Shown piece after piece: positions 1-64,000 of a stretch of DNA of 64,000 bases. Origin of the DNA: Anaerolineales bacterium. Its GTDB lineage: Bacteria; Chloroflexota; Anaerolineae; Caldilineales; Caldilineaceae. The first letter of the stretch is position 1, and every line of letters starts with the position of its first letter. The notes below the pieces were generated by a model that did no database searches, was not told where the DNA came from, and saw nothing but the letters and a program-made list of their open reading frames with translations. Both the position numbers and the translations under genes were made by a program. The DNA lies in the NCBI GenBank assembly GCA_034422235.1, contig DAOUJU010000040.1:51922-115921 (forward strand). The letters are read 5' to 3'.

Positions 1-380
1 AGCTTGTACGGTTCTCCCTTGACAAAGAAATGAAGCTTGAACATCGTTTCTTCGTCTCTCACGTAGAACCGTTTGCGTAAAACCATGTCCACCTCCTCCG
101 TCATCCCGTAGACGAAGGGTCGGGCATGGAATTGGCCCTCGACATCAAAGAATCGAGGCCATTGAGGCGGCGCCTCCAGATAGTCGGAAGTCGTGGTGAC
201 CAGGTAGGGTGCCCAGAATTCGGCGGTAAGGGTACAAATGAAGTAGTAGGCGAGAACGATGACACCGCCCACCATAGCCAAGCGGTTGCGGCGGAAACGC
301 CACCACACCAGGGACCAATAATTCTGGCTAACCTGCTTCTGGGGTCTTTGTCTCAGCGCACCGGACAGTGTATCAGCCAT
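1..380 (-). CDS. ABC transporter permease, OppC/DppC-like (N-terminal part; gene runs off the window start)
   Basis: Not in the ORF track because it is truncated. Manual translation from the ATG at 378-380 (minus strand) gives MADTLSGALRQRPQKQVSQNYWSLVWWRFRRNRLAMVGGVIVLAYYF..., a typical OppC-type N-terminus. It lies 30 nt downstream of the OppB-like permease on the same strand. Confidence 0.75.
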   Translation of the reverse strand, partial: MADTLSGALRQRPQKQVSQNYWSLVWWRFRRNRLAMVGGVIVLAYYFICTLTAEFWAPYLVTTTSDYLEAPPQWPRFFDVEGQFHARPFVYGMTEEVDMVLRKRFYVRDEETMFKLHFFVKGEPYK

Positions 381-410
381 GGTTCCCAAAAATGCAACAG
401 GGTCTCGAGG

Positions 411-1397
411 TTATTCAAGCCGAATGCGTGGGTCCAGCCAAGCCAAGACCAAGTCGGCAATCAGGTTGCCGACCAATAACATCATGGTCAGAAAAACCAG
501 CGTTGTTCCCGCCAGATACATATCCTGTTTTTGCAGGGCCCGGACAAAAATGGGCCCCATAGTGGGCAGATTCAGCACGATGGCTACCAGGGCATTGCCC
601 ACAATGATGCTGGGCAGGGCCTCAGATCCCATGATGACAATCAGAGGGGTGATGGCCATCCGTACACCGTGTTTCCAGGTCACAGTACGACTGGCCAAGC
701 CCCGGGCCCGCGCCGACTCGATATACGGCTGTCCCAGCGTTTCCAACAGATTGCCCCGCATGATACGGATAATGCCCGCGGTGCCGGTCACGCTACCGAT
801 GATCGCCGGCACCCACAAATGCTTGAGTAAATCAATGAACTTGGCAAAGCTCCATTCGGCATCCCGGTATTCCTTGGAAAAAAGCCCACCCACATCAGTA
901 TCAGTAAATTTGACGGCGAAATAGAGAATGAGCAAGGCCAGAAGAAATCCGGGTATACCGAGACCTATGAAACTTACCGTAGTAAAGATCTGGTCAGCGG
1001 TCGAATACTGGTTGGAAGCCGAATAAACACCAATGGGAATGGCCAGAATCCAAACCAGCAAGATCGTAGCGATCGCCAGGGTCACGGTCAGCAACAGGCG
1101 TTGTTCCACCAGCTGTCGTACCGGACGTTCAAATTCGAATGATTCCCCGAAATCGCCACGGACGAAATTAGTGGCCCATTTCAGGTAGCGCGGGATGAGG
1201 GGAATATCCAAACCGTATCGAAGGCGATATTCCTTGATCCGGTCCTCCGCGCTACGGTCGCCCCGGGCCTCCAGTTCCGCCAGTTTCTGGGTCAGAAAAT
1301 CACCCGGCGGCAACTCGATGATGATGAAACCCACAAAGGACACCATGATCAACATCACCAGGGAGTAACCCAGACGACGTACGATGTAGGCTAGCAC
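411..1397 (-). CDS. ABC transporter permease, OppB/DppB-like
   Basis: 328 aa. The N-terminus MLAYIVRRLGYSLVMLIMVSFVGFIIIELPPGDF is typical of OppB/DppB family permeases. Multiple TM segments. Sits between the family-5 binding protein and the OppC-like permease. Confidence 0.9.
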   Translation of the reverse strand: MLAYIVRRLGYSLVMLIMVSFVGFIIIELPPGDFLTQKLAELEARGDRSAEDRIKEYRLRYGLDIPLIPRYLKWATNFVRGDFGESFEFERPVRQLVEQRLLLTVTLAIATILLVWILAIPIGVYSASNQYSTADQIFTTVSFIGLGIPGFLLALLILYFAVKFTDTDVGGLFSKEYRDAEWSFAKFIDLLKHLWVPAIIGSVTGTAGIIRIMRGNLLETLGQPYIESARARGLASRTVTWKHGVRMAITPLIVIMGSEALPSIIVGNALVAIVLNLPTMGPIFVRALQKQDMYLAGTTLVFLTMMLLVGNLIADLVLAWLDPRIRLE

Positions 1398-1475
1398 GAG
1401 TGATTCCTTGGCAGATGCCTTGCAACAGGAGAGAAACGCAGAAGAAGCCGCAACTAGGTTCTTCTTTCACTGCAT

Positions 1476-1513
1476 AGCTGGGGGCAGGCCATCAAAATGG
1501 CCTGCCCCCAGCT
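1476..1513. promoter_or_regulatory. Intercistronic perfect stem-loop (17-bp stem, 4-nt loop) between the binding-protein and permease genes
   Basis: AGCTGGGGGCAGGCCAT-CAAA-ATGGCCTGCCCCCAGCT read directly. There is no U-tract after it on the coding (minus) strand, so it is more likely an mRNA-stability or partial-attenuation element than a full terminator. Confidence 0.5.
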
Positions 1514-1537
1514 TAAAAATACTTACCGCTTCAATTC

Positions 1538-3547
1538 CTATTCTGTCATGTAAAACTGTTCAGGATGAATGTTGCCTGGACTGCCGGGTGCCCATGGCCC
1601 CAGAATCCCAAACTCAGGCACGTTGTGGAAGTTATGCTTGACCACAACAGGCATGGGCTGATCGCCCGCCGCTCCCAACGTAAAGGGACCTTCATCAATG
1701 TGAATCTGAATGGCTTCCCACACAATTTCATGCCGTTTCTGCTCATCACCTTCGGCTATCCCCTTGTCATAGAGGGCATGCAGACGCTGGGCAGCACTGC
1801 CCGGCAGAGGTTCTTCACCCTCGGCTCCACCTGTCGCACGCCACTTGCCCTGCATCGGCCAGGCCCGGTTGTCGCGCTGGGGGAAGATCCAGTCTGGATA
1901 GGTCCAGATATCCAGTTCGGAGGCGTGGCAATTGCGGAACATGTACTTGGCTTCGCGCTGGCGCAGACCCCATTCCGGTTGACCAAAGAGGTCATTGACG
2001 ATGGTATCGATACCGACGGCTCGCAGTTGATCGGCGAGCTCAATATTGGAGTTTTCCGATACCGTCTTGCCACCCCAATCACCGGAATCCAGAATCAGCT
2101 GGAAGGGCTTGCCGCTGGGCAGATCACGCCAGCCGTCTCCATCCGCATCCACAAATCCCACGGTCTCAAAGCGCGAGGCCGCTAGTTCCTGATCAAATTC
2201 CGCATCGGCGGCGGCCCAAGCTTCAAACACAGCTTGACCTTCGTCACTTACAAAGTGCCAAGCCTGGGGACTGATGGTGGACTGCTGCGGGATGCCAATG
2301 CCGTCCCAAACCACATCAATCAGGCGGTCACGGTCAATCGCAACTGACACACCCTTGCGCCAATCAACGCTGCGCAGAAGGGCCCGGATCTCGGCATCCA
2401 ATTCCGGATCGTCTCCTGAACCGATGTAGTCCTGGTTGATCAGCCAGCAAGGCCAACCACCGGCACCATTCACCCAATTGAGATACATGGTGTAGCCACT
2501 CTCTTCGGCCTTTTCGGCCAAGAAGGGAATGTGCAGCGGGTTATAGGAACCATCACGGAAGGAGGCATCATATTTGCCTTCCGACAAGTTCAGCAACCGG
2601 ATCTCTTCGTCCTCTACCAATTCAATATCCATCCGATCGATGTAGGGAAGCTGGTTACCCTCGGGATCCACTTTCCAATAGAAGGGGTTACGGACCAGAA
2701 CGGTACGTTCCCCGGGGACGACGCGTTCCGCTTTCCAAGCCAGAATAACGGGCTGATCGGGATTCTCGATCCACTCATTCATGAGCTCGAAATTCTCCCA
2801 GTCCTCTGCATCGGAGTAATCGGGATGGAACTGTTCGAGATAATGGCGCGCCACCACCACATCTTCGGATTCCCAGAATCCTTGTGCCAGAATGGTGGGC
2901 GTGATCCAGTGCGGTTCATCCCACGTCCAAACCATGGTGTAGTCATCCACGAATTCTACATCCATGGTCTCACCGGTGGACTTGAATCCATACCAGGGAA
3001 CATTGATCACACCGTAGTCTTCGTTAGTGGCCAAATCCTCCCACCAGAAACGTAGGTCTTCGGTCGTGAAAGGTTCGCCATCAGACCAGCGTAACCCTTC
3101 ACGCAGATAGAACGTGACTTCCGTGCCGTCCTCGTTCCAAACCCAATCCTTAAACGAACCCGGCTGGTAGCCAGTATAGTCAGCTCTCCAGCGCACAGGT
3201 GGGTCGTAAGCAATCATCTTGACGTTGCTATAAGTAGCCGACCACGCGGCCGTATGCCAAGTACCGCCATATTGGCCAATCTCATTAACCACGGGTACTA
3301 CAACGGGCTCCACCGGCAAACGTTCCTCCACAGGAGGCAAAGTACCGGCAGCTACCATTTCGGCCAGCATCGGTGCCTGTCCGTACGGCGAATCCGATTC
3401 GGGCATTTCCGCCTCAGCAGCTGGCTCTTCCTCGGCTGCGGGTTCTTCTGCTGTGTCGGGCTGGCCACAGGCCGATAGCACCAGCATTAGCATCACAAGC
3501 AAACCGATCAATCCAACAATTCGTCTGTTCATTCGTCTTCTCCTCAA
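1538..3547 (-). CDS. ABC transporter substrate-binding protein, family 5 (peptide/nickel type), lipoprotein
   Basis: 669 aa. Signal peptide with lipobox (LVLSAC), followed by an acidic Ala/Glu/Pro linker. Size and operon context match an Opp/Dpp-type SBP. Confidence 0.88.
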   Translation of the reverse strand: MRRRRMNRRIVGLIGLLVMLMLVLSACGQPDTAEEPAAEEEPAAEAEMPESDSPYGQAPMLAEMVAAGTLPPVEERLPVEPVVVPVVNEIGQYGGTWHTAAWSATYSNVKMIAYDPPVRWRADYTGYQPGSFKDWVWNEDGTEVTFYLREGLRWSDGEPFTTEDLRFWWEDLATNEDYGVINVPWYGFKSTGETMDVEFVDDYTMVWTWDEPHWITPTILAQGFWESEDVVVARHYLEQFHPDYSDAEDWENFELMNEWIENPDQPVILAWKAERVVPGERTVLVRNPFYWKVDPEGNQLPYIDRMDIELVEDEEIRLLNLSEGKYDASFRDGSYNPLHIPFLAEKAEESGYTMYLNWVNGAGGWPCWLINQDYIGSGDDPELDAEIRALLRSVDWRKGVSVAIDRDRLIDVVWDGIGIPQQSTISPQAWHFVSDEGQAVFEAWAAADAEFDQELAASRFETVGFVDADGDGWRDLPSGKPFQLILDSGDWGGKTVSENSNIELADQLRAVGIDTIVNDLFGQPEWGLRQREAKYMFRNCHASELDIWTYPDWIFPQRDNRAWPMQGKWRATGGAEGEEPLPGSAAQRLHALYDKGIAEGDEQKRHEIVWEAIQIHIDEGPFTLGAAGDQPMPVVVKHNFHNVPEFGILGPWAPGSPGNIHPEQFYMTE

Positions 3548-3842
3548 GAGTTATTTGATCGACAACAACAACCAAACTGTCTGCCAGGCAGACAGAAGGC
3601 CAAACTACACCCATATCAGATTATTTCGTACGGGCACACACTGCATTCCGGGGAACACAACCTGCAATTTGCAATGTCTAGGGTATGCCGAATGATACCA
3701 TACATGGGAGACGATGCCCGGAATTCCCCGAGCTGGTTCGTTGTTAAGTTCAGATGGGGCAGGTTGGGCAACTTCTCCGTGGACAGTTTAGCCGAATCTG
3801 CATGGCTAACCCTACCTACCATGACTTTCAAAGGAGGCATTC

Positions 3843-4655
3843 ATGCACCTTGCGCGGCATATAACTGACTCTGGCATCTGCTGGAGCGCCGACAATGGTT
3901 TCTTACCGGCTGGTATTGACCTGGCCTTTCTGCTAACGCTTGAACAAAGGGCCATGCTGTCTCTGTTGGAAAGTACCAGAGGGAAGGCAGAAGCTTCTGG
4001 TTACTTGAGTGCACCAGTAGACAGCCAGCAGGAGGTTTGGGGAAGCGGGGTTACCTACCTGCGCAGCCGTGAAGCGCGGGAGGCAGAATCAGCTTCGGCC
4101 GATGTTTATGCCGCCGTATACGACGCTGAGCGTCCGGAAATCTTCTTCAAGGCTCAGGGCTGGCGGGCCCGAGGGCACCTGCAGACGGTCCGCATCCGCC
4201 ACGACACCACCTGGAATGTACCGGAACCGGAACTGACTCTGGTAATCAATGCCCATGGCCAGATTGTGGGTTATACCGTGGGCAATGATATGTCTTCAAG
4301 AGATATTGAAGGGGCCAACCCCCTGTACCTGCCCCAGGCCAAGACCTACAACGGTTCCTGTGCTGTGGGTCCGGTCATTCAATTGTGTCAGTCGGAAGAT
4401 CTGGTTGGCTTGAGCATTACGTTACACATTGAACGGGCCGGCCAAGAGGTATTTGCTGGTGAGACCTCTACCGCCAACATGAAGCGTACCTTTCCGGAAT
4501 TGGCCCATTATCTGTTCAGGGAACTGGACTTCCCCCAAGGGGTCCTGCTGATGACCGGTACCGGCATCGTACCGCCTGATGAATTCACGCTGGTGGGCGG
4601 AGACAAGATTACGATTGCCATTGGCGAGTTGGAACTCAGTAACACGGTGGAATAA
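3843..4655 (+). CDS. Fumarylacetoacetate hydrolase (FAH) family protein
   Basis: 270 aa. The C-terminal FAH-fold region [33 protein letters not shown] resembles 2-keto-3-deoxy-acid dehydratase/FAH family members. Confidence 0.8.
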
Positions 4656-4808
4656 GGATAGAACCATAACCAAGTAGACGTCTCAGACACGGGCCGTTCC
4701 GGCTATAGGCAGAAGCGTGTTTTCGGGCAGACGGCCCTGGGATTATTGCGGCTCCCTGAAACTGGCAAGAGGGATTCGTTCCTGACCACATTCTCACCAG
4801 GGGCAATG

Positions 4809-5219
4809 TTAACCAGGGGCGTGGAGTCCCAGGAGATTGCCCTCCGTATCGAAGAAATAGGCCAGCCACGCTGTTTCTGCTCCTTCGCCAATCCTTTTAC
4901 CAGGCATTTCAATCTTGCCACCCGCCTCTTCCACCCGAGTCAGGCATGCCTCCCAGTCTTTCCGGGCGAAGTAAATGCGGCAGCCCTGGTATCCAGCCGG
5001 AGAATATCCGCTCGCTTCGATAAGTGCTCCTCCAGGGCCCAAGGGGGAAGAACCGGAAAGGGACAGGAAAGCAATCCGGTAGCCGGGTGCGAATTCCTGG
5101 ATCTCCAGTTCTGTTTCCAGGACAGTCTCGTAGAAAGTTACAGCCCTTTCCAGATTGTGTACAGGGATTTCGAACCAGTCTATAAGGGGTCCAGTTTCAA
5201 ACTCTGTCTTGTCATCCAT
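4809..5219 (-). CDS. VOC (glyoxalase/bleomycin-resistance/dioxygenase) family protein
   Basis: 136 aa. WFEIPVHNLERAVTFYETVL is the typical first beta-alpha-beta-beta-beta module of VOC proteins. Confidence 0.8.
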   Translation of the reverse strand: MDDKTEFETGPLIDWFEIPVHNLERAVTFYETVLETELEIQEFAPGYRIAFLSLSGSSPLGPGGALIEASGYSPAGYQGCRIYFARKDWEACLTRVEEAGGKIEMPGKRIGEGAETAWLAYFFDTEGNLLGLHAPG

Positions 5220-5245
5220 GTGTTGTCATGTTCCCTGCCTGCGCC

Positions 5246-6187
5246 TCAAGCGATAAGCCGTCCCAACAGACTGTCTTCAATGACCGACCGGTAATCGACC
5301 AGAGACTTTATCCGCCGGGATGCTGTCCGATATCCCGCCCCCCACATGAGACCCAGCGCGGGATTCCTGGTGTGTTGGCCATGACTGCAGTCTTCCACAT
5401 TGCCATGATCGCTTCCGACCATGACCAGCGTCCGCTCCAGATCAACCGTCTCTGTCAGCCCTTCCAGAAAGCGATCAATACGCTCGAAATTTCTTGCCGC
5501 TTCCCTGTACATGCGCTTGTGGCCATGAACATCAGTGACCCAGTGTTCAAAGAAGACCAAGGCTGCTGTTTGTGCTTGCCGCCCCACGATTTTCCCTGCT
5601 TCCCGGGGCGTATGAACTGGAATATCCCGGATATCCAGTCTTTCACGCCAATCCCTACCCGTAATAGTGCCACTGACCGCTGCTTGTCGCTGGTATGCAG
5701 CCACATCGTGCAGGGTCACTCCGGCTATGGACAAGGCATAGGGAATTGTGCTCAGCAACCTCTTGCCACTGCGCACCCCATCAAAATAGGCGGGGGGATA
5801 GGCATTGGCACTGCGGACCGTGACTCCGCTCTGCGTAAGGTGAGCAAAGAGCGAGTCCTGATCCAGCAAGGCCCTGATTCTGCGGTCTGGTTTGGGGCCG
5901 AAATGCTCTCCCAATTCACGCGGCACGTTTCGACCCGTTACAATCGCCGCCTGCCCCGTTGCACTCTGGGGACGACCGTTCACGCCGAGCGTAGCATCCA
6001 CCGGAAATGAGACTGCGCGTTCGGTGATAATACCAGGGTGTCGCAAACTGGGCCGCTGGTGATCCAGCAGACTATCCAGAAAGGGCATGGAAGCAGCCAG
6101 GAAGGGATTCTGGCTTTTTGCACCTAGGCCTACACCGTCCAAAAAGACAAAAACGACATGTACATGGGAAGAAGGATGAGAGGCCAT
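5246..6187 (-). CDS. Alkaline-phosphatase-core metalloenzyme superfamily protein (iPGM/phosphopentomutase-like)
   Basis: 313 aa. N-terminal VVFVFLDGVGLG and C-terminal VMVGSDHGNVED metal-ligand motifs are typical of this superfamily. Exact activity not assignable. Confidence 0.6.
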   Translation of the reverse strand: MASHPSSHVHVVFVFLDGVGLGAKSQNPFLAASMPFLDSLLDHQRPSLRHPGIITERAVSFPVDATLGVNGRPQSATGQAAIVTGRNVPRELGEHFGPKPDRRIRALLDQDSLFAHLTQSGVTVRSANAYPPAYFDGVRSGKRLLSTIPYALSIAGVTLHDVAAYQRQAAVSGTITGRDWRERLDIRDIPVHTPREAGKIVGRQAQTAALVFFEHWVTDVHGHKRMYREAARNFERIDRFLEGLTETVDLERTLVMVGSDHGNVEDCSHGQHTRNPALGLMWGAGYRTASRRIKSLVDYRSVIEDSLLGRLIA

Positions 6188-6538
6188 ACGGCAAGGGGAG
6201 GCAAAATGCGGCCGACCAAAGATTCTCGATATTCAGTATACTGTAGCCGATTTGGTCTGAAGGGATTGGTGCCTCGGTTGACACAGTTCCTCTTGAGAAG
6301 ACTGGCTTGCGGTGCAACAGGCATCAGATGCCACCGGAGTGACCTGTACCTTCTGGTTCTGGGTCAGCATCTTTGGCGGTCTCAGGACGCACAAGAATTC
6401 ATGTTCATATGCCCTTGGACTTGCGGTCTAGGCCAAGACATCAGGTTCAAGAAAACATATCTTGGTCTCTCACGTGGGTTCTGAAAGGCTGGAATACGTG
6501 CGGCCATTCAAGCCAGTAACCTTAAGCCTCATTGCAAC

Positions 6539-7687
6539 ATGCCTGTTACCGTCCCCATAACAGAGGCATCCGTAGCCCTGGTTCATGACTGGCTCAACCA
6601 GATGGGAGGTGCTGAATATGTGCTGGCGGTCTTGCATGATATGCTGCCCCAAGCCCCTGTTTTTACCAGCCTTTACCACAAAGAGCGTATGCCGACGGAG
6701 ATGAAGCAGTGGGATATTCGCACCAGTCTCCTCAATTACGTTCCCCTCCTGCGCAAGCGGTCGCGGTTGCTCCTGCCCTTTTATCCCCACGCCTTCGCCC
6801 GTATGGATCTGAGTGAAAGAGACTTGGTTATCAGTATCAAGAGTGCCTTCAGTCTGGGGGTGACCACCAAAAGGTCAGAGTATCAGGCACATCACATCTG
6901 TTACTGCTTGACGCCTACCCGCTTCCTGTGGAACTTTGATGCCTACATGCACAGGGAACAGGTTTCGGGATTAGCACGTAATTTTTCTCGGCTCTTCATT
7001 CATCACCTGCGCAACTGGGAAGTGGAGGCGGCCCAGCAGGTAGATCAATTTATTGCTATCAGCCGTACGGTCCAGGAGCGTATACGTACCTGCTATGGTC
7101 GGGAGAGTACCATAATTCACCCTCCTGTCAACACACAAGAGTTTCAGGTAGCCAACGACCTGCAACCCACCCAAGACCATTATCTGATCGTCTCGCGTCT
7201 CATCCCTTACAAACGTATCGATCTGGCGGTTGAGGCCTTCAACCGCATGCCGGACCGCAAGCTGGTCATCGTAGGTGAAGGCAGGGATGAAGCTGCTTTG
7301 AGGGCCGCTGCACAGGGCAACATTGTATTTGCCGGCTACCTGGATCGCCCACAGGTTGTGGAACTCATGACCACTTGTCGGGCCTTCATCTTCCCTGGTG
7401 AAGAAGATTTCGGCATTACGCCGGTGGAAGCCCTGAGTGCAGGCAAGCCGGTTATTGCCTACGAAGCCGGCGGCGCACTCGATTATGTCAAGAATGACAC
7501 AACGGGTATCTTTTTCCAGACCCAAGAGCCTGAAGCTCTGGCGCAGGCGGTTGAGGATTACGAACGTCGTTCCTGGGATCCTGCAATCTGTCGCCAGCAG
7601 GCCCAACAGTTCAGTGTCGAGGCATTCCGACAGAAAATGGGAGATTTTCTGGGACAAGCTCTCCGGCATAGGGACACCTCAGATTAG
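6539..7687 (+). CDS. Glycosyltransferase family 4 (group 1)
   Basis: 382 aa. VALVHDWLNQMGGAEYVL at the N-terminus and EDFGITPVEALSAGKPVIA (EX7E region) are characteristic of GT4. Confidence 0.9.
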   Translation: MPVTVPITEASVALVHDWLNQMGGAEYVLAVLHDMLPQAPVFTSLYHKERMPTEMKQWDIRTSLLNYVPLLRKRSRLLLPFYPHAFARMDLSERDLVISIKSAFSLGVTTKRSEYQAHHICYCLTPTRFLWNFDAYMHREQVSGLARNFSRLFIHHLRNWEVEAAQQVDQFIAISRTVQERIRTCYGRESTIIHPPVNTQEFQVANDLQPTQDHYLIVSRLIPYKRIDLAVEAFNRMPDRKLVIVGEGRDEAALRAAAQGNIVFAGYLDRPQVVELMTTCRAFIFPGEEDFGITPVEALSAGKPVIAYEAGGALDYVKNDTTGIFFQTQEPEALAQAVEDYERRSWDPAICRQQAQQFSVEAFRQKMGDFLGQALRHRDTSD

Positions 7688-7777
7688 ACTCGGACCGCGC
7701 GTCAGAAATCAGAACATACGGGAAAGCCCCTATGCTATGATCCGCAACATCATGACTATGGTTTCAGGCTAACTTGC

Positions 7778-8437
7778 ATGAGCTGGACAGAATACCGCCA
7801 GTTGTTGCTGCGCTGGGGCTGGCTGGTAGGGTGCTGCGCCTTGCTGGGGGCGATCGCTGCGTGGTCTTTCACCCAGACATTGACACCGCAGTACCGGGCC
7901 CGCACCTATATCAGCATGATCCCGGCGGAAATGGATTGGCGCATGCGCGACTTGACCAAGGAGCTCGCCCGCCATGTCACAGTGCTGTTTCCTGCCCCTG
8001 CCCTGCTGGAGGTTCTACAAGGACAGGCAGGGGTCGCGGCCAACATGACAACAGAGGAACTGGCCCAAAGTCTCCGGGCCTCGTTTGATAATGGCACCCT
8101 CATAATTACCCTTGAAGCTTTCCACCCGGACCCTCATGCCGCGGGAGAGTTAGTCCAGGTGGCCACGGAGATTTTCCATGCCGAACACAGCACTTTTTTT
8201 GCCGACAGGAACTTTCAGGATTTCGTGGAATTTGATATCCAGTCGGCAGGACCGGAACTGACCCAGATTGCCCCTAATACCCTGAGCAATACCCTGGCCG
8301 GACTGGTCTTGGGTCTATTCGCCGGTACTGGATTGGTACTCCTGCTATTCTGGCGAGATGAGGAATGGCTCACCCGGCCCGAGATTGTGGAACGAGCCTT
8401 GAATCTGCCAAACCTGGGCATTATCACTCAGGATTGA
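7778..8437 (+). CDS. Wzz/PCP-type polysaccharide chain-length determinant-like membrane protein
   Basis: 219 aa. N-terminal TM followed by TPQYRARTYISM (Wzz motif region). Second TM near the C-terminus (LAGLVLGLFAGTGLVLLLFW). This is the PCP-2b-like split architecture. Confidence 0.7.
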   Translation: MSWTEYRQLLLRWGWLVGCCALLGAIAAWSFTQTLTPQYRARTYISMIPAEMDWRMRDLTKELARHVTVLFPAPALLEVLQGQAGVAANMTTEELAQSLRASFDNGTLIITLEAFHPDPHAAGELVQVATEIFHAEHSTFFADRNFQDFVEFDIQSAGPELTQIAPNTLSNTLAGLVLGLFAGTGLVLLLFWRDEEWLTRPEIVERALNLPNLGIITQD

Positions 8438-8469
8438 CTGGGCTGAATACGAGCAACGTGGCGGCTCCC

Positions 8470-9087
8470 ATGTCCATCTCAGTTCCGCCGGTTTCGGCCG
8501 AAATGCTTTCGCTCCGTGCCAATATGGAACTGGCTGGTGTACCCCATCCTCGGCGATCTATCGCCATAGCCAGCCTGGCTCCACCGGCCCCTACGGTTTC
8601 ACTGATTCTAGGCCTTGGCCAGGCATTTGCCGCGGTGGATTTAGATGTCCTCCTGGTGGATGCCAACAGCCAGGATCCCATCCTGCACCACGTCCTGGAT
8701 AGCTCAGTCACACCCGGTCTGTACCAGTGCCTGGCAGACAGGAACCAGGAATTGCCTTTGCAAGATACCCCCGTATCTGGCATCCGCTTTCTGGCCGCTG
8801 GTGCCCAGGATAAAGATGTCCTTGAAGTCTTGAGTAAGGACAGAATCCAGTACCGACAACGGGAACTGCTGGAAATGGGACAGTTGATATTTTGGCATGT
8901 CCCGCCTCTGTCTGCTTCGCCTGCAGGAGCACTCATAGCCAGTCAGGTGGATGCTACTCTCCTGGTCCTGCGACCCGGATTCTCACGGCGCAGCCCAAGT
9001 CTCCGAGTCAAACAACAGTTGGAACAGGCTGGTGCCCACATCATGGGTACAGTCCTGCTCAAGGTTCCACGCAGACGTGACGCGTAG
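8470..9087 (+). CDS. BY-kinase (CpsD/CapB)-like protein with degenerate nucleotide-binding motifs
   Basis: The ORF track starts at 8365 and overlaps the upstream gene, so the Met at 8470 is the likelier start. The MinD/BY-kinase scaffold is recognisable (LLVDANSQDP, GLYQCL, FLAAG, HVPPL, DATLLVL, GTVLL). Walker A is replaced by SLAPPAPTVS, and no C-terminal Tyr cluster is present. Confidence 0.6.
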   Translation: MSISVPPVSAEMLSLRANMELAGVPHPRRSIAIASLAPPAPTVSLILGLGQAFAAVDLDVLLVDANSQDPILHHVLDSSVTPGLYQCLADRNQELPLQDTPVSGIRFLAAGAQDKDVLEVLSKDRIQYRQRELLEMGQLIFWHVPPLSASPAGALIASQVDATLLVLRPGFSRRSPSLRVKQQLEQAGAHIMGTVLLKVPRRRDA

Positions 9088-9102
9088 CCGTGGAGCAGTC
9101 TC

Positions 9103-9864
9103 ATGGATTTCGACGGCTATATACGTTCCATTCCCGCTTTGGCCGCCCACTTGCGGAATGTACGCCGCACCCGGGTAGTCAGCAGTTCTTCCCTGGTATG
9201 TCCCATGACCGAACTGGTGCCTACCTACCATCCCCGGAGACTGGATGCTCTGCACCAGAATGTTACAACCCTATCCTCCTTGAATCAGGAAGCTGATGCC
9301 ATGGTTCACGTATTTCGGCGCCTGATTGACCACTTGCATCGCCTGGTCTCGGCTTTTGCCGAATGGCCAGAATTCGATCCCGGTGCCTTTTTTGATCTGT
9401 ATCCCTATCAGGCCAATCTGCTGGTGGATGTCAATAGCCAGGCTCACGCTACCCGGATTGTGTTTTGTGGGGACCTGCTGCTTCCCTGTTTTCAACGGGC
9501 CGAAGCCTATTTTGTGAATGTCTTTACTCCTGCCTACCGCGCCGCGTTTCCCGCGGCTTTTGCCCCTGATCCTGACAGTTCTGCCCTACACAGCTTTCGT
9601 ACCAAGGTAGAGCCGGAAATGTCTCTGCGTTGGCAGCATCTGGTCACAGTGGCGCAACGTCTCAACTGGTTTCTGCAGGAAGAACTGGAATTCCTCGTAA
9701 TTACTTACGGTGAGGAAGAGCTATTTGCCTGGCGTCCTGTATGGCAATATCCCGCGGATCCTGGTTTGGATCCAGCCCTTTGTCCTGCCTGGGAAACCCT
9801 CATGACCTTCACTCTGTCTGTGCAATGCAACGCTCCCTTGTCCCAGTCCCACAACGCAGTCTGA
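9103..9864 (+). CDS. Hypothetical protein
   Basis: 253-aa ORF in the same orientation within the polysaccharide cluster. No motif recognised. Confidence 0.4.
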   Translation: MDFDGYIRSIPALAAHLRNVRRTRVVSSSSLVCPMTELVPTYHPRRLDALHQNVTTLSSLNQEADAMVHVFRRLIDHLHRLVSAFAEWPEFDPGAFFDLYPYQANLLVDVNSQAHATRIVFCGDLLLPCFQRAEAYFVNVFTPAYRAAFPAAFAPDPDSSALHSFRTKVEPEMSLRWQHLVTVAQRLNWFLQEELEFLVITYGEEELFAWRPVWQYPADPGLDPALCPAWETLMTFTLSVQCNAPLSQSHNAV

Positions 9865-9883
9865 CCTTTGACCCAGTGACCTC

Positions 9884-10915
9884 ATGACCTGTTATCTTGT
9901 GCCCGGCGGTGCCGGCTTCATTGGCAACAACTATATCCGTTTTCTGCTCACCGGCTTTCCTGACACGCGGGTGGTAGTCCTGGACAAGCTGACTTATGCA
10001 GGGCGCCGCGAGAATTTGCAGGATGTTGCGGAGCGCTTCCCGGATCGGTTTGAACTGATTGTCGGGGACATCTGTGATGCAGAACGCGTAACTCAGGTCT
10101 TTCAGCAGGTTCAGCCTGACCGTATCGTGAATTTCGCGGCTGAGTCCCATGTGGACCGCAGTATTATGCAACCGGACGTCTTCGTCCAGACCGATGTACT
10201 GGGTACACACAACTTGCTGCAAGCAGCCCTGGAACAGGGAGTAGAACGATACCACCAGGTCAGTACGGACGAGGTGTATGGGCCCATCCCGGATCCGGAA
10301 CGCAGTCGTGAAACCGATCCGCTGGGTCCGACGAGTCCCTATTCCGCGAGCAAGGCGGGAGGCGACTTGCTGGTTTTGGCCTACTACCACACCTATCAGT
10401 TGCCGGTATCCCTTTCCCGCGGAGCCAACTGTGTGGGTCCATTTCAGTATCCCGAAAAGGCATTGCCGATTTTCACCACCAACGCTCTTCTGGATTTGCC
10501 CTTGCCTGTCTACGGTGATGGCCAACAGAAGCGGGACTACCAATATGTCACGGATCACTGTGCCGGTATCCAGATTGTTTTGGATCATGGCCGCGCTGGT
10601 CAAATCTACAATATCGGGACAGGCTCCGAGATGACGAACCTGGACATGATCCGCATTCTGCTGGATGAGCTGGGTAAACCTCTGTCCCTCATCCAGCATG
10701 TGGAAGATCGACCGGGACATGATCGGCGGTATGGTCTGGACATAGGCAAAATGTTGCAATTGGGGTGGTCGTCCGCCTTCAACTGTGAGGAAAGTATTCG
10801 CCGGGCCGGACGCTGGTACGCGGACAATCGCTGGTGGTGGGAACCGATACGGGCCGGGGAGTTCCAGACGTATTACAACCGTAACTACGGAAACCGCGCT
10901 GTCTTGAAGGAATAA
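9884..10915 (+). CDS. rfbB: dTDP-glucose 4,6-dehydratase
   Basis: 343 aa. GGAGFIGNNYIRFLL (Rossmann fold), YSASKAGGDLLVLAYYHTY (YxxxK catalytic motif), and end-to-end resemblance to RmlB. Confidence 0.92.
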   Translation: MTCYLVPGGAGFIGNNYIRFLLTGFPDTRVVVLDKLTYAGRRENLQDVAERFPDRFELIVGDICDAERVTQVFQQVQPDRIVNFAAESHVDRSIMQPDVFVQTDVLGTHNLLQAALEQGVERYHQVSTDEVYGPIPDPERSRETDPLGPTSPYSASKAGGDLLVLAYYHTYQLPVSLSRGANCVGPFQYPEKALPIFTTNALLDLPLPVYGDGQQKRDYQYVTDHCAGIQIVLDHGRAGQIYNIGTGSEMTNLDMIRILLDELGKPLSLIQHVEDRPGHDRRYGLDIGKMLQLGWSSAFNCEESIRRAGRWYADNRWWWEPIRAGEFQTYYNRNYGNRAVLKE

Positions 10916-10922
10916 CTCCTCC

Positions 10923-11831
10923 ATGTTCCTCCCATCTCCCCAGTCCCTGCGTCCCGCCTGCGAGGAGGATCGGAAAACAGTAACCCGTCTCTTTGCTAAT
11001 GCCAGTCTGGGCGTTACCTGCTTTGACTGGGCCCAATGGAAGCAAACCGTCTCGCCGTTACTCACACTTCTGGTCAGCGACTCGCACGGTCAGGACTGGG
11101 GCACCATTGTGTTGCAGGTGGAACCCCGTCCGCTAACCCTGCCCGCGTGCCTGCAGGGACGGGTATATGTTCGCGGGTTGGCCGTGGCCCGAGGACGCAA
11201 TTCCCGCGATGATGTCCGGTCTCTTCTCCTTCATTCCCTTGACTATCTGCACAACCAGCACACGGAAGGCCAACTCATCCTCATCACGGATCGCACCTGG
11301 TTACACAAGGCGGCCGTTCAATCTGACTTTCAGCAAGTGGATTCTTTGCGCTACTTACATCGCAACCTGCGTATTGGAGAAGGAGGAAACCCCGGTGGCC
11401 TGGTCCGGCCCGTCAAGGATACCGACTATGGCCCACTGGCTTGCCGGGACGCTGAAACCTTCGGGCCCCTGTGGCACATGGGAGAACGAGAACTGCGTCA
11501 GCAAGCGCAAACCAGCCAGCTTCTGGTACAGCAGATGGATTCGGAACTGGCAGGATACATCCTATTTGAAAAACCGCAGTTTCCCTTCCGTCAGGCTTTT
11601 GTCACGCGCCTGGCCGTCTGGACAGAATGGCAGGGCCGCAAGATTGGTTCCCATCTTCTTATGAGGGCTGTCGCCCAGTTGCGAAAATGGTCACCGGACA
11701 AAGTGGGCCTCAATGTGCTGGAGTCCAATGAACAGGCCAGAGAATTCTACGCCCACCACGGCTTTCGGGCCCTGGGCCGGCCACAGGCCGTCCTGACCAG
11801 CCAGATTGGCCACAGCTTCCCCCAGGCATGA
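10923..11831 (+). CDS. GNAT family N-acetyltransferase (C-terminal domain)
   Basis: 302 aa. Acetyl-CoA motif A VWTEWQGRKIGSHLL, then ESNEQAREFYAHHGF. Confidence 0.65.
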   Translation: MFLPSPQSLRPACEEDRKTVTRLFANASLGVTCFDWAQWKQTVSPLLTLLVSDSHGQDWGTIVLQVEPRPLTLPACLQGRVYVRGLAVARGRNSRDDVRSLLLHSLDYLHNQHTEGQLILITDRTWLHKAAVQSDFQQVDSLRYLHRNLRIGEGGNPGGLVRPVKDTDYGPLACRDAETFGPLWHMGERELRQQAQTSQLLVQQMDSELAGYILFEKPQFPFRQAFVTRLAVWTEWQGRKIGSHLLMRAVAQLRKWSPDKVGLNVLESNEQAREFYAHHGFRALGRPQAVLTSQIGHSFPQA

Positions 11832-11838
11832 CGGTGCC

Positions 11839-12873
11839 ATGAATCCCAGCCCAAACCTTCCCTATTTGCGGTTGGCCTTAACGCTGGTAGCCATCATTCT
11901 GGCAGGCACGGCTGGTTACATCATTCTGGAACAATGGGCCTGGTGGGATGCCCTGTACATGACGATTATAACCTTGTCCACGGTGGGTTTTCGCGAGGTC
12001 GGTGAGCTCAGTTTCTGGGGGAAGGCGTTTACGGCCATTTTGATTTTGGCCGGCGTAGGGGGCTTTACCTTCGTCTTTTCCACCATCATGCATGGCATGG
12101 TGGCAGGACACATTTCCGGCGCCTGGCAAGCCTCCAAAGTCAAACGGAGAATACGCAAGATGAAGGGACACTACATCGTGTGCGGGTTCGGTCGGGTCGG
12201 CGCCAAAGTGGTGGAGAGGCTCGTCGCCCAACATCACGAGATAGTGGTCATCGATCTGGATCCGCATGTCGCGACGGAACTGGACGGAGATCATGTGCAC
12301 TTCATGCAAGGCGATGGGGCGCGGGAAGAGACCTTCCAGGAAGCGGGTATTGATCAAGCCGCCGGGATTGTCTGCTGCTTGCCCCACGATGCTGACAACC
12401 TGTTTGCCGTACTGACCGCCCGTACGATGAACAGCAACATTCATATCATCACCCGCGCGGAAAACGAGTCAACGGAAGCCAAAATGCGTTTCGCCGGTGC
12501 CAACGATGTAGTTAACCCTACCAGCATGGCGGGTTATGCCATGGCCATGCGCATGATCGAGCCGGAAGTGATACGGGTCATTGAAGCCCTCACGACTACC
12601 GGACTACACGGCAATCTGCTCGGTTCTGTGCAAGTCTTGCCCAATTCCGAGCTGGTGGGCAAGAGTGTCGGCCAGGTGGGATTTCGCCGACAGTATGGCG
12701 TGAGTGTATTGCAGATCCTGCGGTCTGATCAGACTCTGGAGTCGGACGTCAAGGCAGAGACGGAAATCCAAGCCCATGACATCCTGATGGTACTGGGCAA
12801 ACGGGAAGCGGTCATGCAATTCCACACCCGGATGCGGGACTCAACATTGACGTGGACATATCAGAATCTATGA
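11839..12873 (+). CDS. Potassium-channel-family protein with RCK/TrkA-N and TrkA-C domains
   Basis: The ORF track starts at 11806; the Met at 11839 avoids overlap with the upstream gene. Two TM segments plus a pore helix with LSTVGFREVG. Rossmann motif IVCGFGRVG, followed by a TrkA-C-like C-terminus. Confidence 0.85.
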   Translation: MNPSPNLPYLRLALTLVAIILAGTAGYIILEQWAWWDALYMTIITLSTVGFREVGELSFWGKAFTAILILAGVGGFTFVFSTIMHGMVAGHISGAWQASKVKRRIRKMKGHYIVCGFGRVGAKVVERLVAQHHEIVVIDLDPHVATELDGDHVHFMQGDGAREETFQEAGIDQAAGIVCCLPHDADNLFAVLTARTMNSNIHIITRAENESTEAKMRFAGANDVVNPTSMAGYAMAMRMIEPEVIRVIEALTTTGLHGNLLGSVQVLPNSELVGKSVGQVGFRRQYGVSVLQILRSDQTLESDVKAETEIQAHDILMVLGKREAVMQFHTRMRDSTLTWTYQNL

Positions 12874-13392
12874 AACAGAAGACGGTCCTGCCATTTCACC
12901 CACGTAGAGCTTCCTGAAATCGTCATGCCTTAACTGTTCCCCAAAACATGGTAGTTTCGGGGTAATTCGCTCTCCGTTGCTAGGGAACCAGCGACCTTCC
13001 CTGCCACTGGAGTCCTGGTGGAGACGTATACCTACCGGTGACGGGATTGCCTACCCGTGACATGTCCATGGCTCTGGCACCCCGTCGTGGGTGTCGGCTA
13101 GCCCTGTTGGCAACAGCCACACGCCCATGAACCTTACCTGCCGTAAACCTTGCGGTCAGCCACAAACTTGGTGGCTTTGTGACTACCCCGTGAAAACCTG
13201 GAACGACCTCTAACTACCAAGTTATGATCGCTTATCCTCGCTCCAGGCGCTGCGTCACCCCAGAACAGAGTCTGGATGTTATTGCCTACGAATGTGATGC
13301 GAGCGGGGAACGAAGGGAAAGGCAGCTGCAATCAATTGCAAAATATGTTAACATTCTGTCATCATGGTGACCTGGGGTCGAAGGAACAGGGA

Positions 13393-13908
13393 ATGGTCAT
13401 AGCCGACGCTTCACCGCTGATTGTTCTTGCCAAGCTCCAGCGTCTAAAGCTCTTGGCTGATCTCTACGGGAAAGTGTTGATCGGTCCGGTCGTACAAGCG
13501 GAAACCATTGAGGCAGGTGAAGCTGTCCGGGCCCTCGGTGTGGAACAACTGCAGTACGCCTTGGATACTGGCTGGCTGCAAACGGTTCTCTTGACCGCTG
13601 ATGAGCGTCAATTGATGCAACGTCTGATGGAGCAGTCCCGGCTGGATCAGGGCGAGGCCGAGGCCATCGCACTGGCACGTGGGCGAAGACTGCGACTAAT
13701 TGCTGATGACAAAGAGGCTCGTAGTGTGGCTGTTGCGGTTGGAGTTGAGCTTGTCGGTACGGCTGGTGTGTTGTTACAGGGATACATTCAAGGCCATTTC
13801 GCGTTGAGGGAGTTAGAGGCCATACTCCGGGATCTGAGTCAGGTCTTGTGGCTCTCGCCAGCGGTAGTGGCGGAGGTTTTGCGACTTGCGCGGGAGGCAA
13901 AGCAATGA
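13393..13908 (+). CDS. DUF3368-type PIN-like domain protein (putative toxin)
   Basis: The internal Met at 13393 gives MVIADASPLIVLAKLQRLKLLADLYG...GEAEAIALA...IADDKEARSVA..GTAGVLL, the DUF3368 pattern. The longer 13276 start has no support. Confidence 0.75.
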   Translation: MVIADASPLIVLAKLQRLKLLADLYGKVLIGPVVQAETIEAGEAVRALGVEQLQYALDTGWLQTVLLTADERQLMQRLMEQSRLDQGEAEAIALARGRRLRLIADDKEARSVAVAVGVELVGTAGVLLQGYIQGHFALRELEAILRDLSQVLWLSPAVVAEVLRLAREAKQ

Positions 13909-14243
13909 AGAAGGAGCAAATGGTAGGCGCCAGGCTTCCTCTGGAATTGGTCCAGGCATTGGAACTCATCGAGGAGGTCGAACAATCTGACCGTTCCAGC
14001 ACGGTGCGCCGATTGTTGGTCAAGGCAGTCCAGGAGTGGAAGCTGGAACATTACGCCCGACTGTACGGAGACGGCAAGCTTACGTTGGCCCGGGCCGCAC
14101 ATGACGCTGGTGTCTCCTTGTGGGAGATGATGGCGTATGTCCGTGACAAGAAAATTCTAGTCCAGTACGATCTTGAAGACCTCCAGCGAGACTTGGGGAC
14201 TATCGCTAGCAGCACAGACACCAAAGGGCATGCTTTAGATTAG
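13905..14243 (+). CDS. RHH + UPF0175-type antitoxin-like protein
   Basis: The start overlaps the upstream stop (ATGA). MKKEQMVGARLPLELVQALE...STVRRLL is ribbon-helix-helix-like, followed by GKLTLARAAHDAGVSLWEMMAYV (UPF0175 HTH). Confidence 0.72.
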   Translation: MKKEQMVGARLPLELVQALELIEEVEQSDRSSTVRRLLVKAVQEWKLEHYARLYGDGKLTLARAAHDAGVSLWEMMAYVRDKKILVQYDLEDLQRDLGTIASSTDTKGHALD

Positions 14244-14340
14244 CTATAAAGGTGCCAAGCGGCCACCGACATATACAGGAATAGACACGAAAGTGCGGTT
14301 ACAGACCGCAGAACGCAAATCCCAAGAAAATCATTTGTCT

Positions 14341-16656
14341 CTACCTGGAAGCCAATATAGCGGCAGCGATCTCCTGTACATGATCCGTGGTCGGAGCAAA
14401 AAACACCTGCTGATCCGTAACTATTGGGCCTTCTCCTGCGAACGCTTTCAGGCGTGCCGCAGCCAGAACAAAGTGGTCCCTAACCTGCAACTCACCCTCC
14501 AGATCCGAGTGGGCGGTGGGATGCTGAGCCAGACGGGCCAACATCTGATCCAGTTCCACCTGGCCAAACGGGAATGGGGTGCCCATCAACAGGGAGTGGC
14601 TACCCCCGGTGTACCAGAGAGAGGCATGCGGGAAAGTATGCTGAAAGGTACGCAGAATCTTCCGGTAGTCACTGGGCGTCATGCTGTGAAATGGCAGCCA
14701 CTGGAAGAAGACACCCGTGGGTGTCAGGCGCTCTGCGACCAGACCATAGAATTCGTCAGTAAACAGGGCCCAACTGCTGGTATTGGCGGGATGGGTCGCG
14801 TCCGTGGTGATAATGTCGTAAGTGTAAGGAGTCTGGAGCAGGAAGTTGCGTCCATCTTCTACATGCAGCGTCAGATGCGGACTGCGCAATACGTTGTAAT
14901 TCTCTTCCCAGTAAAGTTCAGCGGCCTCCAGCATTTCGCGTGACAGGTCGACCGCCTCGATATGAGGAATGCCATGGGTTTCCAGCGAGCCCGTGGCAAT
15001 CCCATTGCCGAAACTCAGCATCAGAGCCCGTTCGGCCCCAGGATTCACCAGCGGTGGCAGATGGCCGAGGGCCCGGAAAGCGCGCAGGCTAACGGCATCG
15101 GTAGGAACTTCGATCCGTCCATCCACAAATGACACCTTGTAGTTCTGCTCTGGTACATGAAAAACCGCCACGGTAGTCTCCACCCCTTCCTCGTAATAGA
15201 CCAGGTGGTCACCGGGATCCTGGCGAAAACCAAGATACACGGGAGGGGGCCGCAAGAAGATCGCCAGACACAGACAGAGCGCCATGCCGGCGGGGAGACG
15301 CTGATCGGCTCTCCGTAGGGCAGCCCAACGCACAGGCCAAGCCAGGAGTCCCAGGATCAAACTGCCTCCCGCCAACAACAGCAGCGTGCCCTGTAAGCCA
15401 AGTCCGGGCACCAGGAGGAAAGTGGTGATCAGAATCCCTACTATGGCCCCAGCCGTATTGACCGCACTGGTCTGACCGGTGGTTGAGCCGAGATGTTCCC
15501 TGCTCTTCGTCACCAGATGCACCGTGACGGGAAACAGGTATCCCATCAGGCAGGTCGGCAGGAGAAGGATCAGGCTTCCCAGCAGAAATTCGTAGAGGAT
15601 AGCGCGGGTCATCGTATAGGATCCGAAAATATCCTCCAGGGACAACAGAGGCATCCCGTAGAAAAGGTACATGGTGCCTATACCACTCAGGGACAGGAGT
15701 AACTGGATCAGGGCAAATGTACGCATGGTGGGATCACTTTGCCGCATACGTTGGGCCGCCAAGGTACTGCCGGTCGCCAGTCCAGCGAGAAAAGTGGTCA
15801 AGACGATGGCAAAGGAGAAAACAGCGTCCAGGGTAAAGATCGCCAGAATGCGGGACCAGACAATCTGGTAGCTGAGGGCAATGAATCCGGATACTGCATA
15901 GGCTCCCAGTAGCTGTCGCGGACTCCAAGATACATGCTGCTCACGGTCCATGGCCTGCTTGTGGGTTACTTTCACTGCCACGCTGTCCGCAAGCCTGGAA
16001 GAAGGAGGGCTCTTCCTTGTTACCTGGACAATTATCACCAGTCCGCAGGAAATCAGGTTGACAACTACGGCGACAGCCACCGCCTGCAGCGAAGACAGAT
16101 ACCGCAGCAACCACAGGGCCGTAAGGGCGGAACCGACGGCAGCCCCCAAGGTTTCCAGCGCATAAAACCTGCCCACAATCGACCGCACCGGCACCCCCCG
16201 ATTACGTCCGATCCAGTGCATGATCACTGGCAGCGTCCCTCCCATCAGCAGTGCTGACGGCGCAAGGATCAGAATGGCCAGGCCCAGGCGCAGACTCAGC
16301 AGGAGGGAAGTCGCTACTCCCCCATGCTGAGTGAGGGCTGCATAGAAGGGACGCACCGCCTGCAGCCACCCCGGTGTTTGCAGAGCCAGACCGGCAATCG
16401 CAATCTGGAGCAGGGCAAACAGCCAGAGGGGCTGGCGGATCCAGGGTAATACCAGACTGAACAGCCAGTTGCCCAGAGCTCCCCCTCCCAGGAAAGCGAT
16501 CACCACGGCCACATAGGCGTATACACTAACTCCAAATACCAGTGACGCCTGACGAATCCAGAGCAACTCATACGCCAGGGTAGACACACCCGTCAGGCCG
16601 AAGGCAATACCCAACAGGGCCAGGGCAAGCCGTGACATGGGACTTCCTTCAGACAA
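14341..16656 (-). CDS. Fused MFS-like membrane domain / spermidine synthase-like (aminopropyltransferase fold) protein
   Basis: 771 aa. About 480 aa of polytopic membrane region, then a class-I methyltransferase/SpeE-like domain (MLSFGNGIATGS, VDLSREMLEAA, YDIITTDATHP). Confidence 0.82.
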   Translation of the reverse strand: MSEGSPMSRLALALLGIAFGLTGVSTLAYELLWIRQASLVFGVSVYAYVAVVIAFLGGGALGNWLFSLVLPWIRQPLWLFALLQIAIAGLALQTPGWLQAVRPFYAALTQHGGVATSLLLSLRLGLAILILAPSALLMGGTLPVIMHWIGRNRGVPVRSIVGRFYALETLGAAVGSALTALWLLRYLSSLQAVAVAVVVNLISCGLVIIVQVTRKSPPSSRLADSVAVKVTHKQAMDREQHVSWSPRQLLGAYAVSGFIALSYQIVWSRILAIFTLDAVFSFAIVLTTFLAGLATGSTLAAQRMRQSDPTMRTFALIQLLLSLSGIGTMYLFYGMPLLSLEDIFGSYTMTRAILYEFLLGSLILLLPTCLMGYLFPVTVHLVTKSREHLGSTTGQTSAVNTAGAIVGILITTFLLVPGLGLQGTLLLLAGGSLILGLLAWPVRWAALRRADQRLPAGMALCLCLAIFLRPPPVYLGFRQDPGDHLVYYEEGVETTVAVFHVPEQNYKVSFVDGRIEVPTDAVSLRAFRALGHLPPLVNPGAERALMLSFGNGIATGSLETHGIPHIEAVDLSREMLEAAELYWEENYNVLRSPHLTLHVEDGRNFLLQTPYTYDIITTDATHPANTSSWALFTDEFYGLVAERLTPTGVFFQWLPFHSMTPSDYRKILRTFQHTFPHASLWYTGGSHSLLMGTPFPFGQVELDQMLARLAQHPTAHSDLEGELQVRDHFVLAAARLKAFAGEGPIVTDQQVFFAPTTDHVQEIAAAILASR

Positions 16657-16658
16657 GC

Positions 16659-16694
16659 CAAAAGAAAAGGGCGGTCTGTTAGTACAGACCGCCC
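16659..16694 (-). terminator. Rho-independent terminator after the sugar-binding protein gene
   Basis: GGGCGGTCTG-TTAGTA-CAGACCGCCC (10-bp stem), followed on the minus strand by UUUUCUUUUGG. Confidence 0.65.
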
Positions 16695-16719
16695 GGGTAA
16701 CTTGGACTACAGGGAAAGA

Positions 16720-18141
16720 CTATTCGAACGTGTGATCCTCTTCCTCGGCAATTCGCAGCAACGCTTCGGTTACGGCGGCCTCAACCTCGGGCAGAATGTC
16801 TTCCGCCCGTGCTTCCGGATCATTCCAGAATGATCCCAGTATGTTGTCCCAAGTACTGTTAAGCTCGTCGAAGCCAACCATCAGGTGGTTGCTGGATTCC
16901 AGACCATTGGTGAAGGCACCCTGATAGACCGTCTTCACATCTGCCGGATCCATACATCCAAATTGCTGATACCATTCCTCCAGCAGTTTGTGTTGCGTGG
17001 GTGGTGTATTGGTCGCCTGCATATAGGCTCTGGCGGCATCTTCAGAAATAAGATACTGGATGAAAGTCCAGGAATCTTCCAGTTCCTGACCTTCCAGTCC
17101 CCGTGTAATGACCCAGGGATCGGTGAAGATCACGGCACGGGTGGGAGCACCGGGAGCCCCAAATGGGAGAGGCGCTACACCCCAGCAAAAGCCTCCTTCT
17201 ACATCCGGGCTTACGGGACTATAGACCCACCAACCCCAGCCACCGGTGGTTTTCATGGCCACCTTGCCGCTCTGAAAATCGCCACCCAGGGCATTCAACC
17301 CCTGAATAGCAGCTGCATCCGGGGCCACCTTGTGCAGATAGGTCAAGTCATGCTTGCTCTGGAAAGCTTTGACAGCTCCCTCGGAGGTGAAGTTAACGGA
17401 CTGGGCAAAGCCGTCTTCGAAAGCACCCTCCGGCCAGGGGAAGGCATCAAACAGCCAAGTAATAGCCTCAGCGGGCCAAATGCCCTCGACCCAGCCATAC
17501 GTAGCGTTAAGGGGATCCTCCACATTGATGGTCATTTGCTGGGCGATCTCCAAAGCCCTGTCCCAGGTCCAGCTGGTGTCATCCCAGGAGACAGGAGGAT
17601 ATTCGATACCCGCCGCATCAAACAGATCCATGTTGTAGAAGGTGTAGCTACCTGTGGTCAGAAACGGAAAGCCGTACTGACTTCCCTGATTTTCGTAGAT
17701 GGCCAAGACCTCTGGAATAAAGACGCTGGTGTCCACACCGTCCCGCTCAATCAGGGGCGTGAGATCCATCAGCAGGCCTCTGACCCGGTCACTGGCAAAG
17801 CCATTGCCCCCCCAGTTGGGAGACCACACATGCAAAGGTTCACCCGCGGCAATCATGGCTTCACGCTTGACGGCAATGTCTGGCTGGTCCACAATCAGAA
17901 GTTGCACGGTAATATCTGGATTGGCAGCCTCAAAGGCGGGAATTGCCACATCCTGTTCCCAGGGATTTTCCACTACGTTGGTGCGGGCCATCCAGACAAT
18001 TTCCCTTTGGGCATCCGAGGCATCGGCTGCCATCCCATCCCCTGCCGGGGCCGCACAGGCGGTCAGAAGCAGGGAGAGTAGCAGACTCAATACCACTACG
18101 GAAAACAAAGTCAATTTGCGCATCAGTTTAATCTCCTTCAA
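16720..18141 (-). CDS. ABC transporter extracellular solute-binding protein, family 1 (carbohydrate type), lipoprotein
   Basis: 473 aa. Lipobox LLLTAC. Size and context sit downstream of MalF/MalG-like permeases. Confidence 0.88.
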   Translation of the reverse strand: MKEIKLMRKLTLFSVVVLSLLLSLLLTACAAPAGDGMAADASDAQREIVWMARTNVVENPWEQDVAIPAFEAANPDITVQLLIVDQPDIAVKREAMIAAGEPLHVWSPNWGGNGFASDRVRGLLMDLTPLIERDGVDTSVFIPEVLAIYENQGSQYGFPFLTTGSYTFYNMDLFDAAGIEYPPVSWDDTSWTWDRALEIAQQMTINVEDPLNATYGWVEGIWPAEAITWLFDAFPWPEGAFEDGFAQSVNFTSEGAVKAFQSKHDLTYLHKVAPDAAAIQGLNALGGDFQSGKVAMKTTGGWGWWVYSPVSPDVEGGFCWGVAPLPFGAPGAPTRAVIFTDPWVITRGLEGQELEDSWTFIQYLISEDAARAYMQATNTPPTQHKLLEEWYQQFGCMDPADVKTVYQGAFTNGLESSNHLMVGFDELNSTWDNILGSFWNDPEARAEDILPEVEAAVTEALLRIAEEEDHTFE

Positions 18142-18194
18142 GAAACAAAGAACGACCGATCAGATTACATGGCGATTGGAAGGTTCAAGAGTGG

Positions 18195-19103
18195 CTAACC
18201 CTTGACGCCACTCACCACTATGCCCTGGATGAAATAGCGCTGGGCAATGAAAAACACCACAATACAGGGGGCAATGACGGAAAGCGATGCGGCCATGTAC
18301 CAGTGCTGCGGGGTACCCCCAAAAGGCGTCCGAAACATGGATAGGCCCAGGGATACAGGGAATTTGTCATTGTCGTTGATGTAGATCAGGGGTCCCTGGA
18401 AAGTATTCCAGTGAAAAATAAAGGACATGATCGCCACGGCCCCCAAGGCAGGTTTCGACAGGGGCAAAATAATCCGCCACCAAATGCCAAAGCGACTGGC
18501 TCCTTCGATATGGGCTGATTCATCGTATTCCTGGGGAATGCCAAGATAGAACTGTCGCAACAGAAATATCAGGTAGGCGCTGCCCAGCCAAGCCGGAACA
18601 ATGAGAGGATTGTAGGTATTGAGCCACTGCCCCGGCAAGTTGGAGAAGAGAATGTAGGTAGGAATGATGGTTACTTCCTGGGGAACCATCAAAGTAGCTA
18701 ATACCAGGACAAAAAGCCAATTGCGTCCCGGGGCCCGCAGGCGAGCAAATCCATAGGCAATGAACGAATTCGATAATACCTCTCCAATTACCACCATGCC
18801 GGCAAAATACAGGGTATTCCGAAAGTAGAGGGCGAAGGGGTTAAAGGTCAGGGCCTCATAGTAGTTGTGCCATTGGAGCTTGACCGGAATCCAGTTGGGC
18901 GGAATCTTCAGGGCTTCTATTTCCCCCTTGAGACTGGTTGAAAGCATCCAGAAAAGGGGAAACAGGACTACGCCCAGGCCCAACACCAGTACAGCCGTCG
19001 CCATGGCTGCCATCATCCGTTCCTGTCCCTGAATGGTCAGGGCTCGGGTCCCCGTACCTGAGGAACTGGTGGTGATAGAAGTGGGTAACGTCTGTTCGGT
19101 CAC
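18195..19103 (-). CDS. Carbohydrate ABC transporter permease (MalG-like)
   Basis: 302 aa. EAA-loop region ESAHIEGASRFGIWWRIILPLSKPAL. Confidence 0.9.
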   Translation of the reverse strand: MTEQTLPTSITTSSSGTGTRALTIQGQERMMAAMATAVLVLGLGVVLFPLFWMLSTSLKGEIEALKIPPNWIPVKLQWHNYYEALTFNPFALYFRNTLYFAGMVVIGEVLSNSFIAYGFARLRAPGRNWLFVLVLATLMVPQEVTIIPTYILFSNLPGQWLNTYNPLIVPAWLGSAYLIFLLRQFYLGIPQEYDESAHIEGASRFGIWWRIILPLSKPALGAVAIMSFIFHWNTFQGPLIYINDNDKFPVSLGLSMFRTPFGGTPQHWYMAASLSVIAPCIVVFFIAQRYFIQGIVVSGVKG

Positions 19104-19134
19104 GATGTATCCCTGGCTACTCTCTGCCTGTGGC

Positions 19135-20097
19135 CTAGATCATCCTGTCATCGCCTGGGGCTTCGTAATAGACAGCGCGCCGCGAAACCCGTAGGGCAAT
19201 GATAGTCAAAATCAGAATGATGATGAACAGGAACCAGGCTTGGGTCGAGGCATAGCCAAATCGATAGCGTCGGAAGGCATTCAGGTACAGATAGAGGACA
19301 TAGAACATGGAGGCATAGGCTGGTCCGCCAACTCCTCCACTGACAATATAGGCCGGTGTGAATACCTGGAAGGAACCGATCATGCCCGTAATGAACGTGA
19401 AGAGCACCACGGGTGAGATCATGGGCAATGTTACGTTCAGAAAACGGCGCCAGGCTCCCGCCCCATCGATACGGGCGGCTTCATACAGGGCGGTCGGAAC
19501 CCCCTGCAAACCAGCCAGATAGATCAGCATCGAAGCGCCAAAGCCCCACAGACTCATTAATACGAAGGAAGGCACGACCCAATTGGGATCGAAGAACCAG
19601 CGGGGGCCCTTCAGGCCCAACGGAATTAGGCCCTCCTCACCCACCAACAGGGCAATGACATAGTTGATAATGCCAAAACTGGGATTGAGCAACCATTGGA
19701 ACAGGAAAGCGACGGCTACACTGCCCGCCACCAGGGCGGGAATGTAATAGAGGGTTCGAAATACGCCCAGAAAGGGAACCCCTTTTTGATTCAGCAGCAA
19801 AGCCATCACCAGGGAGACGACAATACCCAAAGGCACGGCCAGCAAGGTATAAAGGCCCGAAACCTGGAGCGATTTGTAGAAAATGTCATCCGACAACAAA
19901 CGCTGGTAGTTTTCCAGATTCACCCATACGGGCGGGTCGGCCACGTTGTATTCAGTGAAACTCAGGAAGAGGGAACCCAGAATAGGCCCCCCGCGAAACA
20001 GGATCAACCCAATAATCCAGGGCGAAATAAAGAACCAGAACCAGAGAGCTTCGGTTCGCGCAAGTTTCTGTTTGGGCAAAATGGAAAACATTGCCAA
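19135..20097 (-). CDS. Carbohydrate ABC transporter permease (MalF-like)
   Basis: 320 aa. EAA loop YEAARIDGAGAWRRFLNVTLPMISPV. Confidence 0.9.
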   Translation of the reverse strand: MAMFSILPKQKLARTEALWFWFFISPWIIGLILFRGGPILGSLFLSFTEYNVADPPVWVNLENYQRLLSDDIFYKSLQVSGLYTLLAVPLGIVVSLVMALLLNQKGVPFLGVFRTLYYIPALVAGSVAVAFLFQWLLNPSFGIINYVIALLVGEEGLIPLGLKGPRWFFDPNWVVPSFVLMSLWGFGASMLIYLAGLQGVPTALYEAARIDGAGAWRRFLNVTLPMISPVVLFTFITGMIGSFQVFTPAYIVSGGVGGPAYASMFYVLYLYLNAFRRYRFGYASTQAWFLFIIILILTIIALRVSRRAVYYEAPGDDRMI

Positions 20098-20114
20098 GAC
20101 CCTGGCAGGTCAAC

Positions 20115-21449
20115 CTATTCCACAACTGTATCTACAGCAGGCTGGAGTGAAATTATAGCACCCGCCGATGAACGGACAAATAACCGCCCCCCGGCACTTA
20201 CGGGCGCACTCCGGGCCAGATCCATTTTGGCAGACCGCCAGACTTCCTGTCCCGTGGCCACATCCAGCGCCACCACATGGCTGCCACCGCCCAGACGGAT
20301 GAGGGTGTAGAGATATTCCCCGGCAAGACTGGGCAAGGAAACAAAATTCAGTGTTTCATAGTGCCAACGTCTTTCACCGGTCTGGATATCAAAGGCGGTC
20401 AAGGTACGGTTGGTCTTGCTTAGGACCAGTTCTCCCACAGCCCCTGCCGGTATCAGAGGAGCCATGTTGTGTTCCCCCCGCCACAACTGATGGCCGGTAT
20501 CTGCGTCCAAGGCAAAGAGCCAACGATCGTTGACGACGAATACGCGGTCCTGCAGCAAGACGGGGGCAAAGAATAGGGAAGGTTCAGCGCCACGAAACCG
20601 CCACTGGATCTCTCCTGTTGCCACATCCACCGCATAGGTTTGAAAGAAATCAGCCACATAGGCCATCTGCTCGTTGGCGGCTACAGAAGACGCCACTGGT
20701 TCGTCCAGATTGACTTGCCACAAGACTTCCCCTGTTTCCGGATCCAGACTAAACAGCGTGCGGGCACTCGCCACCAACAGATTTCCTTGGGCAATAACAG
20801 GCGAGGTGACATGACCGCCAATATTCTGGTACTCGCTGCCCACAGCGGGAAACTGGAATTGCCAGAGCTTGTTGCCTTTCCGGGTGTCCAGGGCAAACAG
20901 ATAGCCGGTGTCGCCGGACTCAGCCCGTACAAACACCCGTTCTTGCCATACCAGGGGAGAAAGAAAGAATCCGGGCAACTGGATGTCCCATGCTACTTCG
21001 CCTGTCTCGGCATCCAGGACATGAAGACTGGCTTCCGTATCCGCATAGAGAATACCGTCGGCATAGGAAACTGGACTGACAAATTCACCGCTATCTGGAA
21101 CCGGGATTTCCCGGTCCAGTTGTAGGGGCGGGGAGAGAGACAAGGAGGACTGGCGGGTACGTCCTGCCGTTGCTCCTTCCACGGACCAGTTGACCTCCAG
21201 ATGGGGATTCGCTGGTACCGCCATGGTGCAGCCAGTGAGGACCAAACTCACGCTTCCCAGTACCCCCACCAGGATCAGCATAGCGACACTGGCCAAAGGG
21301 CACATTTGCCTGGCACAGTACTTCATGAGAATCGATTCGGCTGACGAGAAATGACGCATAAACCTGAAACTCGCCTGGTTCCAAGCACAGACTTGTCGGG
21401 AATCCCTGGCTTTAACTGATCCTGGGATAGCGGGAACAGACTGTTGCAT
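20115..21449 (-). CDS. PQQ-like beta-propeller repeat protein (BamB-like fold), probable lipoprotein
   Basis: Repeated G-x-V-x-W motifs (GEVAWD, GNKLWQF, GEVLWQV, GEIQWRF, GHQLWRG, GERRWHY, GQEVWRS). The likely true start is the Met at 21326, giving a signal peptide ending LTGC. Confidence 0.8.
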   Translation of the reverse strand: MQQSVPAIPGSVKARDSRQVCAWNQASFRFMRHFSSAESILMKYCARQMCPLASVAMLILVGVLGSVSLVLTGCTMAVPANPHLEVNWSVEGATAGRTRQSSLSLSPPLQLDREIPVPDSGEFVSPVSYADGILYADTEASLHVLDAETGEVAWDIQLPGFFLSPLVWQERVFVRAESGDTGYLFALDTRKGNKLWQFQFPAVGSEYQNIGGHVTSPVIAQGNLLVASARTLFSLDPETGEVLWQVNLDEPVASSVAANEQMAYVADFFQTYAVDVATGEIQWRFRGAEPSLFFAPVLLQDRVFVVNDRWLFALDADTGHQLWRGEHNMAPLIPAGAVGELVLSKTNRTLTAFDIQTGERRWHYETLNFVSLPSLAGEYLYTLIRLGGGSHVVALDVATGQEVWRSAKMDLARSAPVSAGGRLFVRSSAGAIISLQPAVDTVVE

Positions 21450-21858
21450 TGTAGATCAGTCATCCACTGATGGACCTGATCCCCGATCCACCCGTCAGGA
21501 TTTGTGAGTTCCAGGCCGTTGGACCGCGGGATGGGGTCAAATCAGAAAGCTCCCGATGCCGCTTGGTCCCGGGTATTACCACGTTATGGTTCCTGATATA
21601 ATCTCCATATGCGATGTCAATCTGCTTTCGGTTGCCATACCCTCATGCTTCGGCCTCTTGTGTAAGGAATCACGGTTCTGGCCCCTTTGCTAATAGTTCT
21701 TCCTTGTTCCTCAGGTCTTCCAAAGTGGTCCCGAGAACTGAACCACCTGACTACCCCGGTTCGGCAGTCCAGTTTCGGGCCAGTTCATCTGTGCAACGGC
21801 TGGAGAAAATGATGTGCTCTACCGCTGACAGGCTCCCGCCCCCCAACCATGGATTTTC

Positions 21859-23514
21859 ATGACGTCCATTAACTCCCAAACCACACCAGTTCAAGAGTCT
21901 TTTCCTTCCCGTCCCCATCTGACCGTCGTCGATAATCTTGAGCAGCTTCTGGCCGTCTTGCCTTCCCGCCTGCAGGACGTATTGTCCCGCCAAGCCAGCA
22001 CGTCGGAACTGCTGGAAGTGGTCATGGACTTGGGTCGTGTCCCTGAAGTGCGCTACATGCATGGGGACGATCTGTTGGGCAGCAAAGAGGTAACCCTCGC
22101 CGACTTGAATTTCACGGTATCCCAGATCGGTGCTTTCGGCCGGGACAACCGGGCAGGTATTGAGCGCACCTTGCACCGTATCTCTGCGATACGCAACCGC
22201 AACGGGACCATTATTGGCCTGACCTGTCGTGTGGGACGGGCTATATCCGGTGCCATGGAGATCATCAAAGACATGATCATGAGTGGCCGCAATATCCTGC
22301 TGTTGGGTCGTCCCGGTGTAGGCAAGACCACCTTGCTGCGGGAAGCGGCACGGGTTCTGGCACAGGATCGCCGCGTGGTGATCGTGGATACCAGTAATGA
22401 AATCGCCGGGGATGGCGACATTCCCCATCCGGCTATCGGCCGAGCGCGCCGCATGCAGGTCCCGACTCCGGATCTGCAACACGCTGTGATGATTGAGGCC
22501 GTGGAAAACCACATGCCTGAAGTCATTATCATCGATGAAATTGGCCGGGAGCTGGAAGCCCTAGCCGCCCGCACGATTGCCGAAAGAGGCGTACAGCTCA
22601 TTGGCACGGCCCATGGGAATACGTTGGAAAACCTGGTGATGAACCCCACCCTCGCTGATTTGGTGGGCGGACTGGAATCCGTGACTCTATCCGATGAGGA
22701 AGCCCGCCGTCGCGGCACTCGCAAAACGGTCTTGGAACGCCGGGCCCCTCCCACGTTCGACGTCCTGATTGAAATCCAGACCCGACAGACCATGGTGATC
22801 CACCATGAAGTAGCGACTGCTGTAGACCATCTGCTCCGCGGCTGGACCCTGAAACCTGAACTACGCACGATGGGGCAGGACGGAGACATCCAGGTGGAAG
22901 ACGAGATTGAGCACACGCCATCGGAACAGTTCTACCGTACGGCGGGCATCAAAATGCCTGCCAGCACGGAAGTGTCCATTGATGAGGATGCCTTTCATGA
23001 ACAGGCTCGTATCCAGGCTCGACAAGGCTTGCGGGGCCAAAGCAACGGCCGTACCCCCCTTTGTATCTACACTTTCGGCATTGGCCAGAGCAAGCTGAAA
23101 GCTTCGGCCAAGAGCCTGAATGTGCCTATTGCCTTTGTTTCCAGCCTGGACGAAGCGGATGTGGTCGTCACGCTCAAGAACTATTACCGCAGACAGGCGC
23201 AGGCCCTGCATTTTGCCGAACGGCAGAATATCCCGGTCTATGTGCTGCGTAACAATACAACAGCCCAAATGGAGCGCATGCTGGTGGATCTTGTGCCGCT
23301 GGACGACCTGAAGGCCGATCCCTACGAAGCTGCGATCAGGGAAGTCAAGGCTGCCATTCAGAAAATTGACCGAGGGACTGAATCCGTGGAACTGGCGCCC
23401 CAACCTTCCACCGTGCGTAGCCAGCAGCATCAATTGGCTCGGGCCGCGCAACTCGTGAGTCACAGTCTGGGGCGAGAACCCTATCGCCGGGTGAAAATAT
23501 CGCGTCAGACATAG
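21859..23514 (+). CDS. SpoIIIAA/Ycf45-like AAA ATPase with C-terminal R3H domain
   Basis: 551 aa. Walker A GRPGVGKTT; VIVDTSNEIAGDGDIPHPAIGRARRM; Walker B VIIIDEIG. C-terminal R3H-like segment RSQQHQLA...SHSLGREPYRRVKI. Confidence 0.85.
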   Translation: MTSINSQTTPVQESFPSRPHLTVVDNLEQLLAVLPSRLQDVLSRQASTSELLEVVMDLGRVPEVRYMHGDDLLGSKEVTLADLNFTVSQIGAFGRDNRAGIERTLHRISAIRNRNGTIIGLTCRVGRAISGAMEIIKDMIMSGRNILLLGRPGVGKTTLLREAARVLAQDRRVVIVDTSNEIAGDGDIPHPAIGRARRMQVPTPDLQHAVMIEAVENHMPEVIIIDEIGRELEALAARTIAERGVQLIGTAHGNTLENLVMNPTLADLVGGLESVTLSDEEARRRGTRKTVLERRAPPTFDVLIEIQTRQTMVIHHEVATAVDHLLRGWTLKPELRTMGQDGDIQVEDEIEHTPSEQFYRTAGIKMPASTEVSIDEDAFHEQARIQARQGLRGQSNGRTPLCIYTFGIGQSKLKASAKSLNVPIAFVSSLDEADVVVTLKNYYRRQAQALHFAERQNIPVYVLRNNTTAQMERMLVDLVPLDDLKADPYEAAIREVKAAIQKIDRGTESVELAPQPSTVRSQQHQLARAAQLVSHSLGREPYRRVKISRQT

Positions 23515-23516
23515 TC

Positions 23517-24182
23517 ATGTCCCATTTCATCACCTTCGAAGGTCCGGAAGGCAGTGGGAAAACCACTCAGATGGCTCTCTTGCAGAAAGCGCTGGTCCGG
23601 GAAGGTCTGGATGTGATGGCCTTGCGGGAACCTGGTGGTACTACGGTAGGAGAGGCCATACGCCAGTTGTTGCTTGACCGCGCCGATTTGGATCTGCATC
23701 CCCGTACCGAAACCCTTATGTTCAATGCGGCCCGGGCCCAGTTGGTGGAACAGGTAATCCGTCCTGCATTGGCCCAGGGCCAAATGGTGCTCTGCGACCG
23801 ATTTGCCGACAGCACCCTGGCCTATCAGGGCTTCGGTCATGGCCAGTCCCTGTCGGCATTGAAGCCCCTGATTACCTATGCTACAGCTGGCCTGGAACCC
23901 GCACTGCGCATTTATCTCAATCTGCCCCCGGCGGCAGGTTTGCAACGGGCTCAACAGGGACAGTCGGCACACAGTACAACCCATCCCCGAGAATGGAACC
24001 GTCTGGATGCCAAGGATTTGGCTTACCACAATGCGGTATATGCTGGTTACCAGGAACTGATGAAACGGAACCCCAGGGGATGGCACGAAGTGGATGCCCT
24101 GCAGGCTCCCGATCACATTCATGAGGAAATCCTGGAGACAGTACACAGTCTAATCCAGCAACAAGGAAGGATACAGGCATGA
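23517..24182 (+). CDS. tmk: dTMP (thymidylate) kinase
   Basis: FITFEGPEGSGKTTQ P-loop, DRFADSTLAYQG and LID-region features. Confidence 0.93.
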   Translation: MSHFITFEGPEGSGKTTQMALLQKALVREGLDVMALREPGGTTVGEAIRQLLLDRADLDLHPRTETLMFNAARAQLVEQVIRPALAQGQMVLCDRFADSTLAYQGFGHGQSLSALKPLITYATAGLEPALRIYLNLPPAAGLQRAQQGQSAHSTTHPREWNRLDAKDLAYHNAVYAGYQELMKRNPRGWHEVDALQAPDHIHEEILETVHSLIQQQGRIQA

Positions 24183-24508
24183 AGATGGTTATGGCTGTTG
24201 TCCGGTACCAGGACAGCAGTGCCTTGCTCGATCGCCTGACACAGAAAGGGTTCGCCGCCACCCTCACCAATTCAAGAGGCGGGTATACCCATGAGGGGAA
24301 TGCCACCATCTTTTGTGGCATTGAAGACGAATGGGTAGAGGAGGTCCTGAGTCTGATCCGGGAAACCTGCCGCACCCGCACCCAGTACGTCACGCCTCTG
24401 CCGCCGGTGATGGAATTAGGGGAACTACATCTGCCTGATCCGGTGGAGAAACACTTGGGCGGGGCCACCATTTTTGTCATGCCGGTCGACCATTTTGAAC
24501 AGATCTGA
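24179..24508 (+). CDS. darA: PII-like cyclic-di-AMP receptor (DarA/PstA, DUF970)
   Basis: 109 aa. MKMVMAVVRYQD..LLDRLTQKGFAATLTNSRGG...GGATIFVMPVDHFEQI. ATGA overlap with tmk. tmk-darA synteny is known in Firmicutes. Confidence 0.8.
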   Translation: MKMVMAVVRYQDSSALLDRLTQKGFAATLTNSRGGYTHEGNATIFCGIEDEWVEEVLSLIRETCRTRTQYVTPLPPVMELGELHLPDPVEKHLGGATIFVMPVDHFEQI

Positions 24509-24634
24509 GCCGGGCTCTTGGGCCTTGAACCCCCCGTTGTTCCCCTTTAGTCCGGGAAACATACATCCCAGAAAAAAGAAACCGGCACCTCCGCAAATTG
24601 GTTTTACCGAGAACGTGAATCTACAATTTGGCTC

Positions 24635-25303
24635 ATGTCACACGTAAACTCCAGGAAACCTCAAACCTTGCAGGATTTGGATACAAACCAAATATACGAA
24701 TGCGTCGCCAACCCGCGACCGGTACTGGTGGTACTGTCCGGGCCCAGCGGAGTCGGCAAAGACACCACCTTGTCAGCCATGAAAGCCAAGATTCCCTATA
24801 TTTACTTTGTGGTTACGGCCACGACACGCCCGATCCGGGAAGGTGAAGTAGACGGGGTAGACTATCATTTTGTGAGCAAATCGCGCTTTGCTGACATGAT
24901 TGAACAGGACGAACTCCTGGAATATGCCATTGTGTATGGGGACTACAAAGGCATCCCCAAGGCCCAGGTACAGGAGGCACTTGCCAGTGGCAGGGACGTG
25001 GTATTGCGGATCGATGTCCAGGGAGCTGAGACCATTCGCAAGCTCATTCCGGAGGCAATCACCATTTTCCTGACTGCCCCCACCGAGGAGGAGCTAGTCA
25101 GGCGCTTGCGGGAACGCAAGACTGACCCACCGGGCCAGCTTAAGCTGCGTATTGCCATGGCCCGTCAGGAAATGAAACGCATTAATGAGTTCCAGTATGT
25201 TGTTATCAATCGCGATAATGAACTCAACGAAACAGTAGATCAGGTCCACAGCATCATTAAGGCGGAGAAGAGCCGATACAACTGGTCCATGGTGTCCATA
25301 TAG
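24635..25303 (+). CDS. gmk: Guanylate kinase
   Basis: VLSGPSGVGKDT P-loop, TTRPIREGEVDGVDYHFV, and GDYKGIP. Confidence 0.93.
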   Translation: MSHVNSRKPQTLQDLDTNQIYECVANPRPVLVVLSGPSGVGKDTTLSAMKAKIPYIYFVVTATTRPIREGEVDGVDYHFVSKSRFADMIEQDELLEYAIVYGDYKGIPKAQVQEALASGRDVVLRIDVQGAETIRKLIPEAITIFLTAPTEEELVRRLRERKTDPPGQLKLRIAMARQEMKRINEFQYVVINRDNELNETVDQVHSIIKAEKSRYNWSMVSI

Positions 25304-25448
25304 AACTTTGCCATCCACTTGAGACAGTACGGCCTGGAACCCTTTCCAAGGCACAACTTACGGCCCTACCATTTGTTATACACTTCACAACGGTACCCCT
25401 ATCCCCTGCATCCCCGCCTACGATCCATACTCCCGTCGTCACCCTCCA

Positions 25449-27251
25449 TTGAATACCCAGTCCTGTCCCCATCCTGACTCCGGCGTGCAGGTGGCGGCAT
25501 CAAGTCATGGAACCCGCATGACATCACCTGTAGCCATAAGGAATGCCATGAAAGCCCTGTCCCCACTATCCCGTTACCTGTCCATTTGGCTTCCGCATGC
25601 GGCGAACCGCCACATTCTTGGGCTCGCAGCCGTCATGCTTCTCCTGTGGCCTACTTTATCCGTTGCCCAGGAACAGCATGAGGATTTCACCCTAGTGCCT
25701 GAAGTCGTGCTGGGAGAAATTCGGGCCTTGGATTTGCTGGCGACAGAAGAGACCTCATTTTCCTTTGTTGTCACCGAAGTAGGACGATACCGCCTGACTC
25801 CGGGCATTCTTCCCCCTTCCGACGACGTTCACGTTACTGTCACTGCGGCCGGTGGCACCCGTCTCTTCGCCAATCCTTTAACGACTGTGGATCTGACCTT
25901 GCTGCCCGGTACCTATGAGCTCACTTTCAGGGCCCTGGACGACGCCACTTTCGACTTTGCCATGGTGCGCCACTTCGGCGGCTATTCCGTCAATCCGGCG
26001 GCGGTAAGGGTAATTTATCCCGGACATCACTTGGCATCACGGGCAACTGGGCAATCCCAACTCTATGCCAAGATTCAGGTACCCCAGCAAGTAGAAGCCC
26101 AGGAATGGTTTGTCGTATTGGAGTATGAGAGTGACACCCCCCTGTCTCTTACCTTGACGGGACCGGACCTGTCATTGGAACAGCAGGTGCAGGGCACCCA
26201 TAGACTCAATTTCTGGTCATCCGGAAACGAGTACCTGCTCCACCTGGATCTGGGTTCCATTGAAGAGGCCATATCGCCTGCTCTCACCTTCATTCATCCT
26301 GGAGAACAGGAATTAACACCGATCTATCTTAACTCCACGGTTGAGGGAGCCATGTCCCTCAACCGCAATTCCATGCACTATCGGCTGACCATGGACGATG
26401 GCTTTGTGACTGCCTGGCACCTGACCTCCGATTACAACGGAGATCTGGATCTGTCTATTCATCCGTTGGACCAACCCCATAAGACGGTAACCCGCAGTGC
26501 CTCCCCCTTACCCACGGAAACCATTTCCGATCTGCTCCTGGTACCTGATACCTATCTCATCACCGTGACACGAACCTCCGGTGAAGGCGATGCTCTGTTT
26601 GCCCTGGAACTGCATGTGGTCCCCGTCAACACTTATGAACACACACCCGGGCAACCCACCGTCGCCGCTCAAGGTGAGGATAGTGTGCTGGACCTGCACG
26701 GCTTCCAGGTATCAGCACCGGGCCAGCAGGTTTCGCTGGTGCTGCGGGAACCGGCCTCCACAGTAGAACAGGTGTTTGTCTTCGGGCGTCAATTGGAAAC
26801 CTGGGAATTTCTGACGCCAAACGAGATCCAGTTTGTCGCACCTGAGGCAGGCCTCTATTTTGTCGGCATCAAGACCCTCTACGGCTATGGTCGCTACTCC
26901 CTGCAAATCACTACGGACACGGTTTTGCCCCAGCTTCCCGTCACAGGAGTCGTGGCCGGCACTATTGAACCCGGTCAACAACAGCAATATCGATATGCGA
27001 TTCCGGAAGAATCCGGCCTGATCTCTTTTGTACTGGTTTCCCTGGGAGAGGCTGACCTTGATCTGGAGACAAATCAGTACGATCCGGAGGAACATCAGCT
27101 CAGATACAAGACCAGTTCAATCGACCAGACGGTTGAAACCGTAGCGTGGTATGATCCAGGATCAGGGTACATCATGGTCAATGTGCAGAGTTTCGGGTCA
27201 CAGACAACCGACTATCTGCTGGTTGTCCGCACCCAAGCACTGGATCCATGA
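25449..27251 (+). CDS. Secreted protein built from repeated PPC (pre-peptidase C-terminal)-like beta-sandwich modules; no catalytic domain seen
   Basis: The probable start is the Met at 25518 or 25548, giving a signal peptide (LLLWPTLSVAQE). Recurrent pattern Y-R/Y-x...DLDL...Y-L/I-x-V (e.g. GDLDLSIHPL..DTYLITV; EADLDLETNQY..GYIMVNV..DYLLVV). Confidence 0.55.
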   Translation: MNTQSCPHPDSGVQVAASSHGTRMTSPVAIRNAMKALSPLSRYLSIWLPHAANRHILGLAAVMLLLWPTLSVAQEQHEDFTLVPEVVLGEIRALDLLATEETSFSFVVTEVGRYRLTPGILPPSDDVHVTVTAAGGTRLFANPLTTVDLTLLPGTYELTFRALDDATFDFAMVRHFGGYSVNPAAVRVIYPGHHLASRATGQSQLYAKIQVPQQVEAQEWFVVLEYESDTPLSLTLTGPDLSLEQQVQGTHRLNFWSSGNEYLLHLDLGSIEEAISPALTFIHPGEQELTPIYLNSTVEGAMSLNRNSMHYRLTMDDGFVTAWHLTSDYNGDLDLSIHPLDQPHKTVTRSASPLPTETISDLLLVPDTYLITVTRTSGEGDALFALELHVVPVNTYEHTPGQPTVAAQGEDSVLDLHGFQVSAPGQQVSLVLREPASTVEQVFVFGRQLETWEFLTPNEIQFVAPEAGLYFVGIKTLYGYGRYSLQITTDTVLPQLPVTGVVAGTIEPGQQQQYRYAIPEESGLISFVLVSLGEADLDLETNQYDPEEHQLRYKTSSIDQTVETVAWYDPGSGYIMVNVQSFGSQTTDYLLVVRTQALDP

Positions 27252-27366
27252 TCCCGGTAACATAGCCCATACCTCCGGTGTCATCGCCATTGTCACTCTA
27301 GATCGACGTGATCCTGAGCTGGTTCCACCCGGCTTGCCGGTGAAGTGAAGCCAACAGGAATAGACC

Positions 27367-28101
27367 ATGCACGACGCACAGGCACAAAACGCAGGTCCAT
27401 GTCTGGCCTATGTGGATGCGGTCATGGATAGCCACAAGGCCAGCGAGGCGCTCAGGATTCTGCAGAGCAATCTGCAGATGTGGCATCGCAGCGGGGTGAC
27501 GCCCCTCTGGCTGAATTCGTTTCTCAGTCATGCGGGAGCCCGAGTGGTGTGTCTCGTGCAGGATTTCCCCAAATTCAACAGCTTGGTTCTCGACGAAATC
27601 CGCTGTGTCGAAGGGGTGCGGGAAACCCGTACGACCTTCAGTTTTGATGGCATTGCCAACGTTGATCTGCTTCTGGATCTGGAAATGGAGATTCCGCCCC
27701 ACACCGACATCGCTTCCTGTCATCTCAATATACGGGTAGCGCCGGGTGTGGACCGGCAGGTTCTGGACGCCGTAGCCCGACTCCCCCAGAGCGGCATCGT
27801 CCGGGTGATGTGGGCTCTTACCACCTATTCCAGTTTCGGGGGCGATATTGCCATGCTCCTGCTGGGACCCGGCAGCAGCCATATATCCGATTACATCAGA
27901 GACCATATCCGGAGTATCGAAGGTGTGATCGATACGGATGCCGACGAAATTATTGAGTGGATCTGGATGGCGGAACCGGCGGCCATCATCGCCCTGTGTG
28001 AAATGTTCTTTCGGGCTGAAGAGGAAGAGGAAGAGCTGGACAACTGGGATGACTCCCTGTTTCAGGACGAAGAATCCTGGGATGCTGATTCCTGGTCCTG
28101 A
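27367..28101 (+). CDS. Protein with two Lrp/AsnC-type RAM (ligand-binding) domain-like halves and an acidic tail; no HTH
   Basis: 244 aa. Two copies of the pattern xxI(R)x(V/I)EGVxxT (DEIRCVEGVRETRT; DHIRSIEGVIDTDA). C-terminus EEEEEELDNWDDSLFQDEESWDADSW. Confidence 0.45.
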   Translation: MHDAQAQNAGPCLAYVDAVMDSHKASEALRILQSNLQMWHRSGVTPLWLNSFLSHAGARVVCLVQDFPKFNSLVLDEIRCVEGVRETRTTFSFDGIANVDLLLDLEMEIPPHTDIASCHLNIRVAPGVDRQVLDAVARLPQSGIVRVMWALTTYSSFGGDIAMLLLGPGSSHISDYIRDHIRSIEGVIDTDADEIIEWIWMAEPAAIIALCEMFFRAEEEEEELDNWDDSLFQDEESWDADSWS

Positions 28102-28113
28102 TACTTCACTCGT

Positions 28114-28764
28114 TCAGTGACAAACGTCCCACTGCTGCGCCACGAAGTCGTGGACCTCAGCCCGAAAACGTCCCCAGTACCGCCAGTAGGGATCCTCCAA
28201 CGTCCGTAGTTCCGTTGCCACATCGGCTAGACGATTGGGTGTTTGCCAGCGCCAGCCAGCGATCTCCTCCGTCTGATCCTGGGGTTCCAGTTGCGCTTGC
28301 CGTGGTGCCTCAATCACAAAGACAAACGAGCAGAAAGGCACAGGTTGGCTTCGCTTGGGGTGTTGGAACTGGTAGGTGACCAAACCCAGGAACGCCTCGA
28401 TCCGCGCTTCGTCATGCTGGCGGAATTCATCCTCCGGTGCCACGTGAATGCCGGTTTCTTCCTGGACTTCGCGGCAGAGAGTCAACACCGGATCTTCGCC
28501 GGGCTGGATACCCCCCGTGGGCAAACGAAATCCGCCCGGCGGATAGTATTGCTTCGTATGTAGCAGGAGGCCCTGGCTGGGTTCTCCCCGAAACAGCACA
28601 TAGCAGATTTCTCCCAGGCGGCCATCACCGATCAACGTCTGGCGGTGACCGGTCAGAAAGGGATCATCGACATCCAGTACCACGTCCGTGCGCTGTGCTT
28701 TGGGCCAGCTCATCTGGAGAGAGTCAAACAGATCCTGAACGGGATCGACGGCTGCGGACCGCAT
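28114..28764 (-). CDS. NUDIX hydrolase
   Basis: Nudix box GGIQPGEDPVLTLCREVQEETGI (GX5EX7REUXEEXGU). Confidence 0.85.
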   Translation of the reverse strand: MRSAAVDPVQDLFDSLQMSWPKAQRTDVVLDVDDPFLTGHRQTLIGDGRLGEICYVLFRGEPSQGLLLHTKQYYPPGGFRLPTGGIQPGEDPVLTLCREVQEETGIHVAPEDEFRQHDEARIEAFLGLVTYQFQHPKRSQPVPFCSFVFVIEAPRQAQLEPQDQTEEIAGWRWQTPNRLADVATELRTLEDPYWRYWGRFRAEVHDFVAQQWDVCH

Positions 28765-28784
28765 GGCGGATTGGGAATATACAG

Positions 28785-29813
28785 TTAACGGGCAAGGCGG
28801 AGTTGCGGATCCATCGCATCCCGCAAGCCATCACCCAACAGATAGAGAGAGAGAACCGTAAGGAAAATCAGGACACCCGGGGGAAATATCAAGTGCCAGG
28901 CCACATATGACTTGGTGACTTCATCCTGCAGAAACAGAAAATTCTGGGAATTCGCCAGCATGTTGCCCCAGGTAGCATGTGGGGGTTGCACGCCGAATCC
29001 CAGAAAACTCAGTATGGACTCGGTCAAAATCAAGCCACCAATGTCTACCGTAATCAGCACAATGATCAACGGGATGGTATTGGGCATGATGTGAAACCAC
29101 ATAATTCGGAAATGCGTCGCGCCTAGCGCACGGGCGGCCAGCGTATAATCCAGGGCTTTGATCTGCAATACCTGCCCCCGCATGAAACGGGCAGCCCCAA
29201 TCCAGCCGAAAAAACCGAGAAACAGGGTAAGCATAATCGCATTGGGTCTGTAGATGGCGGCAATCAGAATCAGCACGAACAAAGTGGGCAAGGCACTGAA
29301 GGTTGTGATCAGCCACATAATCAGATCATCTACCCGGCCGCCAAAGAAGCCCGCGGTCATGCCCACGGCACCACCCAGAATGAAGGCAATGGCAGCCGCA
29401 CAGAAGGCAATCAACATGCTGATCCGGGCCCCGTACAACAGCCGCACGAATTGATCCCGTCCCAGGCTATCTGTCCCCAGCCAATGGGTCACGCCTCCTG
29501 AGATATCGAGTAACTGCCTGGTCATCGTGTCATCGCGATCCAAAAGGGACTGCCACGCATGGATGACATACGGTGGCTGCAGCGTAGCTTCCAGATTGGT
29601 ACTATTGGGATCTTTGCCCACCAGCACCGCACTCAGGGGTTCGGCCCAAAGAGCCGCCAGCGCGACCAGCAGCAGGAAGGCACAGGCTACCAGAGACAGT
29701 GGATCCTGGCGCAAACGCTCCAGTGTCAACCTCAGGAATGACCGTGTCTTGTACGTGCTGATTTCCGGCTGGGACGGCTCGGTAGCCAGAGCCTCCAGTA
29801 ATACGGGCATCAT
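28785..29813 (-). CDS. ABC transporter permease, OppC/DppC-like
   Basis: 342 aa. Periplasmic N-terminal region followed by HWLGTDSLGRDQFVRLLYGARIS, a hallmark OppC motif. Confidence 0.9.
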   Translation of the reverse strand: MMPVLLEALATEPSQPEISTYKTRSFLRLTLERLRQDPLSLVACAFLLLVALAALWAEPLSAVLVGKDPNSTNLEATLQPPYVIHAWQSLLDRDDTMTRQLLDISGGVTHWLGTDSLGRDQFVRLLYGARISMLIAFCAAAIAFILGGAVGMTAGFFGGRVDDLIMWLITTFSALPTLFVLILIAAIYRPNAIMLTLFLGFFGWIGAARFMRGQVLQIKALDYTLAARALGATHFRIMWFHIMPNTIPLIIVLITVDIGGLILTESILSFLGFGVQPPHATWGNMLANSQNFLFLQDEVTKSYVAWHLIFPPGVLIFLTVLSLYLLGDGLRDAMDPQLRLAR

Positions 29814-29831
29814 CAGGCGGCGACCCCTGAA

Positions 29832-30896
29832 TTACTGCAAACGGATTCGGGGATCGAAAATCCCGTAAAGAATATCGGAGAGGAGAAATCCGATGATGGT
29901 CAACAGGGCAAAGAACATAACTGCGCCCATGATCATGGGATAGTCCCGTTGCAAAGCCGAAAACCAGGTCAGGCGCCCCATGCCAGGCCAGGCAAAGATG
30001 GTTTCTACGACCAGCGAACCGCCAATTATCCCCACAATTGAGGGGCCCAATACGGTAGCCAAGGGCAAAAGTGCATTGCGCAGGATGTGACGGGTCCACA
30101 GGGTATAATCGTGAACTCCCTTGGCCCGGGCCGTACGTAAGTAATCCTGACCCTGTACCTCCAGCACCTGGGTGCGCACCAGCCTGGTCAGGAAAGCGAT
30201 GCCACTGAAGGAAAGAACCAACGCAGGCATCAGAATATGGCGCATACGATCCACCGGATCAAACTCGATGTTCAGGGAAATGGTCATGCGGCCGCCTACG
30301 GGTAACCAGCCCAAGATCACGCTGAACACGAAAATACAAATAATCCCCAACCAAAAGTTGGGAATAGCCTGTCCCGCTACCGATATCAGTCGTATGCCCT
30401 GATCCCGAATCGAACCACGAAACAAGGCACTCAAAAATCCCAAAGGCACGCCTACGACGAAGGTAAGGATCAGCGAGACCAATCCCAGCTCCATAGTGGC
30501 CGGCATGCGGTCACGCAATTGCTCCCATACCGGTTGCTGGGTAGCCAGGCTATGGCCCAAATCCCAGCGTAGCATGCCGCCGCCGGAATCACACACCGTG
30601 TAGCGCAGTAGGGATGCATAACCACAGGCGTGAGTGAGAGCCGCAAATTGTTCTCTGGCATCACCCCTACGAATGGTCAATCCTGTAAGCCACCGGACAT
30701 ATTGGATCCATATCGGTTGATCCAATCCTAATTGTTGCCTGTAGACTTCCCGTGCTTCCTCTGAAATGTCCGGGTTGAAAGTGACCATGGTGACGAAATC
30801 ACCAGGAGCCACCTTGATCAGGATGAAAGCCAGCAGACTGATGCCAAACAGAGTGGGAATAGCGAGCAACAGACGGCGTATGATGTACTGGGTCAC
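29832..30896 (-). CDS. ABC transporter permease, OppB/DppB-like
   Basis: 354 aa. MTQYIIRRLLLAIPTLFGISLLAFILIKVAPGDF and the EAA region YLRTARAKGV. Confidence 0.9.
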   Translation of the reverse strand: MTQYIIRRLLLAIPTLFGISLLAFILIKVAPGDFVTMVTFNPDISEEAREVYRQQLGLDQPIWIQYVRWLTGLTIRRGDAREQFAALTHACGYASLLRYTVCDSGGGMLRWDLGHSLATQQPVWEQLRDRMPATMELGLVSLILTFVVGVPLGFLSALFRGSIRDQGIRLISVAGQAIPNFWLGIICIFVFSVILGWLPVGGRMTISLNIEFDPVDRMRHILMPALVLSFSGIAFLTRLVRTQVLEVQGQDYLRTARAKGVHDYTLWTRHILRNALLPLATVLGPSIVGIIGGSLVVETIFAWPGMGRLTWFSALQRDYPMIMGAVMFFALLTIIGFLLSDILYGIFDPRIRLQ

Positions 30897-30928
30897 AGTT
30901 CAGGGTCTGGCAAGGTAGATGGAAAACC

Positions 30929-30993
30929 GCCCCGCGCGTCACTGATGGTGGCCGCGCGGGGCACACAAACAGGGTCACATCCCACGTGGGATG
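30929..30993. promoter_or_regulatory. Intercistronic GC hairpin plus a 16-nt perfect palindrome between the SBP and permease genes
   Basis: GCCCCGCGCG(30929-30938)/CGCGCGGGGC(30953-30962), then CATCCCACGTGGGATG (30978-30993). Same position in the operon as the hairpin at 1476-1513. Confidence 0.45.
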
Positions 30994-31023
30994 CCCTGGG
31001 CTGTTCAAGCCCCCTTTGCCTGT

Positions 31024-32778
31024 TTACTCTTTCAGACTCCAGCGTTCAATGTTCCAGGCAAAGCTCCAGGTACCCGGATCAATACCATCCCAGCGATCCG
31101 AATAGCCAACATTGCCAATACTGCCCGTAACGAACAGATACGGAATTTCATCATGGATGATCTGCTGGATTTCGTAATAAATGGGGGCACGATCCTCGGC
31201 CGCACAGCCAGGCACAGCAATGCCCTGCTCCAACAATTCATCAATGCGCTCATTCTGATAGCTGACGAAATTGAAGCCACTGCCGGGCGTATCATAGCGG
31301 GAATGCCAGAACACGTCGTCGTTGGGATCGGTACCCAGACCGGTCCAGCCGATGATGACCATTTCGTAGGTCTGGCCCAGCAATTCGCCGACCAGTGTGC
31401 CAAATTCAATGGCTTCGAAGGTGATATCAAACCCAATGCTATTCAACTGATCCTGCACCAACACCCCCAGTTCTTCCCGGGCGGAGTTGCCAGCATTGGT
31501 CTTGAGATTGATACTCAATGCCGTTCCCGCTTCCGCTGTGGCACAGCCATTGCATTCGCGGACACCGTCCTCATCGCTGTCCGTCCAGCCCGCTTCATCC
31601 AGAATAGACGCCGCCAGTTCAATATCATAGGCATAGGGTTCAATGCTGGGATCATGGGCCCAGCCAACAGCCGGCAGTACATTGCTGGCAATCTGGTACC
31701 CTTGGCCCAGATACACCTTGTTGATGATGGATTCATAGTCCAGGCTGTGGGCCATAGCCAGCCGCACCTGGCGGTCACCCAAGATGGGATGCGGATCCTG
31801 TGCCATCAGATTGCCGTCTTCGTCCCGTCCCGGCAGGGGATTTTCCGGGTTGGCCAAATTCAAGCCAATGTAGGAGTAGCCATCATCCTTGAACTTGAAG
31901 ATATTGAGATCCGGGTTCAATCCCACACGGGTCAGTTGTGTGGGTTCCAGGCCAATTACGTCAATTTCGCCTGTCTCTAATGCGGCCAAGCGCGCACCCG
32001 CTGAAGGTATCACACGAATAATCTGGCCTTCCATGTTGGGAGCGCCCTTCCAGTAGGTGCTGTTGCTCAGCATGGAAATATGATCATCCCGCACCCATTC
32101 ATTGAAGACGAATACATCAGCGGAAACCTGAGGTTCTGTATTCAGTGGTGAGTCCATAACATCACTGAAATCCTCAGCATACAGATGGCTGGGGAGCCAT
32201 CCCAGACCCAGATCGAGGAGACCATCACATTTCAGGTCCGTGAAGGTGACCTGAAATGTATGATCATCCAACACCTCAATGCTGGCAATGGATTCCACGT
32301 TCCCTTTACGGGGTGTTTCCACGAGTTCACTGGCAATGGCATCGTAGGTGAATTTGAAATCGTGCGCATCCACCGGTTCGCCATCACTCCAGACAACGTC
32401 TTGGCGCAGGTGGAAGGTCCAGACCAGGGAATCTTCTGACACGTCCCAGCTTTCGGCCATTTCTGTAGCTTCTACCGCGCCCGTAAAGGGATTGGTACCA
32501 ATCAGGCCCGGGAAGTAGGGCATCATGTCAAAGCTGGCGCTGTCGGAGGCCAGGATGGGATTCAGGATGGTACCATCCGCGCTGCTGGCTTCGGTCCAGA
32601 CACCGCCTTGACGCGGTCCGGTTTCGATAGCGCCCGGTAGGGGTTGGGTACAGGCCGCTATCAGGGGCAAAAGCAGAGATACCAAGGCTGTGACCAGCCA
32701 AACTCTGCGCAACCATGGTCGTTGCATGAGATTTCCTTCCTTCGTGTATGCAATTGAAAAATCCACAAGTAAGCGCAC
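31024..32778 (-). CDS. ABC transporter substrate-binding protein, family 5 (peptide type), lipoprotein
   Basis: 584 aa. Lipobox LIAAC. Typical SBP_bac_5 segments (WSDGEPVDAHDFKFTYD, DDGYSYIGLNL). Confidence 0.9.
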   Translation of the reverse strand: MRLLVDFSIAYTKEGNLMQRPWLRRVWLVTALVSLLLPLIAACTQPLPGAIETGPRQGGVWTEASSADGTILNPILASDSASFDMMPYFPGLIGTNPFTGAVEATEMAESWDVSEDSLVWTFHLRQDVVWSDGEPVDAHDFKFTYDAIASELVETPRKGNVESIASIEVLDDHTFQVTFTDLKCDGLLDLGLGWLPSHLYAEDFSDVMDSPLNTEPQVSADVFVFNEWVRDDHISMLSNSTYWKGAPNMEGQIIRVIPSAGARLAALETGEIDVIGLEPTQLTRVGLNPDLNIFKFKDDGYSYIGLNLANPENPLPGRDEDGNLMAQDPHPILGDRQVRLAMAHSLDYESIINKVYLGQGYQIASNVLPAVGWAHDPSIEPYAYDIELAASILDEAGWTDSDEDGVRECNGCATAEAGTALSINLKTNAGNSAREELGVLVQDQLNSIGFDITFEAIEFGTLVGELLGQTYEMVIIGWTGLGTDPNDDVFWHSRYDTPGSGFNFVSYQNERIDELLEQGIAVPGCAAEDRAPIYYEIQQIIHDEIPYLFVTGSIGNVGYSDRWDGIDPGTWSFAWNIERWSLKE

Positions 32779-32811
32779 TTGCAGACAGAGAACGAAATAA
32801 AGGCCTATTCC

Positions 32812-33810
32812 CTATTCATTCAGGAAGCAGGCCGAGTAGTGTCCATTGCCCAGATCCTTGAACTCGGGTTCCTGCTCTCGGCAAATGTCCATGACATGGG
32901 GACACCGCGTGTTGAAGTTGCATCCTGTGGGCGGGGCGGCTGGATTGGGCACGTCCCCCTCCAGGATAATGCGCTGGCGCTTGGACTCCACGGCAGGATC
33001 GGGAATGGGCACGGCCGACAACAGAGCCTCTGTATAGGGATGTTTCGGATTGGCATAGAGCTCCGTGCGATCCGCCAGTTCTACAATCTTGCCCAGGTAC
33101 ATGACAGCGATGCGGTTGGAAATATGGCGCACTACGCTCAGATCGTGGGCGATAAAGAGATAGGTCAGTTGCAGTTCCCGCTGCAGATCCTCCAACAGGT
33201 TAATGACCTGGGCCTGGATGGAAACATCCAGCGCCGAAATCGGTTCGTCACAGACAATGAAGGACGGATTGACCGCCAAGGCCCGGGCTACCCCAATCCG
33301 TTGCCGCTGCCCTCCAGAAAATTCGTGAGGATAGCGATTCACAAAATAGGGATTCAACCCTACGATTTCCAGTAGTTCCTGTACCCGCTCCTGCCGTTCC
33401 GCCCGGGAGTTGCTCAGATTGTGAACTTCCAGGGGTTCGCTGATAATGCTGCCTACGGTCATGCGTGGATTGAGCGAAGCGTAGGGATCCTGGAAAATCA
33501 TTTGCATGCGACGGCGCATACGTCGCAGATCCTGGCCTGTTGACTCGGTCAGTTCCACTCCCTCAAACTGCACGCTACCGGCCGTGGGCCGATGCAGTTG
33601 CAGGATGGCACGGCCCGTGGTGGATTTGCCACATCCCGATTCACCGACAAGGCCCATGGTTTCACCCTTGAAGAGCTCAAAGGAAAGCCCGTCCACCGCA
33701 CGTACGGCTCCCACCTTACGCTGGAAAATAATGCCCCGGGTGATGGGGAAATGCATAGTGAGATCCTGCACCCGCAGGAGGACCGAGTTGGTACCGTTTT
33801 CCTGATTCAT
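32812..33810 (-). CDS. Oligopeptide/dipeptide ABC transporter ATP-binding protein (OppF/DppF-like)
   Basis: The start at 33810 (MNQENGT...) overlaps the upstream stop by ATGA. Walker [10 protein letters not shown], signature [15 protein letters not shown], Walker [13 protein letters not shown], and the oligopeptide C-terminal region ([16 protein letters not shown]). Confidence 0.9.
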
Positions 33811-34811
33811 GCGGCCAGTCCTGTCTCTAACCTGATTTCGGCAACATCTCTCCAGCAAGCGGCTTTATGACCTTCCTTCACCGTTTCCAGAGGTGGATTC
33901 TCTTCCCAGCATTTCTCCATCACAAACTCACAACGCGGCGCAAAAGGACAGTGGGCAGGAGGATCGATCAAATCGGGCGGTAAACCTTCAATAGGGATCA
34001 GGCGCTCCCGCTGGGCTTCATCCAGACGCGGGATGGAACGCAACAAGCCCACGGTGTAGGGATGATGAGGATCGGCATACAGTTCTTCTACCGAGGCTTC
34101 TTCTACAATGAAACCGGCATACATGACCATCACCCGTTCTGCCATGCCCGCCACTACGCCCAGATCATGGGTAATCCAGATAATGGCCATGCCCAGTTCA
34201 TTCTTGAGGCGCTCTACCAGATCGATAATCTGTGCCTGAATTGTCACATCCAGCGCGGTCGTGGGCTCATCGGCAATGAGGAGTTGGGGATTGCAACTGA
34301 GGCCCATGGCAATCATGACTCGTTGACGCATACCCCCTGAAAACTGGTGGGGGTAGTCATCCAGTCGATCCGCGGCCGCCGGAATGCCCACCAACTCCAA
34401 CAACTCCACGGCCCGGGCCCGACTCTGGGTACGGTTCATGGACAGATGCAACTCCAGGGATTCTGTGATTTGACGGCCAATCGTCAGCACCGGATTGAGT
34501 GAGGTCATGGGATCCTGAAAAATCATGGCAATACGATTGCCACGAATGTGCCGCAGATCCTCTTCGGCCAGATCCATCAGATTCTGGCCATCAAAATCCA
34601 CGGTGCCACGCACGATTTTCCCCGGTGGCTGGGGGATGAGGCGGATGAGCGACATGACGCCCACACTCTTTCCCGATCCGGATTCTCCCACAATAGCGAC
34701 GGTTTCTCCTTCTGCCACGGTATAGGAAATCCCATTGACAGCATTAACGATGCCGTCCTGGGTAAAGAATTTAGTTTCCAGATCCTGGACGGTGAGGAGC
34801 GCCTTGGTCAT
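33807..34811 (-). CDS. Oligopeptide/dipeptide ABC transporter ATP-binding protein (OppD/DppD-like)
   Basis: Walker [10 protein letters not shown], signature [15 protein letters not shown], Walker [13 protein letters not shown], and [12 protein letters not shown]. Confidence 0.9.
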
Positions 34812-35039
34812 ATTTCATTCTCAAGCGAGGAAATCCGAAGCCTTAGGGGCAATACAGAAGTCCAAGCTACCAGTCCTGTGGCAGCCAGATGGGTCTCTGC
34901 TCCTACAGGATACAACAATCCTTATATCATACTCCAATCACCAGAGGACCTCTGCCTGGAATCTGCCCACAATCCTGTGGCATCGCCCCAGTACCCTATC
35001 TAAACGGGGAACCAGAATCTGAATAGCAGGGAAGGTCAC

Positions 35040-36440
35040 TCATTCCACACAGAATGCTGTGGGATTCCCAAGGCGCAGTTTCAGCATCTGAACCTGCTCC
35101 TTTATGGCCCGCCGGCTCGTTGCGCCAGACACATCGCGGGATTCCACACTGGCCTGCATATCAAAAACGCCGGCAATACTCTCGTCAAACTGATCATGCA
35201 GTGTCTGCCAGGCATCCAGGGACAGATCCGCCAGCTTGCATCCCGCCTGGTCCGACTGCTTCACCGCCTGGCCCGCCACATGATGGGCTTCCCGAAACGG
35301 GACTCCCCGCCGTACCAGGTATTCGGCCACATCTGTGGCCAGCATGTGATCATGCATGGCCGCAGCCATGGCGTCTGAATCGCAATTCAGGGAAAGCAGG
35401 GCGCTGGTCGCGATCTGAAGGGCAGATGACCAGGTGTCCACGGCATCAAACAGGGATTCCTTGTCTTCCTGTAGATCCCGATTGTAAGCTCGTGGCAGTC
35501 CCTTGAGGGTCATCATCAAGCCCGTCAAAGCCCCCAGCGTACGGCCTGACTTCCCCCTTATCAATTCAAAGCTGTCCGGATTTTTCTTCTGGGGCATAAG
35601 GCTACTGCCCGTACTGTACTCATCACCCAGTTGCATAAATCCGTAGGGTTGTGAGCAGTAGACGATGACATCCTCAGCCAATTGACTGAGGTGCACCATG
35701 GACAAGGATGCGCAGAAAAGAAACTCGGCCACGAAGTCCCGATCCGCAACGGCATCCGTGCTGTTGTGCGTGATATCGTCAAAACCCAGCTGATCGGCCA
35801 GGCGGCGGCGGTCTATGGGAAAGGGATTGCCTACCAGGGCCCCGCTCCCCAAGGGCAACACGTTCACGCGGGACCGGATCTGAATCAGGCGAGTCAGGTC
35901 TCGCTGCAAGGCCCATGCATGGCTTAACAACCAGTGACTAAACCGGGTGGGCTGTGCTACCTGCATGTGGGTAAAGCCCGGCATAAGAATATGAATATAA
36001 GTCTCCGCCTTGGCAATCATGACCCGAATGGCCTTCGTCAGATGTTCGCGGAGATCATCGATTTCATCACGCAGCCAGAGTCGCAGATCAGTGACCACCT
36101 GATCATTGCGGCTGCGTCCTGTATGTAGTTTGCCCGCCACGGGACCCACAAGTTCGCCCAATCTGCGTTCGTTGGCGGTGTGAATATCTTCGTCGCCTGC
36201 CTGAATCTGGAAAGTGTTCTCTTCCCATTCCTTGGCCACTTTCGCCAGGCCTTCTTGCAGGATCTGGCATTCTTCTGATGTCAGAACGGAAGCAGAGACC
36301 AAAGCTTCGGCGTAGGCTTGGCTGCCACGGATATCAGTAGCCCACAACCTTTGGTCAAAATGAAGGGAATCACTAAAAACCGTCATCATGGGAGCGGTGC
36401 CCTTGTCAAACCGACCGCCCCATAATTTTTGTGTTGTCAT
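35040..36440 (-). CDS. argH: Argininosuccinate lyase
   Basis: 466 aa. KLWGGRF start, TGRSRNDQV, and the signature GSSLMPQKKNPD. Confidence 0.95.
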   Translation of the reverse strand: MTTQKLWGGRFDKGTAPMMTVFSDSLHFDQRLWATDIRGSQAYAEALVSASVLTSEECQILQEGLAKVAKEWEENTFQIQAGDEDIHTANERRLGELVGPVAGKLHTGRSRNDQVVTDLRLWLRDEIDDLREHLTKAIRVMIAKAETYIHILMPGFTHMQVAQPTRFSHWLLSHAWALQRDLTRLIQIRSRVNVLPLGSGALVGNPFPIDRRRLADQLGFDDITHNSTDAVADRDFVAEFLFCASLSMVHLSQLAEDVIVYCSQPYGFMQLGDEYSTGSSLMPQKKNPDSFELIRGKSGRTLGALTGLMMTLKGLPRAYNRDLQEDKESLFDAVDTWSSALQIATSALLSLNCDSDAMAAAMHDHMLATDVAEYLVRRGVPFREAHHVAGQAVKQSDQAGCKLADLSLDAWQTLHDQFDESIAGVFDMQASVESRDVSGATSRRAIKEQVQMLKLRLGNPTAFCVE

Positions 36441-36673
36441 CGGGACTTCATTCCTGTCTGTGTGCCAATCAACTTTGGAACTGGTCTTGCAACAGAGAAT
36501 TGAACCCGCAATGTACTCAGATCCGAAACTGTGTCCAGTTTCTCTGTCCTGACCTGTTGACTTCCATCCCTATAAGCATATCGCCAGTCTTTCACTTTGC
36601 ACAGGGACAGGATCCTGATACCTGGAGAGCCAATGCATGTTAGGATCCCGTTGGTAAGAACAAGACTGAACCA

Positions 36674-37198
36674 GTGGCAAGCCATAACTGGGTCATGAAA
36701 CGACGACAACCAATACAACCCTCTGGGGATAACCACCGGACCTTGAACCACCCCATGCGCAGGACTCATCCCTCCCAGCCGCAGTGGGAAAGTGCTCTGG
36801 ATCGCATGCTGGGCGAAGTCGTGCAACAAGGGGAATGGCAGGATCTCAAGGGTAAGGGTCAGAGGTTAAATCTGGACCCACCCACAGGAACACCAGCTGA
36901 GTTGGCCATGGCGCACAAGATCATGGAAGACAACAATGTTGTTCCTGCGTGGATAGAGGAGCGCAAGCGCATATTGGCACGCATTGAGGCTTGGCGAGAC
37001 AAACTGGCATCCTGGAGCCAGGCTAGCCATAGACTCACACCTGAATCCCATCAGATGGAGCAATGGCAAAAGGAACTGGCAGAACTGAATCAAGCCATTG
37101 CAGACATGAATATAGGCACTCCCATTTGGCGCATGGAGGTGCTCAAGCTTGATTTCAACGGGGAACTGGAACGCGCCGGGATTAAACCACTTCTCTAG
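36674..37198 (+). CDS. DUF1992 (DnaJ-C28-like conserved domain) protein
   Basis: GEWQDLKGKGQRLNLD followed by AHKIMEDNNVVPAWIE matches the DUF1992 pattern. The true start may be an internal Met. Confidence 0.6.
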   Translation: MASHNWVMKRRQPIQPSGDNHRTLNHPMRRTHPSQPQWESALDRMLGEVVQQGEWQDLKGKGQRLNLDPPTGTPAELAMAHKIMEDNNVVPAWIEERKRILARIEAWRDKLASWSQASHRLTPESHQMEQWQKELAELNQAIADMNIGTPIWRMEVLKLDFNGELERAGIKPLL

Positions 37199-37355
37199 GG
37201 CCTGCAGACAATCCATAGCAAGTCAGTAACGGCCACAGTTTGTGGGCGTGGTTCATCCGTGACGGGATCGCTCTGACCGATCGATCTTCAGCCCGGAAGT
37301 ATAGCCTAGGGCCTGCACCCTATTGTCCCGCGGGCATGGCGGAGTGACCGGGGAC

Positions 37356-38009
37356 TTATGATCCCAAAGGGTTGCCATTCTCATCCTCATCATGATGATG
37401 ACCGGAGAGACCTTCGCGTCCTTCCTTCACCAAGAAGGGAATGAGTGCAAGCGCCGCTACGGGGTCGGCCCACCACCAACCGATAAGCGCGTGCAGACCC
37501 AGGCCAATGAGCAGGGTCAGGTCCTGCACGTCGCAGACCAGACTTTCTATGGCCTCAGCCCGCAGGGCGGGAGAGCCGAGTTGCCGGGCGATCTTGGCCT
37601 TGCGGAAGTAGAGGACCGTCATGACGATGGCACTGGCGACCAGCAGCAGGATCCCCACTAGGCTTTCCTCGGGCCGGGGCAGCCACCCGCCAAGCGTGGC
37701 GATGGATTGGACCGCGATGAAGGCCGCCAGGAGGAAGAAGGTGAAACCCAGCATACGGTGTGCTTTACGCTCCGCTACCTCGTCTTCCTCTTCGCCCTGC
37801 CATTCCCGGTTCAGATGCCAGATCAAGACTCCGCCGGCGAAGAGCTCGAGGCAACTGTCGAGCCCGAAGGCAATCAGGGCCACACTGCTGGCGCCGATCC
37901 CTGACCAGAGGGCCACGCCTGCCTCAAGCAGGTTCCAAATCTCTCCAATCCAGACCAGGGAAAGAGCCGCCCTGCGCAGAGACGCGTGCGGTATGTCTGG
38001 TTTGCTCAT
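37356..38009 (-). CDS. Cation-efflux (CDF)-like membrane protein, transmembrane domain only, His-rich C-terminus
   Basis: 217 aa, six predicted TM segments. ALIAFGLDSCLELFAGG resembles the CDF TM2 metal site. Ends in GHHHDEDENG. No cytoplasmic CTD. Confidence 0.6.
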   Translation of the reverse strand: MSKPDIPHASLRRAALSLVWIGEIWNLLEAGVALWSGIGASSVALIAFGLDSCLELFAGGVLIWHLNREWQGEEEDEVAERKAHRMLGFTFFLLAAFIAVQSIATLGGWLPRPEESLVGILLLVASAIVMTVLYFRKAKIARQLGSPALRAEAIESLVCDVQDLTLLIGLGLHALIGWWWADPVAALALIPFLVKEGREGLSGHHHDEDENGNPLGS

Positions 38010-38067
38010 CTGAGCCTACTCTGATCTCAAGGCGGAGCCGCGATAGTACAGCCCGCCTGATGTGGAA

Positions 38068-38300
38068 TTAAATCGAAGCATAGGCCATGAAAGACTGGAT
38101 ATCAATGTCAGAGAAACGGGGCAAAACGAGTGGGAAGGCATGGCAGGTCATCTTAGCCATTACATGCATGGTCAAGCCGATGACGTTTTTGCGGAGCAGA
38201 CGGTCCACATTGCGGCCCGCATTCTGCACTTCATGGAGGGTGCCTTCAATACGTTCGCATATGCGGTTGAGCCAGCGATCAGAGGCAAGGGGGAGTTTGT
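38068..38300 (-). pseudogene. C-terminal fragment of a DDE transposase (IS982/IS4-superfamily-like), IS remnant
   Basis: The minus-strand translation DRWLNRICERIEGTLHEVQN...LLRKNVIGLTMHVMAKMTCHAF fits the R-x2-IE-x(n)-G-x(n)-K-x3-H tail of these transposases. No N-terminal or catalytic part and no IRs were found. Confidence 0.35.
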
Positions 38301-38535
38301 GGGTGCTGACTGGATCGCTTTGGAATCCAGATGTGATTGTCCTAGCAGTCTTTGTGTCCCTGTGACCAATCCTCCCTAGAAATCCCTTGCTACCTAAGTT
38401 GGTGGCGTGACACAGGCCCTGGACGCTCCCTAGCAACATACTCGCTTTGGCTCGTGTCTCAGCAACCTAAAAGACACACCTGGACACTACAGACCTTGTT
38501 CAGGGATCAGACACAGTCAGCACAGTCAACTTCCT

Positions 38536-39738
38536 CTACCCGTGCCGACGCATGAAATTCTGCATACGGTGTAGCGCTTCCTCAATATCCTCCATACTGG
38601 CAGCATAGCAGCAACGTACATAGCCAGCGCCACCTGCGCCAAAGGCACTACCCGGAATAACAGCTACCTGCTCTTCCGTGAGCAGTTGCTCCGCGAACTC
38701 CATGTCCTGCATACCGGTATGGGCAATGGAGGGGAAAGCGTAAAACGCGCCTTTCGGTTCAAAACAGGGCATGCCCAGATCGTTGAGACCAGCCACAATG
38801 ACGCGTCGACGCGCATCATAGGCTTCCACCATCAGTTGCACATGCTCCTCAGCCTCCGGCAGCGTCAAGGCGGCCAGAGCCGCCTCCTGTCCCATGGTGG
38901 CGGCTGACATGATCAGGTATTGATGAATACGCCGCATGGCTCGCAGGATATCACGCGGTCCCAGGGCAAAACCGATACGCCAGCCCGTCATGGCATAGTC
39001 CTTGCTGAAACCACCCAAATGAATGGTGCGGTCGCGCATACCCGGGAGTCCGGCAAACATGACATGGTCGTGATCGCCATACACCAGCCGATCATAAATT
39101 TCGTCGGAGATCACAATCAGGTCCTGACGCTCCGCCAGTTCAGCGATGCGCAGTAACAGAGCGCGGTCCAGTACAGCCCCCGTAGGGTTATTGGGAAAAC
39201 TCAACATCAGCGCCTTGGTACGAGGCGTTATCAGGTTTTCGATGTCCTCCACCGTGACCTGAAAATCATTTTCCACATAGGTGGGGAGGGCCACAGGGAC
39301 ACCCCCTGCCATCTGCACAGCCGCGGTAAAGCTCACGAAACAGGGTTGAGGCACGATAACCTCGTCGCCCGGATCGAGAATGGCATCAAAGGCCAGTTGC
39401 GTGGCTTCACTAACACCTACGGTGATCAGGACTTCCGTTTCGGCATCGTATTCGGGACAGTCATACAGTCGGCTCCAGTGGGCCAGGATGGATTCACGCA
39501 GTTCCAGAATTCCCGAATTGTCCGTGTAGGCTGTTTGTCCGGCCCGCAAGGATTGAATCCCGGCCTCCAGCACGGGGGGTGGAGTAACGAAATCAGGCTC
39601 CCCTATGCTCAGGCTGATGACATCGTCCATAGTCGCGGCGATCTCGAAAAAGCGTCGGATGGGGGACGCGGGCAAAGCTGCTGCCCGGGCACTGACCCGT
39701 GGCCTGGGTGTTGTGCCGTTGGGAGAATGCAATGACAT
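38536..39738 (-). CDS. Pyridoxal-phosphate-dependent aminotransferase, class I/II (aspartate aminotransferase-like)
   Basis: The Met at 39738 (MSLHSPNG...) avoids overlap with gatA. SFPNNPTG, SDEIYDRL, and the PLP lysine motif GFSKDYAMTGWRIG. Confidence 0.9.
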   Translation of the reverse strand: MSLHSPNGTTPRPRVSARAAALPASPIRRFFEIAATMDDVISLSIGEPDFVTPPPVLEAGIQSLRAGQTAYTDNSGILELRESILAHWSRLYDCPEYDAETEVLITVGVSEATQLAFDAILDPGDEVIVPQPCFVSFTAAVQMAGGVPVALPTYVENDFQVTVEDIENLITPRTKALMLSFPNNPTGAVLDRALLLRIAELAERQDLIVISDEIYDRLVYGDHDHVMFAGLPGMRDRTIHLGGFSKDYAMTGWRIGFALGPRDILRAMRRIHQYLIMSAATMGQEAALAALTLPEAEEHVQLMVEAYDARRRVIVAGLNDLGMPCFEPKGAFYAFPSIAHTGMQDMEFAEQLLTEEQVAVIPGSAFGAGGAGYVRCCYAASMEDIEEALHRMQNFMRRHG

Positions 39739-39815
39739 GGGCTGGTTATCGTTCAACTGTATATCCTTGTCGTACTTGCGGTGGTCCGGAATAGAAAATA
39801 CCTGCCGGGACTGAA

Positions 39816-41294
39816 TCAAAGGGGTAGGGCAGGCATGCGGGTATGCCAAGCGGTGGTGCTTTCATAGGCATACGCTGCTTGCAGGATTGCCTCCTCGCCC
39901 AGATGGGGACCCAGCAATTGAAGACCTATGGGCAAACTGTCTTCATCAAACCCACAGGGCAGGGAAATGCCACAGATTCCGGCCAGGTTGGCGCTGATGG
40001 TAAAAATATCGGCCAGATACATGGAGAGTGGATCTTCCACCCGTTCGCCCATGACAAAGGCGGTCGTCGGTGTGGTCGGACAGGCGATAACGTCTACCTG
40101 GGTAAAGGCCTGTTCGAAGTCCTGCTTGATCAGGGTTCTCACCTGCTGGGCTTTCAAATAGTAGGCATCGTAGTACCCCACACTCAGCGCATAGGTACCC
40201 AACATGATGCGGCGTTTGACCTCCGGCCCAAAGCCTTCAGCTCGGGTGGCATTGAAATTGCTCCACATCGAATCAGCCCCAGCACTATGACCAAAGCGGA
40301 TGCCATCATAACGCGCCAGATTGGCGGAGGCTTCGGCCGTGACCACCATGTAGTAGACAGGCAATGCCATTTCCGTGTGAGGCAGGGAGATGGGCACAAT
40401 GTCCCCACCTAATCTGGCCAGATGGTCGATGGCTTCCCGGACATGGGTAACCACAGCCTCCTGCATACCGCCAACGAAGTATTCTTTGGGGACACCAATG
40501 CGCAGGCCAGCCAGGTCAGCATCCAAGAGGTCTCGGTAGCAGGGCACAGGGTCATCCAGACAGGTACTGTCCCGTGGGTCGGCTCCCGCCATGACTTCCA
40601 GCAGCAGGGCAGCATCTTGTACATTGCGCGTTAACGGTCCCATCTGGTCCAGGCTGCTACCAAAGGCAATCAGACCGTACCGACTTACCCGACCGTAAGA
40701 GGGTTTCAGTCCCACGACACCACAGAATGCGGCCGGCTGCCGTATGCTGCCCCCGGTGTCCGTGCCCAAGGCACCTAAGGCCAGCCCTCCAGCCACAGCC
40801 GCTGCCGATCCCCCGCTACTGCCTCCGGGCACTCGATCCAGGGACCAGGGATTGCCCGTAGGATGAAAACCGCTGTTCTCTGTACTGGACCCCATGGCAA
40901 ATTCATCGGTGTTCGTCTTGCCCAGGATTACCGCTCCTGCGGCCGTGAGTTTTTCCACGGCCGTAGCGGTGAAAGGCGGCTTATAGCCTTTGAGAATACG
41001 ACTGCCACAAGTGGTCTCCACACCCTCGGTGGACAGTACATCCTTGAGTGCCAGTGGGATGCCCAGTAGCGGTTGATCTGCGGATGACTTGCCCTGTGCG
41101 CGCGCCTGATCGGTCGTCGCTGCAGTCTCCAGGGCCTGTTCCGCCGTAACATGCAGGTAAGCCCGAATATGCGGGTCCCGCTGCTCAATGCGTTCCAGCA
41201 GACCCTGGGTCAAAGCCACGGATGTCAAGTCACCGGCATCCAGTGCCTGCCGAGCCGTGTCAATAGTCAGAATATCCAGGTCAACACCAGACAT
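39816..41294 (-). CDS. gatA: Asp-tRNA(Asn)/Glu-tRNA(Gln) amidotransferase subunit A
   Basis: 492 aa. Amidase signature GGSSGGSAAAVA, LKDVL, and GTDTGGSIRQPAAFCG. Confidence 0.95.
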   Translation of the reverse strand: MSGVDLDILTIDTARQALDAGDLTSVALTQGLLERIEQRDPHIRAYLHVTAEQALETAATTDQARAQGKSSADQPLLGIPLALKDVLSTEGVETTCGSRILKGYKPPFTATAVEKLTAAGAVILGKTNTDEFAMGSSTENSGFHPTGNPWSLDRVPGGSSGGSAAAVAGGLALGALGTDTGGSIRQPAAFCGVVGLKPSYGRVSRYGLIAFGSSLDQMGPLTRNVQDAALLLEVMAGADPRDSTCLDDPVPCYRDLLDADLAGLRIGVPKEYFVGGMQEAVVTHVREAIDHLARLGGDIVPISLPHTEMALPVYYMVVTAEASANLARYDGIRFGHSAGADSMWSNFNATRAEGFGPEVKRRIMLGTYALSVGYYDAYYLKAQQVRTLIKQDFEQAFTQVDVIACPTTPTTAFVMGERVEDPLSMYLADIFTISANLAGICGISLPCGFDEDSLPIGLQLLGPHLGEEAILQAAYAYESTTAWHTRMPALPL

Positions 41295-41307
41295 GACAGT
41301 TTATTCC

Positions 41308-41616
41308 CTAAGTCCCAAAGAAGGCCTTTACGCGAAAGAAACCATCTTGGCGGTCAGGAGCATTGGCCAGAGCTACTTCCTGGGGCAAGCCCGACTGCTG
41401 AACATCCTCCCGAATTACGTTCGTGAGTGGTATGACATAGGGCGTGGGAGGTACATTGGAGGTATCCACCTGCTGCAGGCGGTCTGCATACGCCAGAATC
41501 TGCCCCAGCTGCTCGGCAAACAGTTCCTCCTCGGCTGGAGTCAGGTCCAGCCGAGCAAGCGCGGCTACCGACCGCACGGTTTCTTGGTCCAGTTTGTTGG
41601 TAGTTGTCTCGGTCAT
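41308..41616 (-). CDS. gatC: Asp-tRNA(Asn)/Glu-tRNA(Gln) amidotransferase subunit C
   Basis: VRSVAALARLDLTPAEEE...VDTSNVPPT is the classic GatC pattern. The ATG at 41616 is preceded by AGGAAG; the ORF track uses the GTG at 41622. Confidence 0.9.
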   Translation of the reverse strand: MTETTTNKLDQETVRSVAALARLDLTPAEEELFAEQLGQILAYADRLQQVDTSNVPPTPYVIPLTNVIREDVQQSGLPQEVALANAPDRQDGFFRVKAFFGT

Positions 41617-41627
41617 GGGCACTTCCT

Positions 41628-41667
41628 AAAAAAAGAAAAAGCACTGTGAGCAAATCCCACAGTGCTT
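41628..41667 (-). terminator. Intrinsic-terminator-like hairpin plus U-tract directly abutting the gatC ribosome-binding site
   Basis: Minus strand: AAGCACUGUG-GGAUUUGCU-CACAGUGCUU (10-bp stem), then UUUCUUUUUUU, immediately followed by AGGAAGUGCCCAUG. Confidence 0.55.
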
Positions 41668-42108
41668 CACTTGTGTGCCGATCACCGTGGCCTTCCTCTG
41701 TCCACGGTGCCGGGTCTTGCAATGTTTGTTACCCACCCCTGGACAGCTTGCTAGCTGCTGCGGATGCGGCAGAGTTCATGGGGAGATCTGGAAGAACAAA
41801 CATACGGTCCATGAGAAAATTATAGCCATCCGCCGGGCTGGATGCAAAGATCACGGGCCTGATTCCTGCGATAGAGACTGGCCCATGGGGCAAGTATCAG
41901 CATGCTCCTGTAGCACACTCGGATAGATTCACATCCTGACTTTTGGCGACGATCTGGACGCAGAAAACTGTTGGGGATAGAGGTCGTGTCTACCCTAGGG
42001 ATAGGTTCTTCCCTGAATATCTGGCCAATACCCGGCGGGTTGCCAGTCTGCCGGTGCCTTCATCAGGCGCATCTGATTCTGACAATAGTACAACCGGATA
42101 AACCTTCA

Positions 42109-42519
42109 TCAGAGGGGATTGCGCCATCGTAAGCCAGGGAAGCGACTGAAGTCAGTGTCGTTTGAGTGAACCTCTGCCTGATATTCCATGGCCACCGTAG
42201 CGATGTGCACGTCTGTCACCAGGTTGGCGCCGACGCCAGCGGCGACAAGATTGCGCCGGAAATGGAGCAGGTGATCGGTACCGGGATTGACCGGCATGAC
42301 ATGGGGGAACTGAAACCATTCGTGCACATAATCCACTGCTTCCACCGGGTCCGCTGGATAGCGCAGAATTCTGGGGTGGGTCATCAGCCTCACGAAGCCG
42401 ACCGATACCACCCAAGGTATACCGATCCTCTCTGTACCATTAACCAAGCCTTCCCACCAGCTTCTGGCCGCGGCGTGATAAGACACTCCGTCATTATAGG
42501 CATATATCAGCAGGTTCAA
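42109..42519 (-). CDS. vapC: Type II toxin-antitoxin system VapC family PIN-domain toxin
   Basis: 136 aa. MNLLIYAYN..., acidic PIN residues, and C-terminal HSNDTDFSRFPGLRWRNPL. Confidence 0.85.
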   Translation of the reverse strand: MNLLIYAYNDGVSYHAAARSWWEGLVNGTERIGIPWVVSVGFVRLMTHPRILRYPADPVEAVDYVHEWFQFPHVMPVNPGTDHLLHFRRNLVAAGVGANLVTDVHIATVAMEYQAEVHSNDTDFSRFPGLRWRNPL

Positions 42520-42530
42520 GTCGGGAATAA

Positions 42531-42791
42531 TCAGGGCGCCCTCGGCACGGCAAAGATGTCGGCTTCCAGCTGGTCGTTAATCTGATTCAGTTTCATGGGG
42601 TCGATTCCCGGGTTGAAGCCACTATGATGGGGTACAACCCGGTATGCAGGCCGCGGAACATCCGCTATTTCAGGTGCCAACCCACGGCGCAAGGCGTCGT
42701 TTACCACCTGTTTGAAAGATACATCCAGGAGTCGTGCCCGTTCGCGCAGAGCGTCGGCAATGTCGTCATCTATTGTCAGCGTAGTTCTCAT
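42531..42791 (-). CDS. vapB: VapB-type antitoxin
   Basis: 86 aa. MRTTLTIDDDIADALRERA is the typical N-terminus. Lies 11 nt upstream of vapC. Confidence 0.75.
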   Translation of the reverse strand: MRTTLTIDDDIADALRERARLLDVSFKQVVNDALRRGLAPEIADVPRPAYRVVPHHSGFNPGIDPMKLNQINDQLEADIFAVPRAP

Positions 42792-43356
42792 ATGGACATC
42801 ATAATGTTAAATTAAAATGATGTCAAGATGTCTCAGTCCTAAAGCAGCAACCTAATCCTTCCGCAGCTGCAAGAGGCTAGATCTGGTCTTCCATCCCTAT
42901 CAGTGCGAGTCGTTCCGCACCAGCTTGTCGGAAAACACCCGGACAACTGTTTCTTACCCCGACTCCATTCCTTGACAAGGGTATTCGCACGTTTGTTCTG
43001 TCTCGAAAAAAGCTTTACTATGTGCGTAAATAAAGCTGATCGGCTTCTTCATGGGGGCCCAAAGGCCAGGAATCGCCCTGAATCACGGGGCAGACAGCTC
43101 GCCCTCCCGCTTTCGTGTGCTATGGACGCCTTGAGCCTGACGTGCATCACCCGGAAAATGAATGGCCAGATCAAGTGGGAGAGACGACTCGATTCGGGGA
43201 GAATCGAACCGCTCAGCTGCTTCTCCTCCTGAGGCAGGGTCCTCAGGTGTGTCAGATTGCCCAAGTCCGGCGGAATGACCTCACTTAACTTTGTGCCAGC
43301 ATCAGATCTTTACTTTACACTGCACGGATCACCCCTTCATCCGCTGAGTCACCCAT

Positions 43357-45408
43357 ATGAACCAGCATCAGCACACCAACCGCCTAATTCACGAAACCTC
43401 TCCCTATCTGCGTCAGCACGCCCATAACCCCGTGGAATGGTATCCCTGGGGTGAGGCGGCCTTGGCCCAAGCTGTCCAGGAAGACAAACCTATTTTCCTC
43501 AGTATTGGTTACAGTGCCTGTCACTGGTGTCATGTCATGGAGCGGGAAAGTTTCGAAGACGAAGCCACAGCAACCTACATGAATGATCGCTTCATCAATA
43601 TCAAAGTGGATCGGGAAGAACGCCCTGATCTCGATTCCATCTACATGGAAGCGGTACAGGTGATGACCCGCCATGGAGGTTGGCCCATGAGTGTGTTCCT
43701 GATGCCGGACGGTACGCCCTTCCACGGTGGTACCTATTTCCCACCCACACCTCGTCAGGGCATGCCCAGTTTCCGCCAGGTACTGGAAGCTGTCGCTGAT
43801 GCCTATGTGCAACGCAAGGAAGATCTGCAGGCCCATGGCCTGAAAATGGTTTCTTTCATGGACAATCTGGCCCAAGGCCCAAGTGCTGGCGAGTTGGACG
43901 GCCAAGCCATTCTCACCCGTGCCACTGAGCAGTTGCGCCAGCACTTTGATGCCAATTATGGCGGCTTTGGTAACGCCCCCAAATTCCCCCAACCCATGAC
44001 TCTGGACTTCCTGTTGGCTCAATCCTGGGGGACAGGTCATCTGGCTGATCGCAACATGGCTGAGAAGACTCTTACACATATGCTCAATGGGGGGATCTAT
44101 GACCAGTTAGGGGGTGGTTTTCACCGATACAGTGTGGATACTTTCTGGCTGGTGCCTCACTTTGAAAAGATGCTGTATGACAACGCCCAGCTCCTTAAGA
44201 CCTACCTGCAGGCTTGGCAATTGACGGGACATGAGGATTACCGGCGGGCAGTGGACCAGACAATCGCCTATGTACTGCGGGAAATGACCAGTCCAGATGG
44301 CGGTTTCTACAGTGCCCAGGATGCCGACAGTGAAGGGGAAGAAGGCCTCTTTTTTCTCTGGTCGCTGGCCGAAATCCAGGATTTGCTGACAGAGGAAGAA
44401 GCCCGCATCGTCGCTGCTGTCTTCGGTGTATCCGAGCAGGGCAATTTCGAGGGACGTAACATTCTTCACCGCCCACGTCCAGTGGAAGAAAACGGTCGCT
44501 ATCTGCGCCTGCAGCCCCATGCCGTGCAAGTGGGGTTGGAGAGCGCCATGCAAACACTCTGGCAAGCCCGGGAAGAGCGGATTCGTCCGGAACGCGATGA
44601 CAAGATTCTGGCTGAATGGAATGGGCTGATGATTGAGGCTTTGGCTTTATGTGGTGCGGTCTTGCCTCACGCGGCTGCCTTGCAAGCAGCCCGGGATGCC
44701 GCAGACTTTCTATGGGCTGAGATGCGCCAGCCTGATGGTCGCCTGTTACGCAGTTTCAAGGATAGTCAAGCCCGATTCAATGCCTATCTGGAAGACTATG
44801 CTGCATATGGGAATGCCCTGCTAGCCCTGTTCGCAAGCGATTCGGATCCCAAGTGGCTGGCACGCAGCCAGGAAATGGCGGCCATGATGCAAGAGGAATT
44901 CGAGGATATTCCCACAGGGGGGTTCTTCCAAACTGGTCATCGTCACGAAAAGCTGGTCATGCGGCGCAAGGATTACCTGGATAATGCTGTACCCAGCGGC
45001 AATAGCCTGGCCGCCAACCTGTATATTCAGTTAGCCCATCTCACAGACCGTTCCGACTACCGCGAAACAGCAGAACGCATCATTCGGCAAGTGGGAGAGC
45101 TTCTTTCAACCCAGCCCACGGCCTTTGGCCGGATGCTGTCTGCCGTGGCCGCTCTTGAGGCTCCCACGCAGGAGGTTGTCATTGTCGGGAACCCGGAGGA
45201 CAACATGGTGCAGGATATGGCCCATGCCGCACGCCAGCGTTACCATCCTTACCGATTGGTTACAATTCTGCCACCAGATCACAAGTCGGACTTGTCAGTG
45301 TTTGCCGGGAAGGTTCAGCAAGACTCAAAACCCACAGTTTATGTCTGCCGCAACCATGTCTGTCACAATCCGGTGGATTCAATACCGGCGATGCTGGATC
45401 TTATGTGA
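43357..45408 (+). CDS. Thioredoxin-domain (DUF255) protein fused to an (alpha/alpha)6 barrel, YyaL/SSP411-like
   Basis: 683 aa. [29 protein letters not shown]...[18 protein letters not shown] is the DUF255 hallmark. Confidence 0.9.
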
Positions 45409-45602
45409 GGAAGTACCCATACCGTCCAGAAACCGCAAGTCGGGGAGAGTTCCCTGCTTGGGGGTAGAGGTTGTGCACCAGATTACTGCCTGACAATCCT
45501 GGCTTTGCCCCGTAGAGCAACCCGGACAAACAGACGTAAATGCTGTCGATGGCCGTCCACGTCCGTAATGTCTCCAGTAAACTGTTGGCTAACCCATGAA
45601 TC

Positions 45603-46064
45603 TCATTCTGGATTCAAACCTCGAATTTCAGAGCACGCCCTGCCCGATTCAAGCCAGTCTGAGGCTTGGGCAATGACCCGATCCAGCGGCTGGCGTTCCC
45701 TACCCTTGAGTGCACATTCCCAAATGGCCAGAACCCGCCATCCCTGTTCCACCAATGCCCGCTGATTCATGGCATCCCGGGTACGATTACCTTCGATTTT
45801 CGTACGCCACCACGCCTTGCGCGTACGCGGCCACTTGAACAGGGAACAGTCATGCCCATGCCAGAAACAGCCATGGACCAGAATTACAGCGCGATATTTG
45901 GGCAACACAATGTCAGGTTTGCCCGGCAGATCCGGGTGATGCAGGCGAAACCGAAACCCGCGTGCATGCAGTCCTTGGCGAATCGCTATCTCTGGTCGCG
46001 TATTCTTGCTTCTAATCTGGGACATCATGCGACTACGCACAGACGGAGTAACGATATCGGACAC
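45603..46064 (-). CDS. vsr: Very-short-patch repair endonuclease
   Basis: 153 aa. SRMMSQIRSKNTRPE, GFRFRLHHPDLPGKPDIVLPKYRAVILVHGCFWHGH, and WRVLAIWEC. Confidence 0.9.
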   Translation of the reverse strand: MSDIVTPSVRSRMMSQIRSKNTRPEIAIRQGLHARGFRFRLHHPDLPGKPDIVLPKYRAVILVHGCFWHGHDCSLFKWPRTRKAWWRTKIEGNRTRDAMNQRALVEQGWRVLAIWECALKGRERQPLDRVIAQASDWLESGRACSEIRGLNPE

Positions 46065-46488
46065 GCTGACGGCAAGACCTCTTTCTTTTGTTGTCCCTTT
46101 CAGTTTCGGCCACTGGCCTCTGGGTCAGAGCAGGTCAATCCAGACAGACTCCGAGTTCCCATATAGTGGTATGCTTGGGATGTCCGTGCAACCCAACGGA
46201 GACTGTCGCCGCAAGGCGCCAGTACCCTATCGGCCTTTCCAGCTTATGCTGATACAGCGGGACTTCGTAGCAACAGAAATCTGTGACCGAAAGAGCCTGG
46301 GGGCAAGGTATCCGTTCATGTGCTTGTCCTTCCTGCTGCTGTATCCGGTCACCGGTATGGGACACCACATTACTGTTTGGGATTGTAACGGTGACAGCCC
46401 TGAAAAGACCAGGCATATACCCACAGTCCGAAGGCAACCGAACTGCCATGCAGGAGATTTTCCTCCGTCGTCTTAACATCACTCAACC

Positions 46489-48249
46489 GTGCTTGCCGTC
46501 ATGATGCGTGCCCATCATAGTCTGTCATTGTTTTCTCCCCGTCGATGGGGCATAGGGATATCTCGGTTAAACCGCAGACTGAAACAACACCGAATACCCA
46601 ATTATGTCCAGATCGATATTGGAGAAAGAGTCATAGAACGCCAATCCAGAGCTGCCTGGTTGACCCCTCTGTTGGGACCACCTCCGCAGTCGCTGGAAGA
46701 CTTGCGGACGGCCTTGCGCGCCGTAGCTGTCGATCCGATTCCAGAAGGCATTGTGCTACGTATCGATAATACGGACCTGACATTGCACAACGCCCAGACC
46801 ATCATTGGGTTCCTGGCGGAATTTCGTCAATTGGACAAAGAGCGACATGCCAGTTCTGGTGCGGCACCCAAACGGATCGTATGTTTCCTGAATCTCTGCA
46901 CAACGGCCAGTTATCTGGTAGCCACAGCTTCCGATCATATTGTCCTGGCTCCCGTCACGTCCTGGGACCTGACAGGACTCAGTCAGCGCAATCTATACCT
47001 GCATCGTATGCTGGACAAGCTGGGACTGGATTTCGAGGTTGTTCGTGCAGGACGCTGGAAGACCGCGCCCAACGCTTTAACAGCGGAATACATGGATCAG
47101 CACGAGCGAAGCCACTTACTGACGGTACTCCAATCTCTGTATGACCAAATCGTAGACCAGATTACCCACGGTCGGGGACTGTCCCACGCCACGGTGCAAG
47201 CGGCACTGGATGAGGGGCCCCTGGTGGCCGAGGAGGCATTAAAACATCAACTTGTGGACGATATCTGTGCCTGGTCTCGACTGCCTGCCCGTCTCTCCCG
47301 TGAACCCTCAGATCAGGAGAAGACCTTGGTCCCCTATACCGAGATCCAGAGGCTTTTGCGGAAGGAATACCGACGCCGACATCCCAAGATGATTGCCGTA
47401 ATCTCGGTCCAGGGCGTTCTCAATATGGGTTCCAATAACGCCAGGTCCAGAGACAGCATGAGCAACCATCGTGACCTGCTGGCAGCGATCCAAACGGCAA
47501 GAGAGAAGAAAGATCGCTTGGCGGGGGTCATTCTCTACGTCGATTCGCCAGGCGGGTCCGCCCTGGCCAGTCATATTGTTCATGATGCCCTGTTGCAGCT
47601 ACGCGACGAAATGACACTGGCCATTTATATGGGAAAAGTAGCAACCAGCGGTGGCTACTACCTGGCTATGGCAGGACAACACGTCATTGCCCAGACGGCT
47701 ACCCTGACCGGCAGTATTGGTGTCTTCTTGGGCAAACCCTTAATCCACCGTCTGCAGGGGAAATTGGGCATCCAGGTCTCGCACCTGCAACTGGGTGCCA
47801 ATGCTGGTATCTTCGATCCGGCCACGCCGTTGTCAACTAACCAGCGTGAGCTCTTTCAACGTCATGTAGATCATGTCTACGCCAATTTCCGGCGAGTGGT
47901 CCAGGCGGGTCGTAACATGGACGGTAGTCGGCTGGATGAACTGGCCGAGGGCCGGGTCTGGACTGGCCAGCAGGCTCTGGAAAGGAATCTGGTAGATGAG
48001 ATCGGTTCCTTTGGCAAAGCAGTAGAATTCATTCGCACACAGGCTGGCATTCCCGCCGACTGTCAGGTACGAGTCAAAGATCTGCAGGCACTGCCCTGGC
48101 TGACCTCTTTGTATCCGGCTATGGCGGGTTCCCAGTTCTGGGGTCGGCTGCTTCCATGGTGGAGCCGATACCTTCCGGAAACAGACAGCACAGGTGACCG
48201 GGATCACCTGTGGATGTTGGATGAGGATCTGGTTGATTGGCCACTTTGA
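46489..48249 (+). CDS. sppA: Signal peptide peptidase SppA, 67K (two-domain) type, S49 family
   Basis: 586 aa. Two ClpP/crotonase-like halves. The second carries VDSPGGSALAS and GKVATSGGYYLA (catalytic Ser region). Confidence 0.85.
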   Translation: MLAVMMRAHHSLSLFSPRRWGIGISRLNRRLKQHRIPNYVQIDIGERVIERQSRAAWLTPLLGPPPQSLEDLRTALRAVAVDPIPEGIVLRIDNTDLTLHNAQTIIGFLAEFRQLDKERHASSGAAPKRIVCFLNLCTTASYLVATASDHIVLAPVTSWDLTGLSQRNLYLHRMLDKLGLDFEVVRAGRWKTAPNALTAEYMDQHERSHLLTVLQSLYDQIVDQITHGRGLSHATVQAALDEGPLVAEEALKHQLVDDICAWSRLPARLSREPSDQEKTLVPYTEIQRLLRKEYRRRHPKMIAVISVQGVLNMGSNNARSRDSMSNHRDLLAAIQTAREKKDRLAGVILYVDSPGGSALASHIVHDALLQLRDEMTLAIYMGKVATSGGYYLAMAGQHVIAQTATLTGSIGVFLGKPLIHRLQGKLGIQVSHLQLGANAGIFDPATPLSTNQRELFQRHVDHVYANFRRVVQAGRNMDGSRLDELAEGRVWTGQQALERNLVDEIGSFGKAVEFIRTQAGIPADCQVRVKDLQALPWLTSLYPAMAGSQFWGRLLPWWSRYLPETDSTGDRDHLWMLDEDLVDWPL

Positions 48250-48298
48250 TGTAATCTGCCACCTGTATATATTCCATCAAGTCAAGAGAGGAAGCCCC

Positions 48299-49534
48299 TT
48301 GCCCCTTTCCCTGCATGAGGTGCGTGGTCAGTTCCCCGCCCTCCAAGAGATCTATCACCAAGGCACCGCCATCTTTTGTGATGGTCCCGGTGGATCCCAG
48401 ACGCCCACTCCAGTCATTATGGCCATGCGGGAATACCTGACCCGGTTCAACGCCAATACGGGTGGCCTGTTTGATACCAGCCAGGCGACACACCGGATTC
48501 AGGAAGAAGCCCACAGCTTGATGGCCGACTTTTTTAACGCTGCACCGCACGAGATCATCTTCGGTGCCAACATGACATCACTGACCTACCAGATCAGCCG
48601 GGCAGTCGGCCAGACTCTGGCACCAGGAGACGAGATTATTCTGTCCCGGCTGGATCATGAAGGCAACGTCGCCCCCTGGTTGCAGATGGCCGCCGAACGC
48701 AACCTGGTAGTACACTGGATTGAACCTAATCTGGCCGATTGCACACTCGATCTGGATCAACTCGAGTCCCTGCTGGGCCGACGCACCAAATTGATTGCCG
48801 TAGGCTATGCCAGCAACTTCAGTGGTACCGTGAATCCCGTTGCCCAAATCACGCAATGGGCCCACAGCGTAGGTGCCCTGGTCTATGTTGATGCGGTCCA
48901 CTTCGCGCCCCACCGCCTTATCGATGTATTAGCCCTGAACTGTGATTTTCTGGTTACCAGCGCCTATAAGCACTTCGGTCCCCACCTCGGCGTATTGTTT
49001 GGCAAGGAACGGCATCTAATTCGACTGCCTGCCTATCAGGTACGGACGGCCGATCGTGACCTCCCAGGCAAGTTCGAGACGGGCACTTCCAATTTCGAAG
49101 GACTGGCCGGAGTGTGCGCTTGCGTGGAATACATTGCCTCCCTAAGTGCAGCAGACCCGAGCATGGCCTTGTCTGCCTCCCGTCGCGAACAGATTGAAAC
49201 GGCCTGGGACGTCATCCGGGCCCATGAAACACAGTTAGCGAACCTGTTCCTGTCAGGCCTCAAGAACATACCAGGCATGCGTCTTTATGGACCTGCCAAT
49301 GTACATGATCGGGTGCCTACTTTCGCGCTGCGCAAGGAGGGCACGACGCCCCGTGAACTTGCGACCCATCTGGCAGACCACAATATTTTTGCCTGGGATG
49401 GCAATTTCTATGCGCTTGAAATCTCCCGGGCTTTGGGAGTCGAGGACAGCGGCGGTGTGTTACGGGTTGGTTTTCTGCACTATAACACGAACGAGGAAGT
49501 CAATACTGTGCTCAATGTTTTGGACATGGCCTAA
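48299..49534 (+). CDS. Aminotransferase class V / cysteine desulfurase-like protein
   Basis: The ORF track start at 48194 overlaps sppA. The in-frame TTG at 48299, preceded by GAGAGGAAG, is more plausible. Sequence has VRGQFPAL, HEGNVAPW, the PLP-Lys region TSAYKHFGPHLG, and a C-terminal VRVGFLHYNT. Confidence 0.82.
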   Translation: MPLSLHEVRGQFPALQEIYHQGTAIFCDGPGGSQTPTPVIMAMREYLTRFNANTGGLFDTSQATHRIQEEAHSLMADFFNAAPHEIIFGANMTSLTYQISRAVGQTLAPGDEIILSRLDHEGNVAPWLQMAAERNLVVHWIEPNLADCTLDLDQLESLLGRRTKLIAVGYASNFSGTVNPVAQITQWAHSVGALVYVDAVHFAPHRLIDVLALNCDFLVTSAYKHFGPHLGVLFGKERHLIRLPAYQVRTADRDLPGKFETGTSNFEGLAGVCACVEYIASLSAADPSMALSASRREQIETAWDVIRAHETQLANLFLSGLKNIPGMRLYGPANVHDRVPTFALRKEGTTPRELATHLADHNIFAWDGNFYALEISRALGVEDSGGVLRVGFLHYNTNEEVNTVLNVLDMA

Positions 49535-49722
49535 TGGCCATTACAAAGTTCGTTATGGTGTCTCAATGAAGAAGAGAGCACAGGTCAGGCATCTTGATTT
49601 TTGGCCCCAAATGCTACATTGACATCACATATTTCATGGTAGTCCGTTGTCCTGGACAACTATCTAAATGGTGGTCATCTCTTCTTGTGTCCAGAACCAG
49701 GATCTAATGGGCAGAAGGTGTA

Positions 49723-49765
49723 AAGTGGTAACACCACTTAGCTCGACTTTGTACAAAGTCGAGCT
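49723..49765. repeat. Two adjacent perfect palindromes (7-bp stem hairpin plus a 26-nt perfect palindrome)
   Basis: AAGTGGT-AAC-ACCACTT (49723-49739), directly followed by AGCTCGACTTTG-TA-CAAAGTCGAGCT (49740-49765). Confidence 0.6.
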
Positions 49766-49887
49766 TAATACGCGCTATGCGGCAGGGAAGAACTGACTAA
49801 CCAGGCAAGATCCTCCCGAATGACTTGCGCCCGTTCGATAGTCTGCCCATAACACACTTATACCCAGCAATGTACAGTACCTATTCC

Positions 49888-51111
49888 TAGTAGTGTGTCT
49901 GTCTTAGATTGATGGGTACAGTTTGCGCAGCTTGATACGCGCCTGGTCGGTGGTGAAGCGCCAGTCCACCGGCGCCCCGTGGGTATTGCGTTCCGTGTAC
50001 CACGCCTTCGTCTCCGCCACCAGGGTCTCCTCGTCCGGGATGCGCCGTTGCAGGCACTGGCGCTGCAGGACACTGTTTTCGATCTCGGCGATATTGAGCC
50101 AGCTGGCGTGCTTGGGGGTGTACACGAAGGTCAGTTTCTGCCGCAGCCGGTGGGCCGTGGCCGGGTTGAAGACATCATACAACACCCCCAGCTTGTGGGT
50201 GTTGAGATTGTCGCAGACCACGGTGATCTGGCGAGCGGTGGGGAAATGCTTGTCCACCAGGTCCTTGAGTACGAGCGCGAAGTCCACGCGCGTGCGGCGC
50301 GCCGTCACCTGCACCGTACGCCAGCCTACGAAAGGCGCCGTAATCATGAACAGATTGCGGGTCCCGTTACGTCGATACTCGTAGTCCTCTCGGGCCCCTT
50401 GGCCCGCGCACGGCGGTAGGGGCTCTCGGACCTGCTGATGCAGAGTCTTGCTGATTTCATCCACACACACCACCGGACGGTTGGGGTCCACCGGACGCTG
50501 ATAGGTGTCCAGCACCTGCTCCATGGCACAGACGAAGTCGCCATCGGGTTCGGTCTTCAGGCACCAGGTCTGCTTCTGCCAAGGCTTGCGTTCGTTTTTT
50601 TCAGTGTCTGGCGCACCGTTTCCCGGGCGATCGAGTCCACCACTGCCAGTGCCACCAGCTGGTCCGCCAGCAACCGCAGGCTCCACTCCTTCCGGCCCTT
50701 CGGCGGCGGCGAACAGGCCAACTCCATCAGCTTGGCTTCCCCCACCCCGTCCAGCCGTCGCGCCCGGCGCGGATGGTCCCTGGGGGCCGTGGCCAAGGCC
50801 CCGGGCAGCCCCTGCTGCGCCCACGCCTGCCGCGCCCGGGCCACCGTCCGCGCACTGATCTCCAGCCGCACCGCGGCCGCCACGTCGGTGTCACCCGGCC
50901 CGGCCGGGCCCTGATCCACCCGCAACAGGATTTGGGCGCGCAGACGTGTGAAAGCCTTCGGCTGGCCCGTCCGCACCACCCGGGCCAAATCCTCCCGTTC
51001 GGCGGTCGTTAGCGTGACGATATACTGTTTGGTGGCCATGAACCTGTTACCTTGTTGCCCGAGGGTCAGGCCCCTTAGTATACCAGACAAGGTAGGGCGG
51101 ACATAATACTA
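49888..51111 (-). mobile_element. IS630-family insertion sequence (copy A), intact, flanked by TA
   Basis: Imperfect terminal IRs: TAGTAGTGTGTCTGTC at 49888 versus the reverse complement of GGCGGACATAATACTA at 51096-51111, about 17/24 matches. TA at both ends. Noticeably GC-richer than the flanks. Confidence 0.75.
49904..51039 (-). CDS. IS630-family DDE transposase, two frames joined by a -1 shift at an A7 run
   Basis: ORFA is 51039-50557 (MATKQYIVTLTTAERE..., HTH). ORFB is 50824-49904 (VCVDE, VVCDNLNTH, WLNIAEIEN = D,D,E). The frames switch at AAAAAAA (T7 on the plus strand, 50595-50601): TLKK / NERKPWQKQ. Confidence 0.8.
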
Positions 51112-52241
51112 AGCGGTTCGCATGGACAAATCGTAAGATAGCTGTTATCCTGTCCGGTACGGTCTGCCACCTGTCATCCTTCGCGGAAATCCTATGCCTG
51201 CCCCCCTGCACGTGAAACTCTCCTCCCGCCAACGCCGGCGCCTGCGCGAGCTGCGCCACGATCCCGGCCTGAAACCCCGCGAACGGGACCGGGTGGAGAT
51301 GTATCTGCTGTCGGCCGACGGGCTGACGGTGCCCCAGCTGGCCCCCCACTTCGGGTATCAGGAGGCCACGTTGCGGCGCTGGATCCGGCAGTGGGAGGCA
51401 GAAGGCCTGAAGGCCATCCGCCACAAGCCCCTGGGGACCGGGCCCGACTGGGCGCGGCGCCAGCAGGTGCGGCGGGCCCTGAACGGGTTGCTGCGCCGGC
51501 AACGGACCTGGACGGCGGCCCAGTTGGCCGAAGCCCTGGCGGAGAAAGGCATCCTCATGCAGCCGCGCACCGTGCGCAAGTACCTGGGTCTCATGGGGGC
51601 CCGGTACCGGCGTACGAAGTACACCCTGCAGCCCAAGCAGGACCCGTCCCGGGTAGCCCAGGCGCGGGAGGCGCTCAAAGAGCTAAAAAAAAGTCCCGCG
51701 ACGGGGAACTCCAGCTCTTTTTCCTGGATGAATGCGGCTTCTCCCTGACATTGCCTCCCACCTATACCTGGTGTCGCCGCGGCCAGCGGCCCCTCGTCCC
51801 CCATGAGAGCCCCCAGGGGCAGCGCGTGAATGTCCTGGCCGCCCTCGCCGCCCCCGGGACGACGCCGGCCACCCCCCTGATCTGGTGGGCCGCCCCCTGG
51901 ACCTGGAAGAGCGAGCATCTCCTTACCTTCCTGCGTCTCACGCTGCCCCCGGGGGACGGGACCCGCCGCGTCGTGGTGCTGGATAATGCGTCCCACCATG
52001 GCAGCCGGGTCATCCGGGACGCCCAGCCGGACCTGAAGAAGCAGGGCATTGAGCTGTGGTATCTGCCCCCTTACGCGCCCGAACTGAACGACATTGAGCG
52101 GCGATTCCGGGACGCCAAGCACCAGGCCCTGCCGGTCCGTACCTACGCGACGGTCCGGCGCCTGACCGCCGCCATCCATACGGGGTTCCGTACCCTACAG
52201 AACCAAATTCTATCTGAACATTCGTCCATGCGAACCGCTTA
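51110..52241 (+). mobile_element. IS630-family insertion sequence (copy B, different sequence from A), intact, flanked by TA
   Basis: A perfect 16-bp IR: AGCGGTTCGCATGGAC at 51112-51127 and its reverse complement at 52224-52239. TA at 51110-51111 and 52240-52241. Confidence 0.85.
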
Positions 52242-52242
52242 G
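51194..52242 (+). CDS. IS630-family DDE transposase, two frames joined by a -1 shift at an A8 run
   Basis: ORFA is 51194-51748 (HTH region). ORFB runs to 52242 (FFLDECGF, VVLDNASHH, ELNDIERRF). The frames switch at A8 (51685-51692). The stop codon TAG uses the flanking TA. Confidence 0.8.
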
Positions 52243-52582
52243 AGGTGATAGGTCAGAGGCATGTCTGATTCTGCTCTTCTTGCCATCCTGCCAGCCTCAT
52301 TCGCATAAGTATTGTGACTATTCCGGCAAGGTACCCGAAGTGTAAGCTATACTTCATGATGTCTCTGTCGGCACACCCCGGATCCCTTCACCCCTGAGAA
52401 GAGATAGGGGCCATGGGTATTCCTGTCATCCTGAGTATGGTCCCACAAAGCTGTTCCCCCCAATAAGGTACGGGCCTATTTCCCGTCATAGTAGCTGCCC
52501 CCCGGAAAATGAGTAAGGGGGAGTGCAACCAGCAAAAGGAGAGGATTGCAGCTAGACAGAAGAATCTGGATGGAGAGGATGA

Positions 52583-53845
52583 ATGATCACACTGGTGGAA
52601 GCTCTGAACTACCGCTGTCTGCGCTATGTGCAAAGACCGCTGGCCCCATTTCATGTATTGGTCGGACCCAATGCTTCGGGCAAAACAACTTTTTTGGATG
52701 TCATAGGTTTTTTGCAGGACCTAGTATCCACCGGGCTGGATGAGGCTTGGTCGGAACGTAGCCACAACCCAGTCGATCTTTTCTTTCGGCAACAGTGCGG
52801 CCCCTTGGAACTGGCCGTCGAAGCCCAGATTCCAGATGAGCTACGTCAATTAACATCGAAGTGGGACAAGGTTCGGTATGAAGTTTCCCTTGACATTGAA
52901 CCCGAGCGGCAACAGTGCGCGTTCCAAGGAGAACGACTGTTGCTCAAGCAGACTGAGACGTGGGTCCCCCCCCAGCGTTCCCTTTTTCCCACAAAACCCA
53001 AGAGCCCGGATTCAGTGTTGACCAATATCCGGCGAAAAAACAACAAGATTGTGATTCACAAGGTGCAGAACGGAAACGACAATTTCTATAGCGAGACAGA
53101 GGAAGGTTCGGGTTGGGGTCGAACCCGATCATTTCGGCTTGGTTCGGATAAGTCAGCCCTGGGCAACCTGCCCGCGGACCATACTTCCTTTCCCGTGGCG
53201 ACTTGGTTTCGTGAATACCTAACCGCAGGAGTCCAGCGATTTACACTCAACAGTCTCATGATCAAGCCTCCTAGTCCTCCGACCCGGACTGTCGGATTCT
53301 GGCCCGACGGGTCAAATTTGCCCTGGGTTGTGGATCAGATGGAGCAAAAAAATCCCGAACGGTACCAAAGATGGATCCACCATCTACAGACGGCTCTGCC
53401 GGATCTGGTGAACATCACCACCTTCGAACGCCCGGAGGATCGACATCGCTACATGATCTATGAATATACGGGCGGTTTCAGGGTGCCTTCCTGGATGGTG
53501 TCCGATGGCACACTTCGGCTTACAGCCTTGACTTTGCTGGCCTATTTGACCGAGTCTTCATCACATCCCAGTATTTACCTGATCGAGGAACCCGAGAACG
53601 GCATCCATCCAAAAGCTGTGACCGCAGCATATGATTCCCTTTCCTCGGTTTATGAATCGCAGATATTACTGGCTACCCATTCTCCGCTCGTGTTGAACGA
53701 GGCACACATGGACCATGTGTTGTGCTTTGCCCTCAATGATGATGGTTCCACTGATATCGTTTCGGGTTCCGAACATCCCAAGCTGCAACAATGGCAAGAC
53801 ACCGCTGATTTGGGCACATTGCTCGCCGCGGGGGTCTTGGGATGA
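52583..53845 (+). CDS. ABC/SMC-like (AAA_21/AAA_15-type) ATPase
   Basis: 420 aa. Walker A GPNASGKTT, signature-like SDGTLRL, Walker B IYLIEEPENGIHP, H-loop LLATHSP. A long insert lies between Walker A and the signature, as in OLD/AbiL/PARIS-type ATPases. GGAGAGGA lies upstream of the ATG. Confidence 0.85.
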   Translation: MITLVEALNYRCLRYVQRPLAPFHVLVGPNASGKTTFLDVIGFLQDLVSTGLDEAWSERSHNPVDLFFRQQCGPLELAVEAQIPDELRQLTSKWDKVRYEVSLDIEPERQQCAFQGERLLLKQTETWVPPQRSLFPTKPKSPDSVLTNIRRKNNKIVIHKVQNGNDNFYSETEEGSGWGRTRSFRLGSDKSALGNLPADHTSFPVATWFREYLTAGVQRFTLNSLMIKPPSPPTRTVGFWPDGSNLPWVVDQMEQKNPERYQRWIHHLQTALPDLVNITTFERPEDRHRYMIYEYTGGFRVPSWMVSDGTLRLTALTLLAYLTESSSHPSIYLIEEPENGIHPKAVTAAYDSLSSVYESQILLATHSPLVLNEAHMDHVLCFALNDDGSTDIVSGSEHPKLQQWQDTADLGTLLAAGVLG

Positions 53846-54474
53846 ACCGCAAGGACCTTGTGGTGCTCGTTGCCGACAAAGATATGGAGCAGGCGCTGAA
53901 GGGGTTGTTGGTCAGGCCAGAAGCCTTGAACATTCGAGCCATCAGGGCAGATATATTTGTTCATCCACAGCACGATCCGGCCTGCGCGCAACATGGTGTG
54001 GCGTTTCTGTCCCGCTTTGCGGAACAGTATCACTATGGTCTTCTCATGTTTGACCACGAAGGAAGCGGCAGAGAGCCAATACCGATCCAGGAGTTGCAAG
54101 CTAAACTGAACCACAAGTTCCAGGATTCACCCTGGACAGACCGCGCCCGGGTTATCATACTGTCGCCTGAACTTGAGACTTGGGTATGGGCCGATTCGCC
54201 GCATGTTGACGATGTCATTGGTTGGAAGGGCAAGACGCCGACACTTCGTCAATGGCTGATCGCCCAAGGCTGGCTACAACAGGGACAGGCTAAGCCGGAT
54301 CGACCCAAAGAAGCCTTTGAGGCAGCTTTACGTGAGACCCGCACACCGCGCAGTTCATCCTTGTATCAGCAGATAGCGAATAGTGTTTCCCTGCGCCGGT
54401 GCCAAGATACCTCATTTCTGGAATTCCAGAACATTCTGAGGAATTGGTTTGGGAATTATATATCTTGTATATAA
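53842..54474 (+). CDS. Small partner protein, possibly Toprim-like (DUF4276/RloB-like), divergent
   Basis: 210 aa. ATGA overlap with the ATPase stop. Three strand-end acidic motifs: LVVLVADKDME, LLMFDHEGSG, ILSPELETWVWAD. The length and an LE(T/A)W-type motif resemble DUF4276/RloB partners of AAA_21 ATPases. Assignment is from memory of family patterns only. Confidence 0.5.
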   Translation: MNRKDLVVLVADKDMEQALKGLLVRPEALNIRAIRADIFVHPQHDPACAQHGVAFLSRFAEQYHYGLLMFDHEGSGREPIPIQELQAKLNHKFQDSPWTDRARVIILSPELETWVWADSPHVDDVIGWKGKTPTLRQWLIAQGWLQQGQAKPDRPKEAFEAALRETRTPRSSSLYQQIANSVSLRRCQDTSFLEFQNILRNWFGNYISCI

Positions 54475-54777
54475 ATCCCATTGGTTCCCGTAGAGAATAT
54501 CAGCCAATGCAGGGAATTGCGGGATGGGAGATAACGGCCGTAGCTTCCGCCAACTGGACCAGGTCCCATGATATGGCTCTGCATACTGGCACAGGCACTG
54601 CAGAGTGCGGAGTTAGGCGGCGACTCACGCAAGCTTGTCTTACAGGCGTAGTGTCCGAGCACATCCACACAGGAAAGTCGTGAGTGCTTGAGCCTGGCTT
54701 CCATGCTGTGACATCTAGGCCAGAATCAGCCCGGATCGTGGGTTTGTCTTTCACACCTGAAAATGTACCTGTATCCA

Positions 54778-54788
54778 GGGTTCATACC
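54778..54788. repeat. Target-site duplication (left copy), GGGTTCATACC
   Basis: An identical 11-mer at 56379-56389 directly flanks the other IR of the IS4-like element. Confidence 0.8.
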
Positions 54789-56378
54789 TTGACAGGTGTA
54801 TTTCTGCCGAGGCTCTGTGGGTAGTGCCGCATGTATGTAGTCAGATTTAACGATGGGCGGTACTGATGTATCCCGAGAGCGACGCGCGGGGCGGCAGCGG
54901 GGCCCTGACCGCGCGGGGTCCGGCCGCGGGCCGTCAGGGCGGTGCCGAGTTGGTCCCCCGCGGGCAGGGGTAGCCCTGCGACGGCCGGACCCCGGGCGCC
55001 GCAGGGAGAGGGAGAGGCAGAGGCGTCAGGCGCCGCGAGGTGACAGACAGCGCAGACCGGCCGTCTTGTCGGGCCCCGGCGTGGGTGACAGCCACACGCC
55101 GGTCCAGAGGCGACCGCGGGCCAGACCGTCGCGCAAGAGGATCAGGCCCTGGGAGAAGAGGCTGAGAGGACGCGGTCGTCGGGGGATTACCGGGTCGGGC
55201 GGTGGTCGACGCAGATGACGGGGCGCCACCCCCAAAGTGAGGGCATCCTCCTGGCGGGTGGCGTAGGCCAGGGCCAGCAGACAGGCCACGGCGATCACCC
55301 GCAGGTGGCGGGCCGTACGCGCGGGGTCCAGGCGCCGGGTCCGCGGCCAGCGCAGACCGCGGGTTTTCCACCCCCGGCAGTGCGGCTCAATCCCGTGGCG
55401 CCAGGCGTACAGGGAAGGATCCGTCTTCTGTGCCGGCGTGTTCGTGAGGAGGATCCAGGGTTTCGCACCGCCGGGATCATGCACCGCGACCAGGGTGCAC
55501 GGCCGGGGGTGGTCACGAAAGGCCTCACCCTCGCCTACCCCGTAGGTGCCTGGTCCCTGCCGCAGGTCTGTGACCGGCACCCGGGCCACGGCCCCCGCGG
55601 GCCGAAAGGTGAGGTGGGGCTGATAGCGCACGACGGGATGCCCGCCCAGATCCACGATCTGTTGCCACAGGTCGGGGCTGCTCAAGCCCTCGTCACAGAG
55701 GACATGAACGCGGGTCCCCGGCGGCACCGCCGGCGCCAGTTGCCGCCGCAGGCGCCGGAAGTGGGACATCCAGGGGTCCTGGGCCTGCGCCGGCACCACA
55801 TGCCAGGCCACCGGGAGCGCGTGGTGCCGGTAAAGCACACTAACCGTGAGGACCACCCATTCGTCCCGGCGGTGCGTCGGGTCCAGGGCCAACACCAGGT
55901 GGGAACACCGGCCTACCCACAGGCCGAGGATCCAGGTCAACCACGGGGGAAACAGCGGGGCCACCGCCCACTCCGTGTCCGGCCCCCACGAATCAATCCG
56001 GTCGCTATCGTCGTAGGTCAACTCCCGCCACTGACGACGAAGCGTGTGGCACTGGCCGTACCGTCCCCGCGACGCCGCCACCGTGTCCAGACAGACATTC
56101 CCGCCCCAGATTGTGCCCTCCACGAACAGCGCCAGGGCCTCCAGGACCCGGCCTGGCCATGACAGCCGTTTGGCCAACAGGGAGACCAGGGGATAGAATG
56201 TCGGACGTGGAAGCATGGCTACACGCAGAGAGTATGAGGTGGTGATGCACCTTTATCTTACCTGCGGGCCATGCTTTTTCGTCACCTGCGCCTGCACCTC
56301 CCCCTGGGTTTCCCCGCCAGGCTTCTCCTGCCCATGGGGGAACATATGTTCTGTCGTCATCAAAAATACACTTGTCAA
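54789..56378 (-). mobile_element. IS4-superfamily-like insertion sequence (about 1.59 kb), intact, strongly GC-rich
   Basis: Terminal IRs: TTGACAGGTGTATTT (54789-54803) and AAATACACTTGTCAA (56364-56378), 14/15 matches, extending imperfectly inward. Flanked by an 11-bp direct repeat. Confidence 0.8.
55026..56216 (-). CDS. DDE transposase (IS4/IS701-like)
   Basis: 396 aa. Candidate D,D,E residues: LVLALDPTH, VHVLCDEG, YAWRHGIEPHCRGWKTRG (Y-x2-R-x3-E-x6-K-like). Confidence 0.75.
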   Translation of the reverse strand: MLPRPTFYPLVSLLAKRLSWPGRVLEALALFVEGTIWGGNVCLDTVAASRGRYGQCHTLRRQWRELTYDDSDRIDSWGPDTEWAVAPLFPPWLTWILGLWVGRCSHLVLALDPTHRRDEWVVLTVSVLYRHHALPVAWHVVPAQAQDPWMSHFRRLRRQLAPAVPPGTRVHVLCDEGLSSPDLWQQIVDLGGHPVVRYQPHLTFRPAGAVARVPVTDLRQGPGTYGVGEGEAFRDHPRPCTLVAVHDPGGAKPWILLTNTPAQKTDPSLYAWRHGIEPHCRGWKTRGLRWPRTRRLDPARTARHLRVIAVACLLALAYATRQEDALTLGVAPRHLRRPPPDPVIPRRPRPLSLFSQGLILLRDGLARGRLWTGVWLSPTPGPDKTAGLRCLSPRGA

Positions 56379-56660
56379 GGGTTCATACCCGGAGGTGAGG
56401 GCGACGAGAGCTTTACCTACAGACTTAACGGATTTCAGCATTGTGCAGTCCAGCAAACGGTCGTATCCACGGGTGTCGATATGGACTGTCAACCCACCAT
56501 AGCGGCTCAGTTTGCTGAGAGGGACATTCCTCATCTGTCTCCAAGCCAGAGAGGAATCGGGAACTTTCCGCCAGGATTGATCCAGCGATAGTAATGGGAG
56601 CGCGATGTACAACAGGTGTACGGAGTCAGTTACTTTCCAGTATTGATGAATCTGTGCCAA
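56253..56660 (-). pseudogene. Small hypothetical ORF whose 3-prime end is interrupted by the IS4-like insertion
   Basis: The reading frame enters the IS at the TSD (..TSGYEP). Removing the IS restores ..SGYEPWIQVHFQV-stop at about 54750, a roughly 106-aa product. No recognisable domain, so coding status is itself uncertain. Confidence 0.3.
56379..56389. repeat. Target-site duplication (right copy), GGGTTCATACC
   Basis: See 54778-54788. Confidence 0.8.
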
Positions 56661-56855
56661 GAATAGCTAATCTCTTGTGTTCATGACACCACCCCATACT
56701 GTCCAGAACTGTTGCAAGAGAGCTGTCGATTTCTCCACAAGGCTAGCACTGACGAAAGGAGATTGCTTGGTGCACACCTAATTGCATGGGTATGCCTGAT
56801 TTGGCATGTCAGCCATGTGATTGACAATGTGGTATAAACGGCTTTTCTCCACTTC

Positions 56856-58142
56856 TTGCCATCAAATCACGTGTCTGATCTTCAAGAAATTTCGTTACAG
56901 ACGGCACGACGCCTAGCTATTCAGAAGCAAATCCTGGACGGCTCGGTTCTGCTTCAGGGCTCATCCACAGCAAAGGAAGCTATTCTGCAGGTTATGCAGA
57001 GACTGCGCTGTATCCAGATTGATCCGATTCGCGCCGTTGAGCGCACGGAGCTGCTGGTCCTGTGGAGTCGGCTTGGGTCATTCAATCCGTCCCATCTGCA
57101 TGAACTCCTGTTTAGGGACAAGAGCCTCTTTGAGGATTGGGCTCACTGTGCCTCTATCGTACATATGGATGATTATCCTCTGTTTCTTCACGGCAAACGG
57201 ACCTTTGTGGAAAAAGTCCGTCAGAAGCGTGTCCGTCTACAGGATTGGCTAGCCGACAATCCGCAGTTGCTGCATACCGTACGGTCACAACTGCGGGAGC
57301 AAGGTCCCTTGGCCACATCCGATTTTGTACTGGATGTACCCCATGTGCCCTGGCACTCCAGTGGCTGGTCCAGCGGCCGCAGTATCCCGCGCATTCTAGA
57401 CCATCTCTTCGCATGTGGTGAAGTCATGGTGGCCGATCGTCAGGGCAACCGCAAGGTATGGGATCTGACTTCCCGCTTTCTGCCCTGTCACGCCGATACC
57501 AGGGATATAGATGCCCGGGAAGTAAGCCGCATTGGATTGCAACACGCCATTAAGGCTCTGGGCATCGCTACACCTACCCAGATCCGGAACCATTTCATGC
57601 GCAAGGCCTACCCTCATGCCCAACCGATCCTGCAAGATCTGGTAGAGGAAGGCCTATTGCACCCTGTGCGGATACTGCTGCCAGAAGGAATCCCAACCCT
57701 GTCTGGAACCTGGTACATACATCGAGATGATATTCCCAGATTGGCGGAACTGGACCGAACTCCTGCAGTTGGCAGGACAGTCCTGCTTTCTCCCTTCGAT
57801 AACCTGATCTGTGATCGGACACGAACCCGCCAGCTCTTTGGCTTCAACTACACGATTGAAATCTATGTGCCTGTCAAGAAGCGCCAATATGGCTACTATG
57901 TACTCCCCATTCTGTCGGATGATAGCTTCCTGGGACGCATGGATGCCCGGATGGATCGAAAGACGGCTTCGTTCCATGTGCAGGCTCTTTACCTCGAACC
58001 AGGACGGGCTGAAGACCTGCACAAAGCCCAGGAACTGGCGGTCACTATTCAGGATTTAGCCGAATTCCTGGGAGCCTGTCACATCAGGTTAGGGCGCCGC
58101 ATGCCTGTGGCCTGGCGGCGCTCACTGGCCCGCTTTCTCTAG
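56856..58142 (+). CDS. Winged-helix DNA glycosylase, YcaQ/AlkZ family (DUF1006)
   Basis: 428 aa. RCIQIDPI, LFEDWAHCASI, SPFDNLICDRTRTRQLFGFNYTIEIYVPVKKRQYGYYVLPIL. Confidence 0.82.
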   Translation: MPSNHVSDLQEISLQTARRLAIQKQILDGSVLLQGSSTAKEAILQVMQRLRCIQIDPIRAVERTELLVLWSRLGSFNPSHLHELLFRDKSLFEDWAHCASIVHMDDYPLFLHGKRTFVEKVRQKRVRLQDWLADNPQLLHTVRSQLREQGPLATSDFVLDVPHVPWHSSGWSSGRSIPRILDHLFACGEVMVADRQGNRKVWDLTSRFLPCHADTRDIDAREVSRIGLQHAIKALGIATPTQIRNHFMRKAYPHAQPILQDLVEEGLLHPVRILLPEGIPTLSGTWYIHRDDIPRLAELDRTPAVGRTVLLSPFDNLICDRTRTRQLFGFNYTIEIYVPVKKRQYGYYVLPILSDDSFLGRMDARMDRKTASFHVQALYLEPGRAEDLHKAQELAVTIQDLAEFLGACHIRLGRRMPVAWRRSLARFL

Positions 58143-58221
58143 TGACAACAGGACTTCATACCTGACACATGGTGTGGTATAAAGGCATGTGAAGTCACTC
58201 CGCTGCAAGGAGAGGAATCCC

Positions 58222-58485
58222 ATGGTTCCAGAACACGAGGACGAAACACAGGTACAACCTCGGGTCGATGTAGATATCTATGAGGACCTGGAGTTGACAA
58301 TAGAAGAGTTGGCTTCCCTTACGGGGGGGGCACCAACATCCAAGATCCCGATAGCGGTATCACTTGCAGAGACGGGTCGGGAACCCGAATTGCCGCTTGC
58401 CTGTCGGGTTGTCGATATTGGCACCAGTATGCCCCAAAGTGATGGCAATTGGTTTGCCGGTGCCATAGGCCCTCTAAAGGGGTGA
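58222..58485 (+). CDS. Small acidic-leader protein with a double-glycine-like motif (hypothetical)
   Basis: The ATG at 58222 is preceded by AAGGAGAGG. 87 aa: MVPEHEDETQVQPRVDVDIYEDLELTIEELASLTGG-APTSKIP... Confidence 0.4.
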   Translation: MVPEHEDETQVQPRVDVDIYEDLELTIEELASLTGGAPTSKIPIAVSLAETGREPELPLACRVVDIGTSMPQSDGNWFAGAIGPLKG

Positions 58486-58753
58486 ACAGCACACTGCCAT
58501 AGCGCAGGTACCAGTCCTGTTGGGTCAGCTTGTACATTGGAGGCATCCGAATTGTTCTGGCTTGTCTGGCGAGAGGGTTGTTTGACTCTTCAGATCAGTA
58601 GGGAAAAGCAAGTTTCTACGAAGGTCGTAAGCTGGTTCTGGAGGCAGGAGAAGCTAAGGCTGCTGGCATCTGTGTCAACCGGGTGATCATGCCTTCGTGA
58701 GGCAGTTATCCAGCTCTCCGAGTCTCTGTTTTATATACAAGGAATTGAATGTC

Positions 58754-59794
58754 ATGTTGTCACAACAACCTTTGTTTATCAGTGGAACCCATGACTATCA
58801 CACGTTTCGTATTCCGGCTCTGGCCGTAACGCAGACCGGCCGGATCCTGGCATTTGCCGAGGGACGTGTTCACTCTTCGGGCGATGCGGGGGAGATTGAG
58901 TTGGTCCTGCGTACCAGTGATGACAACGGTGAAACCTGGTCCAATCTGCGGATGATTGTCAGGGAAGATGACATGACCTGCGGCAACCCCTGTCCTGTCG
59001 TGGATCAGGATACGGGCACCATTTGGTTGTGGCTGAGCAAGAATCTGGCCGATGGGGGAGAAGGACTCATTACTCAAGGCCAAGCACCCAGGACCGTGTG
59101 GTTGTGCCATAGTGAAGACAATGGTGAAACCTGGAGTACACCGGTCGATATGACAGACCAGGTCAAGCAGGATAACTGGACCTGGTATGCTACGGGGCCT
59201 GGTCATGGCATCCAATTGCGTTCCGGACGTCTGCTCGTGCCCTGTGACCACATGGTAGGCATCCACTTCGACCGAGGCCGGGATCCCTATCACTCCCATG
59301 TCCTGTACAGTGATGATCATGGTCAGAGTTGGCACATCGGCGGCGTTGTCCGGGACGGCACCAACGAATGTGAAGTCGTTGAATTGTCCAACGGGGATGT
59401 CATGATCAACTGCCGCAATTATGTCGGCGGCAAGCGGCGCGCCGTATCTACAAGCCGTGATGGGGGTCTTACTTTCGGTGAGTTTTTCTGGGATGAAACC
59501 CTGATTGAGCCCATCTGCCAGGCCAGCATCCTGAGTCTGTCCGACCCAGACCAGACCTTGGTCTTTGCCAATCCCGCCAGCACAGAGCGGGAGAACCTGA
59601 CTATACGGTTGAGTACTGACAACGGCATTACTTGGCTGCACAGTCAAGTATTACACAGAGGACCTGCCGCCTATTCTGATTTGGCCCAGGCACCTGATGG
59701 CAGTGTGTTGTGTTTGTATGAGCAGGGCGCGGAATGGCCCTATGAAACCATTACCCTGGCCCGTTTCAATGCTACCTGGATCCGGAGTGCCTGA
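58754..59794 (+). CDS. Exo-alpha-sialidase (GH33, BNR/Asp-box beta-propeller), no signal peptide
   Basis: FRIP motif (YHTFRIPALAV). Four Asp-boxes: SDDNGETWS, SEDNGETWS, SDDHGQSW, STDNGITW. The Met at 58754 is the likely start. Confidence 0.88.
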   Translation: MLSQQPLFISGTHDYHTFRIPALAVTQTGRILAFAEGRVHSSGDAGEIELVLRTSDDNGETWSNLRMIVREDDMTCGNPCPVVDQDTGTIWLWLSKNLADGGEGLITQGQAPRTVWLCHSEDNGETWSTPVDMTDQVKQDNWTWYATGPGHGIQLRSGRLLVPCDHMVGIHFDRGRDPYHSHVLYSDDHGQSWHIGGVVRDGTNECEVVELSNGDVMINCRNYVGGKRRAVSTSRDGGLTFGEFFWDETLIEPICQASILSLSDPDQTLVFANPASTERENLTIRLSTDNGITWLHSQVLHRGPAAYSDLAQAPDGSVLCLYEQGAEWPYETITLARFNATWIRSA

Positions 59795-59803
59795 GCTATA
59801 GGA

Positions 59804-60607
59804 TCAGGCATCCGCCGGAGTATTGGGCTTCTGGATATACATCATGGCTCCCCAAGGATCCATGATGATACCAATTATCCCGGTCGGTACCTCCATCGGC
59901 CCCATGATAGCAGTTCCGCCCAGTGCCTGAGCCTGCTCCAGCGTGTCGGCTACATCATCCACCCCAAAGTAGACCATCCACTGGGGAGGGTGATCTTCCC
60001 ATGCCGGATCAATCCCCAGCAAACCGGCTACTTCACAGGGGACAGGTTCGGAGGGATACTGGAAACGGGTGTACATCGTGGTCGGTTGTTGCTCATCCTC
60101 TGCCTTCCAACCAAACACGGAGTGATAATAGCTCTTGGCGGCAGGGACATCCCGTACATTCAGCTCGGTCCACATCAGGGTGCCAGTTGCATGCTTGACT
60201 TGCACTCCCTGCAGAGTGCCCGGCTGCCACAGACCAAACGTAACCCCCTGGGGATCCCGGATCAGGGAAAACCACCCATAATCCCCACAGGCGATATTCT
60301 GGGCCAGAACGGTACCCCCTGATTCAGCCGCCCGGGTGGTATATTCCTCCACATCATCAACGGCCACATAGGTTTGCCAGGAGGCTCGTGAACTCCCGTG
60401 CTTGCGAGCAGGCCTTGGAACCGGTAGCCCTCCTACGATCAGGCCATCACGCTCAATCAGACTATAGACCACTTGCCCATTGTGCATAACGTCCCGGTAT
60501 TGCCATGCCCACAAGGCGTTATAGAACGCGCAGGCTGCTTCCCGATCCACGGCCGTGTAGTCACACCAACTGAATGTACCGGCGGCATGCTGTTCAAATT
60601 GCATCAT
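59804..60607 (-). CDS. VOC family protein (two glyoxalase-like domains)
   Basis: The start at 60607 (MMQFEQH...) avoids overlap with ricT. Two repeats of the pattern ..FY..(L/V)F(G)W.. ..G..F(G/S)L.. Confidence 0.78.
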   Translation of the reverse strand: MMQFEQHAAGTFSWCDYTAVDREAACAFYNALWAWQYRDVMHNGQVVYSLIERDGLIVGGLPVPRPARKHGSSRASWQTYVAVDDVEEYTTRAAESGGTVLAQNIACGDYGWFSLIRDPQGVTFGLWQPGTLQGVQVKHATGTLMWTELNVRDVPAAKSYYHSVFGWKAEDEQQPTTMYTRFQYPSEPVPCEVAGLLGIDPAWEDHPPQWMVYFGVDDVADTLEQAQALGGTAIMGPMEVPTGIIGIIMDPWGAMMYIQKPNTPADA

Positions 60608-60678
60608 TCTTCTTGGCTTTGTGGGAGACTTTGAGTGATTCCTCAACCCCAGTGGCTGACAGGAAAATCGGATCCGAG

Positions 60679-61578
60679 TTACGGCTTGTCCGAACGAGCA
60701 TCCCGCTGGGCAGGCGCTTGGGATCTCCGGGTGTGAGTGCAACCACCACAGGGACCACAACTGCTCTCACGCTTCGGGGGCAGTAATTCATCCACCCCAA
60801 AATCTGCCATCACATCTCCCTCCAACTGCACCGTGACAGATTTCTTGAGGGGATAGATGTAGCGAACACGCCCAGTGCCCTGAGGCGTTACCACCTTGGC
60901 TCCAACCTTGGGCAAGGAACGGGTGAGACTTCGATACATCTCATCTTCATAGGAGAGACAGCAGAGGAGGCGACCACATACACCGGAAATCTCATCCGGG
61001 TTCATGGACAACTGCTGATTCTTGGCCATCCGTATCCCCAATTGGCGGAATTCACGCAACCAGGAGGTACAGCACAACTGGCGCCCACACTTGCCTACAC
61101 CGTCCAGGATCTTGGCCGCCTGTCGATCATTGATCTGCATCATTTCAATGCGCACCCCGAGAGTCTTGGCCAATTCCCGGCTCAGATCCCGTATGGGTAT
61201 ATGCCGACGCGTACCTGTGGTCCGCGTATAGGAAACAGTAAGAAATCCTCCCGTCAGATCATACTGGCAACTGATGACCTTGATTTCCAGTTTGCGCTCT
61301 TTCACGCGGGAACGGCACAGGCTACAGGCTTCCTCTTCCAGTGAAGTCAGACTCTCCTTGGTCAGCATGTCCCAAATCGTGGCCTTGCGCAGAATGGGCG
61401 CAAACTGTCCCGCTTTCTTTCTTGTTTCCCGGGGTGGTTCCACCACCTGGACTAGGGAAAGCCCCCGTTCGGATTCCACAACGAGATAATCGTCACGCAC
61501 TACATCCAGAAAGTCGTCGGCCACAAAATCATAGGTCTTGCCGACCGCATCGAACTGCACACTTACAATAGCTGTCAT
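60679..61578 (-). CDS. ricT: PSP1-domain protein RicT/YaaT
   Basis: 299 aa. VQFDAVGKTYDF start. Cys-rich PSP1 region (CGRQLCCTSWL, GVCGRLLCCLSYE). Lies directly downstream of holB, as in Firmicutes. Confidence 0.88.
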   Translation of the reverse strand: MTAIVSVQFDAVGKTYDFVADDFLDVVRDDYLVVESERGLSLVQVVEPPRETRKKAGQFAPILRKATIWDMLTKESLTSLEEEACSLCRSRVKERKLEIKVISCQYDLTGGFLTVSYTRTTGTRRHIPIRDLSRELAKTLGVRIEMMQINDRQAAKILDGVGKCGRQLCCTSWLREFRQLGIRMAKNQQLSMNPDEISGVCGRLLCCLSYEDEMYRSLTRSLPKVGAKVVTPQGTGRVRYIYPLKKSVTVQLEGDVMADFGVDELLPPKRESSCGPCGGCTHTRRSQAPAQRDARSDKP

Positions 61579-61649
61579 AATATCTGTTTCGCATCCGCCT
61601 TTCCGCCATCCCCTCAGGTATACCGAAATGGCTTGTTATGTCAAATCCG

Positions 61650-62759
61650 TCAGACCAGCGAAGTCAAGGACGGCATGTGCAACATCAGATTGGCCAGCAC
61701 CAACCGCGTATTGACATTACTGTGTACATAGTGATGCGCCTGTTCCAGACGTTGCAGAAACCGTGCCACGGCATCCGGATGGGTTGCACGGGCGGTTACT
61801 TCCAAGTCTTCCCTACAGTCTACATTAATGCAGGCATCCTGTCGATTGTATTGATACAACCACACATCCCGCCACCAAGACAGCCAGAATTCCATATGGC
61901 CCTGAATTACCTGACGACTGGCTGCTCGGGATCGAGCCAGATCATCGACACGGGCGAGCCGTACCAACACTGAGCCCTGCACCAGTTCAGTCAGCATTTC
62001 TCTGGATGTGTTGCGCTCTGCCCATATATCTTCCTGCTGACAGTGGGCTATCGCCCAGCCCATGCGTCCATGGGCCAAGCGAGACAACAGATCTGCCCGT
62101 TGGTTTTCCACGCCGTAATCCCGGACCAAGACCTCCTGTATCAGGGCTCGCGGCCCCCGCCTGAGTTGCAAGATCTGGCAACGGGACAAAACCGTGGGCA
62201 GAAGCCGGCTAGCTTCTGTGGCTGTGGCCAGCAGGATTACCGCTGAGGGAGGCTCTTCAAACGTTTTCAGCAGCTTGTTCGTAAAAGCGGGATGAGCCAG
62301 CTGCATATCCCGAATCAGAATAATCCGGTAAGGACTTTGGAATGGCCGCAAATGGACATGATGCAGGATGGTCTCTGCCTGCTCAACCCGCAGCAATCCG
62401 GTGCGGCGATCCAACTGGCCTTGGCTATCTACGGGATCAATCTGCAGATAGTCTGGATGATTCTGATGCTGAAAAGCCATACAGTGAGGACAGAGACCAC
62501 ACGCCTTATCCGTTGCCGTTGGACACAATAGAACATTGGCAAAATAACGGGCCAGCGTACCCTTTCCCAAGGAGGGTTCACCCAAAAATAGGTACGCATG
62601 GCGCAACCACTCCCGCTTCCCATCTGGAGCAGGCATGCTTATCCGCTGCAAAAAGGCGATAGCCCAGTCGTGACCAAATACGGGCCATTCGTGGCTCGTA
62701 CTGTCCCCGGAATTTTCCTCAGGGGGCAGCGAGGGGAAAATTGACTCCTGGACAGACAA
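61650..62759 (-). CDS. holB: DNA polymerase III subunit delta-prime
   Basis: 369 aa. HAYLFLGEPSLGKGTLA, zinc module CGLCPHCMAF, SRC motif LSRCQIL. Confidence 0.88.
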   Translation of the reverse strand: MSVQESIFPSLPPEENSGDSTSHEWPVFGHDWAIAFLQRISMPAPDGKREWLRHAYLFLGEPSLGKGTLARYFANVLLCPTATDKACGLCPHCMAFQHQNHPDYLQIDPVDSQGQLDRRTGLLRVEQAETILHHVHLRPFQSPYRIILIRDMQLAHPAFTNKLLKTFEEPPSAVILLATATEASRLLPTVLSRCQILQLRRGPRALIQEVLVRDYGVENQRADLLSRLAHGRMGWAIAHCQQEDIWAERNTSREMLTELVQGSVLVRLARVDDLARSRAASRQVIQGHMEFWLSWWRDVWLYQYNRQDACINVDCREDLEVTARATHPDAVARFLQRLEQAHHYVHSNVNTRLVLANLMLHMPSLTSLV

Positions 62760-62902
62760 GGTACGGGACCTGAAAGGCTAATACGCCCCATTATGCCAGA
62801 AGAGGGAAAGGCCTAAGCGAACTCCAGACAGCGGTACGATCCCTGGATTGAACCAGATGACAGACTACGTCTGCCAGTCATCATGCACGTCCACGAAAAG
62901 AA

Positions 62903-62929
62903 GGTCCGGCTGCCTTGGGCAGCCGGACC
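62903..62929 (-). terminator. Rho-independent terminator (second of two) after rplL
   Basis: GGTCCGGCTGCC-TTG-GGCAGCCGGACC (12-bp stem), followed on the minus strand by UUCUUUUCGUGG. Confidence 0.7.
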
Positions 62930-62952
62930 AGTTATCTTGGATTACCACAAGA

Positions 62953-62973
62953 AGCCGACGAGATTCGTCGGCT
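62953..62973 (-). terminator. Rho-independent terminator-like hairpin (first) after rplL
   Basis: AGCCGACGA-GAT-TCGTCGGCT (9-bp stem), followed on the minus strand by UCUUGUGGU. Confidence 0.5.
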
Positions 62974-62978
62974 AACGG

Positions 62979-63362
62979 CTATTTGACTTCAACCTTGGCG
63001 CCTTCCGCTTCCAGTTTGGCCTTACCATCCTCGGCATCTTCCTTGGTGACCCCTTCCAGGATCGCGACCGGGGCACTTTCCACTACGGACTTGGCTTCTT
63101 TCAGACCCAAGTCTGTGATGGCACGAACCGCCTTGATGACATTGATCTTCTTGGCACCAATGTCCACCAGCATGACATCAAATTCCGTCTGTTCCTCTTC
63201 TGCCGCTGGGGCTTCGGCCCCTCCCGCAGGGACAGCCGCCGCCATGGCGACGGGTGCAGCGGCACTGACGCCCCAGGCTTCCTCCAGCATTTTGACCAGT
63301 TCGGAGGCTTCCAGCAGGGTCAGGCTATCCAATTCACTCTTGATTTTTTCCAGGTCCGCCAT
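62979..63362 (-). CDS. rplL: 50S ribosomal protein L7/L12
   Basis: 127 aa. Ala-rich hinge and C-terminal [24 protein letters not shown]...[13 protein letters not shown]. Confidence 0.96.
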
Positions 63363-63445
63363 GGTAATTCTTCCTCATACCAACTAGAACATGAACAATT
63401 CCTGATGCCGTCGAGCCCGCGAGCCCTTGGCAATTTCCAACGGGG

Positions 63446-64000
63446 TTACTGTTGGGAGCGCGCCAACAAGACAGCTCCCAAATCGCGAGAGGGTGCAGAG
63501 AGTGTCCGGTAGACGGCATTGGGCACAGCATTCACCATCTGTACCAACTCCCGGGAAGGGGCGCCCAGTGTTCCCAGCAACTTGGCTTGTATCTCCGCCA
63601 GGGTCGGCAAATCGGACAAGCCTGAGGCTTCTTCAGCACTCAGCATCTGCCGATCCAAGACACCGCCTTTAATCTGGAAAGGATGATTGTTAGGCAGATC
63701 ATCCCGCATGAAGTTTTTCAGTTCTGTCACTGAACTGCCAATGTCCTCCCCGGCAAACATCACCGATATGGGCCCCACAAAGTCCTCCGGGGCCGTACTG
63801 ACTCCCGCCTCTTCCAAAGAAATACGCAACAGGCGGTTCTTCACAATCAGAAAACGGGCATTGACGGTCCGTATGCGGCGGCGTAATGTCTGCATCTGTC
63901 CTACCGACGTGCCCGTATTGTCGGTGAAAACGAGCGCGGAAGATTCCGCAATGAGGTCGCTATACTTAGCAACCAGTTCTTCTTTCTTGGCACGGCTGAT
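63446..64000 (-). CDS. rplJ: 50S ribosomal protein L10 (N-terminus runs off the window end)
   Basis: The frame stays open to 64000 (..ISRAKKEELVAKYSDLIAESSALVFTDNTGTSVGQMQTLRRRIR..). rplJ-rplL synteny. Confidence 0.9.
   Translation of the reverse strand: MSRAKKEELVAKYSDLIAESSALVFTDNTGTSVGQMQTLRRRIRTVNARFLIVKNRLLRISLEEAGVSTAPEDFVGPISVMFAGEDIGSSVTELKNFMRDDLPNNHPFQIKGGVLDRQMLSAEEASGLSDLPTLAEIQAKLLGTLGAPSRELVQMVNAVPNAVYRTLSAPSRDLGAVLLARSQQ

Follow-up and report, generated by a model that had tools for sequence, protein, structure and literature searches.

An intact orphan MAD3-MAD4 pair, that is, an OLD-like ABC ATPase encoded next to a Toprim nuclease as a self-contained mobile cassette, is the preferred reading of the locus described here, with a probability of about 0.7. 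The locus lies in a 64-kb stretch of DNA, referred to as the window. The pair is an ordinary instance of a candidate class that has already been catalogued (PADLOC HEC-01). The following features were assigned:

49860..51106, minus strand: IS630-family element #1 (context), transposase in two overlapping frames, coordinates approximate
51109..52242, plus strand: IS630-family element #2 (context), 33-nt terminal inverted repeats, TA at both flanks
52243..52582, plus strand: non-coding leader of the pair, SD-like GATGGAGAGG 4-13 nt before the ATG
52583..53845, plus strand: MAD3-family ABC-type ATPase gene, 420 aa (NCBIfam NF047739, Pfam AAA_21/AAA_15)
53842..53845, plus strand: ATGA stop/start overlap, read from the sequence
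53842..54474, plus strand: MAD4-family small Toprim-like protein gene, 210 aa (NCBIfam NF047734, Foldseek; edge of Pfam DUF4276)
54787..56380, minus strand: IS4-family element (context), 17-nt terminal inverted repeats

The ATPase and its small partner

The 420-aa ORF carried the motifs GPNASGKTT, SDGTLRL, IYLIEEPENGIHP and LLATHSP, located at G28-T36 (Walker A, with K34), S307-L313 (C-loop signature), I331-E336 (Walker B with the catalytic Glu) and H366 (H-loop), respectively. The full ABC/SMC-type set claimed in an earlier note on this DNA was thus present, and G28-K34, D308-G309, E335-E336 and H366 were invariant in 44 homologues. The protein scored 493 bits over its full length against NCBIfam NF047739 (antiphage_MADS3; equivalog cut-off 420), and Pfam assigned AAA_21 (5e-28) plus AAA_15 and SMC_N. 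The AAA_21 match spanned residues 23-372 in one piece, and the earlier description of the ~270-aa insert between Walker A and signature as having no recognisable fold was therefore abandoned. Among PADLOC models, HEC-01A (PDLC04182) was matched at 8e-44, residues 5-415 aligning with profile positions 7-396 of 406. Other PADLOC matches were mad3 (2.4e-30) and 'AriA' (2.6e-30), the latter a model of 304 positions with coordinates identical to those of Pfam AAA_21. The AbiLi HMM was matched at 7.5e-20 over part of the profile only. Comparison of the ATPase profile with PDB sequences yielded PtuA (6e-13), class 1 OLD (5.5e-10) and GajA (3e-4). The AlphaFold model of the ATPase was poor (pLDDT 59.5), and its Foldseek matches were used qualitatively only; these were consistently ABC ATPase folds (SMC and Rad50 heads, PtuA, AriA 8ux9_B and GajA).

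The 210-aa protein scored 228.9 bits over its full length against NCBIfam NF047734 (antiphage_MADS4; equivalog cut-off 160). The PADLOC mad4 model was matched at 1.2e-5 and the HEC-01B models weakly and in part (1.1e-3 and 1.3e-3). The partner had previously been proposed as an uncharacterised effector family, which it is not, as it already belongs to NCBIfam MAD4 (NF047734), and the two-gene class is listed as candidate system PADLOC HEC-01. A Pfam scan of the protein returned nothing, neither DUF4276 (PF14103; E <= 1) nor Toprim, and it was not matched by the DUF4435, AriB, RloB or AbiLii HMMs (DUF4435 and AriB in both Pfam and PADLOC). PF14103 was reached by four of 27 diverse relatives (best 5e-6) and was the sole Pfam family reached by several of them; in addition, published HHpred results assigned P. 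aeruginosa Mad4 to DUF4276 at 99.78%. The earlier suggestion of DUF4276 membership thus has indirect support, from these relatives and from Mad4; the window protein is without a Pfam match of its own. DUF4276 and RloB have both been placed in the Toprim superfamily (PMC12065111).

An AlphaFold2 model of the 210-aa protein was obtained with a pLDDT of 89.6 and a pTM of 0.85. It consisted of a four-stranded alpha/beta core (residues 4-107), with strand/helix repeats at 4-10/13-23, 36-40/44-57 and 63-71/82-94 and a last strand at 102-107, followed by a C-terminal helical region (112-203). When the model was compared with the PDB using Foldseek, the top five matches were all C-terminal regions of class 2 OLD proteins (6nk8, 6njv, 6njw, 6njx; probability 1.00, TM 0.46-0.53), the next PDB match having an E value of 0.08. 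In BFVD, an RloB-like protein was matched. The MAD4-like family profile retrieved only noise from the PDB sequences. In short, the Toprim-like fold, a check proposed with the original observation, is supported by the predicted structure, class 2 OLD C-terminal regions being its only significant matches.

The three acidic motifs noted before (VVLVADKDME, LLMFDHEGSG and ILSPELETWVWAD) were found in the ORF and were conserved across relatives. The conserved acidic residues were D12, E16, D71, E73, E110 and E112, and K151 and K156 were invariant. In relatives down to 32% identity, D71, P109, E110, W114 and W116 were invariant and E112 nearly so. The canonical Toprim residues were absent: D12, in ADKD, stands for the strand-1 Glu, as had been pointed out earlier, and D71-H72-E73 for the strand-3 DxD. 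Since D12 and D71-H72-E73 fill the Toprim positions, the acidic site is kept and the canonical residues are not. D71 was invariant, but the second acidic position of D-x-E (its third residue) varied in distant relatives. Stops or frameshifts were found in the MAD4-like gene of 6/32 species-representative relatives, which suggests frequent decay, or assembly error. In the window, both ORFs were intact and both proteins kept all family-invariant residues.

Gene context in the window and in related loci

The ATGA overlap at 53842-53845 was confirmed, and it implies translational coupling of both genes. An NTGA overlap was seen in 36 of the 46 loci analysed, a genuine MADS operon among them, and in most of the others the junction lay within a few bases. 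A GATGGAG motif was found repeatedly, in independent insertions, before the ATPase start. Scanning for sigma-70 promoters and terminators around the pair gave nothing above shuffled expectation and no convincing sigma-70 promoter. Full-length homologue clusters at 60-71% identity numbered in the hundreds, indicating that both ORFs are real genes and not chance; clustered at 50% identity, the MAD4-like family had ~1,600 representatives.

The pair occupies a non-IS segment of 2.5 kb with two different IS630-family elements upstream and one IS4-family element downstream. The ends of IS630 element #1 were looked for and not found, hence its approximate coordinates. As the transposase of element #2 is likewise distributed over two overlapping frames, the term 'intact' is not proven for either IS630 element. 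The three flanking ISs noted earlier were thus confirmed, whereas the earlier wording of the pair as the only cargo between them misleadingly hints at a composite transposon. Such a transposon was rejected, as the elements around the pair come from different IS families and none has a second copy in the window. The genes beyond the ISs were housekeeping genes (SppA, a cysteine-desulfurase-like protein, AlkZ-like, BNR). No methyltransferase, S-subunit or HTH gene was present among the scanned neighbours of the pair, in line with the earlier statement that no modification enzyme or HTH gene accompanies it. Scans of the window for tRNAs and Rfam families gave nothing.

For comparison, 44 related loci carrying a MAD4-like gene, from more than ten phyla, were used. 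The ATPase and MAD4-like genes were adjacent in all 44, although in one locus (L001) the ATPase gene is represented by its 3' end alone. The flanks were unrelated among loci and mostly consisted of housekeeping genes, occasionally of Type I R-M (L003, L005, L034) or Hma (L012) genes in which the pair was embedded. Beyond the pair itself, no gene recurred in more than 4/34 clustered loci, and the 108 nearest neighbours represented 131 Pfam families, the commonest of which (Methylase_S) occurred three times only. The closest relatives (65-71% identity) were located between UbiA and LigA, between two MTTB genes, between Fic_N and ThiF, and between COX3 and VapBC; these nearest relatives were clean two-gene insertions among housekeeping genes, without IS. 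The independent insertions shared neither conserved ends nor att-like sites, and no direct or inverted repeats flanking them were detected. Phage GenBank records and IMG/VR viral contigs contained no relatives, the IMG/VR search being limited in sensitivity by its use of a single peptide pattern. Two distant matches only were obtained in a plasmid collection, one of them a genuine MADS operon.

MAD3 and MAD4 were defined within the eight-gene operon of the methylation-associated defence system (MADS; Maestri et al., bioRxiv 10.1101/2023.03.30.534895), the MacSyFinder model of which has the MAD6 kinase, MAD7 and MAD8 as mandatory components (bioRxiv 10.1101/2023.03.30.534895). Both window proteins exceed the MAD3 and MAD4 equivalog cut-offs over their full length. 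A genuine and complete MADS operon (L046) had the same gene order, gene sizes and 4-bp overlap as the window pair, its MAD3 and MAD4 scoring 547.5 and 233.2 bits versus 493 and 228.9 bits for the window proteins; identities to the MAD3 and MAD4 of this verified operon were 33% and 31%, respectively. In contrast to MADS, the window pair lacks the MAD2 N6-methyltransferase, the MAD5 specificity subunit, the MAD6 kinase, MAD7 and MAD8. Tblastn with MAD1, 2, 5, 6, 7 and 8 of the genuine operon as queries found none of these in the 64-kb window, in which the longest ORF does not exceed 771 aa. Similarly, MADS partners were absent from the 44 related loci, and the clade of the window pair was MADS-less in every locus sampled. 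A DNA-level search for the MADS operon in E. coli genomes gave no match.

Judged by its gene content, the window locus is not a MADS system, and comparison of the loci shows that MAD3 and MAD4 form a unit that can stand apart. Automated annotation would call the window genes 'MADS', implying a methylation-based system that is absent from the window. As the MADS core was missing around the pair in all related loci sampled, the names 'MADS3/MADS4' over-state what loci of this kind contain.

Proposed mode of action and alternative explanations

On the combined analysis, the pair is most likely an autonomous, horizontally spread sensor ATPase with a Toprim nuclease, working in an OLD/PARIS-like manner. 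The ATPase and the Toprim protein would form one complex in which the ATPase acts as sensor and regulator, the insert between Walker A and signature perhaps providing a surface for sensing or oligomerisation. MAD4 would be a small DUF4276-related, metal-dependent Toprim nuclease coupled to the MAD3 ATPase, and as the effector it would cut nucleic acid by two-metal catalysis. Candidate ligands are D12/E16, D71/E73 and E110/E112, together with K151 or K156 of the helical domain, as in class 2 OLD; this mapping onto OLD was derived from the order of the motifs and from predicted secondary structure instead of a superposition. An invading element would activate the pair, after which the invader would be restricted or the infection aborted, in the manner of OLD, Gabija and PARIS. 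Copies of the cassette occur alone among housekeeping genes or as a plug-in within MADS, Type I R-M and Hma; in the window, the three unrelated ISs would have inserted later beside its 2.5-kb segment.

The families have experimental links with phage defence, as had been expected: MADS defence in P. aeruginosa requires mad3 as well as mad4, and mad2 and mad6-8 are necessary too (bioRxiv 10.1101/2023.03.30.534895). In MADS, however, the pair needs six other genes for defence, and this weighs against an autonomous cassette, as do the negative assay of HEC-01 described below, the location of most relatives outside recognisable defence islands, the stops or frameshifts in some MAD4-like genes and the departures from the canonical Toprim residues. 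The stronger version, that the orphan pair works entirely on its own as an abortive-infection or restriction system, responds to a trigger of its own and was captured independently by MADS, Type I R-M and Hma, is doubtful. If true, the pair would be a plug-in nuclease effector or guard in the capturing operons. Clean insertions without integrase, repeats or conserved ends, together with 65-71% identity across more than ten phyla, would then indicate an unrecognised route by which small defence cassettes spread. Should the orphan pair be active alone, it would represent a compact, widely distributed ABC ATPase and Toprim defence module, and would identify the cutting component of MADS.

Less probable, and on balance unlikely, is that the pair is inert alone and serves as accessory effector or 'anti-anti-restriction' guard of a system elsewhere in the genome. 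The need for mad2 and mad6-8 besides mad3 and mad4 favours such dependence, as does the finding that mad5 can be deleted only alongside mad2 or mad3 (bioRxiv 10.1101/2023.03.30.534895), which ties MAD3 activity to methylation status. The recurrent embedding in Type I R-M and Hma loci points the same way, and HEC-01, the only stand-alone class member tested, gave no protection against an E. coli phage panel (bioRxiv 10.1101/2024.01.29.577857). On the other hand, the surrounding 3 kb or more are free of R-M genes in most relatives, no gene co-varies with the pair and the 64 kb of genome visible in the window contain no R-M gene. Moreover, OLD, PARIS and Gabija, which also combine ABC ATPase and Toprim, are self-sufficient according to the literature.

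Decidedly improbable is that the pair contributes nothing to defence against phages or plasmids and is instead a selfish cassette of the addiction or toxin-antitoxin type, or an accessory of DNA repair. This would agree with the patchy, horizontal spread among housekeeping genes, with the Pfam label of AAA_21 ('putative AbiEii toxin, Type IV TA'), with the negative HEC-01 assay and with the LigA, helicase or SbcC-like genes that adjoin some relatives. The expected enrichment in defence islands was indeed largely not observed, most relatives residing among housekeeping genes and a minority being nested inside Type I R-M, Hma or MADS operons. As this nesting is the very context that nominated the class as defence, the missing enrichment was not counted as a refutation. 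Against a purely selfish or repair role, the same protein families are genetically required for MADS phage defence, S-subunit genes made up 3/108 neighbours versus a background well under 0.1% (a rough estimate of our own), and defence nucleases and ATPases account for all of the closest relatives in structure and sequence.

Least probable, by a little, is a decaying remnant of a larger MADS or Type I R-M operon whose methyltransferase, specificity, kinase and helicase genes were deleted or displaced by the three ISs: the ISs abutting the 2.5-kb segment, the first definition of MAD3 and MAD4 in an eight-gene operon and the location of some relatives within R-M, Hma or MADS operons would fit it, but the negative tblastn search across the window, the housekeeping genes beyond the ISs, the intact ORFs with every invariant residue kept, and the 44 relatives without MADS partners, the nearest of them IS-free two-gene insertions, argue against it.

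Comparison with known systems

The orphan MAD3-MAD4 pair shares its two-gene build with PADLOC HEC-01. Its ATPase matches HEC-01A to 8e-44 and nearly over the full length, and the partner gene is adjacent and overlapping and encodes a protein predicted to be Toprim-like. HEC-01B has an OLD metal-binding site (Payne et al., bioRxiv 10.1101/2024.01.29.577857), but the window partner matches HEC-01B only weakly (1e-3, partial). The relative L012 sits in an Hma-type locus, whereas the window pair is embedded in nothing.

With the RloA/RloB and AbiL pairs of Type I R-M loci, the window pair has in common an AAA_21 ATPase and a small Toprim-superfamily protein, and their nesting in hsd operons is shared by L003, L005 and L034. 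An RloB-like protein is a structural match for the window partner, although the RloB HMM is not matched; likewise, the ATPase matches AbiLi partially (7.5e-20), whereas the partner does not match AbiLii. PARIS (AriA with the DUF4435 Toprim AriB; PMC11464382) follows the same split plan of ABC ATPase and Toprim in two genes, and AriA (8ux9_B) was among the fold matches of the window ATPase. The window partner is DUF4276-like and not DUF4435, the AriB HMM is not matched, and no carriage by phages or satellites was found in the viral records searched.

In structure, the small protein had its best match, and no other significant one, among the class 2 OLD proteins of B. pseudomallei and X. campestris (6NK8, 6NJV; PMC6755086), at a sequence identity of 11-14% and with Asp in place of the Toprim Glu and DxE in place of DxD. 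A UvrD/PcrA-like helicase neighbours class 2 OLD and none is present beside the window pair. OLD and GajA carry their ATPase and Toprim parts on one polypeptide, whereas the window has two ORFs with a 4-bp overlap. A Toprim core with a following helical region, a comparable order of acidic motifs and the association with an ABC ATPase are common to class 2 OLD and the window pair. HMM and Foldseek results thus support the original assignment of the pair as an AAA_21/AAA_15 ATPase with a small Toprim-like protein of the OLD/PARIS/RloB-DUF4276 kind.

The MAD3/MAD4 pair and its family

The pair occupies the forward strand of the window as follows:

52583..53845, +, MAD3-family ATPase ORF, 420 aa
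53842..54474, +, MAD4-family small-protein ORF, 210 aa

Both ORFs and their ATGA stop/start overlap, described in an earlier note, were present in the window, as were all motifs listed there for the ATPase (GPNASGKTT, SDGTLRL, IYLIEEPENGIHP, LLATHSP) and its partner (VVLVADKDME, LLMFDHEGSG, ILSPELETWVWAD). Using NCBIfam equivalog models (curated cut-offs: NF047739, 420 bits; NF047734, 160 bits), the ATPase was matched full-length by NF047739 (methylation-associated defense system AAA family ATPase MAD3; 493 bits) and the small protein full-length by NF047734 (MAD4; 228.9 bits). PADLOC models matched the ATPase (HEC-01A, 8e-44; mad3, 2.4e-30) and its partner (mad4, 1.2e-5; HEC-01B, weakly, 1e-3). 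Assignment to MAD3 and MAD4 is near certain, and the supposed uncharacterised effector family belongs to a class already named MAD3/MAD4 in NCBIfam and HEC-01 in PADLOC.

A word-indexed search returned 545 relatives of the 210-aa protein at E <= 1e-3, the top matches being 60-71% identical over full length; relatives of the 420-aa protein number in the thousands. In an exhaustive profile search across 1.84 billion representatives, 1,604 MAD4-like clusters reached E <= 1e-3, of which 535 also passed E <= 1e-30; almost every one is a stand-alone protein of ~205-215 aa. Both window ORFs are genuine genes. One family representative, P0383 (1,203 aa; MAD4-like domain at residues 2-205), is a rare fusion that joins the Toprim-like module to a long C-terminal part of unknown character. 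In-frame stops or frameshifts were observed in the MAD4-like gene of 6 of 32 species-representative relatives (L004, L013, L014, L021, L031 and L035; ~10001-10616 in each); several of these are long-read MAGs, so assembly error rather than pseudogenisation could be responsible.

Folds and predicted active site

Walker A, signature, Walker B with its Glu, and H-loop were invariant in the ATPase family (44 homologues). Pfam AAA_21 covered residues 23-372 as a single stretch (5e-28), and AAA_15 matched as well. The insert previously said to have no recognisable fold falls inside the AAA_21 model and is the counterpart of the variable inserts reported for HEC ATPases (10.1101/2024.01.29.577857). 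Against solved structures, the family profile matched PtuA (6e-13), class 1 OLD 6p74 (5.5e-10), retron-associated PtuA proteins and GajA. The AlphaFold model was weak (pLDDT 59.5); its fold matches were consistently ABC ATPases (PtuA, SMC and Rad50 heads, AriA 8ux9, GajA), which qualitatively supports an ABC ATPase.

For the 210-aa protein, a confident AlphaFold2 model (mean pLDDT 89.6, pTM 0.85) was built from 45 homologues; in it, four strand-helix units (strands 4-10, 36-40, 63-71, 102-107) precede a helical C-terminal part. The top five Foldseek matches in the PDB were all to class 2 OLD nucleases, in their catalytic C-terminal regions (6nk8 chains A and B, 6njv, 6njw, 6njx; probability 1.00, TM 0.46-0.53, ~216-227 aligned columns), beyond which the E-value jumped from 3.5e-3 to 0.08; the Toprim-like fold suspected earlier was thereby recovered. 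In the search of viral models, an RloB-like protein (TM 0.47) ranked first among full-length matches that carry a name. With regard to the proposed DUF4276 affinity, 4 of 27 diverse MAD4-like relatives scanned one by one matched DUF4276 (best 5e-6), the sole Pfam family matched by more than 3 of them, and the Pfam scan of the window protein gave zero matches. DUF4276 and RloB have been assigned to the Toprim superfamily, and Mad4 has been named a DUF4276 homologue (PMC12065111).

Down to 32% identity, MAD4-like proteins retained D45, D71, G76, P109, E110, W114, W116, K151, P152, P155, K156, W202 and F203 invariantly and E112 nearly so; D12, K13 and E16 were at least 90% conserved in closer relatives. 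In class 2 OLD the site is built from E400 and E404, which follow strand 1, the DxD pair D455 and D457, T506 and E508 on the helical domain's first helix, and K562 (PMC6755086). From motif order and predicted secondary structure rather than superposition, the probable equivalents are D12/E16, D71/E73, E110/E112 and K151 or K156. The canonical Toprim Glu and DxD do not occur in literal form in the 210-aa protein.

Genomic setting of the pair and its relatives

As the earlier note said, IS elements flank the pair: two different IS630-family elements lie upstream and one IS4-family element downstream. The following ends were located; those of IS630 #1 were looked for in the window and not found.

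51109-51141 and 52210-52242, IS630 #2 inverted repeats, 33 nt each, element bordered by TA on both sides
54787-54803 and 56364-56380, IS4-like element inverted repeats, 17 nt each

These boundaries leave only ~2.5 kb of non-IS DNA bearing the pair (52243-54786). The IS630 elements are head-to-head, ~2 bp apart and unrelated at DNA level; each transposase (49904-51090, -; 51194-52242, +) is split over two overlapping frames, the N-terminal part carrying the HTH and the C-terminal part the DDE. In the window, GC content was 63-72% in the ISs (49860-52242, 54787-56380), ~55% in the surrounding genome and ~52.5% in the pair. The ISs thus have the look of recent acquisitions from a high-GC donor, while the pair resembles its host in composition. 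Beyond the ISs are SppA, a cysteine-desulfurase-like protein, an AlkZ-like glycosylase and a BNR protein, and the remaining largest window ORFs are ordinary metabolic genes. The cysteine-desulfurase-like ORF (48194-49534), mechanically called from a GTG at 48194, shares 56 nt with the end of the SppA ORF (46489-48249); its NCBIfam match starts at residue 41, so the true start is probably further downstream.

Relatives were collected from 32 species-representative genomes (Chloroflexota, Planctomycetota, Acidobacteriota, Pseudomonadota, Nitrospinota, Poribacteria, Bipolaricaulota and others) and further contigs with the closest relatives. The ATPase gene was directly 5' of the MAD4-like gene in every related locus, with an NTGA overlap in 36 of 46 and a junction within a few bases in most others. 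The cassette is unusually conserved across phyla; its insertions are clean and bear no recognisable mobility signature. No carriage was found in phage GenBank records or IMG/VR viral contigs (the latter by a single peptide pattern). When neighbouring ORFs were clustered all-against-all, no gene besides the pair was common to more than 4 loci. The 108 nearest neighbours, surveyed with Pfam, covered 131 families, the commonest (Type I S subunit) occurring three times. In the closest relatives (65-71% identity) the two genes are cleanly inserted as a unit; a minority of relatives are nested within other systems.

Settings of related pairs
L002, L038, L039: UbiA-pair-LigA
L036, L037: pair between two MTTB genes
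L040: Fic_N-pair-ThiF
L041-L044: COX3-pair-VapBC
L003, L005, L034: nested in Type I R-M operons
L012: nested in a DUF1156/DUF499 Hma-type locus
L004: after a D12-class methyltransferase

In L012 (5289-13914, Anaerolinea MAG), a 1126-aa DUF1156 protein and a 1107-aa DUF499 protein enclose the pair in an Hma-type (helicase-methylase-ATPase) locus, the kind of context from which PADLOC's HEC-01 was defined. L003 (1-20621) is a dense defence island: its Type I R-M operon, ordered HsdM-Ymh-HsdS-pair-DUF433/DUF5615-HsdR, has on its flanks CBASS-like genes (SMODS, Cap17-like_N), QueC and an AddAB-like helicase-nuclease. In L036 (1-5063) and L037 (1-4822), a Zorya-like four-gene block (690-aa, 298-aa, EH_Signature, and SNF2 + Mrr_cat proteins) lies ~2.7 kb 5' of the pair, an MTTB gene intervening. 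An SD-like GATGGAG recurs just 5' of the ATPase start across independent insertions: the window (52561-52582), L002, L003, L036, L040 and L041. L036 and L040 have 47 nt of upstream sequence in common (91%) despite different flanking genes, suggesting that the cassette carries a short leader along.

MADS, described in Pseudomonas aeruginosa SMC4386, is an eight-gene operon encoding an HTH protein (mad1), N6-methyltransferase (mad2), AbiEii/AAA_21 ATPase (mad3), DUF4276-like protein (mad4; HHpred 99.78%), specificity subunit (mad5), kinase (mad6), DptG-like (mad7) and HerA-like (mad8) proteins (10.1101/2023.03.30.534895). A complete operon, MAD1-MAD8 all above NCBIfam cut-offs (MAD3 547.5, MAD4 233.2 bits, same models), was found at L046 (Piscinibacter gummiphilus plasmid NZ_CP136338.1, 11688-28754), where the plasmid record labels most of these genes 'hypothetical protein'; the window pair is 33% (MAD3) and 31% (MAD4) identical to it. 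L046 MAD1, 2, 5, 6, 7 and 8 served as tblastn queries for the entire window plus 44 related loci. None of the six matched in the window, ruling it out as a MADS system, and MAD1, MAD5, MAD7 and MAD8 had zero matches in any of these loci. All MAD2 or MAD6 matches were of a generic kind, namely Type I HsdM (L003, L034) and Ser/Thr kinase domains (L012, L022). Since every sampled locus of the clade is without the MADS core, the label 'MADS' over-states such loci.

Proposed function and comparison with known systems

Family membership, a Toprim-like fold, a conserved acidic site, strict pairing with a conserved overlap, and independence of any other gene favour an orphan MAD3-MAD4 pair acting as an ATPase-sensor and Toprim-nuclease defence cassette (probability roughly 0.7); autonomous defence is close to an even bet. 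By analogy with OLD, Gabija or PARIS, the ATPase would sense a trigger and license the nuclease to cut nucleic acid, candidate substrates being DNA or RNA/tRNA and candidate outcomes direct restriction or abortive infection. The same protein families are needed for phage defence in MADS, which requires each of mad2-4 and mad6-8 (10.1101/2023.03.30.534895). There, mad5 can be deleted only if mad2 or mad3 is deleted as well (10.1101/2023.03.30.534895), consistent with MAD3(-MAD4) in the restriction arm.

It is unlikely that the pair is an accessory dependent on a partner system whose genes lie elsewhere. A non-defence selfish or repair role is considerably less probable. Least probable, marginally, is the truncation of a larger operon by ISs, because no remnant of one is present and all relatives are MADS-less.

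The nested contexts found among relatives fit the published description of HEC-01, an ABC ATPase + TOPRIM-like pair embedded in Hma systems, whose authors remarked that such embedded systems need not show defence-island enrichment; the representative assayed gave no protection from the phages used (10.1101/2024.01.29.577857). The fold relationships of the class are already published, and the window locus adds another member to it. What is added is a clade without the MADS core in all sampled loci, conserved across phyla with clean insertion.
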